From NCBI GenBank assembly GCA_044225505.1, contig JBGAIN010000059.1:1-42175 (forward strand): a stretch of DNA of 42,175 nucleotides, written 5' to 3'. Positions 1-42,175 of this stretch are shown piece by piece. This stretch comes from Limisphaerales bacterium. GTDB lineage: Bacteria > Verrucomicrobiota > Verrucomicrobiia > Limisphaerales > SIBE01. A program made the translations under genes and the position numbers. The notes below the pieces were generated by a model. That model had not been told where the DNA came from. It worked only from the letters and a program-made list of their open reading frames with translations, and searched no databases. The stretch's first letter is position 1; each line of letters opens with the position of its first letter.

Positions 1-987
1 GACGAAGCGCTATCCGGACAATTTCTCCGCGACCTCGGGTTGCCGCATCCGAAGTATTGTCTGGAGGTGGGGTCGGGGTCCCATGGGGCGCAGACGGCCC
101 GGATCATGGAGCGGATTGAGCCGGTGATGGAGGCTGAACGGCCGGCGGCGGTGCTGGTGGTGGGCGACGTCAACTCGACGTTGGGCGCGGCGCTGGTGGC
201 GGCGAAGATGGGCATTCCGGTGGTGCATGTGGAGGCGGGGCTGCGGAGCTTTGACCGGTCGATGCCGGAAGAGGTGAACCGACTGGCGGTGGATGCGATT
301 TCGGATTTGCTGCTGGCGAGCGAAGAGAGCGGGATGCGGAATCTGCGCGCCGAAGGGGTGCCCGAGAGCCGGATGCGCCTGGTGGGGAATCTGATGATCG
401 ACTCGCTAAGGGCGAACCTTGAGCGCGCCCGGCGGGCGGGGGTACGCGAGCGGTTGGAGATCGTGGGCGACTACGGAGTGGTGACGCTGCATCGCGCGGC
501 GAATGTCGACGATCCGGCGCGGCTGGCGGAGTTGCTGGAGACGCTGGAAGTGATTGCGCGGCGGCAGCCGTTGTATTTTCCGGTGCACCCGCGGACGCGC
601 GCCCGGCTGGAGAGCGCGGGGGTGACGGTGAGCGAACGGATTCACTTGCTCGAGCCATTGGGCTATCTGGAGTTTTTGGGTTTGGTGGCGGACGCGGTGG
701 TAGTACTCACAGATTCGGGCGGGATTCAGGAGGAGACGACGGTGCTGGGGGTGCCGTGCTTGACCTTGCGGGACAATACGGAGCGTCCGGCGACGGTTGA
801 GCAGGGGACGAACGTGCTGGCGGGAACGCGGCGGGAGACTATCCTGGCGGCCTGGTCGGGCTTGCATTGGGGACCGCGGGTACGGCGGGTGCCGGAGGGT
901 TGGGACGGTTGTGCGGCGGGGCGGGTGGTGGAAGCGACGCGGGCGTTTCTCAAGGAGCAGAAACTGGGGTTGGCGAGGGTGGCTTAG
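1..987 (+). CDS. wecB: UDP-N-acetylglucosamine 2-epimerase (non-hydrolysing), 5' end outside the window
   Basis: Frame is open from base 1. Motifs VVGDVNST, HVEAGLRSFDRSMPEEVNR, TLHR, PVHPRT, TDSGGIQEE, RDNTERP. Confidence 0.93.
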   Translation, partial: DEALSGQFLRDLGLPHPKYCLEVGSGSHGAQTARIMERIEPVMEAERPAAVLVVGDVNSTLGAALVAAKMGIPVVHVEAGLRSFDRSMPEEVNRLAVDAISDLLLASEESGMRNLRAEGVPESRMRLVGNLMIDSLRANLERARRAGVRERLEIVGDYGVVTLHRAANVDDPARLAELLETLEVIARRQPLYFPVHPRTRARLESAGVTVSERIHLLEPLGYLEFLGLVADAVVVLTDSGGIQEETTVLGVPCLTLRDNTERPATVEQGTNVLAGTRRETILAAWSGLHWGPRVRRVPEGWDGCAAGRVVEATRAFLKEQKLGLARVA

Positions 988-2098
988 TGGCGAGCCGGGC
1001 GTCGATGGCGAAAACACCGAAAGCAAGCAGAGCGAGAGCCAGGTCGGTGGTTTCGGGTGTGCGTTGAGGCAGGAAGCGCTGGAGTGACTCGGTGATCGCC
1101 AGCAGACTCACCAGCAGCAGGGCGCCCAGTGAGAGACGGAGTCCGGCGTGGCAGTAGATCCAGAGGGTGGAAAGGTAGAGCAGGAGCTTTCCGCTGAGAA
1201 TGCGGAGCGAAGCGGGCCTCGCAGAGCCTTCAATGAGAGGGGCGAAGGGCAGCCACTCAAACGCATGAAGTGGAGCACCGGCCAAGTCGAAGGGCCGGAG
1301 TTGACGGATGACCAGATACAAGGTGAGGAGGAAGGCGAGCGCCACCAAGTGAAGGCGGCGCGGGTGCTGAAACAAGACGGGAGCAGCGAGCAAGGCGAGC
1401 GCTGCGCCAAGCAGAGCACTTGGTGACAAGCTGACATCACGCAGAAATGCCTGGCCGGGGATCAGGAGCGCGGCGCAACCGGTGACGGTGAAGGGGCGAA
1501 GGCTGAGATGTTTCGTAGCGAGGTAGATGGTGGAGAGCGCGAAGAAAATATCAGCAGTCTCAATGAGATTCCAGGCTGGTGGCCAGAGCTGGCCAGGAAT
1601 TTGCAAGAGGCGATGGAGCCGCAAGTGTGGAAGGAACGGGAAGGCGAGCCAGTTAGCCCACGAGCTCAAGAGGGCCAGCGGGACCAGACTTTGGCGGGTA
1701 AGCGTCCACTGCAAGCGGAGCCGTTCCGGCTGAGGAAAACAAACAGCGAGGGCGGCGCCAATGAGCGCACCGATCATGTTGCAAACGACATCGCGCAAGT
1801 TTGCGAAGCGGGTGGGAATGGCGAGTTGCAGGAATTCCACCGAAAGCGATAGCAGAGTGAGTCCGCCGACGACCAGAGAAAAGGTTCGCCAACGGCGTCC
1901 GGGCGAGGTGAACGCCCATTGCCCCACGAGCGCCGGGATCATGTAGAAGGCCAAGTTGACAATGACGTCCGTGAGGTCGCTGCCGTTGTTGATGCCAGAC
2001 CAGAGGAGCGGCTGGGCGAACCCAGCGGCATGAAATTGCCAGGGGTAGAGCGAGAAGTGGACCACCGCCAGGACGGCCAGAACTAACAGGAAGCGCAT
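950..2098 (-). CDS. VanZ-like multi-pass membrane protein
   Basis: Highly hydrophobic, with VanZ-type motifs SVEFLQLAIPTRFANLRDVVCNMIGALIG and ITESLQRFLPQRTPETTDLALA. Confidence 0.75.
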   Translation of the reverse strand: MRFLLVLAVLAVVHFSLYPWQFHAAGFAQPLLWSGINNGSDLTDVIVNLAFYMIPALVGQWAFTSPGRRWRTFSLVVGGLTLLSLSVEFLQLAIPTRFANLRDVVCNMIGALIGAALAVCFPQPERLRLQWTLTRQSLVPLALLSSWANWLAFPFLPHLRLHRLLQIPGQLWPPAWNLIETADIFFALSTIYLATKHLSLRPFTVTGCAALLIPGQAFLRDVSLSPSALLGAALALLAAPVLFQHPRRLHLVALAFLLTLYLVIRQLRPFDLAGAPLHAFEWLPFAPLIEGSARPASLRILSGKLLLYLSTLWIYCHAGLRLSLGALLLVSLLAITESLQRFLPQRTPETTDLALALLAFGVFAIDARLATKPPSPTPVSAP

Positions 2099-2279
2099 GG
2101 GCGAATACGAAGATAACGCGATCGAACGGGGAATGTTCTTTTAAACAGCACCGAGCGAAGCCGGGGCGGACGACCGCCGTGGCGGGCAGGGCGTTGCAGG
2201 GGCCTCGTCGTCAATGTCACCATAGCTTGTAGCCCTGAATGAAATCAAACACTTCGAGTGGCCTGGACAGGTGCGGTAG

Positions 2280-3655
2280 ATGATCCGCCTGTTTCAGGTG
2301 TTCTTCCCCACCAGCGTGTTCGCGCTGTTGATTTCCGACCTGCTGCTTTGTACGGCTTGCTATGTACTGGCGACGTTCATCGTCTACCGGCCGTTCTGGG
2401 ATGTCTATTTAATCGACGAAGAAGGCTGGTTTACGTTAGTACCGGTGGTACTGACGGTGGTGCTGACCTTCTACTACCAGGACATGTACATGAACTTGCG
2501 GGTGCGGAGTCGCACGCTGCTTCTGCAGCAGCTTTCCCTGGCTATCGGCGTGGCTTTGTTAGTGCAGTCTCTGCTGAATTACGGGCGTTCTGATTGGATG
2601 ATGCACCGGCAGATCATGCTGACGGGCAGCCTTCTGACGGTGGCGGTGCTCGGTTCTTACCGGTTGGTTTATGCCAGCCACGTGATCGAGATGCTGGGGC
2701 GGCAGCGGGTGATGGTGCTAGGCCAGAGTCCGGTGCTCGAGGAAGTGACACGTCGGCTTGACGAGCACATGGAACTTGGNNNNNNNNNNNNNNNNNNNNN
2801 NNNNNNNNNNNNNNNNNNNNGTTTGCCGGGGTGCCTTGGCTGGGTCCGATGGCAGAGGTGCGGCGAATTGTCGATGAGGCGAAGCCCGACCGTCTGGTGG
2901 TGGATCCGCGGGCGGCGTTGCCGATGATGGAACTGCTTGACATGCGCTTCCAGGGCCTGGCGATCGAAACAACGGCTACGGCTTATGAAACGGTGTTTGG
3001 CCGTTTGTCCATTCGGGAGTTGCAGCCCGAGGAGTTAGTGTTCACCTCTGAACTGCGGCCCAACGCGGCGTTGATCGGGGTGCAGCAGGCATACTCGTGG
3101 ATGTTGGCTATGATGGCGCTCGTCGTGGCTTTTCCGGTGATGGTGGCAGTCGCAATCGCCGTGAAGCTGAGTTCCCCAGGCCCGATTTTTTATCGGCAGA
3201 CGCGAGTGGGGTTGAATGGCCGGAACTTCACCCTTTACAAGTTTCGTTCGATGGGCGTGAATGCCGAAAAAGGCACTGGCGCCGTATGGGCGACGAAAAA
3301 CGATCCCCGGGTAACGCCGCTGGGGCGGTGGTTGCGGAAGCTACGGCTGGACGAACTGCCGCAGTTGTTCAATGTACTCAAGAGGGAAATGACGATGGTG
3401 GGGCCGCGGCCGGAGCGGCCAGAGTTCGTGAAGATGCTGAGCGAGAAGATCCCTTACTATCGGCAGCGTCACTATGTCCCACCGGGGATTACAGGATGGG
3501 CGCAGATCAACCACAAGTACGGCGACACCATCGAGGACACCGAGAAGAAGCTTGAGTACGATCTCTACTACATCAAGCGCCAAAGCGTCGTTTTCGATTT
3601 CTACATCATGTTCCAGACGGTCAAAGTGATGCTGCTGAGCCGCGGCGCTCAATAG
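2280..3655 (+). CDS. Priming polyprenyl-phosphate sugar phosphotransferase (WcaJ/WbaP-like), spanning an assembly gap
   Basis: N-terminal TM helices (ORF 2280..) and a C-terminal Bac_transf domain (YKFRSM, DPRVT, RLDELPQLFNVL, VGPRPERP, PGITGWAQIN, YDLYYIK). The frame offset coincides with the 41 Ns. Confidence 0.9.
2780..2820. other. Assembly gap (41 N)
   Basis: Run of n characters. Confidence 1.
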
Positions 3656-4827
3656 AGGTGGGACTCAAACTGTTGAGTGATGGCTTGCCAGGAGTAGTTT
3701 TCGTCGACGAGCCGAAACGCGGCTTCGCTTAACGCGCGCGCGAGATTTTTGTTCTCCAGGAGCGACACGGAGGACTGGGCGAATGATTGAGGCGAGTCCG
3801 CAATCAGGATGTTCTCGCCAGCGGTGTGATCCAAACCTTCGGCCCCGATGGTGGTGGAGACGACCGGTACGCGGGCGGCCATCGATTCGTAGATCTTCAG
3901 GCGCGTGCCGCCGCCAATGCGCAGGGGAACAATTGAGAGACCAGCGCCGTGGAGCCAGGGGCGAACGTCAGGGACAGTGCCGGTGACGGTGATATTGGGG
4001 CGATTCGCCAATTGCTGGATGGCGGGGACAGGCTTTCGGCCCACGATGGCGAGAGTGGTCTGGGGACGCTGTTGCAGAATTAGAGGCCAGATTTCGTCGG
4101 TGAACCATTGGATGCCGTCGATATTTGGCATCCAGTCCATGGAGCCGATAAACACCAAGTCGGCGCGGGAGGGGGCGGAGGAAGTGGGTCGGAAGAAGTC
4201 GATGTCGACACCGGTGGGGACGTGGCTGACCTTCGAGACCTGATACCGGGTACGCATCAAGTGGGCGTCGGATTCCGAGACAGCAATGACGTTGCGGACC
4301 GTGCGGCAGACCTGGCCTTCGTAGGCGGCCATGCGGCGAGCTTGAAGGCCAAAATACCAGCGGTGGAGGGGGGTACGACCCTGTTCCGCGTGGCGTTCCC
4401 AAATGACGGCTTCGACGTTGTGTTGGAAAAGGGTGCAGCGCGAGAGATCGGGAAGATTCGGGGCGGGGAATAGAAAGTCGCACACGATGCTGTCGAAACA
4501 ATGGGCGGCGGTTACCTCTCGATACTTGCGAAGAAAAGCATCGGACTTCCAACGCGCTACGGCCACGGGCAGCGGCGAGACGAGACCTTGTAGTAACTGG
4601 AGCACGAAGGCGGGAGAGGTCTTTTCGGGGATGTGGTGCTCGACCGGTTAGGCGAAGGAGCAATATTCAGAGGCGCGGGCGAGGCCTTCAGGCTGGGTCG
4701 GATTGTGGTACGCGAGGTAGTGGACCTCATGGTGCGGATGAAGACGGCGCAGGGTTTCGAGCGTACGAATCTGCCCGCCGCGATCGGTGGGGTGGAGGAA
4801 ATCGGTTTTGACCCAAAGGATTTTCAT
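3649..4827 (-). pseudogene. GT4 family glycosyltransferase interrupted by an in-frame TAA at 4648-4650 (pseudogene or sequencing error)
   Basis: ATG 4827 (MKILWVKTDFLHPTDRGGQIRT) reads to ...SEYCSFA*PVEHHIPEKTSPAFVLQLLQG... in the same frame as ORF 3649..4605, which has GT4 motifs FIGSMDWMPN and PLRIGGGTRLKIYESMA. Confidence 0.8.
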
Positions 4828-4870
4828 ACAGAAGGTGTTGAAGTGTGGCCGGACGTGACCGGCGCTCGAG

Positions 4871-6817
<1,947 letters not shown>

Positions 6818-6844
6818 GCCCTTTCAGTGTAACGATAAAGAGAA

Positions 6845-7975
6845 GTGCTGATATTTGGTTTGAGCGCAGCGGCGCTGGCGTGGGTGCTAGTGGGTTGGCC
6901 GCTTTGGTTGAAATGGCGCGCCGGGAGGTCTCCCCGGCCGTTCCACCGCGGGGACGAACTGCGGTCGATCTCTGTGGTGATTTGCGTGCGAAATGGCGAG
7001 GTTCATCTACGGAGAAAGTTGGAAAGCATCTTGGGGCTGGATTACCCGCGGGAATTGATGGAAGTGGTGGTGGTGAGCGATGGGTCGACCGACGGGACGG
7101 AGCGGATTGCCGAAGAATTCGCCGATCAAGGGGTGCGGTTATTGCGAGTACCTTACGGGGGCAAGCCGGCAGGTTTGAATGCGGCCCTGAAAGTGATTCG
7201 AGGAGAGATTCTGCTCACCACGGACGTACGGCAGGTACTAGAGCCTCAGAGTGTACGACGGCTGATCGCCGGCTTTGCCGATGCAGAAGTTGGAGTGATC
7301 AGTGGCGAATTACTCATCGTGGAGGCTGATACCCGGCAAGAGGCAAACATTGGCATGTACTGGCGGTTTGAGAGCTGGATCCGCCGCCAGTTGAGCTTGG
7401 TGGATTCGATGATGGGGGCCACGGGTCCGTTTTATGCCGTTCGCCGGGGGTTGGTGAGTCCGGTGCCCCCCGAGACGCTGCTGGATGATGTGTACATTCC
7501 ATTGGGGGCCTTTTTCAAGGGGTATCGGCTGGTGGTGGAGCCAGAAGCACGAGCTTACGATTATCCGACTTCGTTGAAGACGGAATTCCGGCGCAAGGTG
7601 CGGACGTTGGCGGGAAACTATCAGCTGTTGAAATTTTATCCGCAATTGCTGGGTCCGCAGAACCGCATGTGGTTCGACTACGTTTCCTACAAGCTGGGCC
7701 GGCTGTTGATGCCGTTTATGCTCATCGCTCTGTTTGTGTCGAGCTTTTGGCTGCCGACGCCGTGGCGGGAGATGGCGTTGGGAGTGCAACTCGCCGGCTA
7801 CGGACTGTCGCTGATTGACGATTGGCTGCCGGAGGGGATGGCGATCAAGAAACTGAGTGGAACGGCGCGGACGTTCGGAGTCATGATGTTGGCGGCGGTG
7901 TGTGCCCTATCGGTTTGCTTTGTGCCGGCGCAACGGCTGTGGACTCCGACGCAGACGCCCGCCAAGAGGGTGTGA
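6845..7975 (+). CDS. GT2 family glycosyltransferase (PgaC/IcaA/CESA-like), membrane anchored
   Basis: SDGSTDGT, GKPAGLN, ATGPFYAVRR, LLDD, EFRRKVRTLAGNYQ; N- and C-terminal TM helices. Confidence 0.88.
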   Translation: MLIFGLSAAALAWVLVGWPLWLKWRAGRSPRPFHRGDELRSISVVICVRNGEVHLRRKLESILGLDYPRELMEVVVVSDGSTDGTERIAEEFADQGVRLLRVPYGGKPAGLNAALKVIRGEILLTTDVRQVLEPQSVRRLIAGFADAEVGVISGELLIVEADTRQEANIGMYWRFESWIRRQLSLVDSMMGATGPFYAVRRGLVSPVPPETLLDDVYIPLGAFFKGYRLVVEPEARAYDYPTSLKTEFRRKVRTLAGNYQLLKFYPQLLGPQNRMWFDYVSYKLGRLLMPFMLIALFVSSFWLPTPWREMALGVQLAGYGLSLIDDWLPEGMAIKKLSGTARTFGVMMLAAVCALSVCFVPAQRLWTPTQTPAKRV

Positions 7976-8559
7976 GCTTTCTACGCCGCATTCTGATGGC
8001 GGTGGGCGCTTTGGCCCTGCTCCTGACGACGACCCCCGTGGTGGAATGGTGGGCGCTTTGGCTGGCAGGCCCATGGGAGGCGCCGAAGGGGGAAACCCTG
8101 GTGGTGCTAGGGGCCGATTCGATGGGCGATGGCATGCTCGGGTACTCAAGCTATATCCGCTCCTACTATGCAGTGCGGGTGTGGCGTGAAGGGGGGGTGC
8201 GCGAGGTGCTCATTCTCGGGCAAGGGGTTTCCGGGCCGATGCGCGACTATCTGATCCAGCATGGGGTGCCGGCAGAGGCGGTGACGGCCGAAATGGTCTC
8301 GCGTACGACCCTCGAGAATGCCCAAGCCGCGAAGAAGCTTTTGGCAGGCCGGGCTGGACGAAGAGTATTGCTGTCGAGCGACTATCATATGCGCCGCGCG
8401 GCGGCCGTATTTCGACTACAGGGACTCGAGGTGGCGACCGTGCCTTTGCCGGACGTGATCAAACGCTCACAAGTCTGGTCTGAACGGATGGGGCTGGCCT
8501 GGATGCTGGGTTGTGAAACAGCAAAACTTGCGTGGTATCGATGGCGGGGATGGGCATGA
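7972..8559 (+). CDS. YdcF/DUF218 (ElyC/SanA-like) protein
   Basis: GTG start overlaps the upstream TGA (GTGA). Motifs LVVLG, SRTTLENA, LSSDYHMRRA. Confidence 0.85.
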   Translation: MSFLRRILMAVGALALLLTTTPVVEWWALWLAGPWEAPKGETLVVLGADSMGDGMLGYSSYIRSYYAVRVWREGGVREVLILGQGVSGPMRDYLIQHGVPAEAVTAEMVSRTTLENAQAAKKLLAGRAGRRVLLSSDYHMRRAAAVFRLQGLEVATVPLPDVIKRSQVWSERMGLAWMLGCETAKLAWYRWRGWA

Positions 8560-8563
8560 GTCG

Positions 8564-9613
8564 TTAGAGCGGGAGGCGCGGGCAGGGAGGCGACTGGGTC
8601 CAGTTGCAGTGAGCAAGCGCCTGCGCGATGAACTTGCTGAACAGGGCGGCCCCTTCTGAGGTGAAGTGGACATAATCGGCGAAGTAGCGGGGGCCGGTGG
8701 GCATGTCGCGTGCGGCATCGACGAGGGTGACCTTCTCTTCCAGGGCGAGCCGGATGGTGACCTGGTTCATGGTCTGCTCCATGCGGACGAAGCCGTCCTC
8801 GCGGAGATTCGGATAGAACTTTCGCCAGGAGATGAGCATGGGCCGTTCCGCGGGCAAGACAGATTTGCCAAAGCGGTTGGCGTGGGTGACCAGGACGGGG
8901 GCGGCGCCATTTTGACGAATCAAGTGGACAGCGGCGCGGAGATCTTCCTCAAAGCGTTGGACCAGTTCCGGAGGCATGTCGTCGAGCAGCGGGCCGTAGG
9001 CGGGTGCTTCGCGCTCGATCTGTCTCTGCTTGAGGCGGGTGGTGAGAGCTTCAGGAAGAATTTGCTTGATGGCCGTCTCGAACCGTGCTTGCATACGGGG
9101 GCGGGGGGCGGGCGGTGGCGGTGGGCCATGATAGTGGGCCATGAAGGGGATCGACAGGTAGTGCGCGACACTGGGATATAGCACGACGACGACGGGTTTT
9201 ACCTGGGCCAAGTGCTCGGGAAGACGCTTGACCGAGGTGGGGAAAGTTTCTCCCGCAAAGCCTGCGTTGACCACCTGGACGCCCGTAAGCTGGCGCTCCA
9301 ACTGGCGCGGCCATTCAAAGCCATCCGGCTCAAACTGGCCGAAGGTTTCCGAAGAACCGATGCAGAGAAGTTTGGGCCGAGAGGGGTCAAGTTCCGGGTT
9401 GCGGAAGCCTAAGCTGTTCAACTGCCACTTGAGATAGCGGGCGTGGGGTTTGCCGCGATTGCCAATGGCATCAAAAGCATTGAGGGTGCCGTTATCGTAG
9501 TTCTCCAATAGCGGGGCGCCGTAGGTAATCCAGTCATCAAACCGGGCACAGACTTCCAGGGTAACGGCGGCGAGCAAGCTCCAGAGGATTGACTTAAGGA
9601 GGAGTTTCGTCAT
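8564..9613 (-). CDS. SGNH/GDSL hydrolase-fold protein, probable periplasmic O-acyltransferase partner of the adjacent MBOAT
   Basis: Probable start ATG 9613 (MTKLLLKS, N-terminal TM), 2 nt after the MBOAT stop. Motifs NSLGFR, CIGSSETFG, VVNAG, DYVHFTSEG (DxxH). Confidence 0.75.
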   Translation of the reverse strand: MTKLLLKSILWSLLAAVTLEVCARFDDWITYGAPLLENYDNGTLNAFDAIGNRGKPHARYLKWQLNSLGFRNPELDPSRPKLLCIGSSETFGQFEPDGFEWPRQLERQLTGVQVVNAGFAGETFPTSVKRLPEHLAQVKPVVVVLYPSVAHYLSIPFMAHYHGPPPPPAPRPRMQARFETAIKQILPEALTTRLKQRQIEREAPAYGPLLDDMPPELVQRFEEDLRAAVHLIRQNGAAPVLVTHANRFGKSVLPAERPMLISWRKFYPNLREDGFVRMEQTMNQVTIRLALEEKVTLVDAARDMPTGPRYFADYVHFTSEGAALFSKFIAQALAHCNWTQSPPCPRLPL

Positions 9614-9615
9614 GT

Positions 9616-11016
9616 CTAGAACTGGAAATAGATGAAGGATTGGGGGGCGCCGCCGCGGAACACCACGAAGTAGGCCATCGTGGCATAGGCGACGACGCGA
9701 AGTTCTGCCGGAATCCAACGGAAGGAAAGGAAGTCGAGGCGGCCGGAGTTGTACTGGATGAGCTCGATGACCAGGAGCGGTAGGGTGTAGGCGGCGATGG
9801 GAGCGGCTAACGACCAATCGACGTGCCAGGGGTGGAAGAAGGAAGCGGTCATGCCGGCAACTTGCTGCAGCGACGTGGCGCGAAACAACAGCCAGCCGTA
9901 GCAGGTGAATTGGAAGAAAACGAGGATCAGCAGAGGGCGGGGAAGCGGGAAATTATCGAAAGCGGACCTAAACCGGCGGTGAAGGATCAAGAGGGATCCG
10001 TGATAGAAGCCCCAGAGCAGGAAGTTCCAAGCGGCGCCGTGCCAAAACCCACCAATGACCATCGTCAGCATGAGGTTGCGATAGGTCGAGGCCTCGTTGC
10101 CGCGATTGCCGCCCAGGGGAATGTAGAGGTAGTCCCGGAGCCAACTGGAAAGACTGATGTGCCAGCGATTCCAGAAGTCGGAGGGGTTAGTGGCGAAGTA
10201 TGGCAGATTGAAGTTCAACATGAACTCGAACCCCATGATCTTCGCAAGTCCCCGCGCGACATCGGTATAGCCGGAAAAGTCGCAGTAAATCTGGATGGCG
10301 AAAGCGTAGACTCCCATCAGGGATTGCCAGCCATTTGGATCCGGAAGGGAAAACAGCTGATTGGCAAGCGGGGCGAGGTTATCGGCGATGAAAACCTTCT
10401 TAAAGAAGCCCCAGAAGATGAGGTGGATTCCGGCAACTACCCCTTCACTGGTGATCGTCCGGGGCTGGGTGACCTGGGGGAGTAGGCTGTGGGCACGTTG
10501 GATGGGGCCAGCGACGAGGTGGGGGAAATAAAGCACACACAGAAGGAAGTCGAAGAAACTATCGGTGGCATGAATTTGACCGCGGTAGACGTCGATGGTG
10601 TAGCTGAGAGCCTGGAAGGTATAGAAGGAAATTCCAACAGGGAGGATGACCTGGAGGGTCCAGAGTTCAACAGGGATGCCGAGCGACGAAAGCAGGGTAT
10701 GGAGGTTGGAGGAAAAGAAGTCGAAATACTTGAAGAAGCCCAGGAGAGCGAGGTTGGTGACGACCGAAAGGGTGAGCCAAGGCTTGCGATTTTGGGCGGG
10801 TTCACCGGCAAGAATCTGACGCTCCATGCGGACAGCACAGTAGTAGTCGATTGAGGTGGAAATCAACAGGGGGAACAGGAAGCGCCAATCCCAAGAGCCG
10901 TAGAAGTAGCAGCTGGCGACCAGGAGGAAGCGATTTTGAGCCTTGTGCGGAAGGTTGTAGTAGGCCAGCAGGACGACTGGCAGGAAAATGAGAAACTCAA
11001 GCGAATTGAATGACAT
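9616..11016 (-). CDS. MBOAT O-acyltransferase (AlgI/DltB/PatA family)
   Basis: LPVGISFYTFQALSY, FPHLVAGPI, QIYCDFSGY, FWNRWHISLSSWLRDYLYIPLGG, GFWHGAAWNF; C-terminal FIYFQF. Confidence 0.93.
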   Translation of the reverse strand: MSFNSLEFLIFLPVVLLAYYNLPHKAQNRFLLVASCYFYGSWDWRFLFPLLISTSIDYYCAVRMERQILAGEPAQNRKPWLTLSVVTNLALLGFFKYFDFFSSNLHTLLSSLGIPVELWTLQVILPVGISFYTFQALSYTIDVYRGQIHATDSFFDFLLCVLYFPHLVAGPIQRAHSLLPQVTQPRTITSEGVVAGIHLIFWGFFKKVFIADNLAPLANQLFSLPDPNGWQSLMGVYAFAIQIYCDFSGYTDVARGLAKIMGFEFMLNFNLPYFATNPSDFWNRWHISLSSWLRDYLYIPLGGNRGNEASTYRNLMLTMVIGGFWHGAAWNFLLWGFYHGSLLILHRRFRSAFDNFPLPRPLLILVFFQFTCYGWLLFRATSLQQVAGMTASFFHPWHVDWSLAAPIAAYTLPLLVIELIQYNSGRLDFLSFRWIPAELRVVAYATMAYFVVFRGGAPQSFIYFQF

Positions 11017-11177
11017 GTGGGACGAATGAGAGGTTTGAGTTGCAGTGTTCCCGTGCTCGTTAGGATAGCATTACGAAGAACTAGGTCGGCTGGAACTACT
11101 GATCGGGGGAGTCATGTATTCTGGATTTTACGGGGGAAAGTGATGAGGAGAACAAATCGTTTGGCGTTAGGAAATTC

Positions 11178-13340
11178 ATGCGGCAGGTGATTCGAAAGGG
11201 AATCAAGGACATCATTGTCGATGAAGTTCCGGATCCGGTGGCGTCGCCCCATCACGTACTGATCCGTCCAGTGTACTCGTTGATTTCGAGTGGGACTGAG
11301 ACGGCGAGCATCCATGCGGAAGGGGTTCTCAAGGAAGTAAAGGACAACCCGTCCCACATCGGCAAGGTGCTGAACATCATGAAGCAGCAAGGACCGGTGC
11401 GCACTGTGGCGGAGGTGATGGCCAAATTCTCGGAGTACGCGGTAATCGGGTACTCGGGAGCCGGGTTGGTGGCCGAAAAACATCCCACGGTGAAGGACCT
11501 GGAGATCGGCGATCGGGTGGCGTACGGAGGAGAAGGAACCGGGCACGGTGAGATGATCGTGACGGGACGAAACCTAGTAGCGAAGCTGCCCGATAACGTC
11601 GGTTTTGATGCGGCGTGTTTTGCGACACTCGGCAGCATTGCCATGAATAGCATTCGCACCGCAGGGATCGGCCTGGGCGATTCAGTGGCGGTGATCGGAC
11701 AAGGACTGGTCGGACAGTTGATCGGGCAATTGGCTCGTCTGCAGGGTGGGGTGGTAACGGCGATCGATCTGCGAAGCGAACGAGTGGCCCTAGCCAAAAC
11801 ATTGGGTGCTCAGCACGGGGTGGCGGGCGAGGGCGTGGTGGAAGGCGTCATGAATGTGACGAATGGCCGGGGCGCGGATGTGGTGATCATCGCCGCCGCG
11901 GCTAAATCTGACGGGCCGTGCCGGACCGCGCTGGAGATCGTGCGAGACCGGGGCAAGATCGTAATTGTGGGGGCGGTCAACGTCACCTTCGACTGGTACG
12001 CCGCCTATTTGAAGGAAGTGCAGGTGTTGATGTCTCGCGCGTATGGTCCGGGGAGCTACGACCCGGTCTACGAGCGGGAGGGACGGGACTATCCGCTACC
12101 GTATGTGCGGTGGACGGAAAACCGAAACATGGAAGAGTTCATCAGATTGATCGGCACTGGGCAGGTCGACGTGGCACCGCTGGTGACGCATCGCTTTGCT
12201 CTGGAAGATGCGCCAGAGGCATACCAAACCATCATGGCGCCGGGGTCGTCGAGTCTGGCGGTGCTGCTGAAGTATCGGGAAGAGTCGCAGGCCCCACCGG
12301 CCAAGCGGCGGGTGGACCTCGTGAAAGGGTCGCCGACTGCCGACGGGTCAACGCTGGGAGTAGCGCTGATCGGGGCGGGCGGGTTGGCGCGCTGGGCTCA
12401 TTTGCCGGTTCTGAAGGAGATTTCCCAGGCGAAGATGCGGGCCGTGCACTCCGCCAGCGGGGCTCGTGGCAAAGGTTATGCGTTGCGTTGGGGCGCGGAC
12501 TATTGCACAACGGATCTTGAGGAAATCTGGCGTGATCCGCAGGTGAAGGTGTGCATCATTACGAGCCGGAACCAGCATCATGCCCGGCAGACGGTGGCCG
12601 CGCTGCAGGCGGGCAAACACGTGTTTGTCGAGAAGCCGATGGCGTTGACGTATGAAGAATGCGAGGCGATTTCGCGGGCGGCGCGGGAGTCCGGGAAGTT
12701 GGTGACGGTGGGGTTCAACCGGCGATTTGCTCCTTACTATTTGGACCTGAAGAAGCAATTGACGAAGCGTTCGAGCCCGGCCGTGATTTCCTGCCGGGTG
12801 AACTCTCCCGGAATTTCAGGAGCGTATTGGATGGCCGACCCGGCGATCGGGGGGGCGATTCTCGGCGAGGCGTGCCACTTTGTGGACTTGTTCTATTGGC
12901 TGCTCGAAAGCGAATGCGTGAGTGTGAGCGCGTATAATCTGCCTCGGGGCGAGAAAGAGCCGATTGGCGAGAATAGCATGACCGCGTCATTCCGTTACGC
13001 AGACGGGTCCATCGCCTCGCTGGCCTATTCCACGATGGGGACGTCGACGTCAGGCGGGGAACTGGTCGAGGTTTTCGCGCAAGGCGTGGGCGCGGCGGTG
13101 GAAGATTTCAAGCGGCTGACGATCAAGGGAAAGGTGCCGCGCACCTGGAAAAAAATGTGGGCGGCAAAAGGCTATGACGTGCAATTGAAGGCTTTCTTCG
13201 AGGCGATCAAAACCGGAAGAAAGCCGGAGGTAACCGAGGTGGACGGTATTCGAGCAACGGTGGGTTGCTTGCGGATGCTCGAATCGGCGAAGGATCTGGA
13301 GCCGAAGCCGATGGGCTTCGAGGATCTTCTGGGCGGATGA
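11178..13340 (+). CDS. Bi-domain oxidoreductase (MDR alcohol-dehydrogenase-like fused to Gfo/Idh/MocA)
   Basis: SLISSGTE, GYSGAG, VIGQGLVGQL, YGPGSYDP..YVRWTENRN; then IGAGG, GKHVFVEKPMA, VGFNRRFAP, GEACHFVD. Confidence 0.88.
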   Translation: MRQVIRKGIKDIIVDEVPDPVASPHHVLIRPVYSLISSGTETASIHAEGVLKEVKDNPSHIGKVLNIMKQQGPVRTVAEVMAKFSEYAVIGYSGAGLVAEKHPTVKDLEIGDRVAYGGEGTGHGEMIVTGRNLVAKLPDNVGFDAACFATLGSIAMNSIRTAGIGLGDSVAVIGQGLVGQLIGQLARLQGGVVTAIDLRSERVALAKTLGAQHGVAGEGVVEGVMNVTNGRGADVVIIAAAAKSDGPCRTALEIVRDRGKIVIVGAVNVTFDWYAAYLKEVQVLMSRAYGPGSYDPVYEREGRDYPLPYVRWTENRNMEEFIRLIGTGQVDVAPLVTHRFALEDAPEAYQTIMAPGSSSLAVLLKYREESQAPPAKRRVDLVKGSPTADGSTLGVALIGAGGLARWAHLPVLKEISQAKMRAVHSASGARGKGYALRWGADYCTTDLEEIWRDPQVKVCIITSRNQHHARQTVAALQAGKHVFVEKPMALTYEECEAISRAARESGKLVTVGFNRRFAPYYLDLKKQLTKRSSPAVISCRVNSPGISGAYWMADPAIGGAILGEACHFVDLFYWLLESECVSVSAYNLPRGEKEPIGENSMTASFRYADGSIASLAYSTMGTSTSGGELVEVFAQGVGAAVEDFKRLTIKGKVPRTWKKMWAAKGYDVQLKAFFEAIKTGRKPEVTEVDGIRATVGCLRMLESAKDLEPKPMGFEDLLGG

Positions 13341-14455
13341 GTCAGCGCCCGATTCGTGTGTTGTTGATTGCTCCCTCATTGCACATTTTGGGGGGACAGG
13401 CAGTACAGGCCAAGCGGCTGTTGGAGTGGTTGGGAAGCCGGCCGGAGGTGTCGATGGGCTTTCAGCCGATCAATCCCAAACTGCCTGGGGTGCTGGTTCG
13501 CTTGCAGGAAGTAAAACTGCTGCGGACGTTGATTACGGCGACGCTGTATCTCTCCATGATGACGGCGCGGGCTTGGCGCTACGACATTCTGCACGTCTTC
13601 ACGGCATCGTATTGGTCGTACACGCTGTGGAGCTTGCCGGCCTTATTTTTGGCGAAGCTTTACGGCAAGAAGATTATCCTCAACTATCGCGACGGCCAGT
13701 GTGAGGATCATCTCGAGAATTGGAAGAGCGCGGTGCCGACCATCCGGATGATGGATCGGGTGGTGACACCGTCGGCCTACCTCGTGGAAGTTTTTCGCCG
13801 GTTCGGGATTGCCGCGGATCATATTTCGAATGTGATTGATGTGGAGCCGTTCCATTACCGGCAGCGGCGAAAGCTCCGCCCGTTGATTCTGCACAACCGT
13901 ATTCTGGACTCCCTCTACAACATCCGTTGCGCCTTGCGGGCCTTTAAGCGGGTTTTGGGGCGTTATCCGGAAGCGACGCTGACGTTGGCTCATGACGGGC
14001 CGCTACGCGGAGAGTTGGAGGCATACGCAGAAGAAATCGGGCTGCGGAACTATCGCTTTATCGGCAAGGTGCCGTACGCGAAGATTCCAGCGCTCTACGA
14101 TGAGCACGACATCTACATCACGACCCCGGATACGGATTGCTTTCCTGGGTCGTTGCTGGAATGTTACGCGAGCGGTATCCCGGTGGTGGCCACTAAGGCG
14201 GGGGGCATTCCGTATATCGCGGAACACGAAAAGACGGCGCTCCTGGTGGAAAAGGATGATGATGCCGGCGTGGCGGCGAACGTTTGTCGCTTGCTGGAGG
14301 ATGAGGCGCTCGTGGAGCGTATGACCATGAATGCTCGGGCGGCTACGGGGCTTTACCTTGGGCAGCAAGTCCGGGATGAATGGGTGGCGATGTACCGAGC
14401 CGTGCAAGATAGGGCGCAACTGACCACTTGCGCTGACACAGGGAAAGGTCAATAA
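13337..14455 (+). CDS. GT4 family glycosyltransferase
   Basis: ATG 13337 overlaps the previous TGA (ATGA). Motifs GGQAVQA and DCFPGSLLECYASGIPVVATKAGGIP. Confidence 0.88.
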   Translation: MSQRPIRVLLIAPSLHILGGQAVQAKRLLEWLGSRPEVSMGFQPINPKLPGVLVRLQEVKLLRTLITATLYLSMMTARAWRYDILHVFTASYWSYTLWSLPALFLAKLYGKKIILNYRDGQCEDHLENWKSAVPTIRMMDRVVTPSAYLVEVFRRFGIAADHISNVIDVEPFHYRQRRKLRPLILHNRILDSLYNIRCALRAFKRVLGRYPEATLTLAHDGPLRGELEAYAEEIGLRNYRFIGKVPYAKIPALYDEHDIYITTPDTDCFPGSLLECYASGIPVVATKAGGIPYIAEHEKTALLVEKDDDAGVAANVCRLLEDEALVERMTMNARAATGLYLGQQVRDEWVAMYRAVQDRAQLTTCADTGKGQ

Positions 14456-15615
14456 GAGTAGCGCGACTGTCCTCGAGCTACCAGCGGTTTTTCGAAGTAC
14501 TTCCAGGAAAGACTGGCGGCCACGAAGGTGAGGGCGGCAGCCAGCCCCGTGACCAGCGCGGTCGAGATGCCATGAATCACCGGCGGCGCCCTAAAGACCA
14601 AGCCATGTAGCAGCGAGTTGATTCCCTGATGGAACATGTATAGCCCGTAGGCCAGAAGGCCACATCGCTGGATCAACGGGTGATTGAGTAGAGCACGGAC
14701 GGCGCGATCGGGCTGAACAACGGCGAGAATCAGCCAAGTGCTATAAAAGAGGGCCAACCAAGTGTAGCCGATCGAATTCATGATCCGGCCCTGGCTATGA
14801 GACCACAAGAAAACAACTCCCCCGGCCAGGATCGCGAGGATTGAATATACATAGCCGCGGCGGCGGACCAACCACTCCCAGGCTGCTTGGCGGCGTAACA
14901 GCAGGGCACAGAGCACACCACATCCGAGCGAGTCGGCGCGGCACGGCAGTAAGGTGTAGGGTCCGTAATATTCGTTTCCACTCCAATAGATCGCTAGGCG
15001 AAGGACAGGAGCAGCGAGAATGGCGCCGATTATGAACTTCGCCAGATTGGCAGGACGAAGGATTCGCACAACGAGAGGCAAGATCAGGTAGAACTGTTCC
15101 TCGACCGCGAGCGACCAGGTCATGCCCAGCCACTCGGCTCCGAAACGCTGGCGGACGGCCATGAAGATGTTCTGTACGTAGAGCGGATAACTCCACCAGG
15201 GCAACTCCTGGTTGAATAACTTACTCAGATAATCGGGGAGCGGGAGAGCGAGCGCGATGCCGAAGGTAGCTAACCAGAGATAATAGAGAGGAAAAATCCG
15301 GTGGAGCCGACGCATGTAGAACGTTTTGAAGTAGCGCGGAGAAGAGCGTGCATCGAGCAAGATGCCGCCGATCAAGAAGCCGGATAGGACGAAAAATAGA
15401 TCGACGCCACTCCAGGCAATCTGCAGCGGTAACATCAAGCGAGCGCCAAGTGAGCCGGGAGCCGGCACGACGAGGCAGGCGATATAGTGCCATACGATAA
15501 CGAATAAGATGGCCAAGCCACGTAAGCCGTCGAGTTCCGAGATGCGCCCCTGAAGTCTGGGGTTTTGCCATTCCTTCAACGTAGCGGGAGACGGCAGATT
15601 AGACAGGCGACTCAT
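14449..15615 (-). CDS. Acyltransferase family 3 (OafA-like) membrane O-acyltransferase
   Basis: LDGLRGLA, GVDLFFVLSGFLI, RRLHRIFPLY, WSLAVEEQFYL, SWKYFEKP. Confidence 0.92.
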   Translation of the reverse strand: MSRLSNLPSPATLKEWQNPRLQGRISELDGLRGLAILFVIVWHYIACLVVPAPGSLGARLMLPLQIAWSGVDLFFVLSGFLIGGILLDARSSPRYFKTFYMRRLHRIFPLYYLWLATFGIALALPLPDYLSKLFNQELPWWSYPLYVQNIFMAVRQRFGAEWLGMTWSLAVEEQFYLILPLVVRILRPANLAKFIIGAILAAPVLRLAIYWSGNEYYGPYTLLPCRADSLGCGVLCALLLRRQAAWEWLVRRRGYVYSILAILAGGVVFLWSHSQGRIMNSIGYTWLALFYSTWLILAVVQPDRAVRALLNHPLIQRCGLLAYGLYMFHQGINSLLHGLVFRAPPVIHGISTALVTGLAAALTFVAASLSWKYFEKPLVARGQSRYSY

Positions 15616-15636
15616 TGCATTCCCAGGAACTGGTTC

Positions 15637-16970
15637 TCAGGCGGGGAGAGCCATTTTCCGGACGGCATCGCGCCAACCAAGGGGATAGTGAGTCGGACGG
15701 GGATAGTCGGCTTGGGCGAGAACGGTAGTAGCCGGGCCGGTTCCCAGATCGCCGCAGACCTCCACGGCCGAAGCAGGAAACGTGGTCAACGGCCAGCGAA
15801 AACGGCTAAAGGCTTCGCGTGTGATCGGAAGCCGATGTGGTTCATAGCCAAGGAGATGACTGCCAACGAAGTCCACCGCCGCGGCATTGCTGCCGGCCAG
15901 CAGGAGACCCATGGGTAGCGGTTCAGGGGAAAGCGGACCATTGCCTTCTCCTCCAACGACGGCATCAACAATGTGCACGACACGGCTACGGGACGCGGAA
16001 CTCATGGACGCATCCGGTTGACCATAGAGAAGGATGCGGTTCAAATCCAGGCAGGTGCGCCAGATGGTGTCATTGCCAGACCAGGAGCCTTCAATCCCGA
16101 GCCGATCGCGCTGGAACCGGGACAGTCCGAGCGTCAGGGAATGCCAAGCTGCCTGCTGAAGCCTCGAATCGGTCATGTTTTGCTGATCGTGAATCTCCTC
16201 GAGCCACTCCTTCACAACGCTGCGGCCCGGGTAGCAGTCACCTCCCGTGAGGGCGCCTCCCATTCGATGATGCGGCAAATACTCTTTGTTGCCGTTGATC
16301 CCGATCAGGTTCTTCAAGGCGCAGGTGATGCCGGCTTTTTTGTGGGTCTTAAGCTTCGGCAGATTGATCACGACATCAGCTTCGACGATTTCCCGAGCCA
16401 CCAGATATTGGTGCCTACCGGCAAAGTGAGTCTGCTGCATGGGTCGCGGGTCATACCAACAGACGCGGAACGGATGCGCCTCATTGACCACCTCTTCGAG
16501 CAAGCTGTCGCCAGCCAAATCGAAGAGCACATAGCGGTCTTCACTTTGCTTGTTCTGCTCGGCGGTTCGCACGCCCCCGGTCATGACGCACGTGGTGCGG
16601 CGGAAGTCGCGGATGCCGGCAAAACGCGGTTCACGAGCCGCGAGATCGGCGGCCCAGGCGCCGAGACCAGTGATATTTAAAAGTTCGTCGAAGTTGCAGC
16701 AATGAGCGTGGGATGAGTGACGAGTTCCACCCAACCGCCTCCGGTCCGTTCATTGCGGTGGAGCACTAGGTTCGGTTTCACCAGGACATGGGCGTTGGGA
16801 GCCACGACCTCTGCCAACGGACCGCGGTCGCGATCTGTCCAGCCGAGGTTGTCCGCCAAGCGCTCCAGCGCCGCGGACATCTGAGCCAAGTCACCGCCTA
16901 GCTCCGGATAACGGACATTGGGGCCAAGGCGGGCGATGGAAATGCGGTGGTCTTGGATCGGCGAAATCAT
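15637..16970 (-). pseudogene. DUF362 family protein, frameshifted with an apparent internal deletion near 16693-16700
   Basis: The 5' ORF (16970..16677) has VLVKPNLV..VTHP. The 3' ORF has ADVVINLPKLKTHKKAGITCALKNLIG, DAVVGGEGNGP and AVD. The frames switch at GCTGCAAC. Confidence 0.78.
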
Positions 16971-18295
16971 AACGAGGCGACGTCCGAGCGGGTGAAGCTA
17001 TGCTTGCCAGCGCGGGAAAGCGGGATCTGGTTGGTCTCCTTGACGTCGACATGGACAACCCCCGGCGCGAGTCGCTCGACTTCCGCCACAGCATGGCGAA
17101 TGGCCGCCTGGCGACCCACCTCGCTCCCGGCCCCCGGCACAATCCAGAGGGTAATCGATTCGGGACTCGTCTGATGGAATTGGAAGCTATCGACGCCTTC
17201 GCTGCCATACATGAGATGCGTGAAATACTCGCCGTGCACAACTTTGTTTCCGGGGAAAACGAAGTTGTCGCTGACGCGAGAGATTTCAAGACGCATCAAG
17301 GGGAATCGGTTACCGCACGAGCAACTCTCACGACTCAAGCGGCCGGCGTCATCGTTGCGGTAGCGAATGAAGGGCATGGCGTAGTTCCAGAGCGAGGTCA
17401 GGACAAACGGCCCAGGCTCGCCCGGAGCCGTCTCCGGATGCGGTTCAACCAGGACGAAGTCTGCGTTGATATGCATCTTTCCTTGCGGACATTCAGTGGC
17501 AATGTTTTGAACTTCGCTACTGCCGTAGCTGTCAAAAACGGGGCAGCCGAAAACCCGCTGGATTTGGGAACGCTGTGGAGCGTAGAGTTTCTCGGCTGTG
17601 GTGTAAGCGCCTTTGATGGGCGGGACGCGTTCGCCTCTTTCCTCGATATGGCGCGCAAAACGGGCCACCGTAGAGGCGTATCCGAGGAGCGCAGTGGGCT
17701 TGAGGCTCTTCCATTTACGAATCCATCCATCCATCTCATCCGGGCCCGACTGGAAGGGGTCGAATTGATAGAATCGGCGGATCTGCTGCCGGAGTTCGAA
17801 CTCAAAGCCAGACATGGCTGCGTGCTTTTCGTTGAATCCCCAGAAGAACGCCACCATGTCCCCGGGCCGCCAACCGCATTGGAGGAGATTCCGGTACATG
17901 CCTGCATCGGAACGATCCATATAGAGTTGTTCGCGGAAAAATGAGAGAGGAACGCCGGTAGATCCACCACTGAAGTGTGGGCGCAGAGAACTCTTGAGAA
18001 CATCTTCTCGTAGCATGCGATCACCCTGGGTACGGATGATGTCTTTGGTGAGAAGCGGAAGGCGAGCAAAGTCGGCGAGGGTGCGGATTTCGTCGGCCCG
18101 TATCCCGAGGTCGCGAAACAGATCCCGGTAGTACGGGACCTTTGCCTCGGCGTGAGCCAACAGACGACGGAGCAGTTCGAACTGATGGGCGAGCGGGTCA
18201 CCGGTAAAAGGGAGGTGCCGGATCTCGTCCAGAAGGCGAAGACTCTGCGAGCTCCGCGCGCGGTGAGTGAAGTTGAAAAGGAGACGACCGATCAT
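16967..18295 (-). CDS. Phenylacetate-CoA ligase-like / CapK-like adenylate-forming protein
   Basis: VPYYR, LPLLTK, SGGSTGVP, DSYGSSE, TSLWNYAMPFIRYRNDD. Start at ATG 18295 or TTG 18370. Confidence 0.85.
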   Translation of the reverse strand: MIGRLLFNFTHRARSSQSLRLLDEIRHLPFTGDPLAHQFELLRRLLAHAEAKVPYYRDLFRDLGIRADEIRTLADFARLPLLTKDIIRTQGDRMLREDVLKSSLRPHFSGGSTGVPLSFFREQLYMDRSDAGMYRNLLQCGWRPGDMVAFFWGFNEKHAAMSGFEFELRQQIRRFYQFDPFQSGPDEMDGWIRKWKSLKPTALLGYASTVARFARHIEERGERVPPIKGAYTTAEKLYAPQRSQIQRVFGCPVFDSYGSSEVQNIATECPQGKMHINADFVLVEPHPETAPGEPGPFVLTSLWNYAMPFIRYRNDDAGRLSRESCSCGNRFPLMRLEISRVSDNFVFPGNKVVHGEYFTHLMYGSEGVDSFQFHQTSPESITLWIVPGAGSEVGRQAAIRHAVAEVERLAPGVVHVDVKETNQIPLSRAGKHSFTRSDVASL

Positions 18296-18406
18296 AGGGT
18301 AGTGGCAACGCTCCAGGGGTAGCATGCCGCATGGGAGCGATGGTGCCACGACGCGACCCGCCTGGCCCAATCCTTTTGTATTCTAACAGATCAGCCCGGT
18401 TGAGCC

Positions 18407-19531
18407 TTAGCCGGACAGCAGGTCCGAGTAGAAGGTCTCCATGCGATCGCAGTAGTGCTGCATGGTGAAACGAGACAGGGTGAGGTGGGACGCGTTGGCA
18501 CCTAACTGAGCGCGGAGAGCAGGATCACCTACCAGGCGGTGCAACTGGGCGGTCAGATCCGACTGACTCCGATTCTCAAAAAGCAGCCCAGTTTCACCAT
18601 GCGTAATCAGCTCGGGGATGCCTCCTACGCGAGTCGCCACCGTCGCGCAGCCGCTCGCCATCGCCTCCAGCACGGCGTTGGGAAACGCCTCCGAAAACGA
18701 GGGCAGGACGAAGATATCCAGAGCACGATACCAGCGCTCAACGTCCTGGCGAGCCGGCACAAACGTGGTGTCGGCAGCGATGCCGAGCTCGGCGGCTAGC
18801 ACCTGCAACTCCTGTTCGAGGGCACCACTGCCGACAACCAGCAACTTGAGCGGCACGGACGGCTGCATCCGGCGGAGATCCGCAAACGAGCGTAACAGCA
18901 ACGGGATGTTCTTTTCCAGACGTAGAACGCACACCGTGCCAATCAACAGGTCTTGGGGCGTGAACTGGGGGGGGCGCCATCGTTCCTGGGGCGAGCGCGC
19001 CGGATGGAATACGCTTGGCATGAACCCGTTGTAAGAAAGAAAGATCTTGCGCTCGGCCACGTTCTCGTCCTGGACCAGATTCTGGCGCATGGCATCGCAA
19101 TTCACCACAATGCGGTGGGATAGACGATCCGAAAGCCGGCCAAGCATTCGGTCTTTGGTGGAGACGAGCTCGCGATGACCGAGATGGCTAGTCACAATGA
19201 CCGGCGTACGACTGAGGCGGCCAGCGATCGAAACAAAGATGCTGGTGGGGAGGTCGTAAGCATGCACCAAGCGGATGCCCTTTTCGGTTACGTAGCGCCG
19301 ATACTGGCTGATGCCGGTGAACAATGAGCGGTCTCGGAAGGAGCGCACGTTAAAGCGGCTGACGGGCACACCGGCCGCGCGGATCTCCTCTGCCCGGTAG
19401 CCTTCGTGAAAGCAGGCAACGTGAGGCTCGAAGCGGGTACGGTCGATCGTGAGGGCGAGCTTGGTCAGATCTCGCTCGCAGCCGCCGCCCACTGCGAGCT
19501 CGCGAACCATCAGCAGGATCGGTTCAGGCAT
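18407..19531 (-). CDS. GT4 family glycosyltransferase
   Basis: GGGCER, DIFVLPSFSEAFPNAVLEAMASG, TRVGGIPE. Confidence 0.92.
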   Translation of the reverse strand: MPEPILLMVRELAVGGGCERDLTKLALTIDRTRFEPHVACFHEGYRAEEIRAAGVPVSRFNVRSFRDRSLFTGISQYRRYVTEKGIRLVHAYDLPTSIFVSIAGRLSRTPVIVTSHLGHRELVSTKDRMLGRLSDRLSHRIVVNCDAMRQNLVQDENVAERKIFLSYNGFMPSVFHPARSPQERWRPPQFTPQDLLIGTVCVLRLEKNIPLLLRSFADLRRMQPSVPLKLLVVGSGALEQELQVLAAELGIAADTTFVPARQDVERWYRALDIFVLPSFSEAFPNAVLEAMASGCATVATRVGGIPELITHGETGLLFENRSQSDLTAQLHRLVGDPALRAQLGANASHLTLSRFTMQHYCDRMETFYSDLLSG

Positions 19532-19534
19532 CCG

Positions 19535-20311
19535 CTATTTCACGCAAACGAAGGTCGTCACCTCAAAAAAGGTGAGTACCAAGTTGCGGGCAATCGGGCT
19601 GGCCTTAGCGAGCTGAGCCAGCTTGCGTTTTTGAGGATGGGCAATACGCTCCGGCCGAAAGAGAGCAACGCGGTCGTGGACTTCGCGGAAACCGATCTGC
19701 CGAAAGGCTTTACGGAGCCCACCGTAAGTGAACTGGTGAAAGTCAATACCGTTCTTCATGATGTCGGCGCCGTGAATCACTTTGCGCAGGTTGTAGCGTC
19801 CCCAATTGGGAAGCCACCCGTAGCAGGGCATGGAGGGCAATTCGCCGGACGTGATGCTCCACTTGTTGGTGGATTCAAAAAACATCAGCCCTCCGGGCTT
19901 GAGGGCGCGGTAGATGGTGCGAAGACCGGCCTGCCAATGCTCCACGTGCTCGAAAACGGAATTGGCGATGATCACATCGTAGACATTTTCACCAAGGTCC
20001 GCGGTCTCGATGTTGCCAACCTCAAGGTCGGGCTCGACGCCATAGCGACGGCCATAGTCGCGCCCTGCAGCCACGAGCATCGGACTGATCTCGAATCCTT
20101 TGCAGTTGAGTCCCCGCATTTTGGCGAGCGTCGGCAACCAGCCCATACCGGTACCAACCTCAGCCATTTTCAGGCTGCCGTCGATCTTGCGGAACTGTTC
20201 CAGGTAAAAAAGGATGCCGTCAAACTGAGGCTCCTTGTTGCGGATATCTTCGCCTTGGCGCCGCTCAATGTACCGAACGACGTCGGAAAGAGCTTCGTGA
20301 TGGATTTCCAT
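19535..20311 (-). CDS. Class I SAM-dependent methyltransferase
   Basis: Motif I AEVGTGMG, YDVIIANSVFEHV, RALKPGG. Start at ATG 20311 or TTG 20326. Confidence 0.88.
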   Translation of the reverse strand: MEIHHEALSDVVRYIERRQGEDIRNKEPQFDGILFYLEQFRKIDGSLKMAEVGTGMGWLPTLAKMRGLNCKGFEISPMLVAAGRDYGRRYGVEPDLEVGNIETADLGENVYDVIIANSVFEHVEHWQAGLRTIYRALKPGGLMFFESTNKWSITSGELPSMPCYGWLPNWGRYNLRKVIHGADIMKNGIDFHQFTYGGLRKAFRQIGFREVHDRVALFRPERIAHPQKRKLAQLAKASPIARNLVLTFFEVTTFVCVK

Positions 20312-20426
20312 GAGGGGAGCGGTCAACTCATTGTATCAGTGGGGTGAAGGCCCCGGCTCACGCGGCGCCCTCGCCGAGCCGCGATGAACGATTGGCGGCA
20401 GGAAACCGATAGTATAGGAGAGGCGC

Positions 20427-21863
20427 ATGCAAACATCGACGTTCACCCCTCCCCCGGGGAATCGGTTCGGGCCGGCCCTGGCGGCGAGTCCTGGAACTGA
20501 TCCAACCCCGACTGCGACAGGTGCTCTGCCTGCGTCACCGCAACTGGCCGCGGGAATCCTGTTTCTGATTCTCGAGCTGTTCGTCCTGCAAACCCGTTTT
20601 TTTGATTTCGTTCTCTCGGGTTTTCGCATTCCGATGCTCGTGTTTATCCTGCTGACGGTGTCCCTACTGGCCGCCCTGGGCTCTCAGACCTGGAATTTTT
20701 CGAAGCGAACAACGGTTCTGATGTTGTTGCAACTGGGCTGGATGGCCTTTGCCACGGTTTTTAGCACTTGGCGGTCCAATAGCGTGGCCGTGCTCACCGC
20801 CTATCTCTATCTCTCGATTGTAGGCGTGGCGATTATCGTCTTGATCGACACGCCACGGCGGCTGATAAGGATTTTGACTTTGTTCGGAGTTTTTTCCGCG
20901 ATCCCGGCATTCATGGGCTTCGTCTGGGGACGCTCGGACCTCCCTCGCCTACAGCTCCTGATGGGCACTTACTCAGATCCCAATATTTACGCGCTCAGCA
21001 TCGTGGCGGGCATTCCCGTCGTGTACTGGATGATGAACTCTTCCAATGTGCTGATGCGCTTAACGGCTCTTACCATGAGCTTGGCGATGTATTGGATTGT
21101 ACTGAAGACAGGCTCTCGCGGAGCTTTTATCTCGCTCACCATAGTTTTTCTGTTCGTCCTTTATCACGCGTCTCTACTGCGCAAAATGTTGATGGTGGCG
21201 GGCGTCATTATCGGGATTTTCATCGCTTCGATCACCCTGTCAACCTACTCGAAGAATCGCCTCTTTACGCTGTTTAAGTCGGATTTGAATCAAGAAGAAC
21301 TGCAGTCGATGTCCGAAATGGAGCGCAATGCCGTAAGCGGCGACGTTGGATCTTCCGAAAGCCGTTGGCAGTTGCTACTCGACAGCCTTGAGCTTACGGG
21401 CAAGCATCCCCTGGTCGGGGTTGGACCGGGCAATTTCGGCGATGCACGTTGGCAAATGCATTTGGCGCGAATTGGAAGAAACATCGCGGCTCAAACGACG
21501 CACAATACCTACACCCAATTCTCTAGCGAGGCTGGCATCATCGGCCTTTTGATCTTCCTGGCGCAGATCATCGACGCCTTCGGCAATCTCAAAGCGATAC
21601 GGAAGTGGAAAAGCGCGGATGGCTACCGACCGGCACCGACCTATCAGGCGGCGGCGCATTACCTACGCTTGTCTCTGATTAGTCTTTGCGTCGGGATGGC
21701 GTTTCTGAGCCTCGCTTACAGCGGACCGTTCTGCATTATCGTGGGACTAACGCTGGCTCTGCGAAACACGGTCGAAAAAGAGTGGATGCGTTATCGGGTA
21801 GCACAGCAGGAGACGAATCCGATGGTCCTCGCAGTGCCGGCGGGTTCTGTGGCGCGAGCTTAA
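20427..21863 (+). CDS. wzy: O-antigen ligase/polymerase family (Wzy_C) membrane protein
   Basis: RBS AGGAGAGG, many TM helices, DPNIYA, TGSRGAF, HPLVGVGPGNF, THNTYTQFSSEAGIIG. Confidence 0.8.
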   Translation: MQTSTFTPPPGNRFGPALAASPGTDPTPTATGALPASPQLAAGILFLILELFVLQTRFFDFVLSGFRIPMLVFILLTVSLLAALGSQTWNFSKRTTVLMLLQLGWMAFATVFSTWRSNSVAVLTAYLYLSIVGVAIIVLIDTPRRLIRILTLFGVFSAIPAFMGFVWGRSDLPRLQLLMGTYSDPNIYALSIVAGIPVVYWMMNSSNVLMRLTALTMSLAMYWIVLKTGSRGAFISLTIVFLFVLYHASLLRKMLMVAGVIIGIFIASITLSTYSKNRLFTLFKSDLNQEELQSMSEMERNAVSGDVGSSESRWQLLLDSLELTGKHPLVGVGPGNFGDARWQMHLARIGRNIAAQTTHNTYTQFSSEAGIIGLLIFLAQIIDAFGNLKAIRKWKSADGYRPAPTYQAAAHYLRLSLISLCVGMAFLSLAYSGPFCIIVGLTLALRNTVEKEWMRYRVAQQETNPMVLAVPAGSVARA

Positions 21864-21876
21864 AGCCCTCTGCGCT

Positions 21877-22665
21877 TTACGGGCGGCGAAGGTAGTGCCA
21901 CCAGATTCGGTAGATGTCAAAGAAGGCTTTGACGAAATCACTGGGCCTGACTTTTGAGCCTCCCACGTCCTTCCACACCGGAAGAGGAAGTTCGTAAATA
22001 CAGGACTCCACTGACCTGATCTGAAAATTGCGAGCCCGGATCAGTCTTGCGATGATCTCCACATCAAAAACCCACCGGGAGCGAAACGGTTCCTCCAGCG
22101 TGGTGGCAAGCAATGGATTCACCCGGAAGACCTTGGCCCCGCACTGCGTATCGTAGATGGGGAGACGCAAAAGAGTGGACGCAGCCGTGGCAAAAATGCG
22201 ACCGAGGTAGTGACGAATCGCCCGGCGTTCAACCTCACGGCCAAGAAGTTTGACACGAGCACCGAAGACCATATCGATGGTGGGCTTGTTCGCGAGTATG
22301 CCAAGAAAGTCGGCGATGGTCTCAAGCGGCGTCGCCAAATCGGCGTCCCAGAATCCGACCAGTGGTGTCCGCCCCTCAGCGATTGCGTGGAGGAGGCCCG
22401 CCCGGACGGCTTCAGCTTTCCCGCGATTTGGCTGCCGATCAAGTACCTGCACCTGCTCAGCAAATGGGCCACGAAGGGCTTGTAACATCTTCAGCGTCTC
22501 ATCGCGACTTCCGTCATTCACAAAGACCCAGTGGATCTCCGGATAGGCGAGGAAAAAGGCTTCAAATGCAGGCCGATTTAGCCGTTTCGCCTCGTTATAG
22601 CAAGGAACGATCAGCGTGCAGACGGGGTGACGCGGCTCCTTCAGATGAACTGATGACTGGTTCAC
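21877..22665 (-). CDS. GT2 polyprenyl-phosphate glycosyltransferase (DPG/DPM synthase-like)
   Basis: VPCYNEAKRL, VNDGSRDET, NRGKAEAVRAG, DADLATP, DTQCGAK, FDVEII. Confidence 0.88.
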   Translation of the reverse strand: MNQSSVHLKEPRHPVCTLIVPCYNEAKRLNRPAFEAFFLAYPEIHWVFVNDGSRDETLKMLQALRGPFAEQVQVLDRQPNRGKAEAVRAGLLHAIAEGRTPLVGFWDADLATPLETIADFLGILANKPTIDMVFGARVKLLGREVERRAIRHYLGRIFATAASTLLRLPIYDTQCGAKVFRVNPLLATTLEEPFRSRWVFDVEIIARLIRARNFQIRSVESCIYELPLPVWKDVGGSKVRPSDFVKAFFDIYRIWWHYLRRP

Positions 22666-24185
22666 GGGCGTTCCGCAGAGGGAGAAGTCGAACTCAGCTT
22701 GCCATCGGCGTGGACGAAAAAGTAGAAGTTCTCAGCAGCCGGGTGCCGAGCCGCTTCCAAAAGCGTGGAGGGTGCGACGAGCCGCACGTTCAGTTGCTCA
22801 TTGCGGAAGAATGCCTGTACCGCATTGGCGACGTGCAGGTCTTCGAGACCAATCGTGTCAAATCCCTTAAATCCATAAATTCCGTACGGGTAAGAGCGCA
22901 CTTCTCCCGGCACATGGCTGAGCCAGACGGTGGCTCGCTGCGTGCGGAAATCACCAGGAAGCTGTCCCAAGATCCGGATCGCGGTATCGCCGCAGGCAAC
23001 GACTCGACGGTCGCGATTCAGACAGGCCAGGAGGCTGGAAAGCACCAGAAGTCCCGTGATCACACTGAAAAAGACTGGGCGGTGCTGGAGAAGTTGCCAG
23101 AGACAAGCCGCGGCGGCCAAGCAAAATAAAGCGGCCGGGACCGGCACATAGGTCTCTGAAGCATGGTCGGTGTAGACCAGAAAAAGGAGGAGCGATGTCG
23201 GGATGGCCGCCAGTAGAAAGATCATGGGCGTAGCGGGCAAACCGCGCAGGCGGGTCAGAGTCGGTCGCCCGAAGAACCATCCAGTCGCCAAAATAGCCAC
23301 GGTAGCAATTGCCACGAGGGTGGGCGTGATTTGAATATCACGAGGCAGCGGCGTGCCGATCCAATCGTGGGCCAACACGAGATCAACCGGCATGCACAAG
23401 GCACCCAAGTACATAGCCAAATTGCGGAGCAGAATGCTGGGCGGAGTTGTGACGTTGCGAGCAAAAAGCTCGGGAACGAAAATAGCGCGGGCGACAAAAT
23501 AGGTTCCGGCTGCCAAGATCGTGCAGGCAGTGAAGGTCGCCAGGAAACGAAAATTCGGCACCCGGCCGTTCACGAAGTAGTCAATGATGAAGTACAGGTA
23601 GATCAGCCCAAAAGCGGCCAGCACTGGTTCATAGGTAAACACGCCCAAAGCGCCGCAGATCAATCCCATGCTGATGCACGACCAGCGGGTAACCGGATTG
23701 CTCGAGCGATAGCCGATGAAAGGGAGCACGAAAGTGAGCAAAAACTGGAGGTTGGGAGCAGCGTTGTAAAACGTCGCAACCGCTACGGACTGGTGGACCA
23801 TCGGGTGAAGCCCAAAGAGCAAAGCCGCGGCTGTTGCGACCGGCCAGGAAAAGAAGATCACGCCGAGACCATAAACTGACGCGACCATGAGGCAGTGGAA
23901 AAACAAATTCCTGACATGAAAGAGCGTTGCCGATCCGTTCCCCCACCAGTAGGTGACATCGTTCGCGAGGCGATACAACGGCCGGTATTTGTTGCCCCCG
24001 CGATGTCCGGTGGTCAGAATTTTGGAGGGGGTTTGAGCATCCTCGAACGTAGCGCGGTGCACTTCGAAGAAATCGTCGAAGCCGCAGAAGTAGGTATTGG
24101 TTATAGGAGCGTAGGCCAGCGCCACGCAGCCGCAAATGAGCAGGACAATGAATACGTGCCAACGGCGCGAAAGGGAAATGGGCAT
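22662..24185 (-). CDS. GT-C fold membrane glycosyltransferase (PMT/ArnT/TMTC-like); start uncertain (24185-24242)
   Basis: First TM followed by the acidic pair GFDDF, then YRPL and ALLFGLHPMVHQSV; many TM helices; its stop overlaps the GT2 start. Confidence 0.65.
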   Translation of the reverse strand: MPISLSRRWHVFIVLLICGCVALAYAPITNTYFCGFDDFFEVHRATFEDAQTPSKILTTGHRGGNKYRPLYRLANDVTYWWGNGSATLFHVRNLFFHCLMVASVYGLGVIFFSWPVATAAALLFGLHPMVHQSVAVATFYNAAPNLQFLLTFVLPFIGYRSSNPVTRWSCISMGLICGALGVFTYEPVLAAFGLIYLYFIIDYFVNGRVPNFRFLATFTACTILAAGTYFVARAIFVPELFARNVTTPPSILLRNLAMYLGALCMPVDLVLAHDWIGTPLPRDIQITPTLVAIATVAILATGWFFGRPTLTRLRGLPATPMIFLLAAIPTSLLLFLVYTDHASETYVPVPAALFCLAAAACLWQLLQHRPVFFSVITGLLVLSSLLACLNRDRRVVACGDTAIRILGQLPGDFRTQRATVWLSHVPGEVRSYPYGIYGFKGFDTIGLEDLHVANAVQAFFRNEQLNVRLVAPSTLLEAARHPAAENFYFFVHADGKLSSTSPSAERP

Positions 24186-24358
24186 GATTGTTGTGGGGGA
24201 TGGCGGGATACTCACGACGGAGGCCGCAGGTCTTCTTATCATAGTAGCGCTGAAGAGACTCGCTCCAACCAGGCATTCCGTCCAGGCGTCGGACTTGCGG
24301 TAACCTTGCAACAGGTGGGTTGATTGCATTTGGGGGTCCTCCCGCCCACACTTCGTTG

Positions 24359-25459
24359 ATGCCATCCACACCGACCGCTAGAAATGCGCCGCTGCGCGTT
24401 GGATTTCTGGGCACGGGCGTAATCGCCGTGCCTCATGCAATTGCGTTGCGCGCCATTCCTGGCGTGCAATTGGCCGCCGTTTGCGACCTCGACCGCGCCA
24501 AAGCCACCGCGTTTCAAACTCAGTGGCAGGTGCCCCAGGTTTTCGACAGCCTTGACGCCATGCTGGCGGCGGTCGATGTGGTCCACGTGCTGCTTCCTCC
24601 TTCGGTGCATGCGGAACAGGCGATCACCTGTTTGCGAGCCCAACGCCATGTCTTCGTGGAAAAACCTTTGGCGCTCTCAGCGCGAGAATGCGAACGGATT
24701 GGGACGGCGGCTGAAGAGGCGGGATGCATGGTGGGGGTAAACCACAATCTGACCTACATGCCCGGGATGCTGAAGTTAATTGAAGCGATCAAGGATTATC
24801 GGTTGGGAGCAGTGGAGCATGTGACGGCGGTTTACAACATGCCGATGCCGGCATTGGCGGCCGGCCAACATGGGCATTGGATGTTCGGAGAAACGGAACG
24901 TCTCATCCTCGAGCTGTGCCCCCATCCGATGTCGGTCATTTGCCGACTGTTGGGAGGAGTCCAAGAGGCGGCAACTACGGTCAGCGGACGCACCCAGCTA
25001 CGCAATGGAAAGACATTCTTTGACACTTGGCAGAGTTCGTTGGTTTGCGACCGCGGGACGGCTCAACTGTTCCTGGGCGTTGGGCGGGATTATTTGAATA
25101 CGTGGGTGCATGTTGTAGGGCAGGACGGCGAGGCCTTCGTAGACCTGCGCCGCAACACGGTCCGCATCTCTGAGAAGACGAAATATCTCCGCAGCGACAA
25201 CCTGGTAGATGGCTGGCGCAATGGAACGGGCTTGATTAAGACGGGCCTCACCAATTTCGTCCGCTACGCGCAAGGTGCGCTGGGCTTGGCTCCCGCCTTC
25301 GAGCTACAAAACGAGTCGATGAAGGCCAGTATCGGAGCCTTCTATGGAGCGTTGCTCGGAAACCGCCCGGTCCCGGTGGGACTCGAGGAGGGCAGTGCCG
25401 TTGTCCGTGGCTGCGAAGCAATTCTGTGCGGTGCCCCCGAACTCAAGGGGGTTCGCTAG
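24359..25459 (+). CDS. Gfo/Idh/MocA family oxidoreductase
   Basis: RVGFLGTG, AVCD, HVFVEKPLA, GVNHN. Confidence 0.88.
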   Translation: MPSTPTARNAPLRVGFLGTGVIAVPHAIALRAIPGVQLAAVCDLDRAKATAFQTQWQVPQVFDSLDAMLAAVDVVHVLLPPSVHAEQAITCLRAQRHVFVEKPLALSARECERIGTAAEEAGCMVGVNHNLTYMPGMLKLIEAIKDYRLGAVEHVTAVYNMPMPALAAGQHGHWMFGETERLILELCPHPMSVICRLLGGVQEAATTVSGRTQLRNGKTFFDTWQSSLVCDRGTAQLFLGVGRDYLNTWVHVVGQDGEAFVDLRRNTVRISEKTKYLRSDNLVDGWRNGTGLIKTGLTNFVRYAQGALGLAPAFELQNESMKASIGAFYGALLGNRPVPVGLEEGSAVVRGCEAILCGAPELKGVR

Positions 25460-25461
25460 GC

Positions 25462-26469
25462 ATGGAACGCGTCGTCGTCATCGGAGGCGCCGGTTTCATC
25501 GGCAGGCAGTTGGTGAATCAGCTCCGAAATCAGGGCAATGAAGTTGTGGTGGTGAGCCGTTCGGCCGGCCAAGGACAGCCCGTGGAGCCGGGCTTAACTT
25601 ACTACCGGGCGGATGTCGCCGATCAGGAACGCGTCGCGCTATCGATTGAAGGTGCTTCGGTGGTCTATCACTTGGCGATGGGTGGAGGATCTACCTGGGC
25701 CGACTATGTCCGTGACTTTATCGGAGGCGCGAGAAATATCGCGCGGGCCTGTCAGCGCTATGGCGTTCGTCGGCTAATTTTTACCAGTTCCATCTCGGCC
25801 CTTTATCTGGGCAAGCGCGGCAAGTTGTACGAGCGGGATGGGCCTGATCCAAAGACCGAGGAGCGGAGCTTTTACTCGCGCGGCAAGATCGAGGCGGAAA
25901 AGGCCCTGCTTGACCTGCATCGGTCGGAGAAGCTGCCGGTGGTCATTCTCCGGCCGGCGATCGTCTTGGGGCGCGGAGGGATGCTCGCCCACGGGGCGCT
26001 AGGGGAATCGGCCTCCGATACGTGTATTCTCGGCTGGGGGACCGGCGAAAATCCTCTCCCCTGTGTCTTGGTACAAGACGTAGCGCGCGCCCTGGTTCTG
26101 GCAAAAGATGCTCCCGGCGTGGAAGGTAAGTCTTTCAACCTGTCCGGCGACATTCGACCCACCGCCCGGGAATACGTCGAGCTATTGCGTCAGTACACTC
26201 GCCGTAATTTTCGCTTCTATGCGCGCAGCGTACCCGTCATGGGATTGAACGAGTGGGGACGATGGGCGATCAAGGCCGCGGTCCGCAAACCGAACAACGT
26301 CAGAGTGAGCTATCGCGACCTCAAGAGTCTGACGATGGCAGCAGATCTGGACTGTTCTGAGGCAAAAACACTTCTCGGCTGGAATCCGGAAACCGATCGA
26401 GAGGCGTTCTTGCGGGAAGCAATTGGATCTCATCTGAAGCCGTTTGCTCCCGGCGACCTTCGCGCCTAA
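25462..26469 (+). CDS. NAD-dependent epimerase/dehydratase (extended SDR)
   Basis: GGAGFIG, VYHLA, TSS, YSRGK (YxxxK), LRP. Confidence 0.88.
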   Translation: MERVVVIGGAGFIGRQLVNQLRNQGNEVVVVSRSAGQGQPVEPGLTYYRADVADQERVALSIEGASVVYHLAMGGGSTWADYVRDFIGGARNIARACQRYGVRRLIFTSSISALYLGKRGKLYERDGPDPKTEERSFYSRGKIEAEKALLDLHRSEKLPVVILRPAIVLGRGGMLAHGALGESASDTCILGWGTGENPLPCVLVQDVARALVLAKDAPGVEGKSFNLSGDIRPTAREYVELLRQYTRRNFRFYARSVPVMGLNEWGRWAIKAAVRKPNNVRVSYRDLKSLTMAADLDCSEAKTLLGWNPETDREAFLREAIGSHLKPFAPGDLRA

Positions 26470-27842
26470 AACTGGAAATACAGGAACGGCGACACTTGAC
26501 TGCCGTACATAGCGATCAGACAAATCAGGAATAAAACTGTCAGCGAGAAGACCTGCGTGGGGCGCCACTGATGGCTCAACTCGAAAGTGTTCGGACCGGT
26601 GTGCGCCAACAACCCGGCCACGGCCAGCATCCCAGTCAGCGTGCCGCTTCCAATCATCAAGCTTCCGTCTTGAGGAACCAACATGCGGTGGAGCAGGCCC
26701 AGCGCGTCCGCGAAGGTCGCCGCTCGGAAAAAGGTCCAACCGATGACGGTCAACAGAAACATCGAGGTCCGCTGCGCCCAAAGGGGCTGAGCGTCCCAAA
26801 GACGCGGCCAAGCGCGGTAGATACTCAAGAGAAGACCGTGATAGGCGCCCCAAATTACGAAGTTCCAAGACGCGCCGTGCCACAGACCGCCCAAGAGCAT
26901 CGTGATCATCAAGTTCCGATACGTCTGCCATTCCGGACCGCGATTTCCGCCAAGCGGAATGTATAGATAATCGCGCAAACAGCGCGACAAAGAGATGTGC
27001 CAACGCCGCCAGAAATCAGACGGATTCACCGAGCGGTAGGGCGAATCGAAATTTTTCGGAATGTGCATCCCGAAGAGATAGCCCAGCCCGACAGCCATGT
27101 TGCTATATCCAGCGAAATCGAAATACAGCTGGTAAGTGTAGCCCAACATTGCTAGCCACGCTCCGAGGCTCGAAAGACTAGTCACCTGTTTGAGAGCCGG
27201 ATCGATGATGGCGGCAATCGTATCGGCGACCAGCATCTTTTGGCACATGCCAATCACGAAGAACGACCAGCCCCGCTCGCGGAGGGCGCCCCGCGGACGC
27301 TGATCGATCTGTTCAAGATCTTCCTGGAGTTCCGAGAAGCGGACGATCGGGCCCGCCACCAACTGGGAAAAAAGCGACACGTAGGCAGCAAATTCAAAGA
27401 AATTTCGCGTCGGCTGAATATGCCTGCGGTAGGAATCCACTATGTAAGTAATGGTGTGAAAGGTATAAAACGAAATACCCACGGGAAGAATAAGCCGCCA
27501 AGGTTCCAGGTGCTGGGATGTTAAGCCGTTAATAATCTCGATCGCGAAATCGAAATACTTGAAAACCGCCAGCAACAGCAGGTCCACGGTGATGGGAACG
27601 ATCAGAAGCCACTTCCGGATTCTCCGATCCTCGCTCCAACGTAGAAAACCCAGGCCAGCGGTGTAGCTCACCAAGGTCGAGAAGAGCATTAACAGGCAAA
27701 ATTTCGGATTCCAGTAACCATAGAAGATATAGCCGGTAATCGCCAGCCAGATGTAGCGCGCGGTCTTGGTTTTCAGATACCAGAAAACAAAGTAAGTAAT
27801 GGGCAAAAAGAGGCCCAGAAAGATCGCACTATTGAAGAGCAT
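26466..27842 (-). CDS. MBOAT O-acyltransferase (AlgI family), second copy
   Basis: MLFNS start, LPVGISFYTF, QLVAGPI, QLYFDFAGYS, FWRRWHISLS, GGLWHGASWNF; C-terminal FLYFQF. Confidence 0.93.
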   Translation of the reverse strand: MLFNSAIFLGLFLPITYFVFWYLKTKTARYIWLAITGYIFYGYWNPKFCLLMLFSTLVSYTAGLGFLRWSEDRRIRKWLLIVPITVDLLLLAVFKYFDFAIEIINGLTSQHLEPWRLILPVGISFYTFHTITYIVDSYRRHIQPTRNFFEFAAYVSLFSQLVAGPIVRFSELQEDLEQIDQRPRGALRERGWSFFVIGMCQKMLVADTIAAIIDPALKQVTSLSSLGAWLAMLGYTYQLYFDFAGYSNMAVGLGYLFGMHIPKNFDSPYRSVNPSDFWRRWHISLSRCLRDYLYIPLGGNRGPEWQTYRNLMITMLLGGLWHGASWNFVIWGAYHGLLLSIYRAWPRLWDAQPLWAQRTSMFLLTVIGWTFFRAATFADALGLLHRMLVPQDGSLMIGSGTLTGMLAVAGLLAHTGPNTFELSHQWRPTQVFSLTVLFLICLIAMYGSQVSPFLYFQF

Positions 27843-29010
27843 GGGGAGTTTCCAGAGCCTGGGCACGTAGCGCGCGCAGGCGGTCGGCCAGCTTGGCGGC
27901 CGTTAAGCGGACCCCCAGGGGTGACCAATGATGGTCCTCACGATAATAAGAGTATTGGCCGCTTTCGATTTCGCGCCCAGCCGTGCGGGAGAACTCCGTG
28001 AGCATGTTTAAGGTCGGAATTCCCTGCGCCTGGAGCGCCGCTTCGAGTTGATTCAAATAAGGCGAAGGTGCAATGTGATCCAGGCCGGGGCCATAGAGCG
28101 TGTACTTGTTCGGGAGCAGCACAACAAACATTTGCAAGTGACGCTCGTTGAGCAGCCGTCGGTAGAGCGCGAAGTAGTCGGCACGCCTTTCCACATATCG
28201 CGCATCGGGAGGCTTGAGCGTCCGTTCGACCTCATCGCGCAGGAAAAGGATGCGCCGGCCGGCAGCATCCTTTCTCTCAACCACTTGCGCGCGATAAGGG
28301 TTGGGCAGGATCGAATCGTTACTCAGCCCTTTGAAGAAGCGGATCGAAAGGATCTCCAGCGGCGAGATGCTCCAGACGGCGCTCAGGAAGCGCTTACCGT
28401 ACTGAAGATCCTCTCGCAGTCGGGCATATCGATCCGACCCGAGAAGCTGTCGCCCGATCGCGTCGGTCCGCCAGGGAAGCCCCTCAAGCTGACTCCGGTC
28501 CCGTTCCGCCTGCTCCCACTCGAGCAGGACGACCATGGGCCGCTGGTGGCCAGCTTTCTGTAGAAGATCATGGATCGGTTCCGGACCCGGCTTGTCCCGA
28601 AAGAAATGTCCGCCGTTGTACATTCGCAGGCCGCTCTCGTGGGTCAAAACGGCCGGCAGCGTCTCTTCGTCGGAAAGGCCCCCACCATAGGCGAACGATG
28701 CGCCCTCATGCAAGAGGTAGTCGAATTGGCTCCCCGGTTCCACGTCCGGCGTGAAACGGAACCCCCATGCATCAGTGCGGAAACGAATTGGGCTGCGCCT
28801 CTCCGTAGGCTCAAGATTTCCGGTGAGGGCAGTTTCACCAACCCAAGGTGCGTACTCCAGGTCAAGATTGGGAATGAATGGAGCATAGCGGCCGGGACGA
28901 CGCGTCGCGACGTGCTCCGGTAGAATATGCAGCCAAGCCACCGGGAGAAAGCGGCCGCCCACATCAAGAACAAACCAGAGAATTAAGAGCCCGACGACCC
29001 GGGACGTCAA
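27829..29010 (-). CDS. AlgX/AlgJ-like SGNH O-acetyltransferase
   Basis: TTG 29010 preceded by GGAGG at 5-nt spacing; N-terminal TM; TDAWGFR, GASFAYG, LLPNKYTLY, YYREDHHWSPLG (DxHW). Confidence 0.78.
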   Translation of the reverse strand: MTSRVVGLLILWFVLDVGGRFLPVAWLHILPEHVATRRPGRYAPFIPNLDLEYAPWVGETALTGNLEPTERRSPIRFRTDAWGFRFTPDVEPGSQFDYLLHEGASFAYGGGLSDEETLPAVLTHESGLRMYNGGHFFRDKPGPEPIHDLLQKAGHQRPMVVLLEWEQAERDRSQLEGLPWRTDAIGRQLLGSDRYARLREDLQYGKRFLSAVWSISPLEILSIRFFKGLSNDSILPNPYRAQVVERKDAAGRRILFLRDEVERTLKPPDARYVERRADYFALYRRLLNERHLQMFVVLLPNKYTLYGPGLDHIAPSPYLNQLEAALQAQGIPTLNMLTEFSRTAGREIESGQYSYYREDHHWSPLGVRLTAAKLADRLRALRAQALETPHALQ

Positions 29011-29152
29011 ACACGCCTCCCGCGTGGGCTTGGTCAACGCCAAGCGGACAGACTCCTCAGGGTTCGATGCACTAAAACACAGCTTAGCAACGACGGTCGG
29101 CTTTTTGAATCTGGCCTTTGCCGCAGGACGGCCTGATAAGATGAGGAGAACG

Positions 29153-30721
29153 ATGGGAAAGCCGACGGCTCCTAACGTACCCAAGCCGCAGCGTTTTCTT
29201 ATCAACGTTTTGTGGAACTGGGTGGCGGTAGCTGCCAACATTTTTACGGGCATCATCCTAACCCGGTACCTGATCAGGAAGCTGGGCGATGAACGATATG
29301 GGGTATGGGCGTTAGCCTTCACCCTCATCGAGTACGTCTTTTTGTTCGACCTTGGCTTTCGGTCGGCAGTCGTCGCCCTGGTGTCGCGCCGCAGGGCGGA
29401 AGGCGACATAGCCGGAATCAATGCCGTCCTCAGCACCGCCCTGGCTTATTTTGCGCTCGTCGCCGGGGCCATCTGCGCATTGACCTATGCCTTCGCTGGC
29501 GAGGTCTTTCGCCTTTTCCAAATCAGCGAGCCGCTCCGCGCTGATTTCACTTTTCTCCTTACGCTGGTCGGTTTCACCTGGGCCCTTGGCATCATGGCGA
29601 GTGTCTTTCAGGCTTCGATCGAAGCATCCCAGAACTTTCGCAACTATAGCCACATTATGGTAGTGATTTTGCTCCTTCGCTCGACCGGACTGGCGCTGCT
29701 TCTGTACTGCGGCTACGGACTCCGGGAAATGGGAGTGCTGGTGGTTTGCTGTCAGATTCTCGGCTATGGGCTGATGTTTTCCACTTTCCTCCGCACGTTT
29801 CCGGAAGTGCGCTGCTCTCGTGCCTCGATCAGCTGGGGTACCTGGAAGGAACTGGCAAGCTTCGGGATTCACTCGCTGGTCGCATCCTCAGGGTTGCTCT
29901 TCTTAAATCAGGGGCCGCCGTTGATGGTCGGCCATTTCCGTTCCGAGGCCTTTGTCGGTTACTACAGTGTGCCAGCCCGGCTGTTGCAGTACATTGTCGA
30001 CATCGTTACCCGCATCGGTTTCGTAACCGTGCCCAAGACTTCCGAACTGCTTGCTCGGGGAGAGACCGGTCAAATCGTGAAGCTGGGGATCTTCATCAAC
30101 CGGTATTGCCTTGCGCTATTCCTTCCGATCACGATCTTCCTCGTGTTTTACGGCGAGCCGCTCGTGTTGCGATGGCTCGGGCCCACCTACGCCCGGCAAA
30201 GTGGTCCGCTCATCCCGATCATGGTGTGTGCCATCACGTTGGGTGTGGCCGGACAGTTCAATTCGAGCCAATTGCTCTTCGGCATGGGGCGGCATCGCCT
30301 CTACGCACGATCGTTGGTAGTAGAGGGCATCGCGCTGCTGGCGGGGATGATGTTTGCCCTACCCCGGTACGGAATCATCGGAGGTGCGTGGGTGGCGGCA
30401 ACGCTGCTAGTCGTCAACCGAGGGCTGATCACGCCAATGATGGTCTGTCGGTACTTGAACGTGAACTACTTCTCTTATATGGCGAGCATCTACGGCCGTC
30501 CGCTCCTGACAGCGCTACCGGTCGCCGCGGTGGTCTTTTGGTGGCGGTCCTCGGCAATCATCAAAGGTGAAACCTGGACTGAACTCATCGTGGCCGCCAG
30601 CGGCACCGCTTCCTTGTACCTGACGCTTTGCCTTTTCACCTGCCTCGACGCGGAGCACCGAGACCTGTTCTGGCGAACCCTGCGAGCCCGTTTGCCAAGC
30701 CGCCGTCCCGTTCCGGTTTAA
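29153..30721 (+). CDS. wzx: Wzx-type oligosaccharide flippase
   Basis: RBS AGGAGA; many TM helices; YLIRKLGDERYGVW, FDLGF, VGYYSVPARL. Confidence 0.85.
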   Translation: MGKPTAPNVPKPQRFLINVLWNWVAVAANIFTGIILTRYLIRKLGDERYGVWALAFTLIEYVFLFDLGFRSAVVALVSRRRAEGDIAGINAVLSTALAYFALVAGAICALTYAFAGEVFRLFQISEPLRADFTFLLTLVGFTWALGIMASVFQASIEASQNFRNYSHIMVVILLLRSTGLALLLYCGYGLREMGVLVVCCQILGYGLMFSTFLRTFPEVRCSRASISWGTWKELASFGIHSLVASSGLLFLNQGPPLMVGHFRSEAFVGYYSVPARLLQYIVDIVTRIGFVTVPKTSELLARGETGQIVKLGIFINRYCLALFLPITIFLVFYGEPLVLRWLGPTYARQSGPLIPIMVCAITLGVAGQFNSSQLLFGMGRHRLYARSLVVEGIALLAGMMFALPRYGIIGGAWVAATLLVVNRGLITPMMVCRYLNVNYFSYMASIYGRPLLTALPVAAVVFWWRSSAIIKGETWTELIVAASGTASLYLTLCLFTCLDAEHRDLFWRTLRARLPSRRPVPV

Positions 30722-30903
30722 CATGGGCAACGGGATTTGGCGCGTTAAGATGAGCAAGGATCAGACAGTTCGATTCGGCCGGCCGGCCAGACGCGTTCAC
30801 AAGCTTTGGAAAAAACCGTAACTGATAGATCGCACGAATCTTATCCAAGCGTCAACAGGGCTTTCCGTCCCGTCGTTTTGGCTTCGGCTGCTACGTTTGA
30901 ATC

Positions 30904-31743
30904 ATGGCTACCAGATTCCCTACCCTGAAGTGCAACCTTCTGGTTGGGTTGCTGCTCCTTCAGCCCGTCGTGGCTCAGACGCAATTGGACCTTCGCAAAC
31001 AAAGTCGTAATGTCGATTTCGCGGCGGCGGCCTCGACTCGCCCAGCCAAAACCGGTACGGCGATGCCGTCCACCTGCGCGGTGGGCGAGCTGTTCTTCCG
31101 CTCCGACAGCACCGCCGGCAAGAATCTTTACGGCTGCACCGCGGTGAACACGTGGACCCTGCAGGCGGAATCTATCCTGCCTGGTTCGGTGGCCAACTTT
31201 GTGCTCTCGTTTACCAATCAAACCACCCTCTCGATTCCTGCGGCCATGCATGGCTTCTCGTCACCCAACATCCTGGTGACCTGTTTCGACAACGGGACTC
31301 CAGCTACGTTGATCTCCCCCAGTGTGGTCACCGTTCATCTCACCACCTTCACCGTCGGGGTCACCTTCCCTGGCTCACGTAGCGGCCGCTGCGTGCTGAA
31401 TGCACCCGGTTTTGCCTACACCGCGGGAATCGGCTTAGTGGTCAATGGCGCCGAGTTCTCAGTGGACTCGGCCACCGTGCCGTCGTTCCTCCGAGGTCAC
31501 GGCGACTTGGCCAGTTGGTCGATTCCCGACCATGCCTGTATCGATCGCACTCTGCCGCTCGAGGGTTCCGCGCTGATCGATGCGGTGATTCCTGGCTGGC
31601 CTGCAGATCTTCCGGACGGTCTTACGGGGACGATGCTGGTACGCGAGCCGGGCCTCATTGGCGTGCGGCTCTGCAATTCCACCAGCGACCAGATTGAAGT
31701 CCCGGCGCGCACCTTCAATGTGGCCATTATCAAAGCGTTTTAA
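30904..31743 (+). CDS. Secreted hypothetical protein, beta-rich with a Cys-pair module
   Basis: Signal-peptide-like N-terminus (LLVGLLLLQPVVA-Q), long ORF with coding-like bias, no recognisable enzyme motif. Confidence 0.7.
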   Translation: MATRFPTLKCNLLVGLLLLQPVVAQTQLDLRKQSRNVDFAAAASTRPAKTGTAMPSTCAVGELFFRSDSTAGKNLYGCTAVNTWTLQAESILPGSVANFVLSFTNQTTLSIPAAMHGFSSPNILVTCFDNGTPATLISPSVVTVHLTTFTVGVTFPGSRSGRCVLNAPGFAYTAGIGLVVNGAEFSVDSATVPSFLRGHGDLASWSIPDHACIDRTLPLEGSALIDAVIPGWPADLPDGLTGTMLVREPGLIGVRLCNSTSDQIEVPARTFNVAIIKAF

Positions 31744-31785
31744 CAAGAGACAAAGAGCAGAATCAGTTTTCTGGAGGGTTTAATC

Positions 31786-34700
31786 ATGAGGGGAATGTTA
31801 CGAGGGAATCTCAAGCTGCGAGGATTGCTACTAGCCTTCTCGTTAATGTCCGTGAACGCTGGCTGCGCCGCCACGGTGATCACCTCAGTGCCGCAGATTA
31901 GTGCTCCGACCTACTCCACGGTCCGGATCACTTGGACCACTAACGAGAACAGCACCACCGTAATTCGATGGGGTACCGAAACTGGCCCTCCATATCAATA
32001 CACCACCAAGTCCAGCGGCACTGCCGGCAATGTCCGTGCGCATGCCTGGTTTTTGAGTGGCCTGAAACCGGTGACCACCTATCACTTCGCCGCTTGCTCG
32101 GCTGGTCCTGACGGCGAAGAAGTCTGCAGTGCGGATCAGAGCTTCACAACCACCGAAAAGGGAGACACCAACCCGATCCCACCTGCCGAAGTGGACGTTG
32201 CGATGCCGCCTGTAAGCGAAACCATACTCACGGTCGGCACCAATTGCGATGACCCGACTAGCGGTTTAGTTGCTCGTTGGAATCAGGCGAACTGGGGTGA
32301 TACCGTTGTCATTCCGGTCACCACGGTCTGCAACGGAAACTACACCTTTCCAGCCAAGCCTGCCGACACCCAGGTGCCGCATCGCTGGATCGTAACACGC
32401 TCCTCTACGGCTAGCCAGCTGCCCCCGCCGGGAACTCGTTTGGACCCGAGCTTTGACAAATCGAAACTAGCGCGCGTCCAGACAAATCGGCCCAATATCT
32501 TAGTTGCCAATACCGCTTTTCTTGCCGAAAACTGTGAAGCCGGCGCATACGCTTGGGTCCTGAACGATCCGCGGGCCTTCAAACTACAGCAATGTCGTCC
32601 TTCGGCCTCGGCTCTGACGATCCAATCCGGCTCTGGCGCCGGCGCTCCGCTGCGTATCGTAGTGCCCAATCATGGCATCACAGGCAGCCCATATGTGCAC
32701 CTTGAAGGAGTGACAGGAAACACCAAGGCCAACGGCACGTTCCAGGCCGTTGTCGTGGATTCGGAAACCCTCCAGTTGAATTACATGGGCTTCAATCAAT
32801 GGACGGGCAATGGTCCGTTTCAGGGCGGCACGCTGCGCGTCAATTCGTGGCAGACGGTCAACTACACAACGGCTGCTCTTTTGCCGGAGACCTGTACCGT
32901 GGGAGACTGGTTTCTCTTGCAAGGCGGACAAGCGATGGACCGCAGCTATCGCTGCTTGGAGCCCAACGCCTGGACCAGGATTTCTATGCGGGGATCATCA
33001 GACTTTGTCGATGGTGCCGCCGTCGATCTGTCAGCTAACGCGGCACATCACTTGCGCTTTATCGGTCTCGAAGTGACGTCGGTCCGCCTGCCGCCGGAAC
33101 CGTTGTGGCTACAACTGAGTGTCGATCCGCTCCGCCGTCAGCAGGGCAGCTTATTCAATAGTTTGGTTAGCCAGAGTGAACGCAACCAGTACATCGTGTG
33201 GGACCGTTGCTGGATCCATGGACAGTCCGATCGCAGCCGCCAATGGCTTGGTTTCGTCCTGGACGGAGCGAATGTCGCCGTTGTCGATTCTGTCATTAGT
33301 GATTTGTTCGTTTGGTCAGGGACAGAACCCGGTTCATTGGCCAGTGAGGCCGAGTCGACCGCGTTCTTTATCGCAAAAGGTCCAGGACCGATTCGGATCG
33401 AGAACAATTACGTGGAAGCGGGAGGCATTTCTTTTTACGTGCCCTCCGATCGCTGTTGTAGCGCGCTCAGCGAACCAAACGATGGTATCGTCCGGCGCAA
33501 TACCTTTCATGTTGGCGACGAATGGCGCTTTGGCTCCACTAAGTTCGCCGGAAAGAAAATTGTCGTTCGTCACTTGCTGGAGCTCAAACAAGGCCGTCGC
33601 TGGCTCATTGAGGGCAATGTCTTTGACGGAACGTTCAGTACGGTCAATCAGGCGGCGGCGATCGCCCTTACTCCCCGCGCGGATCGCGGCTACTTCCTGG
33701 TGAATTCGATTACCGAGGGTATTGCGAGCATGAACCCTCTTTTCGGCTACTGCCCCACCGACGTGCAAATTGGCGACTGGGTAACAGTGCTCGGTTCAAA
33801 TAACCCGGAGCATGAAACCGGCTGGCGAGTGCTGAATGTCGAAAATGACGCCTGTACACTTACCCTCGAAGGACCCGGAGGCAATAGCACGGGCGGTAAC
33901 TTGCAGATCATGACTAACCGCCGTTCGGTGACTGACATCAATGTGCGAAGTAATGTCTTCAAGAATGTCGCCAGCGGTATCGTCATCATCGGGCACACCG
34001 ATGGTGCCAACCAGCCTTCAGTGCAGCTGGAGACGGCACGGCGCATCAGCATTAGTAATAATCTTTTCCAGTCCATTGATGGCAGCCGGAGCAACTCGTC
34101 CGACACGTCGTTCTACCCGAATGGCGGGGTGGGCGGCTACTCACTCTATGCGTCACTCGGGATGGAGGATCTGCACTTCACCAATAACACTGTGGTCATG
34201 AGTTCGCCCGGTCCCGGCTTTGCAGTGGAGCATGACAATTCGTGCGCTCGGGGCTGCAACCCGCACGCGGGATTGATCTACGAAAACAATATCGTTCACT
34301 ACGGCGCCAGTCCGGGACTCGGAGCGATTTCCTCAAGTGGAACCGCCTTCGGTACGGCAGCGCTCGACGCCCTCTTCCGCTCCGGCGTCGATCCCGATTG
34401 GACCTATCGCAAGAACGTAATTGTCTCGCGAGGTGCCCTGCCCACGCAGCCCCCTTTAGGTCCTTATCCAGTCGGTAATAAGACACACGACCTGAACCAG
34501 AACGGCGACTTCCCGTTTGTCAACGCAAGTGCCGGCAACTATCGGCTCCGTTCTCTTTATCGCTCCATCGACAGTTGTTATGGCCGCTCGGGCGATTGCT
34601 CTACCAACGGCTCTGACGTGGGGGTAAACTTTGACCAATTGGAACTGAGCCTGGGTTCCGGCCGTGGCACGGCCCAGACGGGCAGCCGCCAGATTCGACT

Positions 34701-35157
34701 CTATGCTAGCGTTTACGACGCTGGCTTTTGTGAAGCGGAAGCCAGCTCGAACGGCTTTGCCAATATCGTCCCCGGCTCACAGCTGGGGTCGGGACGCGCG
34801 CGGTCGTTTTTATTCGACAACCTGACGCCCGGCACGACTTATGAGTATCGGGCCCGCTGCTTGCATGGCCCGATTATTGGCGGCCAAGCCACGACTCGCC
34901 CGGTGGGTGTCGACCGCCGGTTCCAGCTGAAGTTGAAACCCCCTTCGTGGATGACGGAAACGTCGGGCATCAATGCCGTTATCCTGACCGGACTCACCCC
35001 GACGACGCTCACCACCAATGCGACTCTGCCCTGTACAACGGGTTGTACTCTGGAACAGCCCGCTGTTGACGGACAGCCGGTCTACTATCGAGTGGACTAT
35101 GTGCGAACCGACAACGTAAAGCTCGCGACCGGCTCCGTCCGGGTGTGGGCTCCCTAA
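31786..35157 (+). CDS. Large secreted protein with FN3 domains and a right-handed parallel beta-helix (pectin-lyase-like fold)
   Basis: RBS GGAGG and signal peptide. FN3 motifs LSGLKPVTTYHF and FDNLTPGTTYEYRA. Beta-helix rungs IRIENNY, IVRRNTF, LIEGNVF, VRSNVF, ISNNLF, FTNNTV, YENNIV. Confidence 0.75.
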   Translation: MRGMLRGNLKLRGLLLAFSLMSVNAGCAATVITSVPQISAPTYSTVRITWTTNENSTTVIRWGTETGPPYQYTTKSSGTAGNVRAHAWFLSGLKPVTTYHFAACSAGPDGEEVCSADQSFTTTEKGDTNPIPPAEVDVAMPPVSETILTVGTNCDDPTSGLVARWNQANWGDTVVIPVTTVCNGNYTFPAKPADTQVPHRWIVTRSSTASQLPPPGTRLDPSFDKSKLARVQTNRPNILVANTAFLAENCEAGAYAWVLNDPRAFKLQQCRPSASALTIQSGSGAGAPLRIVVPNHGITGSPYVHLEGVTGNTKANGTFQAVVVDSETLQLNYMGFNQWTGNGPFQGGTLRVNSWQTVNYTTAALLPETCTVGDWFLLQGGQAMDRSYRCLEPNAWTRISMRGSSDFVDGAAVDLSANAAHHLRFIGLEVTSVRLPPEPLWLQLSVDPLRRQQGSLFNSLVSQSERNQYIVWDRCWIHGQSDRSRQWLGFVLDGANVAVVDSVISDLFVWSGTEPGSLASEAESTAFFIAKGPGPIRIENNYVEAGGISFYVPSDRCCSALSEPNDGIVRRNTFHVGDEWRFGSTKFAGKKIVVRHLLELKQGRRWLIEGNVFDGTFSTVNQAAAIALTPRADRGYFLVNSITEGIASMNPLFGYCPTDVQIGDWVTVLGSNNPEHETGWRVLNVENDACTLTLEGPGGNSTGGNLQIMTNRRSVTDINVRSNVFKNVASGIVIIGHTDGANQPSVQLETARRISISNNLFQSIDGSRSNSSDTSFYPNGGVGGYSLYASLGMEDLHFTNNTVVMSSPGPGFAVEHDNSCARGCNPHAGLIYENNIVHYGASPGLGAISSSGTAFGTAALDALFRSGVDPDWTYRKNVIVSRGALPTQPPLGPYPVGNKTHDLNQNGDFPFVNASAGNYRLRSLYRSIDSCYGRSGDCSTNGSDVGVNFDQLELSLGSGRGTAQTGSRQIRLYASVYDAGFCEAEASSNGFANIVPGSQLGSGRARSFLFDNLTPGTTYEYRARCLHGPIIGGQATTRPVGVDRRFQLKLKPPSWMTETSGINAVILTGLTPTTLTTNATLPCTTGCTLEQPAVDGQPVYYRVDYVRTDNVKLATGSVRVWAP

Positions 35158-36908
35158 GTGAAGGCGATGACCGTCTCGAGCCGCAGCGGTAGTGTGCAAC
35201 GCTTACGCAAGACCACCACTGCTGCCGGCTCGCGCGTTCCGTAGGCCTTCGAGCGCCAGCCCTCTTCAATCTCTGCTTCTCCCTCCACGGTCAGTGTGGC
35301 GCGGGTTCCCAACTGCACCACATCTGCCCCAACCCGGGTTACGGGCACCCCCGCATGCCAAAACTGCTCGACCTCGTGGTCGCCGGACGGTCCGTCTACT
35401 TCGTCGACCACCCGCAGCGTCTGAGCGCCCCATTGAATCCACCGGCGATGCGTGAAGCCTCGGTAGCGGCACTCGCCGCCCTCTTCACCGAGCGGTCCCA
35501 CCACCGGCCGGCCAACCCAGCCGAATGAGCCGGCGGGTTCTGCCTGATCGAATCCATCCAGCCGCACCGTATTGTGCGCCGCACTCCCCCGAAAACGGTT
35601 CCGTTGTTCCCCAACGTATTCATAGGTCCCCGGATCAATCAGCAGTTCGTCGCTGCCTACGCGCAGGTAGATACTCAGACTATCCGAATGGCTATGTCCC
35701 GCTTGATAGGGGCCAAAGCCTCCGACGTCGAAGGCCAGAAATCGCTCCCCCTCTTCGAACACCATTGCGCCATTGTGTGGAAAGAGTCTCTTTGCCGGCA
35801 CGTCCCTCGGCTTTGGCTCCAGTGTCGGCTCTCCCAGCCAGGCCGCAACCAGGGTCAGATCCTCTCCAATCCAGTCCGGCCGGCTGCAGAGCGCACCGCA
35901 CAAAGTTCGCGTCGCCCGGCCATATTGGGTATGCACACCATAGGGATGGAACAATCGTCCGCCATCATCATCCCCCAGCAGCGGGATCGATCCGGCCGAC
36001 CCGAGCATGGCATCGAGGTAGTTGCCCATCTTCTGCAGGACAGGTAGGTACGCCGCCGGGCGCCCCGCCAACACGTAGTGCAATAGAAAGAAGTCCATCG
36101 CGTACACGTGATAATAGGTGGATTGCTCGAAATGCGCACCATCCGGTAGCACTTGGCGCGACAATTCGGTTGTCACCACCCGGTGCCCCAGTTCACGCCA
36201 TCGCTCAGCGCGGGGAAAACATGGGAAGAGAACGCCCAGCGCATGCAGCGCCACGGCTTCCCCCAGCAAATGAGTGTTCGGCGAAAAGTAATAGGAAAGG
36301 TTATATTCCAGATGCCAGCCGTGCCGCGCCAGCTCCTGGAGAAACTCCGCCGGCATGCGGTCCCCTACCAGATGATAGGTCCAGACCCAGGAAAGTGAAC
36401 GAAAAGCCACCTCCAGCGCGCTGCACCAGTTGATGCCGTGCTGGAATGGATTCTCCTGAATCCAGCTTTCCCATTGGCTGACGAGCTCGGAGAGGTACAA
36501 GCTCTGCCCGGTGCGCCGATACGCTTGTGCCAGCACCACCCAATGCTGATGACGATTCAGTTCCCAAATGACCTTGTGGTCACCGACTTGCGTAACGTCC
36601 AGGTACGGGATTCGACGAAAGTAGATCGGCCCGGTTTCTATGCCCCGCTGATAGTCCCGGCGCCAACGAATCTGAGGCCCGGTCTCAAGTTGAATCCCGA
36701 GTAGCGGAAAACGATGCGCCACAATCTGATCCGCCAACCGCTCGATGTCGGGCGCGATCGCCGCCTGCGGATCCGGAAGCAGTGGAAGGGGTGCGGGAGC
36801 CGTAAAGGTCCGCGACGGCGGCCTTTTCGCCAGCCAGAGATTCATCGCCTCTTGCCGGAGGCGAAAGGCGATTTCTCCCGGCGAGCGAGCAAACTTCTTC
36901 AGACTCAC
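35154..36908 (-). CDS. Heparinase II/III family (polysaccharide lyase-like) protein
   Basis: GTG 36908 overlaps the upstream TGA. Motifs KVIWELNRHQ, NTHLLGEA, DGAHFEQSTYYH, GHSHSD, LIDPGTYEY, FRGSAAHNTV. Confidence 0.88.
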   Translation of the reverse strand: MSLKKFARSPGEIAFRLRQEAMNLWLAKRPPSRTFTAPAPLPLLPDPQAAIAPDIERLADQIVAHRFPLLGIQLETGPQIRWRRDYQRGIETGPIYFRRIPYLDVTQVGDHKVIWELNRHQHWVVLAQAYRRTGQSLYLSELVSQWESWIQENPFQHGINWCSALEVAFRSLSWVWTYHLVGDRMPAEFLQELARHGWHLEYNLSYYFSPNTHLLGEAVALHALGVLFPCFPRAERWRELGHRVVTTELSRQVLPDGAHFEQSTYYHVYAMDFFLLHYVLAGRPAAYLPVLQKMGNYLDAMLGSAGSIPLLGDDDGGRLFHPYGVHTQYGRATRTLCGALCSRPDWIGEDLTLVAAWLGEPTLEPKPRDVPAKRLFPHNGAMVFEEGERFLAFDVGGFGPYQAGHSHSDSLSIYLRVGSDELLIDPGTYEYVGEQRNRFRGSAAHNTVRLDGFDQAEPAGSFGWVGRPVVGPLGEEGGECRYRGFTHRRWIQWGAQTLRVVDEVDGPSGDHEVEQFWHAGVPVTRVGADVVQLGTRATLTVEGEAEIEEGWRSKAYGTREPAAVVVLRKRCTLPLRLETVIAFT

Positions 36909-38191
36909 AACCGGAAGGAGCCCGTACCGCCTAGATCGACCACCGGCTTGTCGCATTGCTGCAGCTTGTTCAGTACCGCCGCTTCCGGCTTGGTTGTCAC
37001 CACCACCACGTCTGCCCAAGCGATTAGGGCATCCACATCGTCGGTGAGCAGTTTGCCAATGTGCGGGATCGCCTGCAAGATGTAGTTCTTGTTGCTTCCA
37101 TAGATGTCCTGCAGCCGGATATGCGGATCATGAACGCGCACTTCCCTGCCCTTACCGGAGAGCTGTTCGATCAAGGGAATGCTTGGACTTTCCCGCAGGT
37201 CGTCGGTATTAGCCTTGAAGGCGAGACCCAATACCGCCACTTTGGGAGACTGAAGGTCGAGGACGGTTTGGATCCCGCGCGCCAAGTGCTCGGTGTTACT
37301 CGCCAAAATGTTCTCCAGCATCGGCAGCTTGACATCCAGCCGACCCGCACGGAAAACGATCGCCCGCAAATCTTTAGGCAAACATGAACCGCCAAAGGCG
37401 AACCCCGGTCTTAAATAAGCCGCGGACGCATTCAGCTTGCGATCTTCACACAACGTCTGCATCACTTCGGCGCCGTCAATACCCATGCGTTCAGCCAACG
37501 CGCCGATCTCGTTCGCAAACGAAATCTTCACCGCATGAAACGCGTTGCAGGCGTATTTGATCATCTCCGCGGTCTTCAGAGAAACCAGACAGGGCTTTAC
37601 TGGCAACTCAGCGTACAGACCCGCCACCAAAGCGACAGCCTCCGCATCCTCCCCACCCACTACCAGGAGTGAAGGCTCCCGGAAATCTTTCACCGCCACC
37701 CCTTCACGCAGAAACTCCGGGTTCGAAACGATCTTGATCGGTGCGTTTGCGCCCACCATCGAAAGGAAAATCTGCTCGAGCTCGTCACCGGTGCCCGGGA
37801 AAACCGTACTGCGCGTCGCAACAATCAGCGGCTGGCGGCTCTCACGTTGCCAAATGGCGATTTCTTCGGCAACTCGCCGGAGATAGCTCAGATCTAAATC
37901 ACCGTTTTTCTCTGACGGTGTCCCCACACACAAGAGGGCGACCGACGCGCCTTCCAACGCCTCAGCCGCATTGGTCGTCGCCTTGAGTCTTCCGGCAGCA
38001 ACCCCCTCCTCAACCAGCAGGGGCAAGCCAGGCTCGTAAAAAGGCGCCCGGCCCGCATTGACCTCGTTAACTTTGAAGGCGTCCTTATCGACCCCACGGA
38101 CTTGGTGACCCAATCCGGCTAAGCAGGCTGAGGTGACGCATCCCACGTACCCCAAGCCGAAGACGGCAACCGTCTGCTTTTCAGCGAGCAT
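36905..38191 (-). CDS. algD: Nucleotide-sugar 6-dehydrogenase, GDP-mannose dehydrogenase (AlgD)-like
   Basis: FGLGYVG, CVGTPS, NPEFLREG, AEMIKYACNAFHAVKISFANEIG, YLRPGFAFGGSCLPKD, GLAFKANTDDLRESP. Substrate is inferred. Confidence 0.8.
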   Translation of the reverse strand: MLAEKQTVAVFGLGYVGCVTSACLAGLGHQVRGVDKDAFKVNEVNAGRAPFYEPGLPLLVEEGVAAGRLKATTNAAEALEGASVALLCVGTPSEKNGDLDLSYLRRVAEEIAIWQRESRQPLIVATRSTVFPGTGDELEQIFLSMVGANAPIKIVSNPEFLREGVAVKDFREPSLLVVGGEDAEAVALVAGLYAELPVKPCLVSLKTAEMIKYACNAFHAVKISFANEIGALAERMGIDGAEVMQTLCEDRKLNASAAYLRPGFAFGGSCLPKDLRAIVFRAGRLDVKLPMLENILASNTEHLARGIQTVLDLQSPKVAVLGLAFKANTDDLRESPSIPLIEQLSGKGREVRVHDPHIRLQDIYGSNKNYILQAIPHIGKLLTDDVDALIAWADVVVVTTKPEAAVLNKLQQCDKPVVDLGGTGSFRL

Positions 38192-38251
38192 GAATGACTA
38201 AATTCCTTAGGCGCAATCACTTGCGCCCACTCGATGGTACCACAGGGACCG

Positions 38252-39208
38252 CTAGATCACGATCCGCTCAACTTCGTCGAGGGAGATTTCCTCATCGCGC
38301 CGGTCGTACAGACCCGTCGTTCGCGAGGACTCGTGCCCCGCCATCTGCTGTGCCACTTCCACCCGCCCTCCGTTCTTCAGGTAGGCCGTAATCCCTGTCG
38401 CCCGGAAGCTGTGGTTACAAAGATGGCTCGCGAGTCCGGCGGCGGCGGCCCGTCGCTTCACCATGCGTAATACATCAGTACGATGCAGCGGGAACGTCGT
38501 TACGCCCCCACGGCGGTCACTGGTACGGAAGAGCGGGAGCTTCCCTGCTCCTCGCAAGCCAGCTGCCGCCAAGTATGCGTCGAGATATTCCTCGGCCTTA
38601 TGGTGCGCGTACACCTCGTTGTATTTGCCTCCCTTCTCGAGAAACCGTAGCTTCCAGCGCTTGCCCGCAGGGAAATAGTCGTCTACGCGGAGCCCCACCA
38701 CTGCGGACACACGGGCGAAAGTGTAGATCATTACGCCGATCAAGGCGCGATCGCGTAAACCAATCAGCGTATCCGCCTCAATTGAATCCAAGAGCTGCCG
38801 CGCCTCTTCAGCCGACAGCACAGGAGTCTTGCCGCGGCGAATGACATACTTAGGCCCACGCACCGAACTCGCCGGATTCACCTTCAGCACACCCCCGGTG
38901 ACAAGGTAGTCGAACAGAGTTCGAATTGCGGCCAGGTGCTGCTTAATTGTCGGCTTCGAGAGGCCGCGCTCGGCGGCGAGAGATTCGATGTAGCTGGCGA
39001 TAGCGACCGGATGCAGCCGTTCTAGACTGAAGCCGCGGGCGTCGCACCAGGTGAAAAACGACACCAGGGCACGTGCGTAAGCAGCTCTTGTGTTGGGATT
39101 TCGAATGTTAGCGGCGAAAAACTCCAGGAACCGATAAGAGGCTCGATTCCCTGCCCGGCGGATCAGAGGCGGAAGCTGGGTTGTTGGAGAGATGATCAGA
39201 TCATCCAC
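38252..39208 (-). CDS. Tyrosine recombinase (XerC/D / integrase family); start GTG 39208 preferred, longest ORF begins at ATG 39220
   Basis: SAM-like N-domain (NTRAAY, TIKQHLAAIR); catalytic residues in ARV, EKGGK, HSFR, AGH and TTGLY. Confidence 0.93.
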   Translation of the reverse strand: MDDLIISPTTQLPPLIRRAGNRASYRFLEFFAANIRNPNTRAAYARALVSFFTWCDARGFSLERLHPVAIASYIESLAAERGLSKPTIKQHLAAIRTLFDYLVTGGVLKVNPASSVRGPKYVIRRGKTPVLSAEEARQLLDSIEADTLIGLRDRALIGVMIYTFARVSAVVGLRVDDYFPAGKRWKLRFLEKGGKYNEVYAHHKAEEYLDAYLAAAGLRGAGKLPLFRTSDRRGGVTTFPLHRTDVLRMVKRRAAAAGLASHLCNHSFRATGITAYLKNGGRVEVAQQMAGHESSRTTGLYDRRDEEISLDEVERIVI

Positions 39209-39211
39209 AGA

Positions 39212-39239
39212 ACGTATCATAAAGGACGTTATGATACAG
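39212..39239. other. dif-like tyrosine recombinase core site ACGTATCATAA-AGGACG-TTATGATACAG
   Basis: Perfect 9-bp inverted arms (GTATCATAA/TTATGATAC) around a 6-bp spacer. Shares CATAA-N6-TTATG with E. coli dif and abuts the recombinase gene. Confidence 0.75.
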
Positions 39240-39245
39240 TGTCAA
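39216..39245 (-). promoter_or_regulatory. sigma70-type promoter of the recombinase, TTGACA-N18-TATGAT
   Basis: -35 at 39245-39240 and -10 at 39221-39216, followed 7 nt later by GTG 39208 (leaderless geometry). Confidence 0.65.
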
Positions 39246-39250
39246 TGCAG

Positions 39251-39280
39251 TTGATGCGCGATCGCGCAATAACGTATGGT
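39251..39280 (+). promoter_or_regulatory. Putative promoter TTGATG-N18-TATGGT containing the 14-bp palindrome TGCGCGATCGCGCA (39255-39268)
   Basis: Read directly from the sequence; sits back-to-back with the recombinase promoter. Confidence 0.5.
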
Positions 39281-39299
39281 AGGAAGAGAGACTTCCCGA

Positions 39300-39824
39300 T
39301 TGCCTCGCCCCATCGATTGGTTTCATCGACTTCCCCACATTCTCGACACCCTCGACGCCCCCGGTCACCCCGCGCTCCTCACTAGGCAAGCCATTCAGAC
39401 CCTCTTCGGGGTCGAACGCCGAACCGCCCATTCCCTTCTCCGCCGCTTCGGCGCCGAGCGTCTCGGCAACGCTCTCGTCGTCGACCGCGATCGCCTCGCC
39501 CAGGCCCTGCGCCAGCTCGCCTCGCAAGACGACGTCACCCGTGAACACCGTCGCCATGAACGAGTGCGGGAAACCCTGGCCGAGCGTCGTTCCACCCTGC
39601 GCCTCGCCCGCATCGCCCTCCCCGACGCACCGGCCGTTGAAGCCCTGGCCGATCTGCCACCCTCCATCGAACTCGTCCCGGGTCAACTTCGCATCCGGTT
39701 CGCCGGCGCCGTCGACCTCCTGTCTCAACTGCTCACCCTCTCCCGCGCCATTGGCGAAGACTTCGAACGCTTTGAGGCGCTGTTAAATCAGGACCCCCTC
39801 GCAAGTAACAAGACCCCAAAATAG
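39300..39824 (+). CDS. Hypothetical protein with an HTH-like N-terminus, divergent from the recombinase (start TTG 39300 or ATG 39276)
   Basis: LTRQAIQTLFGVERRTAHSLLRRFG resembles an HTH, followed by an Arg-rich helix; strong coding bias. Confidence 0.65.
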   Translation: MPRPIDWFHRLPHILDTLDAPGHPALLTRQAIQTLFGVERRTAHSLLRRFGAERLGNALVVDRDRLAQALRQLASQDDVTREHRRHERVRETLAERRSTLRLARIALPDAPAVEALADLPPSIELVPGQLRIRFAGAVDLLSQLLTLSRAIGEDFERFEALLNQDPLASNKTPK

Positions 39825-39867
39825 AGCGTCATTCTACAGAATCCTACTATGAGTAGGGTTCCGTTTC

Positions 39868-39896
39868 TTGACACCAACCCTACCCAACTTTAGAAT
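39868..39896 (+). promoter_or_regulatory. sigma70 promoter TTGACA-N17-TAGAAT for the HTH-parA operon
   Basis: Near-consensus hexamers with 17-bp spacing; ATG lies 8 nt after the -10 with no RBS. Confidence 0.75.
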
Positions 39897-39904
39897 CGAG
39901 CAAG

Positions 39905-40090
39905 ATGGTCCGCCAATACCTCACCACTCGTCAGGTGGCTCAGGAGCTCGGCGTGTCGCTCAATACGGTCTACCGTTGGCTCAAAGCCGAGCGCCTCCCC
40001 GAGCCTCTCCGTGATCCTGACAATAACTACCGGCTCTGGACAGTCGAAGACATCGCCCGCATCAAGCTCACCGCCACGGAGCCCGCATGA
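39905..40090 (+). CDS. Small MerR/excisionase-like helix-turn-helix DNA-binding protein
   Basis: YLTTRQVAQELGVSLNTVYRW...PEPLRDPDNNYRLWT. Confidence 0.88.
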   Translation: MVRQYLTTRQVAQELGVSLNTVYRWLKAERLPEPLRDPDNNYRLWTVEDIARIKLTATEPA

Positions 40091-40872
40091 TCCGCCTCGT
40101 CGTCGCCAATCAGCGCGGAGGCGTTGGAAAAACCACCGCCGCCGTCAATTACGCTTGGTATCTGGCCCAGCGCGGACGCCGCACCCTACTGATCGACACC
40201 GACAGTCAGGGCTCGATCGGCGTTATGCTCAACCTCAAGCCGAAGCACTATTTCAGTCATTTCCTGGTCAACAAGTTCCACCTGGACGAGTGCACGGTCC
40301 AGGCTGGGGAGAATTTCCACGTTCTTTGCGGCAACAAAGAAACGGTGCAGGCCGAGAGCGCCTTGGCCGGCGCGGTAGTGCGCGAGCTGACCCTCAAAGT
40401 GCTGCTCGAGCCCTACGAAAAGCAGTACGACGCGGTGATCATCGACGTCTCCCCGTCGATCAACCTGCTCCAGACCTGCGCCATGGTTTACGCCCGTAAC
40501 GTATTGATTCCAGTCAACATGGACCTGTTGAGTCTCAACGGAGCCAATGCCGCTTACGACATGATCCGTCTCCTGAACGACTTGATCCGGGCACAGATCA
40601 CCGCCGTCGGTCTGATGCCCTGCCAAGTCGATCAGCGCCTCTCCGTCACCGCCCTGGTTCAGCAAGGCCTCGAAAAGATGTCGGAAATGTTCCAGATTCC
40701 GATCCTCCCGGCCATTCGCACTGACCAGAACGTCAACAAGGCCTTCCGCGCCCGCCGGCCGCTGCTTGAATACGATCCCGGCTCGAAGGCCGCCCAGGAC
40801 TATCTACTGGCTTTTGAACGAATTACCGCCGCCATGGACGACCATGCCGAAACCCAAAAAGCTTCCGCCTGA
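40087..40872 (+). CDS. parA: ParA/Soj family ATPase
   Basis: ANQRGGVGKTT, LLIDTDSQG, YDAVIIDVSPS, IR, AAQDY; ATGA overlap with the HTH gene. Confidence 0.88.
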   Translation: MIRLVVANQRGGVGKTTAAVNYAWYLAQRGRRTLLIDTDSQGSIGVMLNLKPKHYFSHFLVNKFHLDECTVQAGENFHVLCGNKETVQAESALAGAVVRELTLKVLLEPYEKQYDAVIIDVSPSINLLQTCAMVYARNVLIPVNMDLLSLNGANAAYDMIRLLNDLIRAQITAVGLMPCQVDQRLSVTALVQQGLEKMSEMFQIPILPAIRTDQNVNKAFRARRPLLEYDPGSKAAQDYLLAFERITAAMDDHAETQKASA

Positions 40873-41884
40873 ACCGTTTGACGTCGGCGACTTTCTCCGG
40901 CCCACCGACACCGATCTGCGCAGCGCGCTCAGCACGCTGCTGCACGGCGGCCAGGAAGAACCACCAGCCCCAGTCGAGATAGCGGCCCCTGGCAAGCCAG
41001 AGGCCGGTCCTAAATTAGAGCTCCGGACTCAAACTACGGCCGCCGTAAAGGCGCCTCCCCAGCCTGTATCACGAGCCGACTCTAAACTAGCCGCGGCTCC
41101 TAATCCACACCCCGCTCCTGATTTAACTGCCCCAACTAAATCACGAGCGGCCAGCGCCTCAATCTCGCCAGCTACCTTAGGGACCCCGCTCACTACAACA
41201 CCCCCTCCTGCCTTAGCTCCGGAGCCTAAGAAGCGGCAGTTTGCTGTACGCCCCGCCTTGCTCGTCGAAGACGGTCATTCGCGGGCCGAGCAGCAGGTCT
41301 ACGCGCGCCTGTGGGACAACGCCACACCACACGATGACGCCTCCCGCCTGATCACGCTCGGCTTTGCGTCCATGGGCAAGCTCACCGGTCTGTCCGAGAG
41401 CAACGCCCGCATTAACCTCCGCTCTCTCATTCAGAAGCTCGCTGTCGAAGAACACACCACCTACGACTGCGCCGCCAGCCAAGGCCGCACCTATCGCGTC
41501 TTTGAACCCGCCGAAGTCCTGCGCCGCCGCCACGCCGCCGGCTTACGCTGGGTGATGCGACGCACGCTGGCCGTCGTTTTCGTCGATCCCGAATCCAAGC
41601 TCCCCTTGTTTCATAAGGCCGGCCCCGGTTTACCCTCCGGTCCTAACTTAGTTCCGCCAGTTTTATTGACCCAGGCCATTCGCGGTCATCTCCAGCAGTA
41701 CGGCCCGACGGACCCCGCCACCGTCCAGCGCTTTCTCGCCGCCTGCCAGCACGCCAACCCACAGGCGACTCCTGAGCAAATCGCCGCCGCCATTCACGAT
41801 CAAGCGCTTCTCACCGCCGGCATGCCCGCCGCCGAGCGCCTCGCCTTTCTGCTCGACACTGTCCCCGGACGTCTCGAGCACTAG
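40844..41884 (+). CDS. Hypothetical protein with a Pro/Ala-rich linker and a winged-HTH-like domain (possible replication initiator or centromere-binding protein)
   Basis: ATG 40844 overlaps the end of parA. HSRAEQQVYARLW...LGFASMGKLTGLSESNARINLRSLIQKLAVEE...GRTYRVF fits a wHTH pattern. Confidence 0.6.
   Translation: MPKPKKLPPEPFDVGDFLRPTDTDLRSALSTLLHGGQEEPPAPVEIAAPGKPEAGPKLELRTQTTAAVKAPPQPVSRADSKLAAAPNPHPAPDLTAPTKSRAASASISPATLGTPLTTTPPPALAPEPKKRQFAVRPALLVEDGHSRAEQQVYARLWDNATPHDDASRLITLGFASMGKLTGLSESNARINLRSLIQKLAVEEHTTYDCAASQGRTYRVFEPAEVLRRRHAAGLRWVMRRTLAVVFVDPESKLPLFHKAGPGLPSGPNLVPPVLLTQAIRGHLQQYGPTDPATVQRFLAACQHANPQATPEQIAAAIHDQALLTAGMPAAERLAFLLDTVPGRLEH
41006..41239. repeat. Degenerate tandem array of about 13 x 18-bp units (core CCTAA-N-TTAG) inside the wHTH gene
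   Basis: Units include ggtcctaaattagagctc, gactctaaactagccgcg, gctcctaatccacacccc, gctcctgatttaactgcc, ccaactaaatcacgagcg, ccagctaccttagggacc and cctcctgccttagctccg. Another copy, ggtcctaacttagttccg, is at 41639-41656. Confidence 0.6.
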
Positions 41885-41956
41885 CCCGCAAAAGCAGGGC
41901 AGGGAATTCACAGCGGCCCGCGGACTGTCGAAAAGCGTAGGGAGGCCCCGCGCTCA

Positions 41957-42175
41957 ATGCCCGAAATCGACACCCGGCAGTTCGGCACCATCACCTACAC
42001 CTCGGACCGCGTCGTGCACTTCGCCGCCGGTCTGCCCGGCTTCGAAGAATGCCGCGACTTTCTCCTGCACGAAGAGCCCACCATGGCACCCTTCGTTTTT
42101 CTACAAAGCCTCGACGACAGCAATCTCAGCTTTGTCACTCTGCCGGTCGAACGCATCGTTGAGAACTACGAATTG
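41957..42175 (+). CDS. fliW: Flagellar assembly factor FliW, truncated by the window end
   Basis: Hand translation: MPEIDTRQFGTITYTSDRVVHFAAGLPGFEECRDFLL...PFVFLQSLDDSNLSFVTL..., with the FG, GLPGFE and LQS..D..L.F signatures; upstream GGAGG. Confidence 0.88.
   Translation, partial: MPEIDTRQFGTITYTSDRVVHFAAGLPGFEECRDFLLHEEPTMAPFVFLQSLDDSNLSFVTLPVERIVENYEL

Follow-up and report, generated by a model that had tools for sequence, protein, structure and literature searches.

Type I (Walker-type) partition systems combine a small Soj-like ParA with a centromere-binding protein encoded downstream, as in ParF-ParG of TP228 or delta-omega of pSM19035. Multimers are resolved by recombinases encoded beside their own site, such as Cre/loxP of P1, ResD/rfsF of F and XerS/difSL of streptococci, in which difSL adjoins xerS; ATAA-N6-TTAT forms the core of dif sites. 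The maintenance modules of PAPI-1/ICEclc/SPI-7-type islands comprise soj, dnaB and a XerC/D-like integrase, and in PAPI-1/ICEclc-type islands Soj is said to stabilise the excised circle. An origin inside the initiator's own gene is exemplified by lambda O/ori-lambda. The same arrangement is described for pLS32/RepA_N-type plasmids (PMC4758243).

Here, we describe a cassette at 38252-41884 of a 42,175-nucleotide window (the whole stretch of DNA analysed; Limisphaerales bacterium GCA_044225505.1, contig JBGAIN010000059.1, 1-42,175), which looks like a plasmid- or ICE-type maintenance module. We see about an even chance that it combines a recombination unit with a partition operon and serves as the core that stabilises a family of mobile elements, replicons or islands, found mainly in Bryobacter-like (soil) Acidobacteria. 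The mobile family to which it would belong is little known.

Results

A compact five-gene cassette recurs in other genomes

Five intact ORFs encode a tyrosine recombinase, a 182-aa protein, a 61-aa HTH protein, ParA and a 346-aa protein (Table 1). Three sets of cis-sites, namely a dif-like core, an operator at a promoter and copies of a 21-bp palindrome, each exceeded chance, in agreement with the original prediction of five DNA-transaction genes and three cis-site sets within 3.6 kb. The cassette adjoins a polysaccharide locus on its left. A Pfam scan of 27 + 2 window ORFs left of the cassette returned only polysaccharide-synthesis or other enzyme families, and none of phage, conjugation or transposase type, as had also been predicted. 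By 4-mer composition, the contig is the second most atypical of 192, and the cassette's nearest relatives come from assemblies whose housekeeping XerD is just 41% identical to that of the bin. The contig is a compositional outlier, foreign to the relatives of its bin.

Table 1. Genes and cis-sites of the cassette and its right flank.
Feature	Position	Strand	Description
Tyrosine recombinase (322 aa)	38252-39220	-	Xer/phage-integrase family; Pfam Phage_integrase 2.3e-17 and SAM-like N-domain
Core-type (dif-like) site GTATCATAAAGGACGTTATGATAC	39214-39237	.	Perfect 9-nt inverted arms, 6-nt spacer AGGACG
Recombinase promoter-like site TTGACA-18-TATGAT (11/12)	39216-39245	-	Hexamers bracket core site
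GC palindrome GCGCGATCGCGC then half-site AATAACGTA	39256-39276	.	Abuts ATG of 182-aa gene
182-aa accessory protein	39276-39824	+	Divergent from recombinase in every case
Degenerate 21-bp copy	39777-39797	.	PWM 14.1 bits; within 3' end of 182-aa gene
Operator and promoter of HTH-ParA-346aa operon	39850-39896	+	Inverted repeat flanks -35 TTGACA; -10 TAGAAT, spacer 17
Operator arms GAGTAGGGTT and AACCCTACCCA	in 39850-39896		Either side of -35
61-aa excisionase/MerR-type HTH	39905-40090	+	HTH_17 8.6e-9, MerR, TIGR01764 excise 5.8e-7
ParA/Soj-class ATPase (261 aa)	40087-40872	+	AAA_31 4.8e-36
346-aa modular DNA-binding protein	40844-41884	+	Alternative start 40766 gives 372 aa
21-bp copy, left half CCGGTCCTAA	41004-41024	.	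PWM 10.9 bits; first linker-coding region
Two overlapping degenerate 21-bp copies	41112-41150	.	PWM 10.9 and 8.7 bits; first linker-coding region
Best window 21-bp copy	41637-41657	.	19/21 to consensus, PWM 23.2 bits; second linker, encodes SGPNLVP
fliW	start 41957, runs off contig		Right flank of cassette

In 31/36 related loci, the gene immediately before the 346-aa gene is ParA; four of the remaining five have no room for it, and the fifth (L037) has room and no ParA. A small HTH gene precedes ParA in 24 of the 25 loci that offer enough space. Searches located the 182-aa gene in 17 related loci and the recombinase in 14 by tblastn, plus one by Pfam, and where present the two always form a divergent pair. 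The complete five-gene order, with ugd and/or fliW flanks and all ORFs intact, recurs in L002-L005 and L008-L010, from Bryobacter-type assemblies. The genes thus co-occur in other genomes, on which the prediction of a DNA-maintenance cassette had staked itself.

Among the relatives, L013 carries the T4SS genes CagX, TrbL and TraG, and PemK toxins lie near the module in L015 and G041. The module sits inside polysaccharide loci in the window, L007, L021-L023, L026, L027 and G041:C13. Its distribution is patchy (module in 1/41 relatives and 1/401 genomes of a phylum sample; 182-aa gene in 1/151 of an order sample). A search of 72,556 sequenced plasmids gave no match to the 346-aa protein at E ≤ 1e-3 and no close ParA at E ≤ 1e-30, and IMG/VR likewise lacked the 346-aa protein; no bona fide extrachromosomal carrier is therefore known.

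The ParA operon encodes a modular winged-helix protein

The operon promoter, TTGACA-17-TAGAAT, scores 11/12 and is one of two promoter-like sites found, compared with 0.7 expected from shuffles. Its -35 is bracketed by GTAGGGTT-N15-AACCCTAC at 39853-39883, the sole such pair genome-wide, and 18 of 21 related upstream regions contain a clear inverted repeat. The 61-aa HTH protein, whose stop codon overlaps the ParA start (ATGA), is 58-88% identical across loci (dN/dS 0.07-0.29); its PADLOC match, mad1 (2.2e-14), is that of a generic small HTH. ParA matched the PHROG ParA-like family (2e-38), with 8ray ParA and Soj as the closest solved chains. Its Walker A motif, NQRGGVGKTT, is invariant and has Arg at the place of the ParA/MinD signature Lys; in a 19-sequence alignment with a mean column identity of 85%, this R10 was likewise invariant. 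ParA dN/dS was 0.03-0.04 against three type-A loci, at a saturated dS of 0.9-1.7, and 0.084-0.086 against L021 and L028.

The 346-aa gene overlaps the ParA stop by 29 nt and shows a dN/dS of 0.20-0.29. By alignment and structural model, its product begins with a conserved N-terminal peptide (residues ~10-35), in which F17, L18, D24 and A28 hardly vary. There follow a Pro-rich, disordered linker of variable length (~40-130) and a winged helix (130-253), with invariant N187, N191 and R193 in the recognition-helix region. The C-terminal part is a bundle of four helices (271-346), joined to the winged helix by a short linker. No family match was found in Pfam, NCBIfam, PHROG or PADLOC, and no ParB, RHH or other centromere-binding signature was detectable. 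All 107 relatives are unnamed or 'hypothetical', and the model gave only generic winged-helix structure matches (Z ≤ 7.4). The original prediction of 'no ParB' holds in that a ParB-family domain was not detected; it is nevertheless probably wrong, because in relatives the 346-aa gene holds 21-bp arrays, and the gene lies beside ParA, in the position and with the architecture of a centromere-binding partner. The protein is likely to be the partner of ParA, and would then be a ParB analogue of a new family; failing that, it would be an initiator whose iterons lie within its gene.

A PWM for the 21-bp quasi-palindrome had 10 matches in the 42-kb window, five of them inside 39777-41657, one strong and four degenerate. 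Over 17 loci, 70 matches fell in 41 kb of module DNA versus 7 in 185 kb outside, and we take the repeats as real because of this enrichment in relatives; the internal repeats proposed for the window, weak there, are thereby borne out. At the 39777-39797 copy, type-A loci keep the motif TTAAAT..GGA.CCCC, and the L004 counterpart spans the stop codon of the 182-aa gene. The copies at 41004-41024 and 41637 share a 15-nt direct repeat, and those at 41112-41150 have an inverted 18-nt match to 39776-39793. Arrays in relatives sit in the linker-coding parts of the 346-aa gene, where the copies in L007 and L028 are spaced at exactly 18 or 24 bp, and perfect or near-perfect copies occur in non-coding DNA (L028 at 6930; the HTH-ParA gap of L021, L023 and L026). 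At P-x-L positions of 346-aa genes, the Leu codon is TTA in 42/78 cases, compared with 15/472 Leu codons in ParA, and the Pro codon is CCT in 50/78, compared with 120/454 elsewhere. The 21-bp sites are signals at the DNA level.

A different role for these arrays, which we regard as rather unlikely, is that of iterons bound by the 346-aa protein as a replication initiator, with the origin in its own gene. The module would then be a minimal replicon core of Rep, ParA and resolvase, in which the ParA partner is the 61-aa HTH or the 346-aa protein does both jobs. In addition to the regular 18/24-bp arrays, this is suggested by weak family leads: Atlas clusters with HTH_36, RP-C and DnaD_N lie at 0.92-0.93 to the 346-aa protein (sharing only 129-142 of 256 features), Rep3_N appears in 4/26 family members (all below threshold; best E 0.11), and Foldseek rows include N-domains of staphylococcal Rep proteins, alongside many winged helices of generic type. 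However, every family lead is below significance. In six loci the module is immediately preceded by genes for a DnaB-like helicase and a Toprim/Zn-ribbon primase, and all six encode a short-form 346-aa protein lacking the C-terminal helical domain. Neither gene was found in the six loci that encode the long form and extend at least 4 kb upstream (window, L002, L004, L010, L011, L028), which fits a C-terminal domain recruiting host replication proteins. This correlation may reflect one clade, and the upstream 6.5 kb of L018, also a short-form locus, contain no helicase. Moreover, the sites are palindromic, the usual form of dimer-bound operators and centromeres and unlike asymmetric direct iterons; the 346-aa gene takes the ParB position, and in the window the sites are degenerate and the gene contains no AT-rich stretch.

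The recombinase and its site lie at a strain junction

The recombinase translation shows the catalytic residues R..K..HxxR..H..Y, matches a PHROG integrase (4e-39) and has E. coli XerD as the closest solved chain (6.6e-16). The predicted 'resolvase' is thus a site-specific recombinase, better named a tyrosine recombinase of the Xer/integrase family. Its best NCBIfam match is XerD, at about 124.5-124.7 bits (cut-off 329.6); a role as the genome's main Xer is not supported, as XerC/D candidates elsewhere in the genome reach 306 and 276 bits. The core site overlaps the annotated start codon of the recombinase. As predicted, it is dif-like, a perfect 9-6-9 palindrome, and GTATCATAAAGGACGTTATGATAC is single in the 9.04-Mb assembly at a tolerance of up to 3 mismatches; ATAA-N6-TTAT palindromes with at most one arm mismatch number three genome-wide. 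The pattern arm-ATAA / A[AG]GACG / TTAT-arm occurs once in each of the 11 loci having it, always between the recombinase and 182-aa genes (11/11).

The 182-aa protein has 856 cluster representatives as relatives at E ≤ 1e-3 and no family match in Pfam, NCBIfam, PHROG or PADLOC. In its model (pLDDT 90), a winged helix at the N-terminus is followed by a long helix and then by a small domain at the C-terminus. Residues 10-84 match Rex (Z 6.1) and residues 31-84 match mycobacteriophage Pukovnik Xis, BldC and GIsul2 excisionase (Z 5.0-5.1, rmsd 2.1-2.3), scores that are low and generic.

DNA common to type-A loci and near-identical strains begins at the palindrome at 39256-39276, a 21-nt string identical in L003. 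From 39253 rightwards, and not to its left, the window is matched by contigs of runs X16 and X2. Contigs from two runs other than the window's are 99.2% and 96.8% identical over this part and extend 3.9 and 11.6 kb to the left with non-matching DNA. Identity is lost abruptly at 39250-39253, 16 bp from the core site, in strains otherwise 97-99% identical; a third strain variant has an inverted core site just before 39250. The recombinase is 53-54% identical to type-B loci and 36-39% to the otherwise closest type-A loci, and together with the core-site orientation it is of type B, whereas every other cassette gene is of type A. Recombinase and site have been replaced by a xenologue. Type-A loci share the ugd gene next to the recombinase but have a different recombinase there, so the exchange may have covered no more than about 1 kb.

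Such a junction and xenologous exchange could also mark the integration/excision end of a genomic island, formed by recombinase, site and 182-aa protein, with the ParA operon merely stabilising the excised circle; the island would be the polysaccharide locus on the left, or the ParA module and the DNA to its right. The Xis-type resemblance of the 182-aa N-domain (Z about 5), the embedding of the module in polysaccharide loci and the foreign composition of the contig are consistent with this explanation. We consider it improbable, as the assembly holds no second core site within 3 mismatches and the lone window copy of the arm-plus-spacer 10-mer, at 21155, is near chance (13 genome-wide). The 42-kb window contains no tRNA, no direct-repeat boundary was found for the putative island, and the swapped unit may be as small as noted above.

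Neither decay nor a chromosomal terminus accounts well for the cassette

The host genome contains no replication genes accompanying the cassette, which is a reduced five-gene form without replication genes of its own. Together with the degenerate 21-bp sites of the window and the patchy distribution, this would suit an integrated plasmid or prophage that is now decaying and has no present function. We judge that very improbable, given ORFs intact in the window and seven related loci, ParA dN/dS of 0.03-0.04 at a dS of about 1 or more, and the conserved operator and promoter.

GC skew in the window drops from +0.2/+0.3 to -0.24, a G-to-C switch with an amplitude ~6x the typical contig mean. As this swing is too large compared with the genome's contig average of |0.034|, it is not replication skew; one other contig also switches, and no consistent switch was seen across 15 related loci. 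A chromosomal dimer-resolution site with a dedicated single Xer at the terminus and a terminus-segregation ParA system (the latter among the options of the original prediction) is therefore hardly credible despite the single-copy ATAA-N6-TTAT core adjoining its recombinase, as it must also contend with the higher-scoring XerC/D candidates, with absence of the module from 40 relatives, 400 phylum-sample and 150 order-sample genomes, and with the helicase, primase and T4SS genes of relatives.

Discussion

Our preferred reading, a recombination unit and a partition operon at the core of a mobile replicon or island, drew on gene linkage, selection on ParA, intact ORFs, site enrichment, the architecture of the 346-aa protein and the operator/promoter, as well as on helicase/primase/T4SS genes in relatives, patchy distribution and recombination at the junction. 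In this arrangement, the Xer-like recombinase would act on the 24-bp core that its own promoter encloses between -35 and -10, with the 182-aa winged-helix protein probably serving as an architectural or directionality factor, as its fixed position and weak Xis-like fold suggest. The unit would resolve multimers, or integrate or exchange DNA, at the junction. The partition operon would be driven by one strong promoter wrapped by the conserved palindromic operator, which the 61-aa HTH most likely binds, resulting in autoregulation. ParA would be the nucleoid-bound ATPase, the 346-aa winged helix is predicted to bind the 21-bp palindromes in its own linker codons and nearby non-coding DNA, and its conserved N-terminal peptide would engage ParA.

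Several observations point away from this reading. The weak leads of the 346-aa protein are to replication initiators, the 21-bp sites of the window are few and degenerate, and ParA lacks the signature lysine used by canonical ParA dimers. The 346-aa protein has no centromere-binding family signature, and there is no known extrachromosomal carrier. The cassette may still belong to a chromid or megaplasmid, or be a captured plasmid core.

Comparison with known systems

Like repABC, to which the original prediction had likened it, the cassette packs a partition ATPase, DNA-binding proteins and cis-sites into a short operon. In contrast to repABC, ParA scores 57 bits against a RepA cut-off of 348, the HTH is a separate 61-aa protein rather than fused, and RepB/ParB and RepC (RP-C) families are unmatched.

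As in lambda O and pLS32/RepA_N-type plasmids, repeats lie in the variable middle of a DNA-binding protein's own gene (binding being predicted here), an AT-rich region is not obvious, and the repeats have a conserved DNA-binding domain on one side and a conserved C-terminal domain on the other. In contrast to both, the cassette repeats are palindromes found to either side of the winged helix, and ParA precedes the gene in the same operon. No significant RepA_N or Rep_3 match was obtained for the 346-aa protein.

Six relatives resemble PAPI-1/ICEclc/SPI-7 islands in that one block of accessory DNA encodes ParA, a helicase of DnaB type and an integrase of Xer type. Unlike in those islands, where the integrase lies at the opposite end of 100 kb of island DNA, it adjoins the par operon, and a ParB-like nuclease gene is absent; the SPI-7-type model, with a cut-off of 655 bits, gives the relatives' helicase a score of 83.

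As in Cre/loxP, ResD/rfsF and XerS/difSL, one tyrosine recombinase abuts one inverted-arm site with a 6-8-nt spacer, single-copy in the assembly. The cassette differs in that its recombinase belongs by sequence to none of XerS, XerC or XerD, the promoter of the recombinase encloses the site, the recombinase has a dedicated winged-helix accessory gene divergent from it, and the junction shows DNA exchange between strains.

Type I partition differs from the cassette in the partner, which here is of an undescribed winged-helix family with long disordered linkers and neither RHH nor ParB/HTH; in sites within the partner's own coding sequence; in a separate 61-aa HTH gene before ParA; and in Arg for the signature Lys. 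The likeness to systems such as ParF-ParG and delta-omega lies in a small ParA without fused HTH, a partner gene directly downstream and overlapping, repeated palindromes nearby, an operator-wrapped promoter and a partner with a flexible N-terminal tail.

A five-gene cassette beside a polysaccharide-synthesis locus

The assembly comprises 9.04 Mb in 342 contigs (95% complete, 4.7% contaminated), and the window is the entire contig C129 (42,175 bp). A Pfam scan of 27 ORFs plus two more assigned most of it to polysaccharide synthesis, with families for glycosyltransferases, Wzy, flippase, MBOAT, AlgX, ugd, heparinase-like and other enzymes. The five DNA-transaction genes of the original prediction were all found intact in the flagged 3.6 kb, each as the only copy in the assembly. 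As had also been claimed, no phage, conjugation or transposase families were detected among the 27 + 2 scanned ORFs; the window likewise contained no tRNA.

Features of the cassette and its surroundings in the window
Feature	Position	Strand	Remarks
Polysaccharide-synthesis locus	1-38191		
Tyrosine recombinase	38252-39220	-	Intact ORF
Core site (dif-like)	39214-39237		9-6-9, perfect arms
182-aa ORF	39276-39824	+	Intact ORF, divergent from recombinase
61-aa excisionase/MerR-type HTH	39905-40090	+	Stop overlaps ParA start
ParA, 261 aa	40087-40872	+	Intact ORF
346-aa ORF	40844-41884	+	Start as in public predictions (P0001); 29-nt overlap with ParA stop
21-bp palindrome, good copy	41637		19/21
21-bp palindrome, degenerate copies	39777, 41004, 41112, 41130		
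fliW	from 41957		Leaves contig end

Related loci occur in two arrangements

Related loci were drawn from two sources: six from species-representative genomes, every one a MAG labelled Bryobacter, Bryobacteraceae or Bryobacterales, and thirty from metagenome contigs. In 31 of these 36, the gene immediately before the 346-aa gene was ParA. Four others had no room for it, and one (L037), whose match is distant, had room and no ParA. A small HTH gene preceded ParA in 24 of 25 loci with room (exception L024). The 182-aa gene was found in 17 loci and the recombinase in 14 by tblastn plus one more by Pfam; wherever both were seen they formed a divergent pair. The order of all five genes, whose conservation the original prediction had asked to be checked, recurs in L002-L005 and L008-L010. 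Together with the window these make up type A: recombinase (-), 182-aa gene (+), HTH, ParA and 346-aa gene, flanked on the left by ugd and heparinase where the contig extends that far, and on the right by fliW and then, where seen, csrA, a ~910-aa flagellin, a TPR gene and fliD. In L002 (10011-12743), L003 (6123-8861) and L004 (10042-12801), these giant flagellins downstream of fliW-csrA have normal N- and C-terminal flagellin domains around a ~700-aa insert, and the blocks, which continue with the TPR protein and fliD, sit within polysaccharide loci.

Type B (L007, L021, L022, L023, L026, L027) is embedded in polysaccharide genes and carries three genes directly upstream of HTH-ParA-346aa: one for a ~620-aa protein whose C-terminus is an XRE HTH, one for a DnaB-like helicase and one for a primase of the Zn-ribbon/Toprim kind. 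This trio had no counterpart in the window's genome, where only the chromosomal DnaB matched, at 30%. Downstream, four of the six loci carry the 182aa(-)/recombinase(+) pair; L027 lacks both genes, and in L007 the recombinase lies ~6 kb upstream. With this pair as reference, the HTH-ParA-346aa block stands inverted, in place, in one type compared with the other, and no inverted repeats that would explain the inversion were found. CagX, TrbL and TraG genes adjoin the module in L013. Two unrelated contexts (L015, 5341-5703; L046 on contig C13 of assembly G041, 4964-5380) have PemK/MazF-type toxin genes no more than a few kb from the module. Neither the 346-aa protein nor a close ParA matched any of the 72,556 plasmids in PLSDB, the 346-aa protein had no match in IMG/VR, and a full-text literature search returned no title or abstract describing this module.

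Palindrome arrays fill the linker codons of the 346-aa gene

A search at E<=1e-3 found 107 relatives of the 346-aa protein; none has a Pfam domain, and each is either unnamed or "hypothetical". From the family alignment and a structural model (pLDDT 76), the protein has five parts. The N-terminal peptide is conserved (consensus FDVxDFLRPTDxDLxSALNSLL); a Pro-rich, disordered linker, which varies greatly in length, joins it to a winged helix whose recognition region, LSESNARINLRSL, is invariant; and a second, short linker follows. The fifth part, a C-terminal domain of four helices, is confined to long forms. Searches for similar folds with the model gave only generic winged-helix and helical-bundle matches. 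No cassette protein matched a ParB or RHH family, and no ParB or RP-C Pfam match appeared even at E<=1 over 26 members of the 346-aa family; the sole RP-C lead was one Atlas cluster in which 19% of members carry RP-C.

A 21-bp quasi-palindrome, CCGGTCTTAACTTAAGACCGG, accounts for the internal repeats that had been noticed in the window. They are present, with five of the ten hits of its scoring matrix (PWM) in the entire window falling in the cassette, but they are weak in the window taken alone. In relatives, the stretches packed with the palindrome are precisely the two that encode linkers, and its copies there often recur with an exact period of 18 or 24 bp. Such arrays lie inside the gene in L007 (copies at 8146, 8164, 8182 and 8200), L028 (five at 18 bp and four at 24 bp), L030, L011 and others. 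Across 17 non-redundant loci, we counted 70 hits in 41 kb of module DNA against 7 in 185 kb of flanks. Copies also occur outside the gene: a perfect non-coding one at L028:6930, others upstream of the HTH gene (L006/L011, L013, L014/L015) and between the HTH and ParA genes (L021, L023, L026).

Read in frame, the sites encode G-P-N-L-x-P. Leu is TTA at 42 of 78 P-x-L positions compared with 15 of 472 Leu codons in ParA, and Pro is CCT at 50 of 78 P-x-L positions compared with 120 of 454 elsewhere. Together, the rare codons, dyad symmetry and non-coding copies show that the constraint acts on the DNA. Judged from these sequences, the disordered linker amounts to an array of putative binding sites that is translated. 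Two other good matches lie inside polysaccharide genes far from the cassette (25588-25608, 23.2 bits; 36679-36699, 18.7 bits), and isolated copies are seen in ugd of L004 and L010 and, in L007, L022 and L027, at 3-4 kb upstream of the module. All these may be scattered binding sites or chance.

An HTH-ParA-346aa operon with an unusual ParA

The operon has a promoter-like TTGACA-17-TAGAAT (11/12), whose -35 is bracketed by an inverted repeat, GAGTAGGGTT ... AACCCTACCCA, the operator. No other instance of the pair GTAGGGTT-N15-AACCCTAC exists in the genome. Upstream of the HTH gene in L030 and L033, the operator arms are two direct copies of AACCCTACTCA, not an inverted pair. Alone among the cassette proteins, the 61-aa HTH had a PADLOC match (mad1). 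As the NCBIfam MAD1 model gave it 19 bits against a cut-off of 80, we regarded it as a generic HTH and rejected the idea of a defence system.

ParA is a P-loop ATPase of the ParA/MinD fold (Pfam AAA_31, 4.8e-36, plus CbiA and ParA matches), and its nearest solved chains are ParA and Soj; the ParA_partition model matched at 1.9e-21, under its 180-bit cut-off. ParA/Soj ATPases carry a deviant Walker A motif, KGGxGK[ST], with a signature lysine. In the cassette ParA the motif reads NQRGGVGKTT, an Arg replacing the signature lysine in all 19 orthologues. Identity of ParA is 76-95% across loci (mean column identity 85% over the 19 orthologues) and that of its cassette partners drops to 35-60%. The repA/repC-like module that had been suggested did not survive comparison with repABC: the RepA model TIGR03453 scored 57.4 bits on ParA against a cut-off of 348.45 and covered the ATPase core only, the HTH is a separate ORF, and ParB and RP-C were without a match.

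The core site marks an exchange junction

The predicted dif-like site could be substantiated: the core site GTATCATAAAGGACGTTATGATAC has perfect 9-nt inverted arms around the 6-nt spacer AGGACG and is unique in the assembly, no second site being present within three mismatches. The whole 9 Mb holds just three ATAA-N6-TTAT palindromes of similar quality. An 11/12 promoter-like site on the recombinase strand has its -35 and -10 on either side of the core site, which also contains the annotated recombinase ATG. Eleven loci contained the arm-ATAA / A[AG]GACG / TTAT-arm pattern; each had exactly one instance, always in the recombinase/182-aa intergenic region. A 10-nt arm-plus-spacer match, ATAAAGGACG, lies 18 kb away inside the Wzy-like gene (21155-21164, -). 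Its orientation is opposite to that of the core site and, as the genome has 13 copies, it may be due to chance.

The recombinase scored 124.7 bits with the XerD model (cut-off 329.6) and 114.3 with XerC (335.15), and two better XerC/D candidates (306 and 276 bits) are encoded elsewhere in the genome. An integron platform, which comprises an IntI-type integrase with the extra domain, an attI site and a cassette array, was not supported: integron integrase models gave 44 and 22 bits (cut-offs 265 and 435), and no attC-like repeats were found in the window. For the 182-aa protein, a confident model (pLDDT 90) has an N-terminal winged helix weakly resembling Rex, Pukovnik Xis, BldC and the GIsul2 excisionase (Z 5-6), and its family comprises 856 cluster representatives. 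For both the 182-aa and the 346-aa protein, PDB-sequence profile searches and Foldseek at E<=0.001 gave no match, and VIA gave generic winged-helix or helical ones (Z<=7.4). The fixed position of the 182-aa protein suggests an architectural or directionality factor.

In type-A loci the core site is inverted relative to the window and type B. A half-site, AATAACGTA, adjoins the start of the 182-aa gene. The window has the type-B orientation, and its recombinase is 53-54% identical to type-B and 36-39% to type-A recombinases. Its 182-aa protein, HTH, ParA, 346-aa protein, ugd and fliW are all nearest type A. By these comparisons, the window is a mosaic of a type-B recombinase and site with otherwise type-A genes. 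From the GC palindrome at 39256 onward, 21 nt are identical to L003.

Population data from sequencing runs, an independent line of evidence, point the same way. In run X16, a contig of 7.9 kb aligns with the window at 99.2% identity (24 differences), starting at 39253 exactly and reaching the window's end; in run X2, a contig of 14.2 kb matches 39253-41799 with 82 differences (96.8%). To the left of 39253 they continue for 3.9 and 11.6 kb, respectively, without a match to the window. A variant contig from run X1 carries an inverted core site of the type-A kind just before 39250. Window stretches without cover in runs X16, X2 and X5 are no evidence of absence. As very close strains diverge abruptly 13-16 bp from the core site, the junction is a recent exchange point.

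The contig is atypical of its genome

Among 41 relatives, two same-genus and ten same-family genomes included, only the genome itself yielded the 346-aa gene. A phylum sample of 401 genomes gave one carrier of that gene, and an order sample of 151 gave one carrier of the 182-aa gene. Compared with its counterparts in assemblies G001-G003, the XerD-like protein of the bin shows 72-74% identity; with the best matches in G041 and G043, both of which have the type-A locus and a ParA at 93-95%, it shows 41%. For the heparinase gene next to the cassette, G043 had a match (62%) and G001-G003 had none. A second fliW-flagellin locus in the bin (contig C219) is 29% identical, and no continuation of the window's fliW-csrA-flagellin block was found in the bin. 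By tetranucleotide PCA, C129 is the second most atypical of 192 contigs >=15 kb, and its GC content is above the 95th percentile. This composition, and the fact that its genes are nearest to Bryobacter-type assemblies far from the bin by the XerD-like protein, suggest that C129 may be horizontally acquired, on a separate replicon, or mis-binned.

A candidate two-unit maintenance module

The reading we favour, at about even chances, is a maintenance module of two units. In the first, the recombinase would act at the core site, aided by the 182-aa protein, to resolve multimers or to drive exchange at the junction; because the site lies inside the recombinase promoter, this unit would autoregulate. 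The second would be a partition operon, autoregulated at its palindromic operator, probably by the 61-aa HTH, in which the 346-aa protein would load on the palindrome arrays and engage ParA via its N-terminal peptide. Complex prediction for a ParA dimer with ATP and residues 1-45 of the 346-aa protein gave a median of 0.28 against a mark of 0.32 (runs 0.28/0.41/0.23), a result that weighs neither way on binding.

Alternatively, the 346-aa protein could be a replication initiator with iterons in its own gene, which we consider possible but rather unlikely. Lambda O is an initiator with iterons in its own gene. The same design is described for pLS32-type replicons (PMC4758243). In favour of the initiator, the C-terminal domain and the element-encoded helicase/primase are distributed in complementary fashion, and there are sub-significant leads to HTH_36, RP-C, DnaD_N and Rep3_N. 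RepA_N gave no match, and Rep3_N matches were sub-threshold only (4 of 26 family members, best E 0.11). In relatives, the most AT-rich 40-mers adjoin the second array, but the sites themselves are AT-rich; no AT-rich unwinding element was found in the window's 346-aa gene. The partition and initiator readings are not mutually exclusive. A broader and more speculative proposal, to which we assign a low probability, joins them: the 346-aa protein would be a bifunctional origin/centromere-binding hub whose site array is translated as its own disordered linkers (GPNL repeats held to rare TTA/CCT codons) and, with the Arg-ParA clade and a swappable recombinase-site unit, would form the minimal maintenance core of undescribed large replicons or islands that carry and exchange polysaccharide/flagellin loci among distant Bryobacterales.

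That the cassette is the end of an island is less well supported, and we find it doubtful. Still less well supported, and very improbable, is a dead remnant. ParA has a dN/dS of 0.03-0.04 at dS 0.9-1.7 against three type-A loci and of 0.084-0.086 against L021 and L028; against the same three loci, values are 0.07-0.29 for the HTH and 0.20-0.29 for the 346-aa gene. These low ratios indicate working genes, not debris.

A chromosomal dif/terminus role, the least supported, is scarcely credible. GC skew in the window goes from +0.14 to +0.31 over 1-14 kb to -0.10 to -0.24 over 35-42 kb, a switch ~6 times the typical contig skew (contig means average |0.034|), and in G041:C13 a 30-kb stretch of polysaccharide genes has values of -0.27 to -0.42 (-0.34 overall). 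This strong local skew is independent of gene strand in both. Fifteen related loci showed no consistent switch, and the window's assembly is fragmented. The skew lends a terminus little support, the swing being far above contig means and related loci sharing no pattern; with the better XerC/D candidates elsewhere, the idea was dropped.

Significance and comparison with known systems

Acidobacteria dominate many soils, and how they maintain and exchange accessory DNA is almost wholly unknown. The cassette, in our preferred reading a two-unit maintenance module, offers two annotation-free families (at least 107 relatives for the 346-aa protein, 856 cluster representatives for the 182-aa protein), a ParA clade under very strong constraint whose Walker A is unusual, and a clear case of putative DNA-binding sites constraining the codons of their binder's own disordered linker. 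If the junction swaps polysaccharide/flagellin loci between lineages, it bears on surface-antigen diversification in soil bacteria. The cassette could also supply stability and recombination modules as genetic-tool parts for a phylum without them.

With repABC, the cassette shares neither an HTH-fused RepA nor RepB (ParB) nor RepC, and the DnaB-like helicase of its relatives does not belong to the SPI-7-type helicases. Iteron-like arrays inside a gene, as in RepA_N/Rep_3 initiators, are present in related loci; by sequence, the 346-aa protein belongs to neither family. The cassette resembles XerC/XerD-dif in its single inverted-arm site with a 6-nt spacer, but its recombinase falls short of the equivalog scores. 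With ParABS it has in common repeated, here predicted, sites near or in the operon, but in place of a ParB-family or RHH partner there is the 346-aa protein with only a generic winged helix. Overall, the kind is already known from the par and multimer-resolution/integration modules of plasmids and ICEs. Its new features are two protein families that lack annotation, a ParA clade with Arg in place of Lys, the way the operator is built, arrays of sites set in the linker codons of the partner, and a setting in polysaccharide/flagellin loci that recurs and has a hot exchange junction.

Follow-up and report, generated by a model that had tools for sequence, protein, structure and literature searches.

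Which enzyme acts on a dif-like palindrome that abuts the start of a tyrosine recombinase gene, and to what end? The question arose from a 42,175-nt stretch of DNA, hereafter the window, in which an initial annotation had proposed a stand-alone dimer-resolution system in the style of XerS or XerH. Our comparisons favor a different answer. We consider that the locus is a plasmid multimer-resolution module in which a single recombinase would act on the site and repress its own promoter, and we give this reading a probability of about 0.7.

The core site and its recombinase

The recombinase gene (38252..39208, minus strand, GTG start) encodes a protein of 318 aa, P0001, which matches Pfam PF00589 and PF02899 and belongs to a clade of its own apart from XerC/D. 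Tyrosine recombinases share the catalytic set R-K-H-R-H/W-Y, to which R166, K192, H266, R269, H292 and Y301 of P0001 presumably correspond by motif position. With SAM-like core-binding and catalytic domains and the full residue set, P0001 fits a simple tyrosine recombinase without an arm-binding domain. In a tree of 53 rows, 34 of them picked from the 80 homologous loci described below, a supported clade of 41 stood apart from XerC/D, with long-branch warnings elsewhere in the tree, and the window recombinase grouped with four Bryobacterales proteins with a support of 100/100. Homologues were found on complete plasmids (132 at E ≤ 1e-60) and some in chromosomal islands, one of which (L005) lies among restriction and Gabija-like genes. 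A search of a phage collection returned 3 records only, at 46%.

The predicted core recombination site, ACGTATCATAA-AGGACG-TTATGATACAG, is a 28-mer at positions 39212-39239, with no strand assigned, in which symmetric arms and an asymmetric 6-bp spacer are laid out as 11-6-11; its perfect 9-bp arms cover 39214-39222 and 39229-39237. This layout agreed with the initial annotation, as did the occurrence of a single copy in the window, where no other such palindrome was present. Further copies, for which a genome search had been suggested, were not found at up to 6 mismatches in the 9.04-Mb assembly (342 contigs). The site starts 4 bp from the recombinase GTG, and our promoter scan, which returned 2 sites against 0.5 expected, recovered the predicted sigma-70-like promoter that had been described as running through it into the recombinase (TTGACA-18-TATGAT, 39216..39245, minus strand, 11/12 consensus matches). 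The −10 box sits in the gene-proximal arm of the core site. The in-frame GTG at 39208 does lie 7 nt past this box, which implies a leaderless message; an alternative recombinase start, an in-frame ATG at 39220, falls inside the core site.

Taken by itself, the palindrome is ordinary. Bare 9-6-9 palindromes appeared at a chance level of 0.22 per shuffled window and were present in 21% of 200 shuffles, and the whole assembly holds 132 perfect ones, so we rejected the idea that the palindrome is significant on its own. What makes the core site noteworthy is its conservation across homologous loci.

We studied this conservation in 80 loci, the best of 240 homologous stretches confirmed in GTDB genomes. 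The motif ATAA-N6-TTAT was present within 1.2 kb upstream of the recombinase in 64 of these 80 loci (best 80 of 240), as would be expected if the palindrome were kept upstream of homologous genes. The upstream DNA, 99,007 bp in all, gave 64 matches and the other parts of these loci, 651,032 bp, gave 3, a conservation that exceeds chance. Among the 16 of 80 loci that lacked the site (again the best 80 of 240), 3 had almost no upstream DNA and one carried a variant palindrome. The sites come from five phyla (Acidobacteriota, Armatimonadota, Planctomycetota, Verrucomicrobiota and Pseudomonadota). Their inner arm bases are invariant and the asymmetric spacer is conserved, reading AGGAC(G/A) in 52/64 sites of the best 80 of 240 loci, in both orientations relative to the gene (45 versus 19). 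The outer arm positions covary: among 55 distinct sites, 53 had complementary bases at positions 7 and 22 (G-C in 32, C-G in 21), compared with 28.5 in shuffled sites, a shuffling that ignores kinship. Upstream conservation, covarying arms and a promoter through the site all spoke for the earlier proposal of a symmetric site for one recombinase. By comparison, linkage, symmetry and independence from XerCD assign the site to its recombinase; the palindrome is very probably where the adjacent enzyme cuts, and on the sequence evidence we take the site to be genuine and cognate to a single recombinase that is mobile.

The distance between site and gene is variable. In 33 loci the site lay more than 250 bp from the gene, mostly with a passenger gene between them, and it was retained when passengers placed it 250-1100 bp away from the gene. 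Pfam matches were obtained for 9 of the 33 passenger ORFs scanned, for example to GNAT, CAP12-TIR and VCH_CASS14. Toxin-antitoxin pairs occur next to Tn3 res sites, and we liken to these the variable passengers found between site and recombinase at loci L028-L083, which include CAP12/Pycsar TIR proteins and an integron-cassette protein family. We also observed same-spacer sites with no recombinase gene in the adjoining DNA retrieved: a lone one in contig G736:C26 (L213:680-707), with no recombinase within the fetched 1.5 kb, and two in tandem, 47 bp apart, in contig G701:C223 (L214:676-750), with no recombinase in the fetched DNA.

The divergent gene and the second palindrome

Two features of this locus were absent from the initial annotation, a gene divergent from the recombinase and a second palindrome. 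The gene (39300..39824, plus strand) encodes 174 aa from TTG 39300, the start indicated by homologues, or 182 aa from ATG 39276. Its product has a predicted N-terminal winged-helix domain, a long helix and a small C-terminal domain (model pLDDT 69.6), and belongs to an unnamed family of 1467 clusters at 50% identity, which is present in 92 of 351 Bryobacteraceae genomes and gave no Pfam family in any of 81 members. The model resembled Xis (Z 4.9, rmsd 2.2, 51 aligned), BldC (Z 4.8) and Cox only weakly (Z 4.7-4.9), and unrelated EF-hand and Rex chains outscored Xis and BldC (Z 6.1-6.5). Foldseek returned no match to the model at E ≤ 0.001, nor did a metagenome scan with the protein.

The second palindrome, GCGCGATCGCGC + AATAACGT, is a putative accessory or operator element at 39256..39275 (plus strand), 16 bp from the core site and 24 bp before the divergent gene. 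The motif has the consensus GCACAACTGTGCAGTAACAT and lies about 24 nt before the divergent start. With a matrix trained on 29 loci, the window palindrome scored 19.7, where 7.8 marks the 99th percentile of shuffled sequence. The motif exceeded the shuffled 99th percentile in 43 of 80 further loci, and in 42 of the 66 loci above threshold it was 22-25 bp away from the start of the divergent gene, on its upstream side. This element tracks the divergent gene and not the recombinase. Among 97 divergent-gene loci with at least 1 kb upstream, a divergent tyrosine recombinase was present in 55, another arrangement in 2 and none nearby in 40, and the recombinases found beside the gene fall in several distant clades. 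In the clade of the window recombinase, the full divergent gene occurs in 1/80 loci (best 80 of 240) and the second palindrome at 1/64 sites, which is the sole locus with the divergent gene; most members of this clade do without the second palindrome.

A regular spacing between the two palindromes was first spotted by eye in the training loci. Under strict thresholds, core motif and second palindrome were 16-19 bp apart in 13 of the 17 held-out loci, the others having gaps of 38, 50, 72 and 73 bp. Relaxed thresholds, which were set after seeing the data, gave 16-18 bp in 37 of 61 distinct loci, kin among them not being independent and the call at L190 being probably misplaced; the window gap is 16 bp. 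The 22 gaps outside 14-22 bp fit 18 bp plus whole turns, with a mean cosine of 0.53-0.54 at 10.5-10.8 bp per turn and values near zero at 9, 10, 11.5, 12 and 13 (p about 1e-4 after clustering the proteins at 50-70%). Judged by these spacings, comparison of the loci shows the core site and the second palindrome to be helically phased, which suggests contact with the recombinase complex or bending toward it, and the geometry of two back-to-back promoters could yield the same signal. We consider it quite probable that the divergent protein binds the second palindrome. By analogy with TnpT or ArgR/PepA, it may also shape the synapse or steer it to resolution, a suggestion that we put forward tentatively. 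More doubtful is the extension to the whole family, which would then assist resolution generally on plasmids and islands of Acidobacteria, setting synapse geometry by DNA architecture alone through its phased operator, so that recombinases of several distant clades, each bringing a core site of its own, could be exchanged in one slot. On this view, the spacer common to five phyla would also form a cross-compatible site network that fuses and reshuffles plasmids.

In three genomes (G552, G649 and G433; loci L197-L206), the divergent gene lies in near-identical multi-copy blocks of 1.2-4.5 kb on large chromosomal contigs, with the recombinase present or absent. These blocks are possibly a small mobile unit. 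A Tn3-like transposon as carrier of the gene was rejected, as the multi-copy loci share only those 1.2-4.5 kb; no Tn3 transposase was found in 13 neighboring ORFs from four of them.

A plasmid-like contig and the exchange of gene and site

The window contig (G000:C129) appears to be a piece of a Bryobacteraceae plasmid, 60-70 kb in size, with genes for polysaccharide and flagellin, and it was probably mis-binned or horizontally acquired. Next to the divergent gene lies a plasmid maintenance module made of a small MerR/excisionase-like HTH gene (39905..40090, plus strand; Pfam HTH_17/MerR, TIGR01764), a gene for a ParA-family ATPase (40087..40872, plus strand; Pfam AAA_31), of which copies 98, 95 and 93% identical are found on Bryobacteraceae contigs, and a gene for a probable replication initiator-like winged-helix protein (40766..41884, plus strand). 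The last assignment is a lead only, from a protein with no Pfam match whose Atlas look-alikes (scores 0.92-0.94) carry HTH_36, RP-C and RepA_N. The remainder of the contig is a polysaccharide cluster. The window ParA had no match at E ≤ 1e-80 in 400 genomes of the order of the assembly and turned up, with up to 98% identity, in 9 of the 401 genomes from the family to which a Bryobacter bin belongs; it is absent from PLSDB at E ≤ 1e-30. In 40 metagenome loci with the HTH-parA-Rep-like module (39905-41884 in the window), ParA is 78-93% conserved, and the module may represent an undescribed acidobacterial replicon type. Ahead of it, positions 39839-39896 hold a hairpin and, after it, a TTGACA-17-TAGAAT promoter at 9 nt from the start of the HTH gene, a spacing from which the HTH gene, too, is probably leaderless.

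The composition of the contig is also peculiar. It ranks third of 153 contigs in tetranucleotide deviation, and its skew range (+0.22 to −0.12 versus a median of 0.03) is the widest of the 153 contigs of at least 20 kb, exceeding the genome median five- to sevenfold, a feature that this contig alone shows in the assembly. In the window and in two related contigs (G736:C45 and G530:C13), the skew is a very strong, smooth gradient, independent of gene strand, which at third positions runs from +0.6 to about −0.3/−0.5. On the 60-kb relative it traces a triangle wave, climbing and descending without an abrupt jump at an origin, and the parA/rep-like module lies near the negative extreme; the origin of replication was not placeable from skew.

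These two contigs, of 60.4 kb (G736:C45) and 71.5 kb (G530:C13), share a backbone with the window in permuted order, and G736:C45 matches both window ends, also permuted, at 89-95%. Of its 46 ORFs, 25 were scanned, and all those with a match fell into polysaccharide, flagellin, TPR and recombinase families. There is one site per replicon on G736:C45, G530:C13 and a third replicon, G401:C2. Cargo of a similar kind is found on pPfer1 of Paludibaculum, a complete plasmid of 55 kb that also has a recombinase, an 11-6-11 site and a gene homologous to the divergent one. We rejected the window contig as a closed circle because its ends do not overlap, and found no terminal repeats on the related contigs; circularity of the backbone, of which no complete record was found, is inferred. 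What appeared to be a second ParA on related contigs is actually a Wzc kinase. We further observed that flagellin, fliW and fliD share this plasmid-like replicon with the polysaccharide cluster (window 41957-42175; G736:C45; L095:9291-11712), with a csrA-like ORF, read by eye, beside them in Bryobacteraceae, which makes the replicon a candidate swappable surface-antigen plasmid. A run of 41 N at positions 2780-2820 of the window is a scaffold gap.

Compared with close plasmid relatives, a cassette comprising most of the recombinase gene, the core site and the promoter (38322..39253, no strand) has been replaced in the window. In G736:C45, G530:C13, G691:C22 and L095-L097, the same slot holds a recombinase 37-40% identical to P0001 and a site with different arms. 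The flanking genes of L095 are 81% (ugd) and 92% (parA) identical to those of the window, and DNA likeness between the two ends at 38322 and is back at 39250, the very position at which identity with G736:C45 begins. Only from 39253 onward do contigs in runs X2 (99%) and X4 (97%) resemble the window; in run X1, one strain has the other site type at the same distance. Since a 38-40% identical recombinase with another site occupies the same slot of close relatives, gene and site were swapped together, and the comparison shows an exchange as a unit at the level of sequence. A crossover at the spacer was rejected as the cause, because the break at 39250-39253 lies outside the spacer and the G736 spacer is the same as that of the window but reversed.

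Function of the site and alternative readings

Comparison gave us linkage, symmetry, plasmid-like context, independence from XerCD and exchange as a unit; beyond these, we infer binding, recombination, repression and a purpose in dimer resolution, as follows. The palindrome would be the core, or crossover, site at which the neighboring recombinase works, carried by a Bryobacteraceae plasmid of medium size and probably low copy number. In tyrosine-recombinase chemistry, two monomers bind each site and strands are exchanged across the spacer between direct repeats, which points to dimer resolution: two recombinase monomers would bind the symmetric arms, and the two direct copies present in a plasmid dimer would synapse and exchange strands across the 6-bp spacer to give monomers. 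The bound recombinase would cover its own −10 box and so limit its own level. Such autorepression is plausible for the window recombinase; a good promoter match (at least 10/12) runs through only 9 of the 64 homologous sites. The divergent winged-helix protein, for its part, would bind the second palindrome and, being phased with the core, shape or direct the synapse.

This reading would assign a target site to a widespread uncharacterized recombinase family annotated only as 'integrase' or XerD, and give a testable role to the large unnamed family of the divergent protein (1467 clusters; 92/351 Bryobacteraceae genomes). To our knowledge, how single-enzyme symmetric systems avoid making dimers is understood for few cases, and the plasmid biology of Acidobacteria is little studied; if our reading is true, combining a short phased operator with recombinases that can be exchanged would be a new and compact way to avoid dimer formation. 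A Cre-like enzyme with a 28-bp site is also a candidate genetic tool. What is new here is the phasing of the accessory element, the exchangeability of the recombinase and the sharing of the spacer across phyla.

Several known systems resemble the locus in part. In Cre/loxP of phage P1, one recombinase acts on a symmetric core with an asymmetric spacer; no Cre match to P0001 was found among solved structures at E ≤ 0.001. According to passages of PMC4928290, IntA of Rhizobium etli p42a is a plasmid tyrosine recombinase with a symmetric attA just upstream of its own gene; in the p42a sequence we located this site 108 bp upstream of the integrase gene. The likeness lies in a plasmid-borne single tyrosine recombinase with a symmetric site upstream of its gene; unlike here, attA is laid out as 8-7-8, P0001 is 26% identical to IntA over 236 residues, and a search of the whole p42a record gave no match to the window recombinase at E ≤ 0.001. 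The second att site that IntA has on another replicon has no counterpart in the assembly G000, into which the contig may have been mis-binned, and same-spacer sites do exist in G736 and G701. TnpI/irs of Tn4430 and Tn5401, where excerpts of PMC7157771 describe TnpI binding as modulating its own promoter, shares one recombinase, a symmetric core, an asymmetric spacer and a site upstream of the gene, but there are no direct repeats of the DR1/DR2 type by the window site.

The layout resembles TnpS-rst-TnpT of Tn4651/TnXax1, in which, in the parts consulted of PMC4337579 and PMC7157771, a divergent recombinase and helper flank a core and a second palindrome. In contrast, P0001 is 23% identical to the TnXax1 recombinase, the divergent family and the TnXax1 helper align with an hhalign probability of 0.4%, no Tn3 transposase was found among the 38 window ORFs scanned, and the intergenic region measures 91 bp here and 188-193 bp there. 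For XerCD at cer/psi, passages of PMC5357621 describe a core with accessory DNA bound by ArgR, ArcA and PepA that enforces the dimer-to-monomer direction. This is a model for the phased second palindrome, although the enzymes at cer/psi are those of the host and the accessory DNA there spans about 180 bp, whereas our locus has plasmid-encoded proteins and one short palindrome. On sequence criteria, the module appears to be a member of none of the systems tested; its layout is like that of TnpS-rst-TnpT, and it would work in the manner of IntA/attA, TnpI/irs and Cre/loxP. Four 14-nt core strings of the site were not found in the literature searched, most subscription journals and supplements being outside the search; titles, abstract openings and passages held no description of the recombinase family, which may stand unnamed in the supplements of PMC3414803 or PMC8138268. 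Passages of PMC3414803 state that a resolvase function of such plasmid recombinase families lacks support.

Dimer resolution leaves the cross-phylum conservation of the spacer unexplained. An alternative that we consider unlikely is that the main job of the site is replicon exchange through the shared spacer, by cointegration as in IntA/attA, island integration or module shuffling; the two functions do not exclude each other. The AGGAC(G/A) spacer of 52/64 sites in five phyla also occurs in a sister clade of 38-40% identity. The lone site in G736:C26 and the tandem sites of G701:C223, the varied passengers (GNAT, CAP12-TIR, integron-cassette protein family) and the divergence of relatives within 14 bp of the site are consistent with exchange, and IntA cointegrates plasmids through its symmetric site, as passages of PMC4928290 report. 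Against this reading are the lack of a second copy in this assembly, the break outside the spacer together with the reversed spacer of G736, and the lack, in the loci compared, of paired sites flanking a passenger.

It is very improbable that the palindrome is an operator only, with the recombinase and the divergent protein regulating back-to-back promoters, the phasing reflecting promoter geometry and recombination taking place elsewhere or lost. The near-consensus −10 box covered by the site, and a second palindrome placed before the divergent start like an autoregulatory operator, would suit such a role. Several observations argue against it: the 11-6-11 layout is exact, its inner bases do not vary and its asymmetric spacer is conserved; the catalytic set is intact; the site persists when passengers move it away from the gene; and no alternative candidate site was found in the assembly. 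Slighter still is the chance of a plasmid dif-like site of the pdif/cer type worked by host XerC and XerD: its 11-6-11 geometry and inner TAA/TTA are alike and the hosts have XerC/D-like genes, but the symmetric arms change with the linked recombinase clade, and the site is tied to a mobile gene in five phyla.

The chromosomal reading of the initial annotation, a stand-alone site at the terminus in the style of XerS/XerH, was rejected, given separate XerC-like and XerD-like genes in the assembly (311 and 306 bits, both just under the curated cut-offs), a score of P0001 against the XerS profile of 47 bits versus a cut-off of 267, and a plasmid-like contig. P0001 scored 125 and 114 bits against the XerD and XerC profiles (cut-offs 330 and 335), is 25% identical to each of the XerC-like and XerD-like proteins of the assembly, and matched the XerH structure only at E 5e-5. 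It has a homologue in just 2 of 12 other genomes of the family, and among carriers of the backbone XerD was over the cut-off in 5/5, with a second Xer-like gene in 4/5. Passages of PMC5357621 describe XerS/difSL and XerH/difH as a single recombinase with a site adjoining its gene, as the core site does here. Those systems, of about 355 aa, are chromosomal, FtsK-dependent and replace XerCD, and difSL has an 11-bp center, in contrast to the 318-aa recombinase, 6-bp center, plasmid context and presence of XerCD here. Read as a chromosomal Xer variant, the finding would have no value in that role.

The annotation had held that a separate XerCD with a canonical dif would demote the site. The XerC/D-like genes are there, and no canonical dif was found by likeness to E. 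coli in the fragmented 342-contig assembly, where the best of 678 candidates had 15/22 arm matches; with the Xer genes falling below the cut-offs, and a sign change of skew on the same contig, this is what the chromosomal reading has in its favor. The proximity to a skew inversion, also claimed, stood in that the skew does turn on this contig but not in distance, as the cumulative maximum is at 28,181, 11 kb off; the maximum lies 11-13 kb from the site in both the window and G736:C45. By the KOPS motif definition, KOPS-like octamers did not converge on the core site. The plasmid-like contig and the 11 kb to the skew maximum place the site away from a chromosome terminus, indirectly and within a fragmented assembly.

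Finally, we observed that the 46-kb replicon G401:C2 of strain F-183 (L139-L141) carries a sister-clade recombinase with a site abutting the gene start, and that, no more than 2 kb from this site, its skew changes sign, going from −0.18 to +0.2.
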